A stretch of DNA of 64,000 nucleotides from an uncultured Gammaproteobacteria bacterium (GTDB lineage: Bacteria; Pseudomonadota; Gammaproteobacteria; UBA9214): NCBI GenBank assembly GCA_963748215.1, contig CAVVHS010000008.1, positions 288,001 to 352,000 on the forward strand, in the 5' to 3' direction. Numbering within the stretch: the first letter of the stretch is position 1; each line of letters starts with the position of its first letter. The translations under genes were made by a program, and so were the position numbers. The notes under the pieces are model-generated. The model did no database searches. It worked only from the letters and a program-made list of their open reading frames with translations, and was not told the DNA's origin. Below, piece by piece: positions 1 to 64,000 of the stretch.

Positions 1-2266
1 ACGCCGCCTCGCCGGCCAGCCTCGCAATCGAGATCAGGGCACCATAGGGTTGCAACGCCACTGTAAGGTAGGTCATCGAGGCCTTCTTCACGGCCTTGCT
101 GACCGCCGTGTTTACCACGTCGGTGATATCGAAGTCCGGCTTGTCGATGTCGCCGCTCACCGGCAGATCCAGCACGATAGTATCGTTCTTGTCACGCAAC
201 ATATCGAGCGCAGTCCCCAACGGCAGTGACAGCTGGCTTTCCAGCTCCTTGCGTGCCTCGTTGTCGACCGGTGTGACTTCCAGCGCGCGCAGGGTCAGCT
301 TGTTCTTGCCATCCATCACGCCATTGTCGATGCGGAGGGTCGAGTCGGCATCAAGGCTGCCGCTCTTCAGTTCATAGCCGAGCATGTTGACGGTGTACGG
401 TGACAGGTCGGTTAGCGCGATCCCCTCCAGGTGGTTAGCCAGCTTCAGGGTGGGGCGTTCGGCAAACGGCCTGAGTGTGCCCTTGACGCTGACCTTGCTG
501 TGCTTGCCGGTGCTGCCCTGGATACTGACCTGGCTGTCCTGTGCAGGTCGTGCGCTGTCTATTGCGCCGACCAGTACCTCTGTCAGTGTCAGGCGCGTGC
601 TGAACGCCGGGGTGACGGTCGCATCTTCCAGCTCGATGGCGCTGTCACCGGTGATGTGTATCTCCTCCAGGCGGAGCTGCGCGGCAGCGGCCTGGTTGGC
701 CGCCCCCTCCACGGTTTGCGCCTTATCCCCGGCCGCCGTGGCGCTCGCAAATGGCAACGCCTGGATGATGCGCACGACCTGCCACTGCGCGTCGCTGTCA
801 CGCCGCAACCGGGTGACGACGTCGCTACCCTGCAACTTGCCGGCCAGGGTATTTCCGCCTGCCAGATGCAGACTGTCCAGGGTCAGCGCACCTGCCGTCA
901 GTACTGGATCCGCGCGTTTGTCTGCGGCTTGCGCGGGCTCCGCCAGCACGATGCCATTCACGGCAAGGTCACTGATACTTATGTCATCGACCGCCTGCAG
1001 ACTGATCTTGCCTGCCAGCAGTTCCGCTATGCGGGCCAGCCGGTAGTCACTGCCGGTGACATCGTAGGCCAGGTTGGCTGACTGCACCCGCCCGCTGGCC
1101 GTGACGGCCGGGGTATCGGCAGCTGTAAACTCCATCTCACCGTTCCACTGCAGGCTCTCGACCCCGACCCGGTGCTCCGCCTGGGTGAACTGCAGCGCCT
1201 CGGCACGCAGCAGGCCTGTCTGGGTCACGTGCAGCGGCTGGTCCGGCCCCTGCAAGACATCGAGTTGCGTGTCGGTCGTCAGGCGTCCGGCCAATTGATA
1301 GCCAGTGCCGGCACCCTCGTAGACCAGGCTGGCTGATTGCACCCGCCCGCTGGCCGTGACGGCCGGGGTATCGGCAGCTGTTAACTCCATCTCACCTTTC
1401 CATTGCAGGCTCTCGGCTGCAACACGATGTTCCGCCTGGGTGAACTGCAGCACCTCGACACGCAGCAGGCCTGACTGGGTCACATGCAGCGGACGCTCCG
1501 GTACCAGCAACACGTCAAGCTGCATATCGGTCGTCAGGCGACCGGCCAGTCCGCTGACCGCAGTCGCGGCGATTCGCGAAAACGCCCCCAGATCCAGGGC
1601 ATCGAGGGCCAGGCTGCCGCGATAGCCAAAGCCCTGCGCGAGTGACGGCAGCTGCCCGTCAAGGTGGATAGCCGCGCCATTGATCGCACCCTTGAGCACC
1701 AGCGGGGCCGGGTCGGTGCTCCAGGTCTTGATGCCGCTGAGGTCGAGTTCATCCAGCCGCGTCATGACTTCCAGGTCCGGCGCCCGGTAGTCGATGCTGG
1801 TATCGATGATCCGTAGCCGGTCGACCTCAAGCTGCCACTGCTGTCCCTGTGGCACATCCGTGCGTTCGCTGCCTTCCGGCAGGTTGATACCACCAACCCG
1901 CAAACGCCCGTCCTTGGTCTGCTCGATTGTCAGGCCGATCCCATCGATAGCAATCGAGCGCAGCACGACCTGTCGTGAAAACAGCGGCAACCACTCGACT
2001 TTCAATGCCAGGCTCGGGATGACAAGCAGGGAACGGCCCTGCGCAGAGAGACTGAGATCATGAATCGCTGCCGTGCCGCTGAAGAGATTGACGTCGATGT
2101 CTTCGATACGCACATCTTCACCACCGTTAGCGAGCAGCCACTTGTGCAGGCCATAGGACAGGCCCAGCGGTAACACCACGAGCAGCAACGCGATCAATAC
2201 GGCAATCGCGGCCAGCATGGCCACCCAGCGGCGGCGGTAGAAAGGCAAGTTTGGCGAATCCTGCAT
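1..2266 (-). CDS. DUF748/AsmA-like envelope protein (runs off left edge)
   Basis: Minus frame from ATG 2266: MQDSPNLPFYRRRWVAMLAAIAVLIALLLVVLPLGLSYGLHKWLLANGGEDVRIEDIDVNLFSG (N-terminal anchor then beta-rich); same frame at 385 (VNMLGYELKSG). Not in the ORF track, presumably because it has no stop in the window. Confidence 0.75.
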   Translation of the reverse strand, partial: MQDSPNLPFYRRRWVAMLAAIAVLIALLLVVLPLGLSYGLHKWLLANGGEDVRIEDIDVNLFSGTAAIHDLSLSAQGRSLLVIPSLALKVEWLPLFSRQVVLRSIAIDGIGLTIEQTKDGRLRVGGINLPEGSERTDVPQGQQWQLEVDRLRIIDTSIDYRAPDLEVMTRLDELDLSGIKTWSTDPAPLVLKGAINGAAIHLDGQLPSLAQGFGYRGSLALDALDLGAFSRIAATAVSGLAGRLTTDMQLDVLLVPERPLHVTQSGLLRVEVLQFTQAEHRVAAESLQWKGEMELTAADTPAVTASGRVQSASLVYEGAGTGYQLAGRLTTDTQLDVLQGPDQPLHVTQTGLLRAEALQFTQAEHRVGVESLQWNGEMEFTAADTPAVTASGRVQSANLAYDVTGSDYRLARIAELLAGKISLQAVDDISISDLAVNGIVLAEPAQAADKRADPVLTAGALTLDSLHLAGGNTLAGKLQGSDVVTRLRRDSDAQWQVVRIIQALPFASATAAGDKAQTVEGAANQAAAAQLRLEEIHITGDSAIELEDATVTPAFSTRLTLTEVLVGAIDSARPAQDSQVSIQGSTGKHSKVSVKGTLRPFAERPTLKLANHLEGIALTDLSPYTVNMLGYELKSGSLDADSTLRIDNGVMDGKNKLTLRALEVTPVDNEARKELESQLSLPLGTALDMLRDKNDTIVLDLPVSGDIDKPDFDITDVVNTAVSKAVKKASMTYLTVALQPYGALISIARLAGEAA
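1076..1555. repeat. Intragenic tandem duplication, 255-bp period (85 codons)
   Basis: GGCTGA(C/T)TGCACCCGCCCGCTGGCCGTGACGGCCGGGGTATCGGCAGCTG at 1076 and 1331; similarity continues for about 225 bp. Confidence 0.85.
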
Positions 2267-2365
2267 CGTTCGTCCGTGCAATTGTCCGGCAGGTCTTCCG
2301 GCATGATAACGCCGCAAGACCCTGCATGCACGGCGCTGCTACGCGACATGCCCTGAATGATCAAG

Positions 2366-2584
2366 TCATGGGATGGCCTGGCCGGCCTGCCCGACCAGCG
2401 AACCGGATAAGGACCCGGCAGGCTCCGCCTGCATAAGCCAGGACCACTGGGAAAGATAATCGGAGAGCGGCGGTGCCACTGGCGCCGGGGCGGAAAATAC
2501 GATGGATGTCAGAACAACGGCACAGAACACGACAAGACCGATGAACCCGATCGAGTTGAATACTTTTATCCTGCCTGCACGCAA
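2366..2584 (-). CDS. small hypothetical membrane protein
   Basis: 72-aa ORF with one hydrophobic segment (IGFIGLVVFCAVVLTSIVF), upstream of and co-oriented with the DUF748 gene. Confidence 0.4.
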   Translation of the reverse strand: MRAGRIKVFNSIGFIGLVVFCAVVLTSIVFSAPAPVAPPLSDYLSQWSWLMQAEPAGSLSGSLVGQAGQAIP

Positions 2585-2882
2585 TGCGATTGCCCTCGTT
2601 CAACTGTTGCGGAAACGGCCGCTGCCGGGATAGCCAACCGTGTTCGTACCGGGGTATATCGGCAGGCGTCCGTCCTTATACAGTCACAGGCAACAATTCC
2701 CTGATCCGGGTCACATTCCTTCATCCCCCGCGGCGCCGGGCCAGCACTCCCTGCAGCCGACGTCGCCCCACGATGGACAGATATTCCTCTTATTAACAAA
2801 TAGTTATTTTACTCAAGTGTGGCAGCATCCCCGCCGCTAACCTGTAGCCGGCAAAGCGCCACAGGAACGCCAGGGGTGTGCC

Positions 2883-3071
2883 ATGAAACCACGCACGGAA
2901 AGACGCAAGGTCAATAGCGGGACTGAAGACCCGCACGAGAACAACGGACGCGGAGAATTCGCCCGGGAACGGCGCAAGCGGCGCGACCGGCGCATGGAAA
3001 ACCTGGACCTGGAAGAGCGCCAGTTGCTGCTCTCGGAAATGCCCTGGCTGACACTCGACAAGCGCCCCTGA
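2883..3071 (+). CDS. small charged hypothetical protein
   Basis: 62-aa ORF, GGGG upstream, ERRKRRDRR motif. Confidence 0.45.
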   Translation: MKPRTERRKVNSGTEDPHENNGRGEFARERRKRRDRRMENLDLEERQLLLSEMPWLTLDKRP

Positions 3072-3291
3072 TCCCGCGTTCCCACCGCAATAATTCGCGC
3101 AATTCCGCCACGCTTGGTGTACTATCAACCTCGTTGAGGTGAGGCTGCGGCAATCGTCCGTCTCCCGATCCCCGACAAGAGTCTCAGTTGCACGTTATAG
3201 GTTATATCGGAAGTTCCTCTTGACCCTCCTGCACATTTCCTTGCACGTCTTGCGATTGAAAATTTTTATTTTTGTATAGAGGTAAGTTTTA

Positions 3292-3495
3292 ATGGCTACA
3301 GGTACTGTTAAATGGTTCAACGAGTCCAAGGGTTTTGGTTTCATCGCTCCGAGCGATGGCGGTGAGGATGTATTCGTACATTACTCCGCTATTTCCGGCG
3401 ATGGTTTCAAGACACTGGCAGAAGGACAGAGCGTAAATTTCGATGTCGAGCAGGGTCCGAAGGGCCTGCAGGCGAGCAACGTCACGGCCGCCTGA
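3292..3495 (+). CDS. cspA: cold-shock protein
   Basis: [18 protein letters not shown]...DVFVHYSAI (RNP1/RNP2), RBS AGAGG. Confidence 0.97.
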
Positions 3496-3519
3496 CCTGC
3501 AATTCAGTCAGCAACACGG

Positions 3520-3550
3520 GAACCCCGCTTTTCAGCGGGGTTCTTTATTT
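3520..3550 (+). terminator. intrinsic terminator of cspA
   Basis: GAACCCCGCT-TTTC-AGCGGGGTTC followed by TTTATTT. Confidence 0.9.
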
Positions 3551-3576
3551 CCGGCGGCTTGTAGTACCCCCCTTCG

Positions 3577-5508
3577 TCATGCACGCGCGGCACGCTGCAC
3601 CGTCCAGTCACTGGCCGCGAGAAATTCGAAAAATTCATCCGCCGGCAGCGGGCGGCTGATCAGATAGCCCTGCACCATGTCACAGCGCATGGCTTGCAGC
3701 ACGGCCAGCGTCTCCTCGGTTTCCACGCCTTCCGCGATGGTTTTCAGGCCCAGGTTGTGGGCCAGGTCGATCGTGGATCGGACGATTATCGCGTCATCGC
3801 TGTCACTCACCATATCCCTGACGAACGAGCGATCGATCTTCAGCTTCTGCACCGGCATCCGTTTCAGGTAACTGAGCGAGGAGTAGCCGGTACCGAAATC
3901 ATCAATGGACAACTGCACGCCCATAGCGTGCAATCGGTTCAGGATTTCCTGGCTTTGCTCGGGATCCGTCATCACGGCGCTCTCGGTAATCTCAAGCGTC
4001 AGCTGGTGCGCGTCGAGTTCGTGGTAGGCAAGAATTTCCGCCACCTGCTCCGGCAGCTTGTCGTCCCTGAGGTTATGGGCGGAAAGATTGACTGCGACAG
4101 TGAGCCGGTAACCGGCCCGCTCGCAGTGCATGCAAAACCTGACTGCGTGCTCGATCATCTGCAGCGTGAACTGCTTGATGAGTCCGGTCTGTTCGAGGAT
4201 GGGAATGAATTCGACCGGTGAGACCGGTCCGTGCCCGGGCTTCACCCAGCGTGCCAGCGCCTCCGCTCCGACGATCGTTCCGCTTTGCAGGTCGACCTTG
4301 GGCTGGAACGCTGCGCCTATATCCCACTGCTGAATGGCAACGTGCAGGTCACTGATCAGGTCGAGCCGCTGTGGATTATTGGTGTCCAGCCTGGCATCGT
4401 AGACGCAAATATCGTTGCGATTGCGCTTGGCGATGTACATCGCGACATCAGCGCATTTCAGCAGCGCGGAGGGTTGCTCGCCGTGCTCCGGATAGATGGC
4501 GATACCCATGCTGACCCCGACCGAGCAGGCCGTCTGCCCGATGAGTACCGGCGCCTTCAGGGTGGCACCGAGCTGCTCGGCCACGGCAAGCGCCTCGCGC
4601 TTGTCGGTCGCCGGTATCACCACGGCGAACTCGTCTCCACCCAGCCGGCCGATGGTATCTTCTTCCCGGAGAACACTCCTGAAGAGGCCGCCGATCCTGA
4701 TCAGCAACTGGTCGCCCATGACATGCCCCAGCGTGTCGTTCACCTCCTTGAAATGATCGAGGTCGATCATGATCAGCGCAACACCATGGCGGCCATGTCG
4801 TGCGGATATCATCGACTGCTGCAGGCGGTCAAGGATCAGCGTCCGGTTCGGCAGGCCGGTCAACGGATCGTGTACCGCGAGATGCTTGAGTTCGCGGTTG
4901 GCCGATACCAGCTTATGGTTGAGCCTTTCGAGCTTTTCCTTATAGGCCTCGGCGGCCAGCCTGGCTGACTGGAGTTCCTCGAATGACATGGCGTTCTCGA
5001 TCGCGATACTGACCTGACCGGCAAACAGCGAGAGCAATTCCATGTCTTCCTCGTTGAACTCACTGCCGTCCAGCTTGTTGATGCAGGCAATGCCACCGAG
5101 GAAGCGGTGTTTACCGACCAGTGGCACCAGAATCAGCGACCCGGCCTCTTTTTCCCACTGGTTGCGTTCGCTATCGTCCAGCATCTCTATCATCCCGCGC
5201 CACCAGGCACGGCGATGGCGCAACACCCAGCCGCACAGGCCAACCTCGATGGGCAGCTCGGCGCCGAGCAGTTCGTCGGCACTGACGCCGCACGCCGCAC
5301 GATAGATATAGCTGTTGCAGTCGTCGGACATGATCGGAATGGAGACGGTCTCGACCCGCAGCAGTTGCGAGGCACTGCAGGCGACGTGGTCGAACACCTT
5401 CTGCAGATTATGCTCGCCACCGATCATCTGCGTGATCTCGCTGAGCAGATGGATCTCCTGTTCTTTTTGCCTTAGCTGTGCCGCCAGGGATTGTTTGCTT
5501 GTTGCCAC
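3577..5508 (-). CDS. GAF-GGDEF-EAL c-di-GMP signalling protein
   Basis: GAF, coiled coil, HDPLTGLPNR, RLGGDEF, EAL, IDDFGTGYSSL motifs. Confidence 0.95.
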   Translation of the reverse strand: MATSKQSLAAQLRQKEQEIHLLSEITQMIGGEHNLQKVFDHVACSASQLLRVETVSIPIMSDDCNSYIYRAACGVSADELLGAELPIEVGLCGWVLRHRRAWWRGMIEMLDDSERNQWEKEAGSLILVPLVGKHRFLGGIACINKLDGSEFNEEDMELLSLFAGQVSIAIENAMSFEELQSARLAAEAYKEKLERLNHKLVSANRELKHLAVHDPLTGLPNRTLILDRLQQSMISARHGRHGVALIMIDLDHFKEVNDTLGHVMGDQLLIRIGGLFRSVLREEDTIGRLGGDEFAVVIPATDKREALAVAEQLGATLKAPVLIGQTACSVGVSMGIAIYPEHGEQPSALLKCADVAMYIAKRNRNDICVYDARLDTNNPQRLDLISDLHVAIQQWDIGAAFQPKVDLQSGTIVGAEALARWVKPGHGPVSPVEFIPILEQTGLIKQFTLQMIEHAVRFCMHCERAGYRLTVAVNLSAHNLRDDKLPEQVAEILAYHELDAHQLTLEITESAVMTDPEQSQEILNRLHAMGVQLSIDDFGTGYSSLSYLKRMPVQKLKIDRSFVRDMVSDSDDAIIVRSTIDLAHNLGLKTIAEGVETEETLAVLQAMRCDMVQGYLISRPLPADEFFEFLAASDWTVQRAARA

Positions 5509-5652
5509 TCTTTACATCCTTGTAAAGATCCGTCACAGGAAGAATTGATTCCGGCACCGGAATCCATGGCACCTCAGACCGTATCGGCTATGGGCGGGGG
5601 GTGCTTTAGATGGCGCCTCGCGCCAGCGAGGGCAGGATACAGGACGAATAAT

Positions 5653-5698
5653 TGGAGCCGGCGACAGGAGTCGAACCCGCGACATCTTCATTACAAGT
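5653..5698 (-). repeat. att site: 46-bp copy of the tRNA-Thr 3' half
   Basis: Identical to 14254-14299 (TGGAGCCGGCGACAGGAGTCGAACCCGCGACATCTTCATTACAAGT), ending at the anticodon loop. Confidence 0.93.
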
Positions 5699-6066
5699 CG
5701 GTATAAGCTAATGATTAGCAATAACTAGCGACAAATAACAACAGTATAATTAGCCAGATAGCCCACTCCATTGGTTGCTGTTTGTTGCTAATTTATGTCG
5801 TTATTTGGCAGCAAGTGCGCCACCAGCGCGCCATGGCAAATGCGGCAGCCACCCTCTATCGGAATTAAACTAGAGCCAGGTTGTCGTCTCTAATTTTACG
5901 GGGATATTTTTCTTCCCCCGTCACTCTTTTCTTTCGCCACAATCAGCCCTGTCTGGTAACGTCATAACTCACAGCCAGGTCCTGCTCGCCGCGCCCATTG
6001 GGAAGCTAGGACATGCGCTGCCACCCTTCGGGTTGGCTTCGCCTTCCTGAATGTCCGAAAGCGGAC

Positions 6067-7654
6067 GATAGTGTTGAAAAACACCTCATCAGGAAGAGCG
6101 CATGAGATAATGTCGCTGCGTTTAAACATATGAGGATTCTCGCCCATGATGGGTCAGTTACCCGCTGCGCAAAATGCCTTGTTTTACGATTTTTGTCTTG
6201 AACGCCGCATTCCCTCCGATCATCTTCTCCGTCAAATAGACCAGTTCCTCGACTTCGACCAGATTCGCCAGCACCTCCAGCCTTTCTATAGCACCACCGG
6301 CCGTCCTTCCATCGATCCGGAGCTCATGATCCGGATGCTGCTGGTGGGCTACTGCTACGGTATCCGCTCAGAGCGCAGGCTCTGCGAAGAAGTGAACTTC
6401 AACCTGGCCTACCGCTGGTTTTGTCGGCTAGGGTTGGAGGCCGATATGCCTGATCATTCGACCTTCTCCAAGAACCGTCATGGACGCTTCCGGGAAGCGG
6501 AGACATTCCGCTATGTCTTTGAACAGGTGCTTAAACGCTGCATGGTGGAAGGCCTGGTCGGGGGTGAGGGTTTTGCCGTGGATGCGAGCATCGTGAAGGC
6601 GGATGCCAGCCGCCAACGTCATCGGGATGACGATGATGATTGGGGTGGTGGCCGTGCGGTGCGTGAGTACCTCGATGCACTGGACGAGTCTGCTTCGCAG
6701 GCCGGTAAGTCAGCACGGAAGATCTCGCCGACGGACCCGGCGGCCAGTTACACAGCAGCACCGGGTGGTCCGGCATTCTATGCCTACTCAAACAATTACC
6801 TGGTTGATACCGGCCATGGGATCATCATGGATGTCGAGTCGACCACGGCCAATCGGACACAGGAGGCTGAATCGACCAAGACCATGGTCGATCGGGTCGT
6901 GAATCGATTCGGGATCAAACCAAAACGCCTGATCGGCGATACTGCTTACGGCACAGCGGCCATGCTCAACTGGATCGTCGAGATAAAGCAGATCGAGCCA
7001 CACACACCCGTGTGGCAGAAGTACGAAGGGGAAGCAGGAATGTTTGGGATGGCTGACTTCACTTGGGATGCCGAGACTGACCGTTACTTGTGTCCGGCAG
7101 GAAAGTTGTTGCAACGCTATCGACGCGACCTAAAAAAAATAAACGCACCGGCATCACAAAGGCCAATACCATTATATACCGTGCCACTGAACACGATTGT
7201 GGAGACTGTGAATACAAATCACGCTGTTGCCCTAAAGTACCTCGGCGCAAAATCACCCGGAGTATTTACGAGTCGTCGCGCGAAGTGGCCCGTGCAACCG
7301 CACAAACACCTGCTTACAAGAAGTCACGCCTTCAACGAAAGAAAGTGGAGATGCTGTTCGCGCACATGAAGCGCATATTAAAGCTGGACCGTCTACGATT
7401 GCGTGGTATGAGCGGTGCGCATGATGAGTTCCTGCTGACAGCAACAGTACAAAACTTACGCAGGATGGCGAAACTGCTCAGTCAACCACCACCAGACCGC
7501 AGGATAGGTGCGCTCGCATGACAGAAAATCAACCGCTTTAACCACCAAAGTCCATCATCTGAACCGGTGATGGCACTTCAAGAAGATCACCCCTTGGCTG
7601 ATGACTTGCCGCGGCTACCGCCATCATCCAAATAGCGACTTTTTCAACACTATC
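6067..7654 (+). mobile_element. IS1182-family insertion sequence
   Basis: TIR GATAGTGTTGAAAAA / TTTTTCAACACTATC; 4-bp DR GGAC at 6063-6066 and 7655-7658. Confidence 0.9.
6146..7521 (+). pseudogene. IS1182 transposase split by a -1 frameshift
   Basis: GRPSIDPELMIRML, PDHSTFSKNR in ORF 6146-7369; C-terminus (RKKVEMLFAHMKR...QNLRRMAK) in ORF 7090-7521; shift at the A8 run 7132-7139. Confidence 0.85.
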
Positions 7655-8183
7655 GGACAACAGTTGCCATTCCCCTCGACACAGAAAACCCGCTGATGCG
7701 GGATTCCTAATTGGCGACTATCGATTCAAGCCGGATGTTTAGCCGCTTCTTATATCAACGATCACTTATCGGGAAAGAGCGACTACTTCCCGATGTTTTC
7801 AAACTGTCATTCGCTCGGCTTCAATAACATGTTCTCGTTCTGTTGCCAGCACCGCTTCGCCATTACCACGTAGCGTCTCTGCAAAAGTATTCTAATCGCC
7901 CTGTCGACACTGTTTCTCACCAATGCGTCTCACAAATAGTTCTGTCTATATTTGTGAACTGGATCATGCATGAATAATCTGGATTGGTCGATTTAATATA
8001 TGACGTTACGGAAGACGCCGTATTTATAAACCCCACATGTTGGGTGCTGTGTGCATGGCATCCGTCTCCATCGACTGATTAATCGCTAATGCGCTCAGCT
8101 TGGTGGCGGTCGCTACCGGCGGGGGCACGTAAACGGCACAGTCTCCCGGCCATGCCGATTTTATAGTCAACAGAGGAATTACG

Positions 8184-8891
8184 ATGAAAACTATCAGTCA
8201 ACTTCCCATCAGAGCCTTGGTTATAGTCACGATAGCCGCCATTGTTGGGTTGGGTGCCAGCAGTGCATATGCCGCCTCGGTCTACTTCTTGCAGATCGAC
8301 GATATCAAAGGCGAAGCCACTGAACGATCCCATAAGGACTGGATAACGATCAACAGTTTTTCATGGGGAATCAACAACCCCGGATCGGTTGGAACAGGCG
8401 GCGGAGCATCTTCCGGCAAGGCAATACTCTCTCCATTCTCCTGGACACAGTTCCTCGATATGAGTGTACCGCCGATGTTTGTGGGGGTTGCATCCGGGAA
8501 GCATTACTCGAAGGCGACACTGGATGTACAGAATGTAGCAGCGGGGACAGCAGGTGTGTATTTCCAAATGGTATTCGAGGATGTGCTTCTGACCTCACTA
8601 AACATTAGTGGTGCTGGTGATATTCCGGGCGTTTCCGGGGCGCTTGAATATTCGAAGGTCACCATGACCTATCGGCAGCAAAAAGCTGATGGCAGTTTTA
8701 ACACGCCGATCATTGGCGGTTGGGATTTGAAGAAAAACACTGCTGATGCGTTTTTTGGTTCACCGGCAGTACTACAAGGCCTGATCTTGGCAGGACCGAC
8801 GCCGGCCGCAGTACCGGTGCCTGCGGCGATATGGCTCTTCGGCTCCGGCCTGCTGGGACTAGTCGGCATTGCAAGACGCAAGAAAGCCTAA
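8184..8891 (+). CDS. Signal peptide + Hcp (T6SS tube-like) domain + VPxPA-CTERM sorting signal
   Basis: Signal ending AYA-A; YFLQIDDIKGE..H.DWI.I.SFSWG...GGGASSGK...SGKHY...Y.QQKADGS...GWDLKKN as in Hcp; tail VPVPAAIWLFGSGLLGLVGIARRKKA. Confidence 0.88.
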   Translation: MKTISQLPIRALVIVTIAAIVGLGASSAYAASVYFLQIDDIKGEATERSHKDWITINSFSWGINNPGSVGTGGGASSGKAILSPFSWTQFLDMSVPPMFVGVASGKHYSKATLDVQNVAAGTAGVYFQMVFEDVLLTSLNISGAGDIPGVSGALEYSKVTMTYRQQKADGSFNTPIIGGWDLKKNTADAFFGSPAVLQGLILAGPTPAAVPVPAAIWLFGSGLLGLVGIARRKKA

Positions 8892-8905
8892 CCAGTTACA
8901 AAACA

Positions 8906-8929
8906 GCGGCTCCTTCGGGAGCCGTTTTT
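8906..8929 (+). terminator. intrinsic terminator
   Basis: GCGGCTCC-TTCG-GGAGCCGT + T run. Confidence 0.9.
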
Positions 8930-9308
8930 CATTACGCGGTATGTCTGAGTTTGGCCGGCTCCAGTTCTGCGCCACTGCTTATTTGGGAAATCAGTAAGGC
9001 ACAGTAACTTACCCATTCCTGACGATCCATGTCTAAGACCAAACAGTACGCGTCATTAATGTGCTACAGATTCTGTTTTATTGGCCGAATATCATGCCGG
9101 TACTGATGGTATTACCTGACTATAAATAATAACTGCGAGTAACACGGAGCATGACAAGCAGATTATCCGAACCTGCATTAACAATGCCCGACAAGATGAA
9201 CGGCTACTGGAAACAGCAGGTGTCTTACAAAAGACATCCACGGAGCGTTGCAGTCGGCTCTGCGGTTCATAAACGCCAGGACGCCTTTATCAAACAAGGA
9301 GAATTAAC

Positions 9309-9965
9309 ATGAGATTTACCGTGAATAAATCACGACTTATTGGCACAGTATGCGCTACAGCGTTTAGTTTTATCGCTGCGCCAATGGCCGCGAACGCAGC
9401 CATTATTGACTTTGAAGATATCTCCATCCCTGCAAGCAGCATTAGCGGACCATCGCAAACATCCGGAGGTTACTCGTTCGTGAACACCACAACCACGAAT
9501 GACGACATATTAGCTGTGCGGCTATCATCGGCATGCGCAGGTGGATGCGTTGATAACGGCACGCAGTATCTCGCAGTCTTTAATTCAGATCAGACCGGAC
9601 CATTCGAAGTCGAAATGACACGCAATGGTGGTGGGTTATTTGATCTACTTAGCTTCGACTTTGCGTCGTTGTTCAAATTTGTTCCCGCTTCAGGTACCGA
9701 AGTGCTGGACGTTATCGCTACAGCGCCAGGGGGCGTAACCGTTTCGCAGCGTTTCAACTACGACAACATAGGCGACGAATTTCAAATTGCAATGCTTGGT
9801 AGTCAGTTCTCGGGCCTGCAATCCGTCTTGTTTAGCTCCCAGTTTATTTTTCCAGCTTATGACAACATTGAGGTCTCAGCAGTCCCTATCCCCGCAGCCG
9901 TCTGGCTTTTCGGCTCTGGCCTGCTGGGTCTAGTTGGTATAGCAAGGCGCAAGAAAGTAGCTTAG
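9309..9965 (+). CDS. VPxPA-CTERM (PEP-CTERM-like) surface protein
   Basis: Signal ending ANA-AIIDFED; tail VPIPAAVWLFGSGLLGLVGIARRKKVA; RBS AGGAG. Confidence 0.9.
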   Translation: MRFTVNKSRLIGTVCATAFSFIAAPMAANAAIIDFEDISIPASSISGPSQTSGGYSFVNTTTTNDDILAVRLSSACAGGCVDNGTQYLAVFNSDQTGPFEVEMTRNGGGLFDLLSFDFASLFKFVPASGTEVLDVIATAPGGVTVSQRFNYDNIGDEFQIAMLGSQFSGLQSVLFSSQFIFPAYDNIEVSAVPIPAAVWLFGSGLLGLVGIARRKKVA

Positions 9966-9986
9966 TCCTTTCGGCACTCATACTAA

Positions 9987-10010
9987 GCGGCTCCTTGGGG
10001 AGCCGTTTTT
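9987..10010 (+). terminator. intrinsic terminator, near-copy of 8906
   Basis: GCGGCTCC-TTGG-GGAGCCGT + T run. Confidence 0.9.
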
Positions 10011-10170
10011 GATTGTGCTGAATGTCCATTTGTGGCTGCCGGTTCCTTTCCTACAGGATTGTCTTATATTAAGATTCCGTTCAACTGGGGTGACGTCGAC
10101 TTCAAGCCGACCCATCTAAGACATTTCGGCAAAATTATCTAAACGGCAGAAAGGCAAGCGGAAAGCGGAC

Positions 10171-10230
10171 ATTGAACGTCCAAGCTCAGCCTCGCCGTAA
10201 AACGGCGTCGGCTGAAACGTCGTGTTAGAT
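10171..10230 (+). other. attC-like site
   Basis: AAC...TCAGCC.CGCCGT-AAA-ACGGCG.CGGCTGA...GTTAGAT: ~60-bp imperfect hairpin ending in GTTRRRY; the left core ATTGAAC deviates from RYYYAAC. Confidence 0.55.
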
Positions 10231-10240
10231 TTCATCAGCA

Positions 10241-10750
10241 TCATCTGGGCTTATACCTTTCCTCAATGATCGATTTGCTGGGAGCCTGGATTTTCTCAAG
10301 ATTCTCTAATTGCCTGATAGCATCATCAATCATGGCGTCTTGTTGCTGCAATGCAGCTTGATCGAAACCCCCATTATTTTCCATCTTAATGCGGAACAAT
10401 TGCATTTTAGTCAGAAAATTTCTCAAAATATGATTTGAGGCATCCAGCATGGTTTTGTATATGGCATACTTTTCAGCCTCCTGTGCTTTGACTTCGTTAG
10501 CATGATAATCAGCAAAAATACCAAAAGCCACGAGCAATATCAGAATGGTAGATCTCATCCATAATTCATTAAAAGCAGAAGGTATAACCTCAAATTCCAG
10601 CTCGCCGTACAGAAAATAATGAATTGTGGAATCGAAAAACCAATATGAGAGTGCCAACAAAATAGCAATCTTCAAGAAATAATGCTTCGATTTCACATCA
10701 TTTCCTATCGTGGATTTAGCATTAGAAGACCTAATGTCTTTTTTAAACAC
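10241..10750 (-). CDS. hypothetical membrane protein (2 TM + helical tail)
   Basis: AT-rich 169-aa ORF with two hydrophobic segments. Confidence 0.7.
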   Translation of the reverse strand: MFKKDIRSSNAKSTIGNDVKSKHYFLKIAILLALSYWFFDSTIHYFLYGELEFEVIPSAFNELWMRSTILILLVAFGIFADYHANEVKAQEAEKYAIYKTMLDASNHILRNFLTKMQLFRIKMENNGGFDQAALQQQDAMIDDAIRQLENLEKIQAPSKSIIEERYKPR

Positions 10751-10914
10751 GATACTTTGAGACCTATCCCCAAAGGTGCCTTTTAAATTTATCAGGCGAC
10801 TTGTTAATAATAATTATGTCAAAAACAGGTCACTATACATTCTAATCACGCACTCTATGACTATCAGCGGGTCGCGCATGTGCAATTGTGGTCCGGAAAC
10901 CTTTTTCTCTTCAT

Positions 10915-11520
10915 TCAAGCCGACGCAGAATAAGATTGAAAGTCCAGGGCGGTGGGAAGCAATCGTTGCAGTATAGTCGGATCATTCCGGGTTTTGGCGA
11001 TTAGCATGCAACCTTCAAAATAGGCCAGAAATGCTTCGGCCTTCAAATCGACGTCTGTGAGTGCCAGTTCCCCGGCATCGACTGCGTCTTGCAAGGTGCC
11101 ACGGATCAATTGTTTGAAGTCCATGAACAACCCGTTCAGTTTTATGCGAATGGTTTCATCCTGGGTGGAAAGCTCCGAAGCCAGGTTTCCAAAGGGACAA
11201 CCGAGCACGTGGCCGGTCTTTTCGTATATGCTAATCTGGTTGTCAATGATCATGTCAATGAATCTGGACAGACGGGTTAGCGGTGGCAGGCTAGGATCAA
11301 AGGCCTTATCCAAAACAGATTCCTTCATATCGGAATAAAAGGCATCGATAACTGAAAGAGTGAGCTCCTGTTTACTTTTAAAATAATGGTAGAAAGTGCC
11401 CTTTTGAACCTGTGCCTTTTCACAAATTGCAGCCACTCCAGAATCCGCACAGCCACTGGCGTACATCAGATCGCGGGCTGATTCCAGTATGCGCTGATAG
11501 GTGTCCGTTTCCTGCCTCAT
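10915..11520 (-). CDS. TetR-family regulator (NemR-like)
   Basis: HTH ...AQVQKGTFYHYFKSKQEL, GCPFGNLASE. Confidence 0.92.
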   Translation of the reverse strand: MRQETDTYQRILESARDLMYASGCADSGVAAICEKAQVQKGTFYHYFKSKQELTLSVIDAFYSDMKESVLDKAFDPSLPPLTRLSRFIDMIIDNQISIYEKTGHVLGCPFGNLASELSTQDETIRIKLNGLFMDFKQLIRGTLQDAVDAGELALTDVDLKAEAFLAYFEGCMLIAKTRNDPTILQRLLPTALDFQSYSASA

Positions 11521-11533
11521 GCGGCAATAGTAG

Positions 11534-11549
11534 TTGACCGGTCGGTCAA
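11534..11549. promoter_or_regulatory. TetR operator-like palindrome
   Basis: TTGACCGGTCGGTCAA 13 bp upstream of the TetR start. Confidence 0.7.
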
Positions 11550-11702
11550 GTCAAGCCCGTGCCAATTTTAGCTTCAAAAAATTATTGACAGGATGATTAT
11601 CAGGGCAATTGCCCTCGTGAGGCAGGCATTGAAACGAAGCGCTTATGGTCCGTTAAATGCTGTGCCCCGTTCGTAGTTGATTCGGAAATTTGGCCAGTCA
11701 TC

Positions 11703-11820
11703 ACAATCCCAAACCCCACTACAGTCTGGCTCTTCGGCTCCAGCCTGCTGGGATTGGCTGGTGTATCCCTGGCTTAAGAAAGCCGCTATATGTCTGAATA
11801 GCGGTCCTTAGGGGCCGTAT
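11703..11820 (+). pseudogene. Orphan decayed VPxPA-CTERM tail plus terminator
   Basis: Translates TIPNPTTVWLFGSSLLGLAGVSLA*, followed by GCGGTCC-TTAG-GGGCCGT; no long upstream ORF. Confidence 0.75.
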
Positions 11821-12205
11821 TGAATTTGTGCTAATGGCAGGAGAGTGGCAGATCCCGGTCCTACACGAGGCGCTTATATAAGATTTCGCCAACCGGCAGG
11901 AGTCGACCCTAAGCGGAAGTACAGGAATTTTGCTTAAAGGTCAGTAACGTACTGAATCCTGACATCCAGTTCTGGTGGCCGACATCGTTCGAACGGCTGA
12001 ACTTATATGTTATGTTTGTTTTTCTTGGCGAGCCATTCAAAGGAATGCTAATAGTTATAAGAAGAAAATACTATTTTCCTTATTGACTGGATTGTTGAAA
12101 ATCTCACCTGTTGGGAGCGCCGCTATCAGGTCAGTAATGTTCTGAAAAGAATTACAGGCCGCTGCCAACCAGTGCATTACCACAATCCATTTAGGAGTTA
12201 GTCTT

Positions 12206-13399
12206 ATGCCTCTGGTTTATATGGCTGACATGTTGCATCACGCGTACGAGAACAACTATGCCGTAGGTGCTTTCGATGTAGTGAGCCTGGATTTTATTTC
12301 AGGGGTTATGGCAGCCGCCGAGGAAAAACACGCGCCGGTTATCATCAGCTTGGCTGAATCTCACTTTGAATACTTCGATTTTGAACTACTCATGGCGTCG
12401 GTGGTAAAGGCAGCGGAACGCTCAACTATACCTGTGGCGATTCATCTGGATCACGGCGAATCCCTTGAGTCAGCCGTGTGTGCGATTAACCTTGGCTGCA
12501 CCGGCATCATGGTCGATGCGTCAAATCTGCCTCTAGATAAAAATATCGCTCTAACACGGACCGTAGTTGACATGGCCCATGCCTGCGGCATCCCTGTTGA
12601 GGGGGAGCTGGGCTATGTACCTGGAGTGGAAGGCGAGGATGCTGAACGTCACCCCGGAGATGTTCAATATACGACTGTCGACGAGGCAAGACGCTATATC
12701 GATGAGACCGGCGCAGATTTCCTGGCTGTCTCCATAGGTACAGTTCACGGTCGAATGAAAGGTGAGCCGAAGCTTGATATCGAGCGTCTCGCGCAGATCA
12801 ACCAGGCCCTGAAACTGCCACTCGTGATCCATGGAGGAACCGGGTTGCGTGATGACCAGTACAGGAGTCTCGTCGATAACGGTGTTACCAAAATCAATTA
12901 CTACACGGCTCTGGCCGATGTGGCAGGACAATGTATAAAGGGCAACGTAGAAACAGAAACGAATTGCAACTATACAAGCTACATAGACGGCATAGCTGGG
13001 GCAGTACAGCAGGAAGCAGGACGTTGCATTGACATCTGGGGTTGCTCAGGACGTGCCAGCTCAATGCTCGCGAGCTGTCGCCCGTGGCTTCCTGTCGAGC
13101 ATGTGATATTTTTCAACACTGGAAAGCTTGATGCAGCTGCAACAGAAGATATGATGTCCGAGGGTAGACGGGTCCTTGGCAGTATACCGGGTGTACAACG
13201 GGTATTTACCGGTCACGCTGTCACCGAGGATAGCCCTTATAGGCATTGTTGGATGGTGCAATTCTCTGCCCGTCCTGTTATCGATAGCTATCGCGAGCAC
13301 CCAGCGCACCAACACTTTGCTGACAGTCGCTTTCGTCCCCACGCTGGTGATCGCCTGAGTATCGATTTCGAAGCGTGCAGCACGAAAGAAATAACATAA
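12206..13399 (+). CDS. class II fructose-bisphosphate aldolase with C-terminal Dabb-like domain
   Basis: AIHLDHG, VEGELG, LAVSIGTVHG, LVIHGGTG, KINY; tail HVIFF...IPGV...YREHPAHQHF. Confidence 0.88.
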   Translation: MPLVYMADMLHHAYENNYAVGAFDVVSLDFISGVMAAAEEKHAPVIISLAESHFEYFDFELLMASVVKAAERSTIPVAIHLDHGESLESAVCAINLGCTGIMVDASNLPLDKNIALTRTVVDMAHACGIPVEGELGYVPGVEGEDAERHPGDVQYTTVDEARRYIDETGADFLAVSIGTVHGRMKGEPKLDIERLAQINQALKLPLVIHGGTGLRDDQYRSLVDNGVTKINYYTALADVAGQCIKGNVETETNCNYTSYIDGIAGAVQQEAGRCIDIWGCSGRASSMLASCRPWLPVEHVIFFNTGKLDAAATEDMMSEGRRVLGSIPGVQRVFTGHAVTEDSPYRHCWMVQFSARPVIDSYREHPAHQHFADSRFRPHAGDRLSIDFEACSTKEIT

Positions 13400-13616
13400 C
13401 CAGAGTTCAAGTATTGAACACATATTTTTTGCTTTAACAATGAAGGATAATTATTTGTCTGTTAGACAAATGCAATGGCAGGCCGGGAATGGCAATTTTT
13501 GCTGCGTTCCAGTCGTTCGTCAGTTCACCGGGAACGGCAAGTTCTGGCCGATAGTCGCTGATTAGATCACCCGCATCAGCGGGTTTTGTGCGTTCAGGGA
13601 ACGGCAACTGTTGTCC

Positions 13617-13774
13617 GATAGTGTTGAAAAACTCTGCTACTAGAAATCGACCGCGCACGAGAGTGAGATGCTTTGTCATTTTGCAAAATATTTCGGATTT
13701 CAGGAAACCCTCATGCACGATTTCTACATGAACATTATGACCTCAGTAGATCATTAGAGTTTTTCAACACAATA
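13617..13774. mobile_element. 158-bp MITE of the IS1182 type
   Basis: TIRs GATAGTGTTGAAAAACTCT / AGAGTTTTTCAACACAATA; DR GTCC at 13613-13616 and 13775-13778. Confidence 0.85.
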
Positions 13775-14253
13775 GTCCGCTTTCGGACATTCACCAACCC
13801 GAAGGGTTGTAGCGCATGTCCTTGCTTCCCAATGGACTTGCCACAGGACCTGGCTGTGAGTTTTTGAAGTTATCAGACGGGGCTGATTGTGGTGTAGGAA
13901 AAGGCTGGCAGAAATATCCCCGTAAAATTGAAGACGACCACTACCGCTATGACTAATCAGTAAAATAAAAGGTGGGCTCGACATTTCATGGCGTTGCGAC
14001 AATTAATCTTCGGGTAAATGGGAAGCGGTCTACTGCCATTGCCCTAAGCAGGAATCCCCCCTACCCCCTTCGTCAAGCAAGCGTGAGCGAGGGGAAAAAC
14101 CCTGCATACTAGACATCTGATGAAGGCGCCCCTCTTGGCATGGGACTTTTGTGAATATACGAGGGGAAATTACATCGAGACACAGAAATGCTAGCCCATA
14201 TGCTAGCCAGAATCGATTGCACAGTATGATTTCGTTATAACTATATGATTCAG

Positions 14254-14329
14254 TGGAGCCGGCGACAGGAGTCGAACCCGCGACATCTTCATTACAAGTG
14301 AAGCGCTCTACCAACTGAGCTACGCCGGC
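14254..14329 (-). tRNA. tRNA-Thr(TGT)
   Basis: GCCGGCGTAGCTCAGTTGGTAGAGCG-CTTCA-CT-TGT-AA-TGAAG...GGTTCGACTCC...CCA, 76 nt. Confidence 0.97.
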
Positions 14330-14389
14330 ATCTTGGCCATCAGGACAAGGCGCCCTATTCTATTGAATTGCCGGTTTACCTGCAATTAA

Positions 14390-15061
14390 TCAGCCTGTCA
14401 CAGGCAGGCAAGCGCGCAGCTGCAGATCCGGGTTCTCTTCGAGCACATCGTCCAGCACCGGCGCGGCCGCGGCCCGACCCTGGAATTCCAGCCAGTAGGC
14501 GTCCAGCGTGATATAGCGCGTCTCGAGGATTGCATTCAGCCCCAGCTGCCGCACCTGTGACAGGCGGATCTCGGCGCGCGAGATGTCCTTGAATGTGCCA
14601 AGGGACATGAAATTATCCTTGCCGATGTAATATTCGTGGTCATTCCGCTCATCCAGCATTTTCGCGATCTGCAGGGCCTCCCCGCGTTCCATCGCCGGCA
14701 GATAAATCCAGTAGCCACTCTCCTTCCTGTCCTCGGCGATGCGCTGTCTTGGCTCCAGACCGAGTTTGCCCGCCACTGCGTGCAGCGCCTCCTCCGCGTA
14801 GAACGGCCCCAGCACCTGGCATGCAGCCGGCATGCCCGCGCCCGGTGGCTGCGACAGGGTCAGTGTGTCGATGCCTGACATTTCCTGTTCCGGCGCCGTC
14901 GCGGACTGTTGTTTCAGTTCCTGCAGGGTCACGAGCGGCTTGGCGGTGGCCGGCAGCGGCGGCAATTCGCGCGCCGTTTCGCCCGCCGTCCCGCTACTGA
15001 ACAGGTTCCAGCCGAAGTAGGCCAGGTTGGCGACAAGCAAGAAGTAGACAAGGTGGCGCAT
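14390..15061 (-). CDS. SPOR-domain protein, copy 1
   Basis: N-terminal TM LLVANLAYFGW, CQVLGPF, YWIYLP, SLGTF; position after coaX. Confidence 0.85.
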   Translation of the reverse strand: MRHLVYFLLVANLAYFGWNLFSSGTAGETARELPPLPATAKPLVTLQELKQQSATAPEQEMSGIDTLTLSQPPGAGMPAACQVLGPFYAEEALHAVAGKLGLEPRQRIAEDRKESGYWIYLPAMERGEALQIAKMLDERNDHEYYIGKDNFMSLGTFKDISRAEIRLSQVRQLGLNAILETRYITLDAYWLEFQGRAAAAPVLDDVLEENPDLQLRACLPVTG

Positions 15062-16995
15062 CAGTGTTCTCCGGCGAGTATGGCGATTCCTTTCAGGACC
15101 ATGTCTGCATCGTATCTGGCGACAAGCCCGAGCAGCGGCACCAGCCGCTGCGCATCGCCGCCGGTAATCACGACCGCGGGCTGCAAGCCCGTACTGGCGG
15201 CCATGTCAGTTGCGATGCGCTCGATTGCCGCTGCCGCTGCATACAGGCTGCCGCGGCTGATCGCCCCGGAAGTCGTGGTCGCCAGTGATACAGGCGCCGG
15301 CTCGTCGTGCGGAAGCGGCAGGTCTGCGGTATGTGCACATAACGCCTGCTGCATCATCGTCACGCCGGCGAGGATCAGGCCACCGCGGTGCACGCCGCCC
15401 GCATCGACCAGGTCCAGGGTGATGGCGGTACCGCAATCCACCACGCACACCACATCACCGGTAGCCTGCCAGGCTGCGATCATCGCCGCCCAGCGATCGG
15501 CGCCGAGCAGTGCGGGCTGCGCATAGGCATTGGTCACCCCGGCGGCCTGCCGGCCGGCACGGATGAAGTGCGGACGCACCTGCCAGGACCGCTCGACCCA
15601 GGCGCCCGGCCAGTGCGTCACCGGCAACATTGGACACCAGGACACGCCCGGGCGCCGCCAGCCTCCCCCAGGCCTGCTCCAGTTGCCTGACCAGGTCGCT
15701 GCCACGATGCACAAATTGTCCACGCCTTTCGAGTTGCTGTCCGCTGGCCAGTGCCCAGTTGACGGATGTGTTGCCAATACGACATCACCCCGTCTTGAGT
15801 AGCAGTCATGTTTAGAGTCCGGATGCTACTGTAGCCGATTTCCTGGCCATTGTCTGGTGTAGGCGGCAGATGTCAGTCCCCCCAACGCGTTCTTCGCGTC
15901 TCTCCTCGTTGTATTCACACCGCCAGGCTTCGATGATGATCTGGCCATGAGCCAGGTTCAGGAACCAGTGCTCATTCAGGCATTCGTCGCGCAGCCGCCC
16001 GTTGAATGACTCGATGTAGGCATTCTGGTTCGGCTTGCCCGGCTCGATCAGAGTGAGCTTCACCTGGCGGGTATGCGCCCAGGTCAGCATGGCGCGTCCG
16101 CAGAACTCCTTGCCATTGTCGGTGCGGATCACCCGCGGCAGGCTGCGGCTGACAGACAGTCCGTCGAGAATCCGCGTGAGCATCAGATCACCGATGGCCC
16201 GTTCCGGCACGACCGCGACCGATTCGTGCGTGGCATCATCGACGATCGTCAGGCACTTGATGAACCGCCCCTCGGCGCTGCGATCGAACGCGAAGTCCAT
16301 GGACCAGACCTCGTTGGCGGCGTCGGGACGCACCAGGGGCTGGCGCTCGCCACCGGCACCTTCTTGCGCTTGAGCCGTTGCACTTGCAGACGGGCTTCCG
16401 TGTAGAGCCGCTCGACACGCTTGTGGTTGACCACCAGGCCCCGCTGGCGCAGCTTGAGGTAAATCATGCCGTCTCCGTAGCGCCGGTGCCGGTGGGCGAG
16501 CGCCACGATCGTCTCCCGCAGGACTGCGTTGCGGTCCGGGGCCGGCTGGTAGCGCAAACTGCTCGCGCTCATGCCGCGCATGACGCTCTGAGAGGCCCCG
16601 AGCCATCATCCTCCGCACCACCTCGCGACGGGCCAGCGCGGTCACCACTTTTTTCGCAGCACCTCGCGGGTCGCCTCCTGTTCCAGTATCGCCTCGGCCA
16701 GCAGCTTCTTGAGACGGGCATTCTCCGCTTCCAGAGCCTTCAGCCGTTTGGCGTCCGACATGCCCATGCCACCGTACTTGCCGCGCCAGAGGTAGTAACT
16801 GCCCTCCGAGAACCCGTGCGACCGACACAGGTCCTTGACGGATACCCCGGTGTCCGCTTCGCGCAAAAACCCGATGATCTGCTCGTCTGAATACCGATTC
16901 TTCATGTCCAATCTCCTTCCGGTTATGGGATTGGACTCTAAATCATCATGCTACTCAAATAGGGGGTGACGTCGAATATCCACCAGCAGGTTCAT
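15061..16995 (-). pseudogene. coaX: type III pantothenate kinase copy interrupted by IS3
   Basis: MNLLVDI (16995) | IS | GNTSVNWA; LGADRW, VVDCGTAITLD, ITGGDA retained; additional frameshifts. Confidence 0.88.
15780..16974 (-). mobile_element. IS3-family (IS407-like) element, degenerate orfB
   Basis: ~41-bp TIRs CGAC(A/G)TCACCCC...TTTAGAGTCC, DR AATA; orfA 16642-16905; slippery A AAA AAG; orfB WSMDF, RTDNGKEF, PGKPNQNAYIESFNGRLRDE with frameshifts. Confidence 0.92.
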
Positions 16996-17107
16996 GTCGC
17001 CATTCGCACGCTGACCTCGCCGGATGTGAAACGCCTGCGCCCGCCATCCGTATCCACCAGCAGCGCACCGCCCGCATCGGTGCCGCGGGCGGTACCGCGC
17101 ACGACCG
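16992..17107 (-). pseudogene. birA: 3' fragment of birA
   Basis: [36 protein letters not shown], matching the C-terminus of intact birA at 28982. Confidence 0.88.
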
Positions 17108-17108
17108 C

Positions 17109-17275
17109 ACTCCGCTATTTCCGGAGACGGTTTCAAGACACTGGCAGAAGGACAGAGTGTAAAATTCGATGTCGAGCAGGGTCCGAAGGGCCTGCAGGCG
17201 AGCAACGTCACGGTCGCCTTACCCGTAATTCAGCAGTAACAGGGGAACCCCGCTTGACAGCGGGGTTCTTTTTTT
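17109..17275 (+). pseudogene. cspA: 3' half of cspA plus terminator copy
   Basis: ACTCCGCTATTTCCGG...GAGCAGGGTCCGAAGGGCCTGCAGGCGAGCAACGTCACGG nearly identical to 3383-3490, then the same terminator hairpin. Confidence 0.9.
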
Positions 17276-17481
17276 GGGCAGTGCAGAACCCTGCAGGTCA
17301 GGCGGACAGACCCGGCGCAGTGTTCAGGCGGCAACCATGAAACGCAATCCCCGTGCCTGCCCCTGCATTACGGGCCGGTCAACTGAGTCAGGGCCCGCAT
17401 CGTTTGACAATAGAATTCTCTGCAGTCCCATACTCCCTTTTGCATCTTCTGCCACGCTGCCTGGCAACTCAGAGGTGACTC

Positions 17482-17616
17482 ATGAAACTCACGCAGCGCA
17501 CAATCGGCGCGGCTGTCTATGCCGGTAACAATAATGCACTGCACGTCCTGTGGGATGACGTCAACTCGGGATTAGGCTGTAGGATACATCTGAGCAGGAA
17601 AAATTCCTTCGCATAA
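17482..17616 (+). pseudogene. N-terminal arm-binding fragment of a tyrosine integrase
   Basis: RBS GAGG; MKLTQRTIGAAVYAGNNNALHVLWDDVNSGLGCRIHLSRKNSFA* resembles the MKLT...WD....GLG.R....G.KSF arm domain. Confidence 0.65.
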
Positions 17617-18185
17617 CACCGTCAAGCCTTACATGCGGGGTGAGGCGGTCATGCTGCCGGCAGCACGGGACCTGAGCCACAGGCGACCGGGTAAAAGCAG
17701 CCGAGCTGGCCGAGGCGGCGGCCCGGGAAACACTAACCTGATAGCGATTGCCGGGGAATCGCCGGGCACAAAACCTGACTTAAAGTCCGTTGGAGTCGAT
17801 CGTCAGGGAGATCCGGTGCCGTGCCCGCGTTATTGATGCATTTACGGCCAGGCAATCGGCTGTGATGCTGTGGTCTGCATGGGTGCGAGACATGGCCTCG
17901 ACACACCGGCGGACGCGGTTTTTTCTGCACCTGTAACCGTTGTATAAACGGGCATTGGATCCAGCCATACAGACTCCCGCGTTCCGCGATGGTCCGGCGC
18001 ACTTCTGACCGATACACATATTGGCCTGCGCCTCTTGCTTCCGTATACTGAGCGCCATGGCAAGTGCCGTCGTGCGCGACGCTAAAGCCCTACAACCGGC
18101 AGAAAAGCAGTGACCGTATGCATACTGAATCAGGTCCTGTGCCGTGTGGCGCCGGCATGTGCCCGGTCCGATGCAGGTCGATAAT

Positions 18186-20456
18186 ATGCGAAGCGATGAG
18201 AAACCCAGAAACGGCCTAGCAGGACTCAAACACTGGCGCTATGATCTGGGCGCCGGACTGCAGGTCGCGCTGGTATCCATGCCGCTCTCGCTGGGTATCG
18301 CGGTGGCCTCAGGTGCGCCACCCATCACCGGCATCATCTCCGCCATCATTGCCGGCCTGATCTTTCCATTTCTCGGTGGTGCGTATGTCACCATTAGCGG
18401 CCCTGCGGCTGGCCTTGCGCCGGCACTCCTCGCCGGCATGCTGGTGCTGGGCAATGGCGACCTTGCCGCCGGCTATCCGCTGCTACTGGTCGCCATCTGC
18501 CTCACCGGCGCGGTGCAGATCGTTTTGAGCCTGATCAATGCGGGCCGTTTCGCCATCTTTCTGCCGGTGACCGTGGTGGAGGCGATGCTCGCCGCGATCG
18601 GCATCATGATCATCGTCAAGCAAATCCCGCCCCTGCTCGGTGATCTTGCACCACTGAGCAAGGATATGTTCACCGCCATTCTCAAGCTGCCTGAAAGCAT
18701 GGCACGAATCGAGTGGCCGGTGTTTCTAATTGGTGCCTTCTGCTTGTTCCTGATGTTCTATCTAAACCACACTCGCCTGGCCTGGGCGAAGCGGCTGCCA
18801 CCTGCGCTCGCCGTAGCCGTGATCGGCATCCTGCTCGGTTATGTCTTCAACCTGGACGCCAGGCATCTGATCAGCATGCCTGACGACATTCTCAAAGGCG
18901 GTATAACCCTGCCTGCCTTCGACGATATCTGGCAAAGCCCGGATCTCTGGGGCAGTGTCATCATCGTCGTTATCACGCTAACGCTTATTGACGGCATCGA
19001 ATCGCTGGCTACCATTGCTGCGGTCGACAAGATCGACCCTTTCCAGCGCAAATCGCAGGCCAACACCACTTTGCGCGCGATGGGTGTGTCGAATATGCTG
19101 TCCAGCATCTTCGGAGGCCTGACGATCATCCCCGGCGGTGTCAAGAGCCGCGTCAACATCGATGCCGGTGGCCGTACTCTGTGGGCAAATTTCTATAACG
19201 CTTTCTTTCTGGTCATCTTCCTGTTCCTGGCCAAAGACCTGATCAGCCGTATACCGCTGGCAGCCATCGGCGCCATTCTGGTATATGTCGGTTGGCGGCT
19301 GTGCGAATACCGTGTGTTCCAGAAGACTTACGCCATCGGCCGCGACCAGATCGTAATCTTTGTGATCACCGTTGCCGCGATTCTCGCGACTGATCTTCTA
19401 TTCGGCATCCTCATCGGAATCGCCGCCGAGATCACCATGCTCGCATATCTGCTGAGCCCCTCGTTCCGCACCGTGCTCACCGGGCGGCTCACATACAGTC
19501 AGGCCACTACCTTGGTGTTGCGTAATTTGATTAGTCTGTTCCGCAGCCCTGTCATCAAGGTGAAGCTTGAAGAGCTCAGCGGCCAGCCGCATTACAATAT
19601 TACCCTGGGATCGGTGGTGTGCTTCAACCTGCTGCCACTCGACAGGCTTCTGCAGTCGTTGCCACAGGGCGCGGCGATAACGCTCGCAGCCAGCGAATCC
19701 GGACATCTCATCGATCACACCGCCATGGAGTATCTGCACAACTTTCAGGAAGAGTGTTTGCTCGAAGGCCGGGAATTCCGTCTCACGGGCATGGAGAACT
19801 ATTACCAGTTTACCCTGCACACGTTGTCCGCACGCATGCACGACGCCAAACTGGTGCGGGAAAGGGCGCGCATGTCTGACCGCTCACGGATGCTGGAAGG
19901 AATCTCTGCCCACCACGGCCTTGATTTTCACGATGAGGTCGTCGGCACCTTGAACCTGCACGATTTTGTCTATCTGCGCCGTGGTGACATGCGTCAGGAA
20001 TGCAATGTCATGACCGGCCTGTATGCCAGCTGTCATGTGAAGCTGTTCGATTACAGCCATACCGCCGCGCCAGATTATTACGCCGAGCATCGGCATACGC
20101 TCATTATCGTAAGGCCGCAAGACGAACTGGTGGAGATGCCTGATCTGGTGGTCACGCCGGGTCATTATCTGCAGCGCTATCTGGTTGAGTTCGAAGAGAT
20201 CGACACACCAGCGCTCACCGCCGCCAGTCACGAACACCGCTGGTACCGGCGCCCGCAGGGTATCGACCCGGAAGGTTTGATCAAGAAGCTGCTGATACTG
20301 CTGGAGAACTATCCAGGCATCTACATCGAGATTCGCGACAATGCACTGCTTGCCTTTCATCCCGGCCGCGAACTGGAGAGCGAGGACGGCATCGCAAGCC
20401 TGCTTGGCATCGCCAAACTGCTATTTGCGACTCGCGACGGCGTTGTACCGACCTAG
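18186..20456 (+). CDS. SulP/SLC26 anion transporter with STAS and extra C-terminal domain
   Basis: DLGAGLQVALVSMPLSLGIAVASG, TISGPAAGL, IPLAAIGAIL, LIDHTAMEYL; start placed at ATG 18186 (ORF track 18144). Confidence 0.9.
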   Translation: MRSDEKPRNGLAGLKHWRYDLGAGLQVALVSMPLSLGIAVASGAPPITGIISAIIAGLIFPFLGGAYVTISGPAAGLAPALLAGMLVLGNGDLAAGYPLLLVAICLTGAVQIVLSLINAGRFAIFLPVTVVEAMLAAIGIMIIVKQIPPLLGDLAPLSKDMFTAILKLPESMARIEWPVFLIGAFCLFLMFYLNHTRLAWAKRLPPALAVAVIGILLGYVFNLDARHLISMPDDILKGGITLPAFDDIWQSPDLWGSVIIVVITLTLIDGIESLATIAAVDKIDPFQRKSQANTTLRAMGVSNMLSSIFGGLTIIPGGVKSRVNIDAGGRTLWANFYNAFFLVIFLFLAKDLISRIPLAAIGAILVYVGWRLCEYRVFQKTYAIGRDQIVIFVITVAAILATDLLFGILIGIAAEITMLAYLLSPSFRTVLTGRLTYSQATTLVLRNLISLFRSPVIKVKLEELSGQPHYNITLGSVVCFNLLPLDRLLQSLPQGAAITLAASESGHLIDHTAMEYLHNFQEECLLEGREFRLTGMENYYQFTLHTLSARMHDAKLVRERARMSDRSRMLEGISAHHGLDFHDEVVGTLNLHDFVYLRRGDMRQECNVMTGLYASCHVKLFDYSHTAAPDYYAEHRHTLIIVRPQDELVEMPDLVVTPGHYLQRYLVEFEEIDTPALTAASHEHRWYRRPQGIDPEGLIKKLLILLENYPGIYIEIRDNALLAFHPGRELESEDGIASLLGIAKLLFATRDGVVPT

Positions 20457-21214
20457 GCGTATGCGAATCGACGGCAGTGCGAGCGAGGATATGCAGAGTT
20501 ACAGCGTCAAACCAGCGTATGACAGAGGAAACTGCTCGCGGAGACGCGCAACATTATCACTGACGACATGATTGCGTATGACGGAAATACGCGATGCGTG
20601 CTGACCGGCGCGCGTGCAGAGACCCGGGCAATCGTCAGGACACCGATTTTTCTTCGATTCTCGACCGAATGCATGGCGCCTGAACGTCCTTGCTTCGGAT
20701 CACGCCAGTCAATGTCGGGCGGCCTGCCACCGGCCAGCATCACTGTCACTTTACGCGCAAGCTCCGGATATTTGTTTCGATTCCGCGCAACGCTTCACTG
20801 ATGGGCTCATGCAGATCGATCAACATCGACAGCAAGAGATCACGCACCATGCACGCGCAGTAGATTCATAATAAGCGCCCGTTTCCGCCCTCACGAGGCG
20901 TGGATGGATTCCAGGCGGTACGCTGCAGCCGACCCATTGCACATCCTCATTTTTGCGCAAGACAGGCAGGCAGCAGATGAGCGTCACACATTCAGTACAC
21001 GGCCAATTGACGAATGCAGGCCCGAGAGGTCGTTGGCGAACGGATAGTCCGGATGATTCCGGCTGGTACTGGCTTTCAGACAGCGCAACCAAGCACGACA
21101 CATAGCGAGGAGGAAGTACTCGTGCATGGCCATGCCAGGAATCTTGAGACAATGTCATCCGCACCCGGGGACAGGTGTCGCCAAAGATGGAACCAACTGT
21201 TCTCTGTGCACGGT

Positions 21215-22587
<1,373 letters not shown>

Positions 22588-22591
<4 letters not shown>

Positions 22592-24066
22592 GCTTCCTCA
22601 TGTTCGCGTACCGGCACTTCCTGCAATGGAAGCCAGATCGTGAATCGGGCGCCACCTTCGGGCCGGTTGTCAACCGCGATACAGCCCTGGTGTTCATTGA
22701 TGATCTCTTCCACCAGATACAGGCCCAGTCCAGTGCCTTCGCCGCCGGACTGGGTGGTGAAGAATGGATCGAAAAGTTTCGGCAGGTTGTCCGGCGGGAT
22801 GCCGGGGCCGTCGTCGTCGACCTGCATCAGCAGGATATGCGTGAACTGGGCGATGCCTGTAGTGTCACCGGCAAGATGGTTGGTATTGACCGGCTTCGAT
22901 TCCTTCCAGGTGGTCTCCCTGCCGGTGATCCAGACATTTTTCGCGCCGGCATGCGCGGAATTCCTTATCAGGTTGATGATCACCTGCTGCATGCGGTCGC
23001 GGTCCACCATCAGCATACTCTCGGAGATATCCTCGATGTGCAGGAAGATGTCATGCGGCAGCAGGCGGTGAATCAGCAGCACCGCCGACCGCACCAGGCT
23101 CGCGGCCCCCAGCAGCTGCATGTCGTGCGTGGGCTGGCGCACGGTATCGAGCAGGCGCCGGACGATGCGGCGCGCGCGTTCCGTCTCGCCGTCAATGTGC
23201 GACAGCCACTGCTTGCACAGGTTCTCGCGCGCGCGGCCGTCTTCCTCCAGCAATAACTGCACCGATGTGGATATGTTCGACAGCGGGTTATTCAGCTCAT
23301 GGGCCACGCCGGACACCAGCACGCCAAGCGCGGCGGCCCGCTCGTGGCGACGCAGCAGGTTCTGCTGGTTGCGCAGCTGTTCGAGCATGCTATTGAAGTG
23401 AAACACGAAGGAGGCGATTTCCTTGTCGCTGGACGGCAGTGCCAGTGTCTGCACCCGGCCTTCGGCAAGCTGGTCGAGCTGGTTTTCGAGCTGGGCCAGC
23501 GGTCGCACGACACGCCGTACCATGAACATGGCACTGATCAGCCCGATCATGATCACGGTGACGGAGGCAACCATCAGCGTCCGCGCCGCCACTCGCGTGG
23601 TATCGGTGAGGATGTCGCGCTGGCGCTGATTGAGACCCTGGGTCAGCAGCGAGAGCTGGTGCCCTGTGGCGCGGATATTTTCCTGGCTGGCGGTACGCTC
23701 AGCCCTGGATAGCAAGTTATAGGCCTCAAGCTGATCGCTGTATTTCTGCAGCGCCGAGCCTATCCGGCGCAGTTCCTCCTGTCCGGCAATGACCGCGAAG
23801 GCGCGCTCGCCGGTGGCCAGGGCGTTCTTTGCGACATCCAGCTGCATCTTGAGCTGGTTCAGGTGGTGCGGGTCCTGGTAGAGAAACAGGTTCTTCTCGA
23901 CGCGGCGAATCTCCTGGGTGGCCAAGTACAGGTCGCTGACCGCCACGCCCTCTGTGATGTGAGTCTGCAGGTAGTGCAGGTCGGCAATGACCACGGCGAC
24001 GAAAATCACCAAGGCAGCCTTAGAGAGCCCGTAGGAGGCCAGGATTTTGCTGCGCAGGCTGGTCAT
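22588..24066 (-). CDS. HAMP sensor histidine kinase
   Basis: 2 TM, GVAHELNNPL, NLIRNS, DDGPGI, FDPFFTT, GTGLGL; overlaps the regulator by 4 nt. Confidence 0.95.
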
Positions 24067-24098
24067 GGCAGGGTGACCCTCCCCGGCTGGTTTCAAGG

Positions 24099-24236
24099 TG
24101 TTGCATATTACAACACCGTTGCAGTGATGCGATACGGCTTTTGGTGCTGGTGTTACATTCTGAAACAGCCGGCCGCAATGGTTAAAGTTTAACTACATGA
24201 ATTCATTATATTTATAAAGTTGGCACGCTACCTGCA
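24099..24236 (+). promoter_or_regulatory. sigma54 promoter with two upstream activator palindromes
   Basis: TGGCACGCTACCTGCA (GG-N10-GC) at 24221-24236; TGTTGCATATTACAACA (24099) and TGTTACATTCTGAAACA (24151); AT-rich spacer. Confidence 0.8.
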
Positions 24237-24269
24237 TTGTATCCAGCATTCTTGATTGAGGAGCCGACG

Positions 24270-24866
24270 ATGAAAAAACTGACCGAAAACCTGAAACAGA
24301 TGCTGGATGCCCTGGCCCATGCACACGCCGGTGAATACCTGACCCAGCGCGAGAAAACGCGGATCCTGGCACAGACGTCTGGCGAAATCGCACAAGTGCC
24401 GGCAGTAGCCGAACCGGTCGCGAAGCGCAAGGGCAGCACCGCGCGTCGCATTGCGCTCTACCTGGGCAACGAGCTGCCGCCGGAGGTCATGGACTATGTC
24501 ATCCAGACCTGCGCCCGCGTACAGCACGAACTGACGGTATTGACCTTCGAAACCGAGAACTGCGCGCGCGCCCTGCTCGAGCCGCACCGGAAAGCCCTCG
24601 AGGCCGCCGGCGTCGACATGAAGCTCGAGGTACTCAGCAGCGAACAGCCCATCGCCGGCCTGAAACGCTACCTGCGCAGCCATCCGGAAGTTGCCTTCCT
24701 GGCCTGCAAGGACACCGGCTACCTGGGTCGCAGCTACCTGAGTGGTACCAGGGATCAGAACTCGCTACCGGTTCCGGTCGTGGTGGTGACGACGCAGGCC
24801 CAGGCCAACCACGAGGCGGTTCACCCCGCCACCGATCAGAACCGTTCCAGCAGCGTCGTCGCCTGA
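24270..24866 (+). CDS. hypothetical protein (possibly USP-like fold)
   Basis: RBS GAGGAG before ATG 24270; ends LPVPVVVV. Confidence 0.75.
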   Translation: MKKLTENLKQMLDALAHAHAGEYLTQREKTRILAQTSGEIAQVPAVAEPVAKRKGSTARRIALYLGNELPPEVMDYVIQTCARVQHELTVLTFETENCARALLEPHRKALEAAGVDMKLEVLSSEQPIAGLKRYLRSHPEVAFLACKDTGYLGRSYLSGTRDQNSLPVPVVVVTTQAQANHEAVHPATDQNRSSSVVA

Positions 24867-24975
24867 CCCCCCAGAACAGATCCCCGTACAGATCTGTTCG
24901 CAACGAGGCCGGCACAGCGGCAGTAAGCTGCTGCTTGCCGGCCTTTTCGGGTGTTAATTTGTTTATAATGCAGGT

Positions 24976-27042
24976 GTGTTAACAAAAGTCTTTCCTTTCC
25001 TCAGATGGTTCCCACCCAGCGCTGAAAACCTGCGCGCGGACCTCATCGCCGGCATCACGATTGCGATGATCCTCGTTCCGCAGAGTATGGCCTATGCATC
25101 GCTGGCGGGCCTGCCCGTGGTGTACGGTCTGTACGCCTCGTTTCTGCCGGTGATCGTGGCCTCCCTGTGGGGCGCCTCGCGCTTCCTGCACACAGGTCCG
25201 GTGGCGATGCTGTCGCTGATGTCTGCGGCGGCAATCGAGCCGCTGGCCAGCCGCGGCAGCGATGAGTTTATCCAGTTATCCCTGCTATTGGCGCTGCTGG
25301 TCGGTGTACTGCGCCTGGCTTTGGGCCTGTTCCGAATGGGCGTACTGATCAACCTGGCCTCGCACCCTGTCATTCTGGGTTTTACCAACGCCGCGGCGCT
25401 GATTATCGGCCTGTCGCTGCTGAACAGTTTCCTGGGTGTGCCGATGCCGCGTTCGGATATTTTTCTCGCTGACCTGTGGCAGGTGGTAGCTCAGTTCCCG
25501 CTGCTGCACGCCCCGACGCTGCTGTTCGGCCTGGGCACGTTGGCGGTATTGCATATGTTGCGGGCGCGCTTCCCCAAGCTGCCCGGGGTGTTGATCGTGG
25601 TGGTCGCCGCCACCCTGATCAGCTCTGCCCTGGACTTCGAGAAAGTCGTGACCATTGCACCGCAGCAGGTCACCGACGCATCGGTACGCGCCAAGTTTGA
25701 AAAACTGATGGGCGAGGAGGCGCGGCTGAAGGCGGTCAAAACCGAACAGAAAGCCATCAACGACCAGCTCGCACAGCTCGGCGCCACTGACCGCAAGGCC
25801 TACACCCTGCAGGCGAATATACTGCGCCTCAAGGGTGAGGAAAGCAGTCTCAAGCACAGCCTCTATCGTGAGCGGGTCGAGACCTTCAGCATCGCGCTGG
25901 TGCCGAAGTTACTGGGTAACGGACAGGCAAGTTATGTGGTGGCTGAAGACATCAGCCCCTTCACCACCGTGTGGCGCTGGTCTGGTTACACCGGCGACCA
26001 GTTTAAACTGTCAGGCGGCGGCGCCGTGGTCGGCACCATCCCCAGTGGTCTGCCCGGTTTCAGTGTGCCAATCCTGGATCTTGGTATCATCACCACCCTG
26101 TTACCGGTGGCGTTCATCATGGCCATGATCGGCTTCATGGAGGCGACGTCGATCTCCCGTGCGCTGGCGGCGAAGACCCGCGAAAAACTCGACCCCAATC
26201 AGGAACTGATCGGACAGGGTCTGGCCAATATCGTGGGCAGTTTCTTCCAGTCGTATGTCGTGAGCGGCTCCTTCTCGCGTTCGGCGGTAGCCGCGCGGGT
26301 CGGTGCGAGGACAGGTTTCTACGCGGTCGTGAGCGCTCTTGGCGTCCTGCTGGTGATATTGTTCTTCACAGATTACCTGTACCACCTGCCCAAGGCCGTG
26401 CTCGCTGCCATCGTCATGAGCGCGGTGTTCGGGCTGATCGATTTCAAGTCGATGGTACACGCCTGGAAAGTGCGCCGCGTGGACGGCATTGTTGGCGTAA
26501 CCACCTTTATCACAACCCTTATTCTGGCGCCCAAGCTGGCAGACGGGGTTTTGGTCGGCGTAGCGTTCACCATCCTGCTCTTCCTCGCCGGCACCATGAA
26601 GCCGCGCAGCGAGGTACTCGGACGCCGCGCCGACGGCTCGTTGGCCGGCGCGGCCACGCACGACCTGGCACCGATCAGCGAAAACTACGTGGTAATGCGC
26701 TTCGACGCCTCGCTGGTCTTCATCAATGCTGCGCATTTCGAGCAAGCGGTGCTGAAGTCGCTGAGCGAGTTCCCGCGCGCCCGCGCCATCCTGATCATCG
26801 GCCAGGGCATCAACCGGATCGATGCCACCGGCGAGGAGAAACTCCGTGCGCTCACGCGCGACCTGCAGGCTGCGGGTGTCACGCTCTTACTTTCAGGGCT
26901 GAAGAAGCCGGTCATCGAGGCGCTGGAGCGCGCCAATCTCGAAGCGGTGATAGGCAAGGAGAACATCATCAGCAACAAGGAGGCCGCACTGCGTGTGCTT
27001 GCGCAGCGCTACCCGGAAGACGAGGTCAAGCAGGTAGCCTGA
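24976..27042 (+). CDS. SulP/SLC26 transporter with STAS and a coiled-coil insertion
   Basis: DLIAGITIAMILVPQSMAYASLAGLP, TGPVA, NQELIGQG, SFSRSA, STAS. Confidence 0.95.
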   Translation: MLTKVFPFLRWFPPSAENLRADLIAGITIAMILVPQSMAYASLAGLPVVYGLYASFLPVIVASLWGASRFLHTGPVAMLSLMSAAAIEPLASRGSDEFIQLSLLLALLVGVLRLALGLFRMGVLINLASHPVILGFTNAAALIIGLSLLNSFLGVPMPRSDIFLADLWQVVAQFPLLHAPTLLFGLGTLAVLHMLRARFPKLPGVLIVVVAATLISSALDFEKVVTIAPQQVTDASVRAKFEKLMGEEARLKAVKTEQKAINDQLAQLGATDRKAYTLQANILRLKGEESSLKHSLYRERVETFSIALVPKLLGNGQASYVVAEDISPFTTVWRWSGYTGDQFKLSGGGAVVGTIPSGLPGFSVPILDLGIITTLLPVAFIMAMIGFMEATSISRALAAKTREKLDPNQELIGQGLANIVGSFFQSYVVSGSFSRSAVAARVGARTGFYAVVSALGVLLVILFFTDYLYHLPKAVLAAIVMSAVFGLIDFKSMVHAWKVRRVDGIVGVTTFITTLILAPKLADGVLVGVAFTILLFLAGTMKPRSEVLGRRADGSLAGAATHDLAPISENYVVMRFDASLVFINAAHFEQAVLKSLSEFPRARAILIIGQGINRIDATGEEKLRALTRDLQAAGVTLLLSGLKKPVIEALERANLEAVIGKENIISNKEAALRVLAQRYPEDEVKQVA

Positions 27043-27448
27043 GGTAAGGGGCGGCACCCGCGTTCAGAAAACAGGCAAGACGATTGCTTCTTCATCATCC
27101 CGTGTCGTGGATGCCCGTTTCTGCTGTACCTCATGGTTTCCGGGAACGTCCGGAGCCGGCCGCCGGTTCAGGTGATCGACGCAATACAGGCGTGAAACAT
27201 TCCACCGGTATTTGTAGCCCCGTCAGCTGCGGGGCAACCGCGTCTTGCTCAGCCCCGAGGTGGTACCGACGTATCCTAGCGGTCGTGAAGGGACTGCCGT
27301 GTCAATCCAATCCCGTCCTGCGAACGTGAGTGTCAGGCAGAGGATCGGCGCCGGGAAGCGCAAAAGAGAGACGACCACCTGGCCAGTGCTACAGACCCAG
27401 CACGGGGGATGCCAACTTCGAGCGAAAATTATGTCTTATTGATTAACA

Positions 27449-27509
27449 TGGAGCCGGGGAGAGAAATCGAATATCCGACATCCCTTACGAGTGAAGCGCT
27501 CTGGCCCGC
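27449..27509 (-). pseudogene. decayed tRNA-Thr copy
   Basis: TGGAGCCGGGGAGAGAAATCGAATATCCGACATCCCTTACGAGTGAAGCGCTCT aligns with 14254-14309; D-arm lost; the flank towards SPOR is also homologous. Confidence 0.75.
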
Positions 27510-27576
27510 ATCCTGGCCAGTGGCCAAGGGTTGGTTTTCCATTGAAAGGCCGTGGAATCTGCAATTCGGGCGCCGG

Positions 27577-28242
27577 TCACAGGCAGGCGAGCGTAAGCAG
27601 CTGCTGGTCCGGGTTCGCGCCCAGCACGTCTTCCAGTACCGGTGTTGCCGTACCCCGATCCTGGAACTCCAGCCAGTAGGCATATTGCGTAACGTAACGC
27701 GGCTCGAGGATCGCATCAAGACCCAGCTCGCGCACCTGTCGCAACCGGATTTCGGCGCGCGATATTTCCTTGAATGTACCGAGCGAGATGAAATTGTCCC
27801 TGCCTATGTAGTACTCGCGATCCTTGCGCGCCTCCAGTTGCTGTGCGATCTCCAGGACCCTGGCACGCTCCATCGCCGGGAGATACACCCAGTAGCTGTT
27901 CATCTTCCGGTCCTCGGCGATAAGTTGTCGAGGTTCCAGCCCGAGTTCGTCCAGCCTGGTCGCAACCTTATGCAGTTGCTCCTCGAGGTAGAAAGGCCCC
28001 AGTGTCTGGCATGCCGGTATGCCGGCGCCCGGCGGCTGTGTCATGGTCAGCGCATCCAGGGCCCTGCCCGCCTCCCCTTCCGGCACCGTCGCAGATTGCT
28101 GCTGCATTTCCTGCAGCGTGACGAGGCGACTGGCGGATGGCGGCAATTCGCGTTGCGTCTCGATGGCCCGCCCGTCGCAGTAGAGGTTCCAGCCGAAATA
28201 GACCAGGTTGGCGATGAGCAGCAGGTAAACGAGGTGGCGCAT
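27577..28242 (-). CDS. SPOR-domain protein, copy 2
   Basis: Paralog of 14390-15061. Confidence 0.87.
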   Translation of the reverse strand: MRHLVYLLLIANLVYFGWNLYCDGRAIETQRELPPSASRLVTLQEMQQQSATVPEGEAGRALDALTMTQPPGAGIPACQTLGPFYLEEQLHKVATRLDELGLEPRQLIAEDRKMNSYWVYLPAMERARVLEIAQQLEARKDREYYIGRDNFISLGTFKEISRAEIRLRQVRELGLDAILEPRYVTQYAYWLEFQDRGTATPVLEDVLGANPDQQLLTLACL

Positions 28243-28985
28243 CAGGCTTCTCCGGCGAGTATGGCGATCCCCTTGAGAACCAAGTCTGCATCATGCCTGA
28301 TATCAAGGCCAAGCAGTGGCAACAGCACCGGCGCATCACCGCCGGTGAGCACGACAACGGGCCGCAGCCCCGTATCCGCCGCCATGTCGGCCACGAGACG
28401 CTCGATGGCCGCAGCCGCAGCGAACAGGCTGCCGCTGTTGATGGCATCGGCCGTGGTGGTCGCCAGCAGCACGGGGGGCGAGGCCTCGCGCTGCAGCGGC
28501 AGGTCGGCGGTCTGTGCCGCCAGTGCCTGGCGCATCATAGCTACGCCGGCCAGGATCTGGCCACCGCGATGCCGGCCGTTCGCGTCGACCAGGTCCAGGG
28601 TGATCGCGGTGCCGCAATCGACCACGCAGACGGCGTCGGCAACGGAATGCCAGGCCGCAATCATCGCCGCCCAGCGGTCAGCGCCGAGCTGTACGGGACG
28701 TTCGTAGGCACAGGTCAAGCCGGCCGCCTGCCGGCTGGCACGGATGAACTGCGGACGTAGCCGCCAGGTTCGCACGGTCCAGTCGGCCAGGCGTTCCGCC
28801 TGCACGGTGCCGGCGACACTCGACACGAGGATGCGTTCCGGTGCGGCCATGTCGCCCCAGGCCTGCTCCAGCAACGGCACCAGATCATGACCACGATGCA
28901 CGAACCGGCCCGGCGATCCGGTTTCATGTCCACCGGCCAGTGCCCACTTGAGTGATGTGTTGCCGATATCCACCAGCAGGTTCAT
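28242..28985 (-). CDS. coaX: type III pantothenate kinase
   Basis: MNLLVDIGNTSLKW, LGADRW, VVDCGTAITLD, LTGGDA. Confidence 0.95.
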   Translation of the reverse strand: MNLLVDIGNTSLKWALAGGHETGSPGRFVHRGHDLVPLLEQAWGDMAAPERILVSSVAGTVQAERLADWTVRTWRLRPQFIRASRQAAGLTCAYERPVQLGADRWAAMIAAWHSVADAVCVVDCGTAITLDLVDANGRHRGGQILAGVAMMRQALAAQTADLPLQREASPPVLLATTTADAINSGSLFAAAAAIERLVADMAADTGLRPVVVLTGGDAPVLLPLLGLDIRHDADLVLKGIAILAGEA

Positions 28986-29962
28986 GGTGTCATCCGCACG
29001 CTGACCTCGCCGGATGTGAATCGTCTGCAACCGGTATCCGTATCGACCAGCAGGGCACCCCCCGCATCGATTCCGCGGGCCGTTCCGCGCACGGTCGAAT
29101 CATGCAGGCGCAGGTCGACCTGGCGCCCGCTGACGAGGTCGTGCCGCTGCCAGTCCGTCATGAAAGGCTGCAGGCCGCCCGTCTCGAACGTCTGCAGCGC
29201 GGGCAGCAGGGTGTCGAGCAGGCCGGCGGCCAGCAGGTTGCGCGAGATGTCCAGCCGGCCCGTCAGGCTGTACAGGTCGGTCCAGGCCTGGTCGATCGTC
29301 TGCGCCGTGGCCTGGCGCATCGCGACATTGATACCGACCCCGATGACCACGGCACAGGGGCCCGCCGACTCGCCCACCACGTCGATGAGGATGCCGGCCA
29401 GCTTGGCGTCCCCGGCCAGTATGTCGTTGGGCCATTTCAGCCCGGCGTCGCTCACGCCAAACGCCTGCAGGCAGCGCAGTACGGCGATACCGGCCACCAG
29501 GCTCAGGCCGCCGAGTGCCGCGGCACCCTGCGGTGAACGCCACAGCAGCGACAGATAAAGATTGGCGGCGAACGGTGACACCCAGCGTTTCCCGCGGCGG
29601 CCGCGGCCGCGGTGCTGCAGCTCGGCGAGGCATACCGACCCCGAACGGGCACCGTCCAGGGCCTGCCCGCGCAGGCGCGTGTTGGTCGAATCGGTTTCCA
29701 GCAACACCTCGACGGGCCCGAGCAGGGCCCGCGACGCCGCGCTCGCATATGACAGAATCCTGTCACGGTCCAGCAGTTCACAGGACACTGGCAGGCGGTA
29801 ACCCCTGCCGCGCACGGCTTCGATTTCGATACCCGCGTCGCGCAGGGCCTTGAGATGTTTCCATACCGCCATGCGGCTGATACCGAGCGCAGTGCCCAGG
29901 GCTTCTCCCGAATGAGCCCGACCGTCCGCGAGACGGGCCAGTAACTTGCCGCGCAACTGCAT
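28982..29962 (-). CDS. birA: biotin protein ligase / repressor
   Basis: HSGEALG HTH, DSTN, GRGRRGKRW, KWPND, KLAGIL. Confidence 0.96.
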   Translation of the reverse strand: MQLRGKLLARLADGRAHSGEALGTALGISRMAVWKHLKALRDAGIEIEAVRGRGYRLPVSCELLDRDRILSYASAASRALLGPVEVLLETDSTNTRLRGQALDGARSGSVCLAELQHRGRGRRGKRWVSPFAANLYLSLLWRSPQGAAALGGLSLVAGIAVLRCLQAFGVSDAGLKWPNDILAGDAKLAGILIDVVGESAGPCAVVIGVGINVAMRQATAQTIDQAWTDLYSLTGRLDISRNLLAAGLLDTLLPALQTFETGGLQPFMTDWQRHDLVSGRQVDLRLHDSTVRGTARGIDAGGALLVDTDTGCRRFTSGEVSVRMTP

Positions 29963-30381
29963 GGCGGAAGATTAGCATATTCATTGTACGCGGAATATTC
30001 GCCGCACCCTGCCCGCGAGGACACACCGGAGCGGGACGATCCGCGCATGCCGTCACGGCACCGGATGACGGCCCGACGCCGCACTGCCGGGCCGCGAATC
30101 CGGAGCGGCATGCTCGCAGCCGGCCGGCGTTGCATCCGGATCGGAATCCGTGCAGCCGTACTGATAACGGCTGGCGCCGACAGTGCTGCCGTCAGCCGAA
30201 ACCCCTTCCGTGTCGGCGGCCTAGGGAGACGCTCCCGGCGCCGACCCGGACATCGCGCAGCCGCACGCTGGTACGGGTACTAGGAAGAAAGTACTAATGA
30301 CATCGCCAACGGGAGCATTTATCTTGATATCTGCTGCGTTCGAGCCGGACAGTTCTTTTCAAAACTCCTGTCTACAACTCT

Positions 30382-30408
30382 CGGTGGCCTGCCTCGGCCA
30401 CCTTTTTT
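30382..30408 (+). terminator. intrinsic terminator hairpin
   Basis: GGTGGCC-TGCCTC-GGCCACC-TTTTTT. Confidence 0.75.
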
Positions 30409-30440
30409 GCCCGCATCCGGGCCAGTGCGTATCCGGCCGT

Positions 30441-31064
30441 TCAGGCGCAGTTCACCCCCGTGCCCCCAAGGCCGCAATAACCGCGCGGATTTTTCGCCAG
30501 GTATTGCTGGTGATAATCCTCCGCGTAGTAGAACTCGGGAGCCTCGAGGATCTCGGTGGTGATCTGCCCGAAGCCACCGTCCGTCAGCCGCGCCTGATAG
30601 GATTCGCGTGACGCCAGCGCGGCGGTCGTCTGGTCGCCATCGTACACGTAGATGGCGGAACGGTACTGCGTGCCGATATCGTTGCCCTGGCGCATGCCCG
30701 TGGTGGGGTCGTGCGCTTCCCAGAAGACCTTGAGCAGGGCGTCGTACGTCACCTGCGTCGGGTCGAAGGCGACCAGCACCACCTCGGCGTGCCCTGTGAG
30801 GCCGGAACAGACCTCCTCGTAGGTGGGATTCACGGTATAGCCGCCGGCATAACCCACGGCCGTGCTGTATACGCCCGGAACCTGCCAGAATCCGCGCTCC
30901 GCGCCCCAGAAGCAGCCCAGACCGAACAGCGCCGTCTGCATGCCCTCCGGAAACGGAGGCTTGAGCGGGTGCCCGTTCACGGCGTGCCGTTCCGGCACCG
31001 TGATGGCGGATTCGCGCCCGGGCAGGGCCTCGTCGGGTGTCGGCATCCTCGTCATGCCTGCCAT
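30441..31064 (-). CDS. msrA: peptide-methionine (S)-S-oxide reductase
   Basis: [36 protein letters not shown]. Confidence 0.97.
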
Positions 31065-31201
31065 GTCTGCCCCCTTTCGATCGTGTCGTGGAAATGTCCT
31101 GATAATAGCATCGTCCCGGTACGGCGGAAGCCACCTGCAACCCGGGGTAATACCGCCTGCGGTGTATTCCCGTCCCGGTCCCGTCCCGATATACTGCAGT
31201 C

Positions 31202-31513
31202 ATGCGCCAGAACAAACTCATCCGCTACGGCGGTATCGACCAGGACAACAACGGTGGCATGACCGCGGCCGGCCGCATCATCCGCGATGCCTGGGCGTTC
31301 GGTATCATCCCCGAAACCGAGACCTGCGCCGGCTGGAACAAGCAGGCACTCGAGGATCTGTGGAACAGGACCCACGCGGAGTGGGAAAAATACGGCCACC
31401 AGGTAAACCAGCTGCCCGAGGAAATCCGCGAACGCTATTTGCGCATTCAGCGGTTGGCGTTCGAGCGGGCGCGCGCTGCCGGATGGGATGCCAGTCTGAA
31501 CGATAACGACTGA
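31202..31513 (+). CDS. hypothetical protein
   Basis: 103-aa ORF with host-like codon use, divergent from msrA. Confidence 0.75.
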   Translation: MRQNKLIRYGGIDQDNNGGMTAAGRIIRDAWAFGIIPETETCAGWNKQALEDLWNRTHAEWEKYGHQVNQLPEEIRERYLRIQRLAFERARAAGWDASLNDND

Positions 31514-31614
31514 CCGGCAGCCGCCGCGACCGCGCACCATCGCAGCCCCCGTGTCCACACTGCAAACATGACCATACGCCCGGGACCCGGGCTGCCGCCG
31601 GCTTCATCAGGCGC

Positions 31615-31960
31615 ATGACGGCCGGGTGCCGCTCGTAACAGGGCCGGCCAGAAAGGCCGTGACTGGCTAGCGGGTGTTTTGGATCGGCAGGATCGAGCCC
31701 GGCGAGGCGCCGCCCGATGCGCTCCACGAGACACTCGCCATCGACACCGGTACTGCGCAAATGTGGCTCATGCGTACCTGTCGATACCCGCACGCCGTGG
31801 CCCGCCTGCAGCTGCTCGCATCTGCGGTTAGAAGGACGAACCGCACAGGTGCTAACAGCAGCAGCCGTGCTGGCAGACCACCGGGTGGATCGATCTCGCA
31901 CCGCTGCTGCCGGCAAATCACGCCATCATGGATGCCCTGCGCCTGCCGCCGGGGTATACG
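31615..31960 (+). pseudogene. decayed copy of the Nudix/ThiE-like gene N-terminus
   Basis: GRVPLV...GRIEPGEAP..AL...CRYPHAVARLQL...PLLPANHAIMDALRLP aligns with 53928-54360; contains a stop and frameshifts. Confidence 0.72.
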
Positions 31961-32156
31961 AACACGCAGGCAGGCTCGGAGTAGATGTGGACACGGAACG
32001 CTTCTTAGCGTGGATTCGGTAGCAACACCGATTCCCCTGTCGACGGGCATATAACGCCGAGGATTTTCCCAGCTTCGTGCAGCCAGTAACCATCGGAATA
32101 CTGCTCAGGCAATTTTACTGAGACAGGTTCTGGTGATAAACGTGCTCTGATCCCCT

Positions 32157-33818
32157 TCACCTGCTGGCCGTACCGACCGGACCGAACACGGCAAGTTGAA
32201 GGGCACCGATCCTGGTATCCTGGAGGTGCCTGGGCGGTATGACTTTCAGCAGGCCGAGGTTTTTCAAGCGCTCGTAGGGCTGTGTCCCGATACCCGCAAT
32301 GTAGACAGCCCTGCCGGCACGCACCATGTCGAGTATGGCCTGCTCGAGCGCCAGGGAGGATGACACACCCAGGTGTTGCACATCGGTCATGTCAACCACC
32401 ATGGCTTCAAGCCCTTCGACCTGGGAGTTACTGCGGCTGATCGCACGCGAGGTGCCGAAGATCATGGACCCGCGCATATACAGCAGCAGCACTTTGTTGC
32501 CGGCCTCCTGGAGGATGTCTTTCTCGTAGGGTGTCAGCCCGATATCGGTGCTCTCAGGATCGGTCACTGCCTTGACATCGGCCGCCTGCAGTTCCGAGAG
32601 CCGCATGACCGTTATGACGTTGGCGACGAACAGACCGAGACCGACGGCGACGATGAGGTCGACGAACACAGTCAGCAGTGTGACCCCGAAGGTGATCATG
32701 CTGCCTTTCGGCGAGATACGGTAGGCCCGCTTCAGGAAATTCCAGTCGACGATATCGATACCTACCTTCAGCGCTATGCCCGACAGTACGGCCAGTGGAA
32801 TGACCGCTGTCAGATCAGCCACCCACAGCACGACGACGCAGAGGATAGCGACCCTGACCAGGCCCGCCAGCGCGGTACGCGCACCCGCCTGGATTCCGAC
32901 TACGGTGCCCATGGTGGCACCGGCACCCGGCAGGCCGCCGAACAGGCCCGACATGGCATTGCCGATACCCTGGCCGATCAGTTCTTTGTTTGAGTTGTGT
33001 TCCTGGCGGGTGAGGCTGTCGGCGATCACCGAGGTCAGCAGTGCGTCGATGCTTCCGAGTACACCGAGGATCACGGCATCAACCAGCATGACCTGCCACT
33101 GCTCGGTACTGAATACCGGCAGCCTGATCTCCGGCAGGCCGGTCGGAATCTCGCCGATACGCCGGATGCTGTCCGGTCCGAACAGGGTGACCGAAATCAG
33201 GGTCACGACGACCAGCGCGAAAAGTTGCGCCGGCAGGTACCGCTTCAGCCTGACTGGCATGAACACCAGGATCGCCATGGTGGTCACTGCCATCAGGGTC
33301 TCGACCGGCCGCAACCCGGCGAGCAGCCGTGGCAGGTCCTGCAGGATGGCGATCACCCCGCCACCCGGCGATGCCTGGCCCAGGAACGGGCCGATTTGCA
33401 GGATGATCAGGATGACGCCGATGCCGGACATGAATCCCGATACAACCGTGTAGGGCATCAGGGTGACGTATTTCCCCAGCCGCATGACACCGAAGAAGAT
33501 CTGGAACAGACCGGCCATGACCACGACCGTGAATGCCATTGCCATGCCGTTCACCGGGTCGGAGGCGATCAGCTTGGCGATGACTGCGGTAAATACCACG
33601 GTCATCGGGCCTGTCGGCTCGGACATCAAGCAGGGCGAGCCGCCGAACAACGCGGCAAACAGGCCGACCAGTATCGCACCGTAGAGCCCTGCCTCCGCAC
33701 CGGCACCCGAAGCGACACCAAAGGCCAGCGCCATCGGCAGGGCGATCACCGCGGCCGTAGTGCCGCCGAAAACGTCGCCCCGAATGTTGCGCAGGTTGAT
33801 TTCGTTGAACAGTTGCAC
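32157..33818 (-). CDS. SulP/BicA-like putative bicarbonate transporter
   Basis: GDVFGGTTAAVIALPMALAFGVASG, SEPTGPMTV, GAGATMGTV; adjacent to cbbR and the cso locus. Confidence 0.92.
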   Translation of the reverse strand: MQLFNEINLRNIRGDVFGGTTAAVIALPMALAFGVASGAGAEAGLYGAILVGLFAALFGGSPCLMSEPTGPMTVVFTAVIAKLIASDPVNGMAMAFTVVVMAGLFQIFFGVMRLGKYVTLMPYTVVSGFMSGIGVILIILQIGPFLGQASPGGGVIAILQDLPRLLAGLRPVETLMAVTTMAILVFMPVRLKRYLPAQLFALVVVTLISVTLFGPDSIRRIGEIPTGLPEIRLPVFSTEQWQVMLVDAVILGVLGSIDALLTSVIADSLTRQEHNSNKELIGQGIGNAMSGLFGGLPGAGATMGTVVGIQAGARTALAGLVRVAILCVVVLWVADLTAVIPLAVLSGIALKVGIDIVDWNFLKRAYRISPKGSMITFGVTLLTVFVDLIVAVGLGLFVANVITVMRLSELQAADVKAVTDPESTDIGLTPYEKDILQEAGNKVLLLYMRGSMIFGTSRAISRSNSQVEGLEAMVVDMTDVQHLGVSSSLALEQAILDMVRAGRAVYIAGIGTQPYERLKNLGLLKVIPPRHLQDTRIGALQLAVFGPVGTASR

Positions 33819-33859
33819 GTTATAGCGATTGCTGCCGCGACAGGCAGTCCGTCCATACC

Positions 33860-34933
33860 TCAGTTTTTCTTGTCACGTGCTGCCCTTGTCACGCGTGCCT
33901 GTTTCTTTCTGCTCCCGCCGGATTTCTTCGGCTTGCGCAGGCACTGCTTCATGTCCGGCCACAACGCCTCCATGCGTTCGAGGATCTTATCCTCACTCGC
34001 AATGGTGAAATCCAGGAAGGTGCGCGCCACCAGCGACAGTTCCTTGCCCTTGGGGTAGACAATGAACCACTGACGCATGATCGGAAAGTCCTTGACCTTG
34101 AGGATTGCCACAGCCCCCCTGGTACCCTCCAGCAGCAGGGTGTGCAGCGAGAGAACGGAGAGGCCGAGGCCTCCAATCACAGCATGCTTGATGGCCTCGT
34201 TACTGCCAAGCTCCATACGCACCCGAGGCTGGCAGCCATGTGCATTGAATACGCGCAGGGTGGCATCGCGGATACCCGACCCCGGTTCGCGCATGATGAA
34301 AGGCTCCTGGCTGATCTCCTGGAGCGAGATGCTTTTCCTGCCCACCAGCGGATGCTCGCGCGGCGCAATGACCACCAGCGGATTCGGCGCGAAGGGAAAC
34401 GCCTCGACATCCAGACGCTCGTTGGGCAGGCCGGTGATGTACAGATCATCCTCGTTAGCATGCAGGCGCTCGATGATGCGCTCGCGGTTGGTTACCTTCA
34501 GCGACAGCTCGATGCCCGGATAAAGCCGGCTGAACTCGCCCAGCATCTCCGGGGCGAGATACTTGGCCGTGGTGATCACCCCGATGCGCAGGTGGCCCCG
34601 TTTCAGCCCCTTGAGATCGGCAAACTTCATCTCGAGATTGGCCAGCGAATCGAACACCTGCCGACAGGCTGCGTACAGCTCCATTCCGGCCTCTGTGGGC
34701 GTGATATTGCGACCGACATGTTCGAAAAGCTCCAGGCCCATGACATCCGCCAGTTTCCTGATCTGCATGGAAACGGTTGGCTGGGTCAGAAACAGCTCTT
34801 CGGCCGCGCGCGTGAAACTGCCGAGCCGGACGATTGCCTCGAATACCTGTAACTGCCGCAGGGTCGCATGCCGGATCAGGTAGTGCGGCATGGTCATGGG
34901 CGGTCTGTCGCTGGAACGATCCGGGGCGGACAT
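33860..34933 (-). CDS. cbbR: LysR regulator CbbR
   Basis: TLRQLQVFEA..SFTRAAEELFLTQPTVSMQ, REPGSG, SNEAIKHAV. Confidence 0.9.
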   Translation of the reverse strand: MSAPDRSSDRPPMTMPHYLIRHATLRQLQVFEAIVRLGSFTRAAEELFLTQPTVSMQIRKLADVMGLELFEHVGRNITPTEAGMELYAACRQVFDSLANLEMKFADLKGLKRGHLRIGVITTAKYLAPEMLGEFSRLYPGIELSLKVTNRERIIERLHANEDDLYITGLPNERLDVEAFPFAPNPLVVIAPREHPLVGRKSISLQEISQEPFIMREPGSGIRDATLRVFNAHGCQPRVRMELGSNEAIKHAVIGGLGLSVLSLHTLLLEGTRGAVAILKVKDFPIMRQWFIVYPKGKELSLVARTFLDFTIASEDKILERMEALWPDMKQCLRKPKKSGGSRKKQARVTRAARDKKN

Positions 34934-35060
34934 GGAATCACCCTGTCACGGGGTTGTATTGATCGGCGCACGGGCTTGGCCGCGCCATGCAATTCGAATA
35001 TATATAATTATATATATGTGTGAGGAAAAGTATAGATTATGATCGATCTTTACCAAGGAC

Positions 35061-35306
35061 TCAGTCGGGCCAGATCCGGCCGTGACTCTGATAGGGATCG
35101 TTGCTGATCAGCTGCGTGGCTGCCTTCATGACTGCCGCCTCAGGTACACGCTTCGTCTGCGTTGCCGGTTTTGCCGGCGCCCGGCGGGCAGTCGTCTTTT
35201 TGGTGGCCCTGGCGCGGGTACCCTCTGAGGGCTTCCCGCCCGCACCCAACTTGCTCTTGCGCATGGAATCCAGCAGTTTCTCCTTGGCCTTGTCTGCAGT
35301 CGTCAT
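35061..35306 (-). CDS. mcdB: carboxysome positioning adaptor McdB-like
   Basis: Small, low complexity, C-terminal RIWPD, immediately after ParA. Confidence 0.75.
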   Translation of the reverse strand: MTTADKAKEKLLDSMRKSKLGAGGKPSEGTRARATKKTTARRAPAKPATQTKRVPEAAVMKAATQLISNDPYQSHGRIWPD

Positions 35307-35929
35307 TATGCGGTTACCTCCTGGATGAGTTGTTCAAGTTCTTCGGCTGCGGCTGCGCCGCGTGCGCCCATATCAAAAACGCTCTTCCCTTCCAGCGCAC
35401 TGTTGCGGTAAACCGCACGCCGCCTCAGCGCCGTCCTGGCAACCGGCAGGGAGATTTCCGTCAGCGCCTCGCGCACCACGCGCGAGAGCGTTGTCCGTAT
35501 TTCCAGCTGATTGATCACCAGCAGCGACCTGAGCGATGGATTGGTTCTACGCGCGTTTGCAATCGCACGTTCTATGTGGACAGTCGCCCACAGGTCAACC
35601 GGCGACGGCTGTACCGGTATCAGCGCCAGGTCGCCGACCTCCAGTACCGAAATTGTTTGTGAAGCATGGACTGACGGCGGACAGTCGACCACGACGTAGT
35701 CAAACTCCCGGGCCAGTTCGGTTATCTGGGTCTGCAGATTGCCGGTTGCAGCGATTGCAGAAATGGAATTCTGTTCGTCAGCTAATTCCCGCCATTGCAG
35801 TGATGAACCCTGCGGATCGGCATCCACAACCACAATCCCGGCCTGCCTGGCGAGTCCGGCGGCGAGGTTGACGCTCAGCGTTGTTTTCCCAGCACCACCC
35901 TTGTTGCCGACAACGGCAATTACAGGCAT
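35306..35929 (-). CDS. mcdA: ParA-family ATPase McdA-like
   Basis: KGGAGKTT, DADPQGS, VDCPP; located in the cso operon. Confidence 0.85.
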   Translation of the reverse strand: MPVIAVVGNKGGAGKTTLSVNLAAGLARQAGIVVVDADPQGSSLQWRELADEQNSISAIAATGNLQTQITELAREFDYVVVDCPPSVHASQTISVLEVGDLALIPVQPSPVDLWATVHIERAIANARRTNPSLRSLLVINQLEIRTTLSRVVREALTEISLPVARTALRRRAVYRNSALEGKSVFDMGARGAAAAEELEQLIQEVTA

Positions 35930-35941
35930 CCCGGGATACGC

Positions 35942-36208
35942 TCAGTGACTGGTTTCGCTGGCCAGCTGATCAAGCTGCCGGGCAAAACGGTGCTGCTCAT
36001 CGCCCAGCGCCTCGGTGCCTTCTTCCACGTGAATCGTGATATTCACATAATCGCGGCCGAATCCCATATCGGGATACAGGCCTTCACGCTCGGACAGTTC
36101 GGCAGCCCGGTCCAGGAAATCCCGTAACGCGCTGTAGTCCCGGAACTCGTAGCGCCGCTCGAGACGTACGGGCCGGGTGCGTTCCTGCCACTCATGGTTC
36201 ATTGCCAA
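35942..36208 (-). CDS. pterin-dehydratase-like RuBisCO assembly factor (acRAF)
   Basis: RLERRYEF.DY...RDFLD...YPD.GFGR.YVN.TI; cso context. Confidence 0.85.
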   Translation of the reverse strand: MAMNHEWQERTRPVRLERRYEFRDYSALRDFLDRAAELSEREGLYPDMGFGRDYVNITIHVEEGTEALGDEQHRFARQLDQLASETSH

Positions 36209-36251
36209 TCTCCGCAGTTGCTGACCGGACTATACAACACCGATAACCCGT

Positions 36252-36689
36252 TTATTGCAATTGCTCCAACCAGGCCTTCAGGGATTCGGCATGCTCCTGC
36301 TCTTCTGCCAGCAAACCCTCGAAAAACAAACGGTTATCCTGATCACCGATGCGAGCACAGTGACTGCGCGCCTCCGCGTAGAGCTTCACGAGCTCTTCCT
36401 CGAAGGCATAATCATGCTCCAGCAATGTCCGCAAGTCACTACCCAGGGCGACCGGACGCAGTTGTGACGCGTTCGGGGCGACACCCAGGGCGAGCATCCG
36501 GCTGATTATCCGTTCGGCATGCCCGAGCTCTTCACTGGCTTCAGCGCTAAGCTTCCCGGCTATCTCGGTCAGCCCCCACACGCCCACAAGCTTCGCCTGT
36601 GTCGTGTAGAGCTGTACCGCGGAGAGCTCGAGGCTCAGGCCGCGGCCGAGATAGCCGAGAACACGCTGATCAGTACTGGCAATTGACAT
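36252..36689 (-). CDS. bacterioferritin-like protein
   Basis: LSLELSAVQLY, EELGHA, EEQEHA. Confidence 0.88.
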   Translation of the reverse strand: MSIASTDQRVLGYLGRGLSLELSAVQLYTTQAKLVGVWGLTEIAGKLSAEASEELGHAERIISRMLALGVAPNASQLRPVALGSDLRTLLEHDYAFEEELVKLYAEARSHCARIGDQDNRLFFEGLLAEEQEHAESLKAWLEQLQ

Positions 36690-36726
36690 GACGACAGATC
36701 AATCAGTCGTTAAGCGATTACATGCA

Positions 36727-37041
36727 TCAGCTGCGCTCCGGACGATTGCCGCCTGATTCACTGAGTATGGGTTCTACCTCGCGATGCGGGCGGGCAATGA
36801 TGTGTGCTGCCACCAGTCCATCGCCAACGCGCTCACAGGCATCTGCACCCGCGCGCACGGCAGCATTGACAGCACCCGTCTCACCACGCACCAGAACCGT
36901 GACGTAACCACCACCGACGAAATCGCGCCCGATCAGGCGAACCTCGGCGGCCTTGGTCATGGCATCGGCAGCCTCAATAGCGGGAACCAGACCGCGTGTC
37001 TCAATCATGCCCAGGGCAATGCCAAATTTTTCGTTGGCCAT
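36727..37041 (-). CDS. csoS1: carboxysome shell hexamer
   Basis: GIALGMIETRGLVPAIEAADAMTKAA. Confidence 0.97.
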   Translation of the reverse strand: MANEKFGIALGMIETRGLVPAIEAADAMTKAAEVRLIGRDFVGGGYVTVLVRGETGAVNAAVRAGADACERVGDGLVAAHIIARPHREVEPILSESGGNRPERS

Positions 37042-37088
37042 GGTCGATCTCTCCTGTTTAAACTGTTTAGGTAATAAAACCTCTACCG

Positions 37089-37406
37089 TCAGGCAGCGGC
37101 TTCGCGACTCGTACTACCGCCAGTCGGCAGAATCGGCTCGACTTCGCGATGCGGACGGGCAATGATGTGTGCCGCAACCAGACCGTCACCGACGCGTTCG
37201 CAGGCATCGGCGCCGGCACGGACCGCTGCGTTGACAGCGCCGGTCTCGCCACGGACCAGAATCGTCACATAACCGCCACCGACAAATTCACGACCGATCA
37301 GGCGAACCTCGGCGGCCTTGGTCATGGCGTCCGCCGCCTCGATAGCCGGAACCAGCCCGCGGGTCTCGATCATGCCCAGTGCAATGCCGTAACTGTCATT
37401 TGCCAT
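37089..37406 (-). CDS. csoS1: carboxysome shell hexamer
   Basis: Same BMC signature. Confidence 0.97.
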   Translation of the reverse strand: MANDSYGIALGMIETRGLVPAIEAADAMTKAAEVRLIGREFVGGGYVTILVRGETGAVNAAVRAGADACERVGDGLVAAHIIARPHREVEPILPTGGSTSREAAA

Positions 37407-37450
37407 CTTACTTTCTCCTAGTAGTTGTTGACTTGGTTGATTCAGGTAAA

Positions 37451-37744
37451 TTACAACGACAAGCCCGTTGTCACAGTTTTCTCGGTCGGCTGATCGTTTT
37501 CAGCCTCCCAGAAATCGATAATGCCGCCGATCGTCAGATCGGTCAGGATTTCAAAATCGCCGGCCGCGTATCGCGCTGCCGATCCACTCATGGTGAATAC
37601 CCAATTGCCCTTGCGCACACCTACCGGGTCCACCGCAACCTGCTGCTTGCCGCTACTGTCCCGCAGCACGCGCAGGCTGATGTGCTTCAGGCCTTCGATT
37701 CTCTGCGTACACACCAGCGGTTCCTCTGCCTGCAGAATATCCAC
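37451..37744 (-). CDS. csoS4B: carboxysome vertex pentamer
   Basis: VAVDPVG..GNWVF..SGSAAR..TDLTIGGIID. Confidence 0.93.
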   Translation of the reverse strand: MDILQAEEPLVCTQRIEGLKHISLRVLRDSSGKQQVAVDPVGVRKGNWVFTMSGSAARYAAGDFEILTDLTIGGIIDFWEAENDQPTEKTVTTGLSL

Positions 37745-38001
37745 TATTGCGCCGCCTCTTCCGGTTCCCAGTGGTCGATAATGCCGACGATGGTCAGGTC
37801 ACTTGGGTATTCCTTGCTGCCGGCCGCCTCGCGTGCCGCGGAACTGCCGACACAGATCACCCAGTCGCCGGGCTTGCAGCCCACCACATCGACGGCAACC
37901 AATCTCGAACTGCCGTCAAGCACCACCTGCATGTGCTTGTGCTCCAGACCGGCTATGCGGTTGGTCGCTACCAGCGGCTTTTCCACCTGACAGATCTTCA
38001 T
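37744..38001 (-). CDS. csoS4A: carboxysome vertex pentamer
   Basis: MKICQVEKPLV.TNRI..GCKPGDWVICVGSSAAR. Confidence 0.95.
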   Translation of the reverse strand: MKICQVEKPLVATNRIAGLEHKHMQVVLDGSSRLVAVDVVGCKPGDWVICVGSSAAREAAGSKEYPSDLTIVGIIDHWEPEEAAQ

Positions 38002-39533
38002 CAGTGCGCTCCCGCAGCCAGAGATGTCTTCACTGAACAGTCCAGTATCTCGATGCGGCCGGGCGCGCTGACATCGCGCACCACCTGCAGCGTGTGCAGC
38101 AGGCCGCGCTCGCTCAATTCCCGGTAGCGCGCATGCAGCGCATCCGCCACCCGGTGACAGTGTTCCTCGGCACGTTCGCGCGCACCCGGTACATTGCCGT
38201 GATAGTCAAAGCGGACCACGATCGGCACGGGCAGACCGTGCGAGACGTTCAGCCCGGTGAAAATGCTGATACCGACATCCAGGTCCCTGGCTGCCTCCTC
38301 GACGGTATTCATGTAGGCAAAGAACGTGAGGTTGCGCAGCTGCACCTCCTCGAATCCGATTCCGGCTCCGATGAAGCGTTCGGCATGGCCGATGTCGCTG
38401 TAATGACCACCGTAGTAGCCGCGCACGTACTCGACCTGCGAAATGTTGTTGGTCAGCAGGTAGGCGATAAAGCGCGCCATGCCGTCGGCCAGTGCACTAC
38501 CGCCCCGCTCCCTGACATGCTCCTCGATCCACTGCCCGGCCTGGCCCGCACTCATGCGCGCCGTGGCATCGTACACCGCCTGGCTGTCGATGTAGTTCTC
38601 CAGATCGATATTGTCGTTCGCATCCGGCATGTGTATACGAATCGCGTCGGTATCCGTGTCCATGCCGATCAGCAGGCAATCAATGGAAGCACCGCAGCAG
38701 TATGTGTTTTCCACGGCCTGCCTGAACCCCTGCAGACGGTCGAGTCCACCCTGCGCCGCCTTGCGGGTATCGGATCCGTGCGCCGCGCATCCCTCGTGCT
38801 GCGGATCAACCGAGCTGTGGTGATAGACCACCGCCTTGAGATAGCGCGTCGGTTCGTCCGCGGTATTCGGCTTGCCCTCGCGGAATCGCACCAGCTCCGT
38901 TCGCACCCACTTCTCGAGACTGTCCTCGATGTCGAACATCGCACCCGCGTAGGAGCGGCGGCGCACGGCCTTGTAGGGCAGGCGCAACACGTAGCGGATC
39001 ACGTGCGCCAGGCGGCCGTCTGAGCAGGGCGAGACGTCGAGCAGGTGGAAACCGCACTCATGCAGGAAGGCCTGGAACCGCGTATCGCTGCTGTCACCCA
39101 GCGGGTCACGGGTGAATACCTCGTCACAGAAACGGTGGTAGATTTCAAACACGCACCACGCAAACAGGCTGCGCATGTCGAGCTGTTCGACCCAGGCATC
39201 CTCGAGCAACACCTGCGGCAGTTCAAAACCAAGATGTCCGCGGGCAAGCTTTTGCGCCTGTTGCACGAAATCGGCCTCATGCTGCTGTGCGGAGATCTGT
39301 TTCAGCGTCGGCACGATCGAATCGAACGCTTCCTTGACGCTGCGCTCGTAGCTATACAGCCGGGTGTTTTCCTCGCCACGCGCCAGAGCATGCCCGCCTG
39401 AATAGCGCAGGCCAGCGCCGGTACCGGTTGCGACCGGTGCCAGCCCCGCCGACCTGTCGCCGGGACGACCGCTCGGCGCCACCGCCGGCACCCGGGACAT
39501 GGAACGATGGATTCTGTTGCGTGCGCTTAACAT
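38001..39533 (-). CDS. csoSCA: carboxysome carbonic anhydrase
   Basis: PCSDGRL, HEGCAAHGS, GHAERFIGAG. Confidence 0.95.
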   Translation of the reverse strand: MLSARNRIHRSMSRVPAVAPSGRPGDRSAGLAPVATGTGAGLRYSGGHALARGEENTRLYSYERSVKEAFDSIVPTLKQISAQQHEADFVQQAQKLARGHLGFELPQVLLEDAWVEQLDMRSLFAWCVFEIYHRFCDEVFTRDPLGDSSDTRFQAFLHECGFHLLDVSPCSDGRLAHVIRYVLRLPYKAVRRRSYAGAMFDIEDSLEKWVRTELVRFREGKPNTADEPTRYLKAVVYHHSSVDPQHEGCAAHGSDTRKAAQGGLDRLQGFRQAVENTYCCGASIDCLLIGMDTDTDAIRIHMPDANDNIDLENYIDSQAVYDATARMSAGQAGQWIEEHVRERGGSALADGMARFIAYLLTNNISQVEYVRGYYGGHYSDIGHAERFIGAGIGFEEVQLRNLTFFAYMNTVEEAARDLDVGISIFTGLNVSHGLPVPIVVRFDYHGNVPGARERAEEHCHRVADALHARYRELSERGLLHTLQVVRDVSAPGRIEILDCSVKTSLAAGAH

Positions 39534-39551
39534 GACAGATCGGATCGCGTG

Positions 39552-41945
39552 TTAACCGCGAGCACCTCCCGAATAGGTAATCAGGGAACCCTTCTCCGTA
39601 CCGCCGCCGCCACCCGTCACCTTGCTGGTCGGCACGGGGATTTTCTCGTTGCGCTTCTGCACCGGGGCCATCGCATGGTCGGGACCGGCACGCAGCGTCG
39701 GGTTGCGGCGGGTCGCGGAGACACCCTCCGTGCCGGTCATGCGGCCGTTGCGCTCCCAGTCATCGCCGGTGATCTTGAGGCCGGCATCCTGACCTTCACC
39801 GGTGATGCGCGACTTGACCCGGCCTTCAAAATCCTGGGCCTCGACGGGACGCATCTCGGCGGCCTGCACGCTGCCCTGCCCGAAACGGGCCTCCTCGGTA
39901 CCGGTGACCTTGCCGCTGGCCTTGCCGAACGGACCCGTGATCTGGCCCTGCTCGTACCGGTTGCCGGTCACACCCGTGGAACCCAGTGCGCGCTGGGCAC
40001 CACCCGAAGGGGGTGTCACGCTGAACTGTTGCCACGGCGCGTCAGTCAGCGCCTGCGGGAAATCCGGGCTGGCGGTGTCGGCGGGTGTCGCCGGGCAGGC
40101 GCCGGCAAACTGGTCGGCACCGACATAGGGCGTGCCGGAAACCGGTTCGCAGGCGCCCTTGCGGTCACCGGTCATCTTGCCACCCACACCGGGTTGCTGT
40201 CCGGTCAGGGCCGGGCCAGGCGTACTGCGCAATGCGCGGGTACGAAGCGCAGCGCTTGCCGCCTCATCCGCGGGGCAGAAGGCGCCGTATTGCTCGGCGC
40301 CGGCATACGGCGTACCGGTCACAGACTTGCAGGTGCCGGGCTCGTCACCGGTAACCTTGCTGGCGCGCCCTGTCATCGTGCCGGTAACGGCCTTGCCTTT
40401 CAGAGTCGTGGAGACCCCCACCTTGGTATCGGTCGGCTGTGGTGCGGTGTCGCAGAATGCACTGTATTGCTCGTAGCCGACATAGTCGTCACCGGTGATG
40501 TTACGGCAGCTGCCGGCCTCATCGCCGGTCATGCGTTCACGGCGGCCCACCATGGTACCGGTTACGCTGCCACCGCGCAGCGTGGCGCTGACGCCCACCT
40601 TGTGCGGCTCCTTACCGATATCCTCGGGCTGGGTGTACTGGGTACCGGTCAGTGCACGGCCCATACCGGACTCGTTGCCCGTCACCTTCTCGGACCGGCC
40701 CACAACGATACCGGTCATGACCTTGCCCTTGCGCGTCTCGCTCTGCACGACCTTGCTGGGCCCCTTGGCGAGGAACTCACCGCACCAGGACTGTGACTGC
40801 TCTGCGCTGATGTACTCGTTGCCGGTCACACGCTTGCAGGTACCCGGCTCATTGCCGGTCACATTGGTGCCGCGTCCTATCCTGTTGCCGCTCACGGGAT
40901 TGCCGTGCGAGGTCTGCGTCACGGTCACCTTGCGTGGCCTGGTGGACGGCTCGGTCTGGCAAAATTCGCGAAAGATGTCCGCGCCCAGGTACTCGGTACC
41001 GGTGATGCCGCGGCAGGTACTGGGCTCGTCACCCGTGACACTGGCGCTGCGGCCCACCATGGTGCCGGTTACGGTCTGGCCCTGTTCAGTCTGGCTGGCA
41101 CCAACCTTCCAGGGCTGGTCTTTGGCTGCCGCCGCGGCCGGCTTCGGCCGCACCCGTCCACAGGGCGCGGATTTCTTCTGCCCGGAACCGCCGCTGGTGC
41201 TGCGCAGTTCGCGCACCGATTTGGCGAGGTCGCGACTCGACAGGTTCTGATTGCCGGCACGCGCCGTTTGCGCGACCGACATGCCGTTCTTGCTGATACC
41301 GGCCTTGCCGCGCGAGGACATGGCTTCGCGCCGCGCCAGCGAGGCTGCACGACCCGCGGAAAGCTTGACCTTGAAGGACTTGATGCCGGGGCGCATCGCC
41401 TTGCCTGCCGGTTTCACCGGTGCTGCGGTCGCGACAGTGTCCTGTGCATCGGCCCTGGCCCTGTCCTTGCAGCCACAACCGCAAGCCTTGCCCGCCTCGC
41501 CCGTTGTCTGCGACACGGCGGGGGCGGACGCGCCCTTGCCACCGGCATCCGCCGAGCGGCTACGGTCCTGACTCCGGAGACCGGCCTTGCCGCCAGTCGA
41601 CATCGCCTGGCGACGCGCCATGGAGGCGGCACGCCCAGTGGTGGCCGGCGCCCTGACCGGCGCTGCGGTGCGTATCTGTGCAGGCGCTGCCGCGCGCTGC
41701 ATGTTAGCCGTAGACGGCAGTGCGGCCTTGCCGCCGCTCGACATTGCCTGGCGACGCGCAACGGAAGCGGCACGCCCGCTGCTGGCCGGTGCCGCGGCGG
41801 CCTGCGCCGGTGCGGGCCTGGCCGTCGTTCGCGTGTTACCAGTGTTACCAGCAGACGGCAGTGCAGCCTTGCCGCCGCTGCTCATGGCCCTGCGCCGGGC
41901 AAGAACCAGCTCGCGCGTGCTCTGGGTTGTCGCTGTTTGTGCCAT
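39552..41945 (-). CDS. csoS2: carboxysome assembly scaffold
   Basis: Four N-repeats (ARR.AMS..GKA), M-repeats with [VIM]TG and CxxxTG, C-terminal ITYSGGARG. Confidence 0.96.
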   Translation of the reverse strand: MAQTATTQSTRELVLARRRAMSSGGKAALPSAGNTGNTRTTARPAPAQAAAAPASSGRAASVARRQAMSSGGKAALPSTANMQRAAAPAQIRTAAPVRAPATTGRAASMARRQAMSTGGKAGLRSQDRSRSADAGGKGASAPAVSQTTGEAGKACGCGCKDRARADAQDTVATAAPVKPAGKAMRPGIKSFKVKLSAGRAASLARREAMSSRGKAGISKNGMSVAQTARAGNQNLSSRDLAKSVRELRSTSGGSGQKKSAPCGRVRPKPAAAAAKDQPWKVGASQTEQGQTVTGTMVGRSASVTGDEPSTCRGITGTEYLGADIFREFCQTEPSTRPRKVTVTQTSHGNPVSGNRIGRGTNVTGNEPGTCKRVTGNEYISAEQSQSWCGEFLAKGPSKVVQSETRKGKVMTGIVVGRSEKVTGNESGMGRALTGTQYTQPEDIGKEPHKVGVSATLRGGSVTGTMVGRRERMTGDEAGSCRNITGDDYVGYEQYSAFCDTAPQPTDTKVGVSTTLKGKAVTGTMTGRASKVTGDEPGTCKSVTGTPYAGAEQYGAFCPADEAASAALRTRALRSTPGPALTGQQPGVGGKMTGDRKGACEPVSGTPYVGADQFAGACPATPADTASPDFPQALTDAPWQQFSVTPPSGGAQRALGSTGVTGNRYEQGQITGPFGKASGKVTGTEEARFGQGSVQAAEMRPVEAQDFEGRVKSRITGEGQDAGLKITGDDWERNGRMTGTEGVSATRRNPTLRAGPDHAMAPVQKRNEKIPVPTSKVTGGGGGTEKGSLITYSGGARG

Positions 41946-42016
41946 TGTTAACCCCGTTGAATCAACATTAATCCTGTCACCGGCGCCCGCCAGTCACGGG
42001 CGCCGGAACCGATGCC

Positions 42017-42361
42017 TCAGCGGCGGCCTTCGAAGACGACGAAGGCGGCACCCTGGGTCTGGGAATAGTTGTCATACCCGGTCAGGCGGACGTGATGGTC
42101 CGGAAAGGCACGGTGACAGGCCTCGAGCTCGGACAGGACGGTGGAGATATCCTGCTCGCCGAAGAACGGCAGCTTCCACATGGTCCAGTAATGGTCGAAG
42201 GCACGACTCGGGTGCTCGTGCTCGATGGCCGGCGCCCAGCCGTTGCCGAGAATGTAGGCGATCTGTGCCTGTATCTCGTTCTGGTCCATCTTGGGCAGGA
42301 AACCGAAGGTCTCCAGCGTGTTGGTAGTTTCGAAATTACTGATATCTGTAGCAGCTGACAT
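42017..42361 (-). CDS. cbbS: RuBisCO small subunit (form IAc)
   Basis: [25 protein letters not shown]. Confidence 0.97.
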
Positions 42362-42416
42362 GGTTTTATCCTCTTGTAAATTTCAGGTCGAAACGGTTTG
42401 TCCGCGACTGGCGCGA

Positions 42417-43832
42417 TCAGGCCACGTCCAGCTTGTCAACAGTCTCGAACTCGAACTTGATTTCCTTCCAGGTCTCCATGGCGATGGCCAGCTCGGGGCT
42501 GGTGCGCGCGGCCTCGGTAAGGATGTCACGGGCCTCCTTCTCGATCTGGCGGCCTTCGTTGCGCGCCTTGACGCTGGCTTCCAGTGCGACGCGGTTGGCG
42601 GCGGCGCCTGCAGCGTTACCCCATGGGTGACCCTGGGTACCACCACCGAACTGCAGCATGGAGTCATCACCGAAAATCGTGACCAGCGCCGGCATGTGCC
42701 AGACGTGGATGCCACCCGATGCGACCGCGAAGACGCCCGGCAACGAGCCCCAGTCCTGATCGAAGAACACGCCGCGCGAGCGATCTTCCGGTACGAAGGA
42801 TTCGCGCAGCTGGTCCACGAAACCCAGGGTCGACTGACGGTCACCCTCGAGTTTACCGACCACCGTACCGGTGTGCAGGTGGTCACCACCGGACAGTCGC
42901 AAACACTTGGCCAGCACGCGGAAGTGGATACCGTGCTTCGGATGACGGTCGATCACGGCGTGCATGGCGCGGTGGATGTGCAGCAGCATGCCGTTTTCAC
43001 GGCACCAGTTGGCCAGGCCGGTATTGGCGGTGAAGCCGCCGGTCAGGAAGTCGTGCATCAAGATGGGCGAGCCAACCTCCTTGGCGAACTCGGCGCGCTT
43101 GTACATCTCTTCCGGGGTCGCAGCGGTAACGTTCAGGTAATGACCCTTGCGCTCGCCGGTCTCCTGCTCGGCCTTCTGGAGTGCTTCACCGACGAACTCG
43201 AAGCGGTCACGCCAGCGCATGAACGGCTGCGAATTCACGTTTTCGTCGTCCTTGGTCATATCCAGACCGCCACGGAGGCACTCATACACGGCACGGCCAT
43301 AGTTCTTGGCCGACAGGCCCAGCTTGGGCTTGATCGTCGCACCAAGCATCGGACGGCCATACTTGTTCAGACGATCGCGCTCGACCTGGATGCCGGCGGG
43401 CGGACCACCGCAGGTCTTGATGTAGGCAATCGGGAAGCGGATGTCCTCGAGACGCAGGTGCTTCAGCGCCTTGAAGCCGAACACGTTACCAACCAACGAG
43501 GTCAGCACGTTCACGACGGAACCTTCCTCGAACAGATCAATCGGGTAGGCGACGAACGCGTAGAAGGATTCGGAGTCGCCCGGCACGTCCTCGATGCGGT
43601 AGGCACGACCCTTGTAGTATTCCAGGTCGGTCAGCAGCTCGGACCACACCGTACTCCAGGTACCGGTCGAACTTTCCGCGGCCACGGCAGCGGCCACCTC
43701 CTCACGCGGCACATTCGACTGCCCCGTACACTTGAAACAGGCCAGCAGGTCAGTGTCGAGCGGCACATAGTCCGGCGTCCAGTATTTTTCGCGGTATTCC
43801 TTGACACCCGCTTTATAGGATGTTTCTGCCAT
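42417..43832 (-). CDS. cbbL: RuBisCO large subunit (form IAc)
   Basis: [33 protein letters not shown]; RBS CAGGAG before ATG 43832. Confidence 0.98.
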
Positions 43833-43947
43833 TGTCGTCTCCTGTTTCGTTGACTGTCTGGTGAATGATTGGATACTGTGATGAGGCCAGCCGAGAGCAT
43901 AGGATGAATGGCGCAATCTATTCCAATCGATATTTTATTGAAAATAC

Positions 43948-43963
43948 ATAGATAATAATCTAT
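43948..43963. promoter_or_regulatory. palindromic box upstream of cbbL
   Basis: ATAGATAATAATCTAT; related copies at 45444 and 35032. Confidence 0.65.
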
Positions 43964-44024
43964 GCCAAAATCCACCCGCCGACTGCCTGCCGGCCGGGTC
44001 GTAACGTTCTTCTGGCGCTACCGG

Positions 44025-44645
44025 TCACATAACCCCCTCGGCACGCCGTGCCGCCCAGAAGTTCTTGCTGTCGACCGGCTCACCGTGCATGAGGGCGCTG
44101 CGCAGCCGGCGTGTCTTCTCCACCATACGCCAGGTAGAACGGTTGTTGTTGTAGGCCGAGACCTCGCGCAGATCGACCCACAGGACCTGATGCGACTCGT
44201 CGTTGCCGGGTACAGGCAGCCGGCTGTCGATCTGGACGAGGAACCGTATGTCGATATGTTCGTGCCAGGGCCCGTGCTCGCTGACAGGAATGACGTGGAT
44301 ATCGAGGTCGAATACATCCTCGGTCAGCAGCCGCACATGTTCAGGATCGATCCCCGTCTCCTCGGCGGTCTCGCGCAGCGCCACGCGCAGAATATCGGCG
44401 TCGCCGTCGGCGTGCCCGCCGGGCTGGAACCACTGGTTCTGCTTGACGTGGTGCATGATCAGTGCCTGACTGAAATCCGGGCTGACCACCCAGGCCGAGC
44501 CGGTGACATGCGCCGGCAGGTGTTCGCGGTCGAAGACATCCGTATGGGCCACCACGAAGGCGCGCGCACGCGCCACAAAGGCCGCCTCATCCATGAAACG
44601 CGTGTCATGGCGGTTGAGCAGCCGGAGCAGTTCCTGTCGATGCAT
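44025..44645 (-). CDS. Nudix hydrolase
   Basis: HVTGSAWV, PGGHADGD...ALRETAEETGI. Confidence 0.9.
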   Translation of the reverse strand: MHRQELLRLLNRHDTRFMDEAAFVARARAFVVAHTDVFDREHLPAHVTGSAWVVSPDFSQALIMHHVKQNQWFQPGGHADGDADILRVALRETAEETGIDPEHVRLLTEDVFDLDIHVIPVSEHGPWHEHIDIRFLVQIDSRLPVPGNDESHQVLWVDLREVSAYNNNRSTWRMVEKTRRLRSALMHGEPVDSKNFWAARRAEGVM

Positions 44646-44647
44646 GG

Positions 44648-45277
44648 TCAGGTCCCGCTGGGATTCTTGACGGCCTCGATCGCCGCGGCCGCCGCCTCAT
44701 CCACATCCGCCTCACGCCCGGAAAGCGTCAGGCGACCGTATGCTCCCACGGCACGGACGTCGATCAGGGTGATACTGGCAGCCTTCTCGGCCTGATTGGC
44801 CGCATAGATGATGTAACCGGCCGGATCGGTCTCGAGGATGAACATGCTCTCGCCCGGCAGGATCATCGACCCCCCGCGGTGCTGACGGTTGATCAGCACA
44901 CAATGATCCGCGGTCATGCCGCGGATGATCTCCTGCCAGGCGATCTGGCATTGTTGCCGGTCGGACACTTTGGCACCCAGGTTGGCCAGGACGATACGAC
45001 CCGCCTCGCGCACGTCGCTCTGGTCGCGGTGATTGATGACCATGGAACCGAAGGTACGCTCGACCACCTGCTGGGTGAGGCTGACACGGGTCGTCTTGAG
45101 CGCGATGTCGGTGAACATGTGGATTGCCATGCCCGGGGAGACCTCCATCCAGAGGCAGGCATCACCGGGAACCGGCGGAAACCCCTGTGAAACCGAGGCC
45201 ATGTACTCTGCAAGCTGCGGCTGCAGTGAATCTATGTACACATAGGTTCTGAGCTTTACAGTGACTTCGCTTCGCAT
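44648..45277 (-). CDS. csoS1D: tandem BMC shell protein
   Basis: [40 protein letters not shown]. Confidence 0.92.
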
Positions 45278-46232
45278 TGAATACCCTGTTCCTTGAGTCC
45301 CTATGCTCCCGGAACATGCCGCAGCATGGCCCGCGCCGAAATCCCGCGCGTTCCTGGTGGACAGGCTTACAGTGAGGTCAAAAGATCAGAAAAGGTTAGG
45401 GTAGTCGACACTTAGAAACAAGTAAATTGTTTCTTGTTTATAGATAGATAATTATCTATTGGTTGGCGCGAAGGGACCTGGTCTGGTGCAGTGATTCATG
45501 AACCTCCGGCCAGTCCATCCGGGGCGAACAATGCCAAGGCATTTAATAGGTTCGCCTGCTGTCGTACCGGGCGAGGCAAATCGCCCGGGCGCACCGGCCT
45601 GAGCGGCATTCAGCCGCAGCGATCGCGAGACGCTTACAGACCACTGCACCTGCATCCGCACTCGATCGTGGATTGCCTCGGGCTGACGGTGCGGGTGGCG
45701 GCGCTCCGTATGCCGTTGCCGGGCCGGGGCTGTGCGTATTGCATCGGACCATGCACGGTTCACCGACGACCTGCCCCTGCTGCAGGCTGTAAAAAGAGCA
45801 CGGCTTGCAGTCATTCGTCGCGCCGCCTGACGCTTGAACTCTGGTTCCTGCGCCGCAGCACAACGGCGGGCCGGCGCGGAGTGCAAATGAGACAGCTCCA
45901 CCCCGGGGCCGGGCGGGCATTGCCGCCGTGATCGGCCGGGATCCCCGTCAGCCCTGTCACCCGTATACACCGGGTGAAGGCACTGGACATCCGCTGCCGA
46001 TGCGGCTGACTGTACTCCAGGACCGTCCAGTCCTCGTCCGGACGACAACGGCATGCCGGGAGCAAATACGCCGGTACCCTGCCGCAATGCAGCCTGACAT
46101 GGATGGCTGCAATACCAGGCGACGGAACCTCACGCCACCATATCGTTCAGGGTTTTGACTGCGCGGTCGCAACTTGCTAACGTGCGCAGGTTATTTGAAC
46201 GTCGACGAGCCGCCCCTCCTTCCGAGCAACGT

Positions 46233-46550
46233 ATGTCCACGCACTGCACGACAACCGCGCACAGACTGTGGCTCCCGCTGCTCGTCGCAGTCGTGCTGTA
46301 TGTCGTCAACGACATTTCCTCGGCAGGGGACGATTCCCCGTTGTTCGGCTGCGAACCGGATGTAAAGCCTGTGTTCATGGAACCGGGCGACGACGACAGC
46401 CGGGACAAAGGTACACAGACCCACGGCAACCGACCGACCCTGCAAGGCGACCAACGGATGGCTGGTGTCGACGCTGCGTCTCCCCGCAAAGAGGCTGAAA
46501 CGCTCACCCTCAACCGCGGACCACCCGCCGGTATCCAGGCCCCGGCATGA
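46233..46550 (+). CDS. small N-terminally anchored protein with C-terminal RGPP motif
   Basis: LWLPLLVAVVLYVV hydrophobic segment, acidic linker, ...NRGPPAGIQAPA*. Confidence 0.45.
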   Translation: MSTHCTTTAHRLWLPLLVAVVLYVVNDISSAGDDSPLFGCEPDVKPVFMEPGDDDSRDKGTQTHGNRPTLQGDQRMAGVDAASPRKEAETLTLNRGPPAGIQAPA

Positions 46551-46757
46551 CCGGAACCTGCGCGGATCACCGCGCCGCAAGGGAAGACCCGAATTCCATC
46601 CTGATGCGGACAATGCACGATCCGCCCGCCACTCGACTGGGATGAGAGGACAGCACTGCCCCGACGGTTACCGGCCCAACCACATGGCTGTCGGACCATA
46701 TTGTCTCACTGATTCACCGGGCGCAACGGCGCCTGAACTGGCACGACCGGAGTAGAC

Positions 46758-48722
46758 GTGAACACAACTGCGAAGAGCATCCTCATCACGCGTCTCATCG
46801 GCGCGATTCTTTTCCTCGCCGCCGGTTTCAAGCTCAGCGGCATGGTCCCCACGCCCGAGATCGCCTGGGTATCCGGCATCCTGTTGCTGACGATCTACCT
46901 TTTTGTATTCGAAATCGTCGAGGTCGATGTCGCCGCCGTCTGCATCATGGTCTTGCTGGGCCTGATGTCGTTCGCCGGTCCACTGCTGTTCGGACTGGAT
47001 CAGCCGTTCGTGTCTACGCAGCACCTGTTCGACGGATTTGCCAGTAATGCCGTGATGTCGATCATCGCCGTAATGATCATCGGCAAGGGGCTGGACAAGA
47101 CCGGTGTCATGAGCTCGGTTGCGAGTTTCATACTCAAGCACGGCGGACGCACCGAGGGACGCATCATCCCGTTCATCTCCGGCACCGTTGCCATCATCTC
47201 CAGTTTCATGCAGAACGTCGGCGCCGCGGCACTGTTCCTGCCCGTGGTCAGCCGTATCTCGGCACGCTCCGGGCTGCCGCTGTCGCGGCTGCTGATGCCG
47301 ATGGGTTTCTGCGCCATCCTCGGCGGCACCGTGACCATGGTCGGTTCCAGTCCGCTGATCCTGCTCAACGACCTGATCCTGACTTCCAACCAGGCGCTGC
47401 CACCGGGGCAGAAGATGAGCACGTTCGGCCTGTTCAGCGTGACGCCGATCGGACTGGCGCTGGTCACCGCGGGCATTCTCTACTTCGTGCTGCTCGGCAG
47501 GCTGGTGCTGCCGGCCGGTCAGACCGAAAGCAGTACGGTCGGCTCCAACACCATGAGCTATTTCCAGGACATTTACGGCATCGACTACGCCCTGTTCGAG
47601 GTAAAGGTCCCTGCGCGCAGCCCGCTGGTAGGCAAGCTGTTCGACGATATCGAAAGCGAATCGCACATCCGCATCATCGCCACCATGCGCACCGACAAGG
47701 ACACCCGCATCGGCCCGGGCGCGCTGGCACGCGACCAGGGCATCGAGGGCGGTATGGTGCTGGGTATTCTCGCCTCGCCGGCGGATGTGCAGAACTTCGT
47801 CCAGAAATTCGAACTGCAGAGCAGCAGGAACCTGGAGACCTTCGGTGAATCGCTGGCCCCGACCAAGTCGGGTGTCGCCGAAGTCCTTATCCCCCCCGGT
47901 TCGCAGCTGATCGGCAAGAGTGCGCGCGATGTCTGGATGCGCAAGACCTACGGCATCGCCATGGTAGGCCTGCACCGCGATGGCAAGACCCTGCGCGAGG
48001 GAGATGACATCCGCAACCTGCCGCTGAAGGCCGGCGATACCCTGGTGGTGCATACCACCTGGGATGCCCTGCACCGGCTCGAGTCCAATCACGATTTCGT
48101 CGTCATCACCACCGAGTATCCGCACGAGGAGGTACGTCCCAACAAGGTCGGTCATGCGCCTGGTGTTCTTCCTGGTCGCACTGTCGCTGGTGCTGTTTTC
48201 CGACCTGCGCCTGTCGGTCTCGCTGCTGACCGGCGCACTCGGCATGGTGCTGTCCGGCGTGCTCAGCATGGACGAGGCCTACCAGGCGGTCAGCTGGAAG
48301 ACCGTGTTTCTGCTCGCCAGCCTGATCCCGCTGGGCATGGCGGTGGAGAACACCGGCACCGCCGCCTGGATCGCCGAGCAGACACTGGCACGTGCTGGGC
48401 GACGTGCCGATCTGGGTCATTGCAGTCCGCGCTGGCGGCGCTGGCCACCTTCTTCACCCTGGTGATGTCGAATGTCGGCGCCACCGTGCTGCTGGTGCCG
48501 CTGGCGGTGAACATGGCGCTGGAAGCCGGCGCCGACCCGGCGGTGTTCGCGCTGACGGTGGCCATCGCCACGTCGAATTCCTTCCTGATTCCCACCCACC
48601 AGGTCAATGCCCTGCTGATGGGGCCGGGCGGTTACCGGGTGGCGGACTTCATGCGCGCGGGCGGCATCATGACCGTGCTGTTCCTCGTCGTCATGCTGGT
48701 CATGCTGAACATCCTTTTCTGA
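46758..48722 (+). CDS. SLC13/DASS permease with TrkA-C domains (three apparent +1 frameshifts near 48158-48422)
   Basis: GFASNAV, SSFMQNVGA, TMVGSSP, MSNVGA, PTHQVN; hydrophobic C-terminal helices lie in alternate frames. Confidence 0.88.
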   Translation: MNTTAKSILITRLIGAILFLAAGFKLSGMVPTPEIAWVSGILLLTIYLFVFEIVEVDVAAVCIMVLLGLMSFAGPLLFGLDQPFVSTQHLFDGFASNAVMSIIAVMIIGKGLDKTGVMSSVASFILKHGGRTEGRIIPFISGTVAIISSFMQNVGAAALFLPVVSRISARSGLPLSRLLMPMGFCAILGGTVTMVGSSPLILLNDLILTSNQALPPGQKMSTFGLFSVTPIGLALVTAGILYFVLLGRLVLPAGQTESSTVGSNTMSYFQDIYGIDYALFEVKVPARSPLVGKLFDDIESESHIRIIATMRTDKDTRIGPGALARDQGIEGGMVLGILASPADVQNFVQKFELQSSRNLETFGESLAPTKSGVAEVLIPPGSQLIGKSARDVWMRKTYGIAMVGLHRDGKTLREGDDIRNLPLKAGDTLVVHTTWDALHRLESNHDFVVITTEYPHEEVRPNKVGHAPGVLPGRTVAGAVFRPAPVGLAADRRTRHGAVRRAQHGRGLPGGQLEDRVSARQPDPAGHGGGEHRHRRLDRRADTGTCWATCRSGSLQSALAALATFFTLVMSNVGATVLLVPLAVNMALEAGADPAVFALTVAIATSNSFLIPTHQVNALLMGPGGYRVADFMRAGGIMTVLFLVVMLVMLNILF

Positions 48723-48730
48723 GATAACAG

Positions 48731-50177
48731 ATGTATACGAACAAGAACCGTACCTTCAGTTCCGGCCGGCGCTGGCTGCCGGCCATCCTGATGCTGCTGC
48801 CAGGTGCAGTTGCCGCCAGTGCTGCCGCACAGGGTGGTATTACCTGACCTGACCTCCAGTACGGTCGGTTACCTGTCACTGGCGATATTCGCGCTTGCCT
48901 ACCTGCTGGTCACGGCAGAGGAATTCACCCACCTGCGCAAATCCAAACCGGTCATCATCGCCGCCGGCCTGATCTGGGGACTGGTGGCCTGGGCCGCCGG
49001 GCAATCCGGCCATGGTCACCTGGCCGAACAGGCCGCACGTCACAACCTGCTTGAATATGCCGAGCTGATGCTGTTCCTGCTGGTGGCGATGACCTACATC
49101 AATGCCATGGACGAGCGCAACGTCTTCGATGCGCTGCGTTCCTGGCTGGTGCACAGGGGCTTCGGCTTCCGTACGCTGTTCTGGCTGACCGGCATTCTGG
49201 CCTTCTTCATCTCGCCGGTCGCCGACAACCTGACCACGGCATTGCTGATGTGCGCGGTGGTACTGGCCGTGGGCGGTGACAATACGCGCTTCGTGACGCT
49301 GGCCTGCATCAACATCGTGGTCGGCGCCAATGCCGGCGGCGCATTCAGCCCGTTCGGCGACATCACTACCCTGATGGTCTGGCAGAAGGGCATGGTGGAT
49401 TTCTGGACCTTCTTCGCCCTGTTCGTGCCGTCGCTGGTCAACTTCGTGGTGCCCGCCGCCATCATGCATTTCGCGGTACCCCCGGGACAGCCGGAGAGTG
49501 GCGGCGAGCTGGTTTCCATGAAACCCGGCGCGAAGACGATCATGGCGCTGTTCCTGCTGACCATTATCACGGCAGTCTCGTTCCACAACTTCCTGCAACT
49601 GCCGCCGGTGATGGGCATGCTGACCGGGCTGGGCTATCTGCAGCTGTTCGGTTTCCTGCTCAGGCGCGCGGAGACGAGGATGCTGCGCTACAACGCACTT
49701 GAACGCGACCATGCCGGCAAGCTCGGCGATATCGTCCCCTTTGACGTGTTCAACAAGATCGCCCGCGCCGAATGGGACACCCTGCTGTTCTTCTATGGCG
49801 TGGTCATGTGTGTCGGCGGCCTGGGCTTCCTCGGCTATCTCGCCATGGCCTCTGATGTCATGTATACGCAATGGGGTGCAACCACCGCCAATATCAGCGT
49901 CGGCCTCCTGTCCTCCATCGTGGACAACATCCCCGTGATGTTCGCCGTACTGACCATGAACCCGGACATGTCCACCGGGCAGTGGCTGCTGGTGACCCTG
50001 ACGGCGGGCGTCGGCGGCAGCCTGCTGTCGATCGGGTCCGCGGCCGGTGTTGCACTGATGGGCCAGGCGCGTGGCAAGTACACTTTTTTCGGGCACCTGC
50101 GCTGGACGCCCGTGATTGCCCTCGGTTATGCCGCGAGCATCCAGGTACACATGTGGGTCAACGCCGCGCATTTCTGA
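48731..50177 (+). CDS. nhaD: Na+/H+ antiporter NhaD (apparent +1 frameshift near 48840)
   Basis: EEFTHLRKSKP, FLLVAMTYIN, DNLTTAL, FSPFGDITT, GSLLSIGSAAG; the ATG 48731 frame gives a signal-like N-terminus. Confidence 0.9.
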
Positions 50178-50215
50178 CCGACAGGATCAATCCTGCGATT
50201 GTGTAAGGGAACACG

Positions 50216-64000: not shown

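What the first reader, a model, noticed from the sequence alone, without database searches (positions are those of the whole stretch)
8184..8891. Hcp tube domain with a Sec signal and a VPxPA-CTERM anchor: possible T6SS-independent surface Hcp
Seen: signal peptide, a full-length Hcp-like domain, a short linker, then VPVPA + TM + RRKK, with no T6SS genes in the window. Known: canonical Hcp has no signal peptide, forms hexameric rings in the cytoplasm and exits through the T6SS; PEP/VPxPA-CTERM tails mark exosortase substrates. Inference: a phage-tail/T6SS tube fold repurposed as an envelope-tethered ring or lattice, for example a decoy for effectors or phage, or a matrix scaffold. This is the strongest candidate for an undescribed system here; I cannot verify that it is unreported.
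Basis: partly seen in the sequence, partly recalled or inferred. Interest (0 to 1): 0.85.

Follow-up and report, generated by a model that had tools for sequence, protein, structure and literature searches.

The report
Exosortase-sorted Hcp protein without T6SS
A protein with the fold of the type VI secretion tube subunit carries an export signal and a cell-surface sorting tail instead, in a bacterium that has no type VI machinery; it belongs to a sizeable, unstudied family, which suggests this tube fold has a second life outside the cell.

Summary
ORF 8184-8891 (+, 235 aa) has a signal-peptide-like N-terminus, a full-length Hcp domain (Pfam 1.9e-27; AF2 pLDDT 87.9; best PDB match P. aeruginosa Hcp1), a conserved structured linker and a VPLPA-CTERM tail above NCBIfam's cut-off. 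The 95%-complete genome gave no TssB, TssC, TssF or VgrG match. It has one exosortase, an XrtA-EpsI fusion beside PrsR and PrsT, and about 19 other CTERM-tailed proteins.

It is a cargo of the known PEP-CTERM/exosortase system, not a new system. It belongs to a family of at least 101 tail-bearing Hcp clusters, and all sampled members fall outside a well-supported clade that holds all 35 canonical Hcps sampled.

Five other genomes with such a gene have it as their only Hcp. None of the five has TssC and four have exosortase. In the window's genus, TssC occurs only in the two genomes with a short, signal-less Hcp.

Relatives include 2x and exactly 6x tandem-Hcp extracellular proteins, which argues that ring assembly is kept. 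In print I found only a Methods line that filters such genes out.

Ring formation, surface location and function remain inferred. Verdict: real, a new variant of known kinds, moderately to highly interesting.

The parts
8123..8138 (+). sigma-54-like -24/-12 element GGGCACGTAAACGGCA, 61 nt upstream of the ATG (weak lead only)
   Evidence: scores 17 of 19.5 on a simple weighted consensus. 5.9% of 5000 random 250-bp genome windows reach that score. 3 of 19 CTERM genes reach it.
8172..8177 (+). Shine-Dalgarno AGAGGA, 6 nt before the ATG
   Evidence: Read from the sequence.
8184..8273 (+). signal-peptide-like N-terminus, residues 1-30, predicted cleavage after AYA
   Evidence: 94 of 101 tail-bearing family members have an N-terminus that passes my signal-peptide regex. 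AF2 models residues 7-22 as a helix. SignalP was not available.
8274..8747 (+). Hcp (TssD-fold) domain, residues about 31-188
   Evidence: Pfam PF05638 E 1.9e-27, residues 35-163 = profile 1-129/129. AF2 model. Foldseek best hit 1y12 Hcp1.
8748..8810 (+). conserved family-specific linker, residues 189-209: AFFGSPAVLQGLILAGPTPAA (strand 190-192, helix 196-203)
   Evidence: Conserved in alignments A1/A2/A3. pLDDT 96 for residues 191-200. A regex for the motif hits 77 of 101 members; the 24 misses show a similar L..L[FY]..G[LM].GP by eye. The motif is absent from the canonical Hcps in A1.
8811..8825 (+). sorting motif VPVPA, residues 210-214
   Evidence: TIGR03370 VPLPA-CTERM 29.7 bits, above its 25.35 cut-off, residues 210-234.
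8826..8891 (+). C-terminal transmembrane helix AIWLFGSGLLGLVGI, basic cluster ARRKKA and stop codon
   Evidence: AF2 models helix 214-234.
8905..8926 (+). intrinsic-terminator-like hairpin followed by a T-run, so the gene looks monocistronic
9309..9965 (+). neighbouring, unrelated VPLPA-CTERM protein (218 aa) with a near-identical tail and terminator module
   Evidence: TIGR03370 31.5 bits; NF038120 46 bits, below its cut-off of 80. The tail plus terminator DNA is 84% identical to that of the Hcp gene. It is not a conserved neighbour in other lineages.

Best explanation
The gene encodes a T6SS-independent, exported Hcp-fold protein that is a cargo of the genome's XrtA/PEP-CTERM sorting system.

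Proposed path:
1. The N-terminal signal takes the precursor through Sec and is cut after residue 30.
2. The precursor stays held in the inner membrane by its C-terminal helix.
3. The exosortase (here an XrtA-EpsI fusion, the only one found) cuts at the VPVPA motif and passes the protein on to the cell surface or exopolysaccharide matrix, as proposed for other PEP-CTERM proteins.
4. Outside the cytoplasm the Hcp domain most likely still assembles into six-membered rings and acts as a structural element of the surface or matrix.
5. The conserved linker helix positions the ring relative to its anchor.

Shown here: the domain architecture, the fold, the presence of exosortase and paralogous cargo, the lack of T6SS core matches, the family-wide conservation of the architecture, and its separation from canonical Hcps on a tree.

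Inferred: Sec export, cleavage by XrtA, final location, ring assembly and the structural role.

My odds for the sub-claims: exported exosortase cargo that works without a T6SS, about 0.85; forms rings, about 0.5; structural or matrix role, about 0.35.
For: Architecture and fold:.

Own genome (95.28% complete):
- One exosortase match. It scores as XrtA (TIGR03109 216.8 bits, cut-off 208) with an EpsI domain.
- PrsR (TIGR02915, 691 bits) and a PrsT-like TPR protein flank it.
- 19 CTERM-tailed proteins by regex.
- 0 matches to TssC, TssF, Phage_GPD/VgrG and TssB. The Hcp gene is the only PF05638 match.

Control within the genus (37 genomes including G000):
- Hcp domains occur in 4 genomes and TssC in 2.
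- The 2 with TssC (G007, G025) are the 2 with short, signal-less Hcp. In each, tssC lies within about 500 bp of hcp.
- The 2 with a signal-bearing Hcp (G000; G003) have no TssC match.

Family:
- 2473 proteins at E<=1e-3 and 11948 representatives at E<=1e-3.
- Of the 267 proteins fetched, 101 are single-domain and tail-bearing: 58 VPxPA-type and 43 PEP-type. 94 of the 101 have a signal-like N-terminus. Median length is 236 aa.

Other genomes:
- I classified 80 loci (kept from 112 relatives). Six carry signal + Hcp + PEP-CTERM: L112, L113, L136, L157, L174, L180.
- In the 5 whole genomes tested, TssC was found in 0 of 5 and exosortase in 4 of 5.
- In all 5 the tailed gene is the only Hcp-domain match.

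Tree of 139 Hcp domains:
- One branch (SH-aLRT 97) holds all 35 canonical rows and none of the 22 VPxPA, 28 PEP or 8 two-domain rows.
- The window sits in a 19-row clade (SH-aLRT 96), 18 of whose rows are VPxPA-type.

Ring inference:
- 38 relatives have exactly six tandem Hcp domains.
- The 3-, 4- and 5-domain counts are mostly truncated fragments or undercounts. Intact proteins have 1, 2 or 6 domains, with two possible exceptions noted in the Against line.
- Six stretches each were confirmed by Pfam in 6 of 6 tested. These proteins also carry Ig-like, cadherin-like, RTX and serralysin-C domains or a Planctomycete extracellular signal.
- AF2 of a 998-aa six-domain protein gave pLDDT 80.0 and pTM 0.75. 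That fits a fixed arrangement of the domains.

Occurrence and possible expression:
- A DNA contig from a second study spans 7600-8931 with 1 difference.
- Contigs of two RNA libraries from two studies lie on 8172-8556 at 98-100% identity.
Against: - Nothing here shows ring assembly, cleavage or location.
- NCBIfam pairs VPLPA-CTERM tails with exosortase XrtD. This genome's only exosortase scores 129.6 bits on the XrtD model (cut-off 400), and no second match exists. Sorting by XrtA is therefore an inference; 5% of the genome is unassembled.
- The generic PEP-CTERM models fall just below their cut-offs.
- The gene is accessory. No other genome among the 36 congeners has a tail-bearing Hcp. In a 401-genome class sample only G000 has one.
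- It lies beside a frameshifted IS element.
- It has no conserved neighbour and is not linked to EPS genes.
- The six-domain proteins are analogies, not the nearest kin. Two of the four sampled fall on the canonical side of the tree.
- Two apparently whole proteins do not fit a 1, 2 or 6 count. P0162 has five domains detected. P0204 has three domains followed by a C-terminal stretch that may be frameshifted.
- The model's coordinates were not returned, so ring closure in the P0236 model was not seen, only pTM.
- The canonical rows on the tree were picked by similarity to the query. The tree is a quick LG+G4 search with SH-aLRT support only.
- RNA-library contigs have depth 2 and may be DNA carry-over.
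- The sigma-54-like site is no better than about 6% of random windows.
- One of the five other genomes (G440) shows no exosortase. It does have 16 PEP-CTERM-type matches, and its completeness was not reported.
Confidence: 0.5

Rival explanations
1. It is a monomeric or otherwise non-ring surface protein. The Hcp beta-barrel would be just one more small, stable, secretable scaffold among the many unrelated passenger domains of PEP-CTERM proteins. It would act as an adhesin or matrix-binding unit without hexamer formation.
For: PEP-CTERM cargo is highly diverse. This genome has about 19 unrelated tail-bearing proteins, and 16-35 tail matches occur per genome in five others. The family has its own C-terminal helix, not found in the canonical Hcps aligned in A1, which could cover a former interface. 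No oligomer evidence was obtained.
Against: Copy numbers of tandem Hcp domains in nearly all intact relatives are 1, 2 or 6. That is hard to explain without a six-fold assembly. The two-domain, PEP-CTERM-tailed proteins group with the tail-bearing family on the tree. The glycine-rich loop and core columns shared with canonical Hcp are kept.
Confidence: 0.22
2. It is a periplasmic or inner-membrane-tethered Hcp ring that is never released to the surface. For example, it could hold or guide exported cargo or polysaccharide in the periplasm, much as cytoplasmic Hcp holds effectors in its lumen.
For: The C-terminal helix would anchor it in the inner membrane after Sec export. The expected VPLPA-specific exosortase XrtD is missing, so the tail might not be cut. 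Relatives exist with an N-terminal membrane anchor or signal and no tail at all, e.g. P0232-P0234 and P0201.
Against: About 19 proteins in this genome share the same VP[VIL]P[AP] tail, with only XrtA present. XrtA is therefore the likely processing enzyme for all of them. [quoted passage not shown]
Confidence: 0.13
3. It is a decoy or trap displayed on the envelope. The ring would mimic a tail tube or T6SS tube and soak up incoming T6SS effectors or phage components.
For: Only the general fact that canonical Hcp rings bind effectors in their lumen (established knowledge; abstract of PMC8262886). The gene is accessory, patchily distributed and next to an IS element, as many defence genes are.
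Against: Nothing in the data points to defence. No defence genes were identified beside it among the flanking ORFs scanned, and no partner is conserved. Not tested against PADLOC.
Confidence: 0.05
4. It is an artefact or relic: a mis-called start on a decaying T6SS hcp, with a chance hydrophobic tail.
For: The gene lies next to a broken IS element. One homologue in a MAG (L171, 57% identity) is frameshifted.
Against: Both the N-terminal signal and the tail are conserved across 101 clusters down to about 30% identity. The gene has a good Shine-Dalgarno and a terminator. The same sequence occurs in DNA runs of two studies. No start codon lies at the position where canonical Hcps begin.
Confidence: 0.02

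Closest known systems
T6SS tube protein Hcp/TssD (e.g. P. aeruginosa Hcp1, PDB 1y12)
   Same: Same fold and same Pfam family (PF05638, full-length match). 31% identity and target TM 0.87 to 1y12. The glycine-rich loop and core columns are shared with canonical Hcps.
   Different: It has a signal peptide, a conserved extra C-terminal strand and helix, and a sorting tail. It is below the NCBIfam TssD cut-off (40.9 vs 58.9). It lies outside the clade that holds all 35 canonical Hcps sampled. Its genome gave no TssB, TssC, TssF or VgrG match.
PEP-CTERM / VPLPA-CTERM exosortase cargo (Haft et al. 2006 system; PepA of Zoogloea and Aquincola is the studied example)
   Same: Signal peptide plus a C-terminal PxP motif, transmembrane helix and basic cluster. 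The genome has XrtA-EpsI, PrsR, PrsT and many paralogous tails. It is a stand-alone gene, as is usual for such cargo.
   Different: The passenger domain is an Hcp fold, which no paper I could find describes. It is not a PepA relative: NF033554 scores 33.1 against a cut-off of 80, that profile's C-terminal half hits 16-35 tail proteins per genome, and a true PepA has no Hcp Pfam match. The tail is VPLPA-type, yet no XrtD is present.
Specialised ('evolved') Hcps with C-terminal extensions (PMC8262886)
   Same: An Hcp core followed by a C-terminal extension.
   Different: In those proteins the extension is a toxin domain delivered by the T6SS (abstract and passages). Here it is a sorting signal, there is an N-terminal signal peptide, and no T6SS was found. 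That study removed PEP-CTERM-bearing Hcp genes from its tree (Methods passage).
Six-fold tandem Hcp proteins with RTX, Ig-like or cadherin-like extensions or a Planctomycete extracellular signal
   Same: Hcp domains used in proteins with hallmarks of export by routes other than the T6SS.
   Different: Six domains in one chain of 900-2200 aa. They carry different export signals and no exosortase tail. Two of the four sampled lie on the canonical side of the tree.

Membership tests
Hcp fold family (Pfam PF05638 T6SS_HCP) | Full-length match to the family HMM above the gathering score | tested here: met
   96.5 bits against a cut-off of 23.5, profile positions 1-129 of 129.
Hcp fold family (Pfam PF05638 T6SS_HCP) | Hcp beta-barrel fold | tested here: met
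   AF2 pLDDT 87.9. Foldseek best hit is 1y12; 72 hits at E<=1e-3 and every listed hit is an Hcp or Hcp fusion.
Functional T6SS tube protein TssD | Match to NCBIfam TIGR03344 (TssD) above its cut-off | tested here: not met
   40.9 bits against a cut-off of 58.9.
Functional T6SS tube protein TssD | No signal peptide; made and assembled in the cytoplasm | tested here: not met
   A signal-peptide-like N-terminus of 30 residues, conserved in 94 of 101 family members. Judged by heuristic only.
Functional T6SS tube protein TssD | T6SS core genes (TssB, TssC, TssF, VgrG) in the same genome | tested here: not met
   0 matches for PF05591, PF05943, PF05947 and PF05954 in a 95.28%-complete genome. The same TssC search finds tssC next to hcp in two congeners.
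Functional T6SS tube protein TssD | Hexameric ring that stacks into a tube | not testable with these tools
   No usable oligomer result was obtained. The only support is indirect, from the 1, 2 or 6 tandem copy numbers in relatives.
PEP-CTERM / VPLPA-CTERM exosortase cargo | Sorting domain at the extreme C-terminus (PxP-type motif, transmembrane helix, basic cluster) above a curated cut-off | tested here: met
   TIGR03370 29.7 bits against 25.35, residues 210-234 of 235. The generic PF07589 and TIGR02595 models fall just below their cut-offs.
PEP-CTERM / VPLPA-CTERM exosortase cargo | N-terminal signal peptide | tested here: met
   Sequence inspection and regex. SignalP was not available.
PEP-CTERM / VPLPA-CTERM exosortase cargo | Exosortase gene in the genome, with several paralogous tail-bearing proteins | tested here: met
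   One exosortase, an XrtA-EpsI fusion. 19 tail-bearing proteins by regex.
VPLPA-CTERM / XrtD subsystem (NCBIfam TIGR04152) | VPLPA-specific exosortase XrtD present | tested here: not met
   The only match is the XrtA gene, at 129.6 bits against a cut-off of 400.
PEP-CTERM / VPLPA-CTERM exosortase cargo | Cleavage at the motif and transfer to the surface or matrix | not testable with these tools
   Needs biochemistry.
Flocculation protein PepA (NF033554) | Match above the equivalog cut-off over the whole profile | tested here: not met
   33.1 bits against 80, and only profile positions 132-261 are matched. That part of the profile matches tail proteins generically.

The most novel reading that the evidence does not exclude
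Hcp has a second, T6SS-independent life as an extracellular building block. On this reading, an old and separate clade of Hcp-fold proteins is exported by general routes. Those routes are Sec plus exosortase here, and RTX/type I-like signals, Planctomycete extracellular signals, and simple signal peptides or membrane anchors in Actinomycetes and ammonia-oxidising archaea elsewhere. Outside the cell these proteins would assemble into six-fold rings or tubes that organise the cell surface or exopolysaccharide matrix. Single-chain six-domain versions would be covalent hexamers. The window's protein would then be the exosortase-anchored form of an unrecognised class of matrix proteins derived from phage-tail and T6SS tubes.
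Probability: 0.35. Interest if true: 0.8.

Novelty: new variant of a known kind. Interest (0 to 1): 0.62.

Why it matters
Hcp is treated as a hallmark of the T6SS. Genome annotation names these proteins 'type VI secretion system effector' or 'tube protein' (source names; automatic cluster name). Hcp in culture supernatant is the standard read-out of T6SS activity (established practice, recalled).

A sizeable clade of Hcp-fold proteins that carry their own export and sorting signals, and that occur in genomes without a T6SS, has three consequences:
- Such annotations, and T6SS inferences based on hcp alone, are wrong for this clade.
- The tube fold has been recruited to the extracellular space at least once, and probably several times.
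- PEP-CTERM cargo, whose functions are almost all unknown, gains a member with a well-understood, self-assembling fold. That gives a handle on what exosortase cargo does in flocs, granules and sediment biofilms.

A cultured carrier, Pelomonas sp. Root1444 (L113), makes this directly testable.

Tried and rejected
Oligomer prediction:
- The accepted job, four copies of residues 31-205 with alignment A3, scored 0.14 and 0.12 against a mark of 0.42. That is 'no answer', and no controls were run. I draw nothing from it.

Locus hunting:
- Alignments A1 and A4 were too diverse to give search patterns.
- A2 was swamped by tail-only matches; none of the 80 kept loci covered the Hcp core.
- The single-protein query found 3 distant hits only.
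- The one metagenome scan returned 80 loci at 30-41% identity. None was a close relative, and I did not classify them further (the first try found the machine busy).
- As a result, the gene neighbourhood of the close VPxPA subfamily remains unknown.

Sigma-54 promoter: the site at 8123-8138 scores 17 of 19.5. 5.9% of random windows do as well, and only 3 of 19 CTERM genes reach it. Not significant.

PepA kinship: rejected.

Composition: GC is 0.47-0.53 across the gene and 0.58-0.62 in the upstream GGDEF-EAL gene. Downstream genes are also 0.39-0.53, so there is no clear island signal.

Class sample: 12 Hcp-bearing stretches were fetched, 11 picked for long open frames (200 aa or more) plus G007's short-frame Hcp. 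None carries a tail. One (G349) has a Tat- or signal-like leader plus linker plus Hcp.

Read laying: stretches without RNA-library cover (7600-8171 and 8557 onward, apart from a tail-like piece at 9897-9931) are not interpreted. The joint 10071>8832 seen in one DNA contig probably reflects the repeated tail module.

No sigma-70-like promoter was found upstream of the gene by the simple scan.

A Pfam call exceeded the size limit and was resent with fewer proteins.
Full report
**1. The observation**

- Window 8184-8891 (+) is an intact 235-aa ORF with an ATG start. An AGAGGA ribosome-binding site lies 6 nt upstream, and a hairpin plus T-run terminator follows at 8905-8926.
- Pfam's T6SS_HCP model matches residues 35-163 over its whole length (1-129 of 129) at E 1.9e-27, 96.5 bits against a cut-off of 23.5.
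- NCBIfam's VPLPA-CTERM sorting-domain model matches residues 210-234 at 29.7 bits against a cut-off of 25.35. The generic PEP-CTERM models fall just under their cut-offs.
- The first 30 residues have basic residues, a hydrophobic core and an AYA|A site. I could judge this only by eye and with a regex, because no signal-peptide predictor was on hand.
- An AF2 model built on a 93-row family alignment has mean pLDDT 87.9 and pTM 0.78.
- Foldseek against the PDB returns only Hcp or Hcp-fusion chains among the listed hits, 72 at E<=1e-3. The best is P. aeruginosa Hcp1 (1y12; E 3e-15, target TM 0.87, 31% identity).
- One refinement: the 'short linker' (residues about 189-209, AFFGSPAVLQGLILAGP...) is modelled as a strand plus helix with pLDDT 96 for residues 191-200. 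It is conserved across the family.

**2. The genome around it**

*Neighbouring genes*
- Upstream lie a GAF-GGDEF-EAL protein (3577-5508, minus strand) and a frameshifted IS element (6146-7521).
- Downstream lie a second, unrelated VPLPA-CTERM protein (9309-9965), an unassigned 169-aa ORF, a TetR regulator and a class II aldolase.

*Taxonomy*
- The window is part of a 3.52-Mb, 9-contig genome scored 95.28% complete.
- The nearest hits to its aldolase (85-88% identity) are MAGs labelled Thiogranum, Ectothiorhodospiraceae or Gammaproteobacteria. That is only a rough placement.

*T6SS genes*
- The genome holds one Hcp-domain gene, this one.
- It gave no match to TssC, TssF, Phage_GPD/VgrG or TssB.

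*Exosortase system*
- The genome holds one exosortase. This scores as XrtA (216.8 bits, cut-off 208) fused to EpsI.
- The PEP-CTERM-box response regulator PrsR (691 bits) and a PrsT-like TPR protein flank it.
- A regex finds 19 credible CTERM-tailed proteins, mostly VP[VIL]P[AP]-type. Two VPEP-type ones lie beside xrtA.
- NCBIfam pairs VPLPA tails with exosortase XrtD, but no XrtD is present. The only match to the XrtD model is the XrtA gene, at 129.6 bits against 400.

**3. A control within the genus**

- All 37 genomes of the genus were searched. Four have an Hcp domain and two have TssC.
- The two with TssC, G007 and G025, are exactly the two with a short (156- and 161-aa frame), signal-less Hcp. 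In both, tssC lies within about 500 bp of hcp.
- The other two Hcp carriers have no TssC match. They are G000 and G003. G003 has a signal peptide, an acidic linker and an Hcp of a different subfamily, with no tail.
- So the search finds a T6SS in this lineage where one exists, and signal-bearing Hcps occur without it.
- These are four related genomes, so this is an illustration, not a statistic.

**4. The family**

*Size and make-up*
- A word-indexed search found 2473 proteins at E<=1e-3. About 45 of the listed cluster representatives cover the whole query at 38-98% identity. Almost all are metagenomic and carry no name or are named 'Hcp'.
- An exhaustive phmmer search of 1.84 billion representatives gave 11948 hits at E<=1e-3 and 95 at E<=1e-30.
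- Among the 267 proteins fetched, 101 are single-domain and tail-bearing: 58 VPxPA-type and 43 PEP-type. 94 of the 101 have a signal-like N-terminus, and the median length is 236 aa.
- The ESM Atlas holds a 57-member cluster in which 100% carry T6SS_HCP and 98% carry PEP-CTERM.

*Tree of 139 Hcp domains* (IQ-TREE quick search, LG+G4, SH-aLRT support only)
- One branch with support 97 holds all 35 canonical rows, 18 rows with an N-terminal extension and no tail, and 12 six-domain rows.
- None of the 22 VPxPA, 28 PEP or 8 two-domain rows lies in that clade.
- The window lies in a 19-row clade with support 96, 18 rows of which are VPxPA-type. That clade is nested among PEP-type rows.
- One origin of the tailed family is therefore not ruled out.
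- Caveats: the canonical rows were chosen by similarity to the query, and the tree is unrooted.

**5. Co-occurrence in other genomes**

- A scan of 185,579 species genomes with an Hcp-only alignment kept 80 loci of 112 relatives. I classified all 80.
- Six encode signal + Hcp + PEP-CTERM: four Rhodocyclaceae or Azonexus MAGs, one Ferribacterium MAG, and the cultured Pelomonas sp. Root1444. For L112 and L113, Pfam confirms both domains.
- A seventh locus (L171, 57% identity) is frameshifted.
- Five of the six genomes were searched whole:
  - TssC was found in 0 of 5.
  - Exosortase was found in 4 of 5. The fifth, G440, still has 16 PEP-CTERM-type matches, and its completeness was not reported.
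  - In all five the tailed gene is the only Hcp-domain match.
- No flanking gene is shared between the window, L113 and the Rhodocyclaceae group. The gene is stand-alone cargo.
- In a class-level sample of 401 genomes, 87 have an Hcp domain, a count that includes the unpublished G297. Only G000 has a tailed one.

**6. Do these proteins still form rings?**

- I have no direct evidence; the multimer job gave no answer (see Tried and rejected).
- Indirect evidence comes from copy number. 38 relatives of 900-2200 aa have exactly six tandem Hcp domains with 15-25-residue spacers.
- Proteins counted with 3-5 domains are mostly fragments that begin or end inside a domain, or they reach six at a looser threshold. 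Two possible exceptions remain, P0162 (five domains) and P0204 (three).
- Otherwise, intact proteins have 1, 2 or 6 domains. The two-domain ones carry signal peptides, and six of them carry PEP-CTERM tails.
- Pfam confirms six stretches in 6 of 6 tested. It also shows Ig-like, cadherin-like, RTX and serralysin-C domains, or a Planctomycete extracellular signal, in these proteins. These are hallmarks of extracellular proteins exported by other routes.
- AF2 of P0236 (998 aa, six domains, 25-row alignment) gave pLDDT 80.0 and pTM 0.75. That fits a fixed arrangement of the domains. I could not inspect the coordinates for ring closure.

**7. Occurrence and possible expression**

- Five DNA runs from two studies (marine and sediment metagenomes) hold 84-94% of the sampled words of 7600-10100.
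- A 1466-nt contig from the second study spans 7600-8931 with one difference.
- Two metatranscriptome libraries from two further studies each give two 151-nt contigs on the gene. Together these cover 8172-8556 at 98-100% identity.
- The depth is 2, and DNA carry-over cannot be excluded.

**8. Mechanism**

- The best-supported reading has four steps:
  1. Sec export.
  2. Retention in the inner membrane by the C-terminal helix.
  3. Cleavage at VPVPA by the XrtA-EpsI exosortase.
  4. Delivery to the cell surface or exopolysaccharide matrix, as proposed for PEP-CTERM proteins.
- There the Hcp domain, probably as six-fold rings, would serve a structural role.
- The studied PEP-CTERM protein PepA is needed for floc formation and is processed at both ends (PMC9850573, passages read).
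- PepA is not a relative of this protein.
- Everything after 'has the signals' is inference.

**9. What is known**

- I ran seven full-text searches: Hcp + PEP-CTERM; PepA + Zoogloea + PEP-CTERM; Hcp + signal peptide + exosortase; T6SS_HCP + PEP-CTERM; Hcp domains + tandem + type VI secretion + hexamer; TssD + exosortase; Hcp + T6SS-independent + signal peptide.
- They found no description of this family.
- The only mention is a Methods sentence in PMC8262886. [quoted passage not shown]
- PMC12019908 reports T6SS_HCP-domain proteins in the extracellular metaproteome of Accumulibacter granules (passage read). Whether they carry tails is in a supplement that I could not open.
- The library lacks most subscription journals, so 'not found' is not 'not in print'.

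**10. Verdict**

- The feature is real and non-random.
- It is not a new system. It is an unexpected passenger, the T6SS tube fold, in a known sorting system.
- It represents a sizeable, phylogenetically separate, functionally unstudied and probably mis-named family: a new variant of known kinds.
- The wider pattern is the more interesting lead. It comprises exported Hcp domains in one, two and six copies, in bacteria lacking a T6SS, in Actinomycetes and in ammonia-oxidising archaea.

Noticed in passing
proteins P0121-P0132, P0134, P0135, P0137, P0138 and others; loci L134:7739-13447 and L177:222-3386: 38 proteins (900-2200 aa) carry exactly six tandem Hcp domains. Pfam confirmed six stretches in 6 of 6 tested. 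These proteins also have Ig-like, cadherin-like, RTX and serralysin-C domains or a Planctomycete extracellular signal. AF2 of P0236 gave pTM 0.75. They look like covalent pseudo-hexamers exported by routes other than the T6SS. I found no paper on them.
   Followed up: partly
proteins P0193, P0199, P0217, P0237, P0255, P0265 (411-441 aa): Signal peptide + two Hcp domains + PEP-CTERM tail. Their first and second domains form separate groups on the tree, so the duplication is old.
   Followed up: partly
L114:6106-6732; L117:9854-10468; L141:2106-2753; L179:3256-3804 and 3826-5031: Hcp domains sit behind a Tat- or signal-like leader or an N-terminal membrane anchor in an Actinomycetes MAG and in Nitrososphaera and Nitrosopumilales archaea, lineages not known to have a T6SS (recalled). 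The Atlas also lists a 52-member, mainly archaeal Hcp cluster.
   Followed up: no
L356:1321-1917 (G003, same genus): A 198-aa protein with a signal peptide, an acidic D/N-rich linker and an Hcp domain of a different subfamily, with no tail. Its genome has no TssC match.
   Followed up: partly
window 8790-8940 and 9865-10020: The tail-coding DNA plus terminator hairpin of the two adjacent CTERM genes is 84% identical, and nearly identical over the membrane helix and the hairpin. This suggests a shared or exchanged 3' module. One DNA contig joins 10071 back to 8832.
   Followed up: partly
whole genome G000; exosortase at G000:C4:17519-18964 (-): About 19 proteins carry VPLPA-type tails, but the genome has only an XrtA-type exosortase and no XrtD. 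This departs from the pairing implied by the NCBIfam model names.
   Followed up: partly
window 6146-7521: An IS element (DUF772 + DDE transposase) split over two overlapping frames, apparently frameshifted, about 660 bp upstream of the Hcp gene.
   Followed up: no
L171:9905-10517: A 57%-identical homologue in a gammaproteobacterial MAG is split over two frames. It is either a pseudogene or a long-read assembly error.
   Followed up: no
L132:9986-14156: In an uncultured Actinomycetes MAG a canonical 161-aa Hcp is followed by a 1220-aa protein with an N-terminal Hcp domain, which looks like a specialised Hcp. Several Actinomycetes MAGs carry short Hcps.
   Followed up: no
window 12206-13399: A class II fructose-bisphosphate aldolase fused to a C-terminal Dabb (stress-responsive alpha/beta barrel) domain. 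The fusion is conserved at 85-88% identity in Thiogranum-like MAGs.
   Followed up: no
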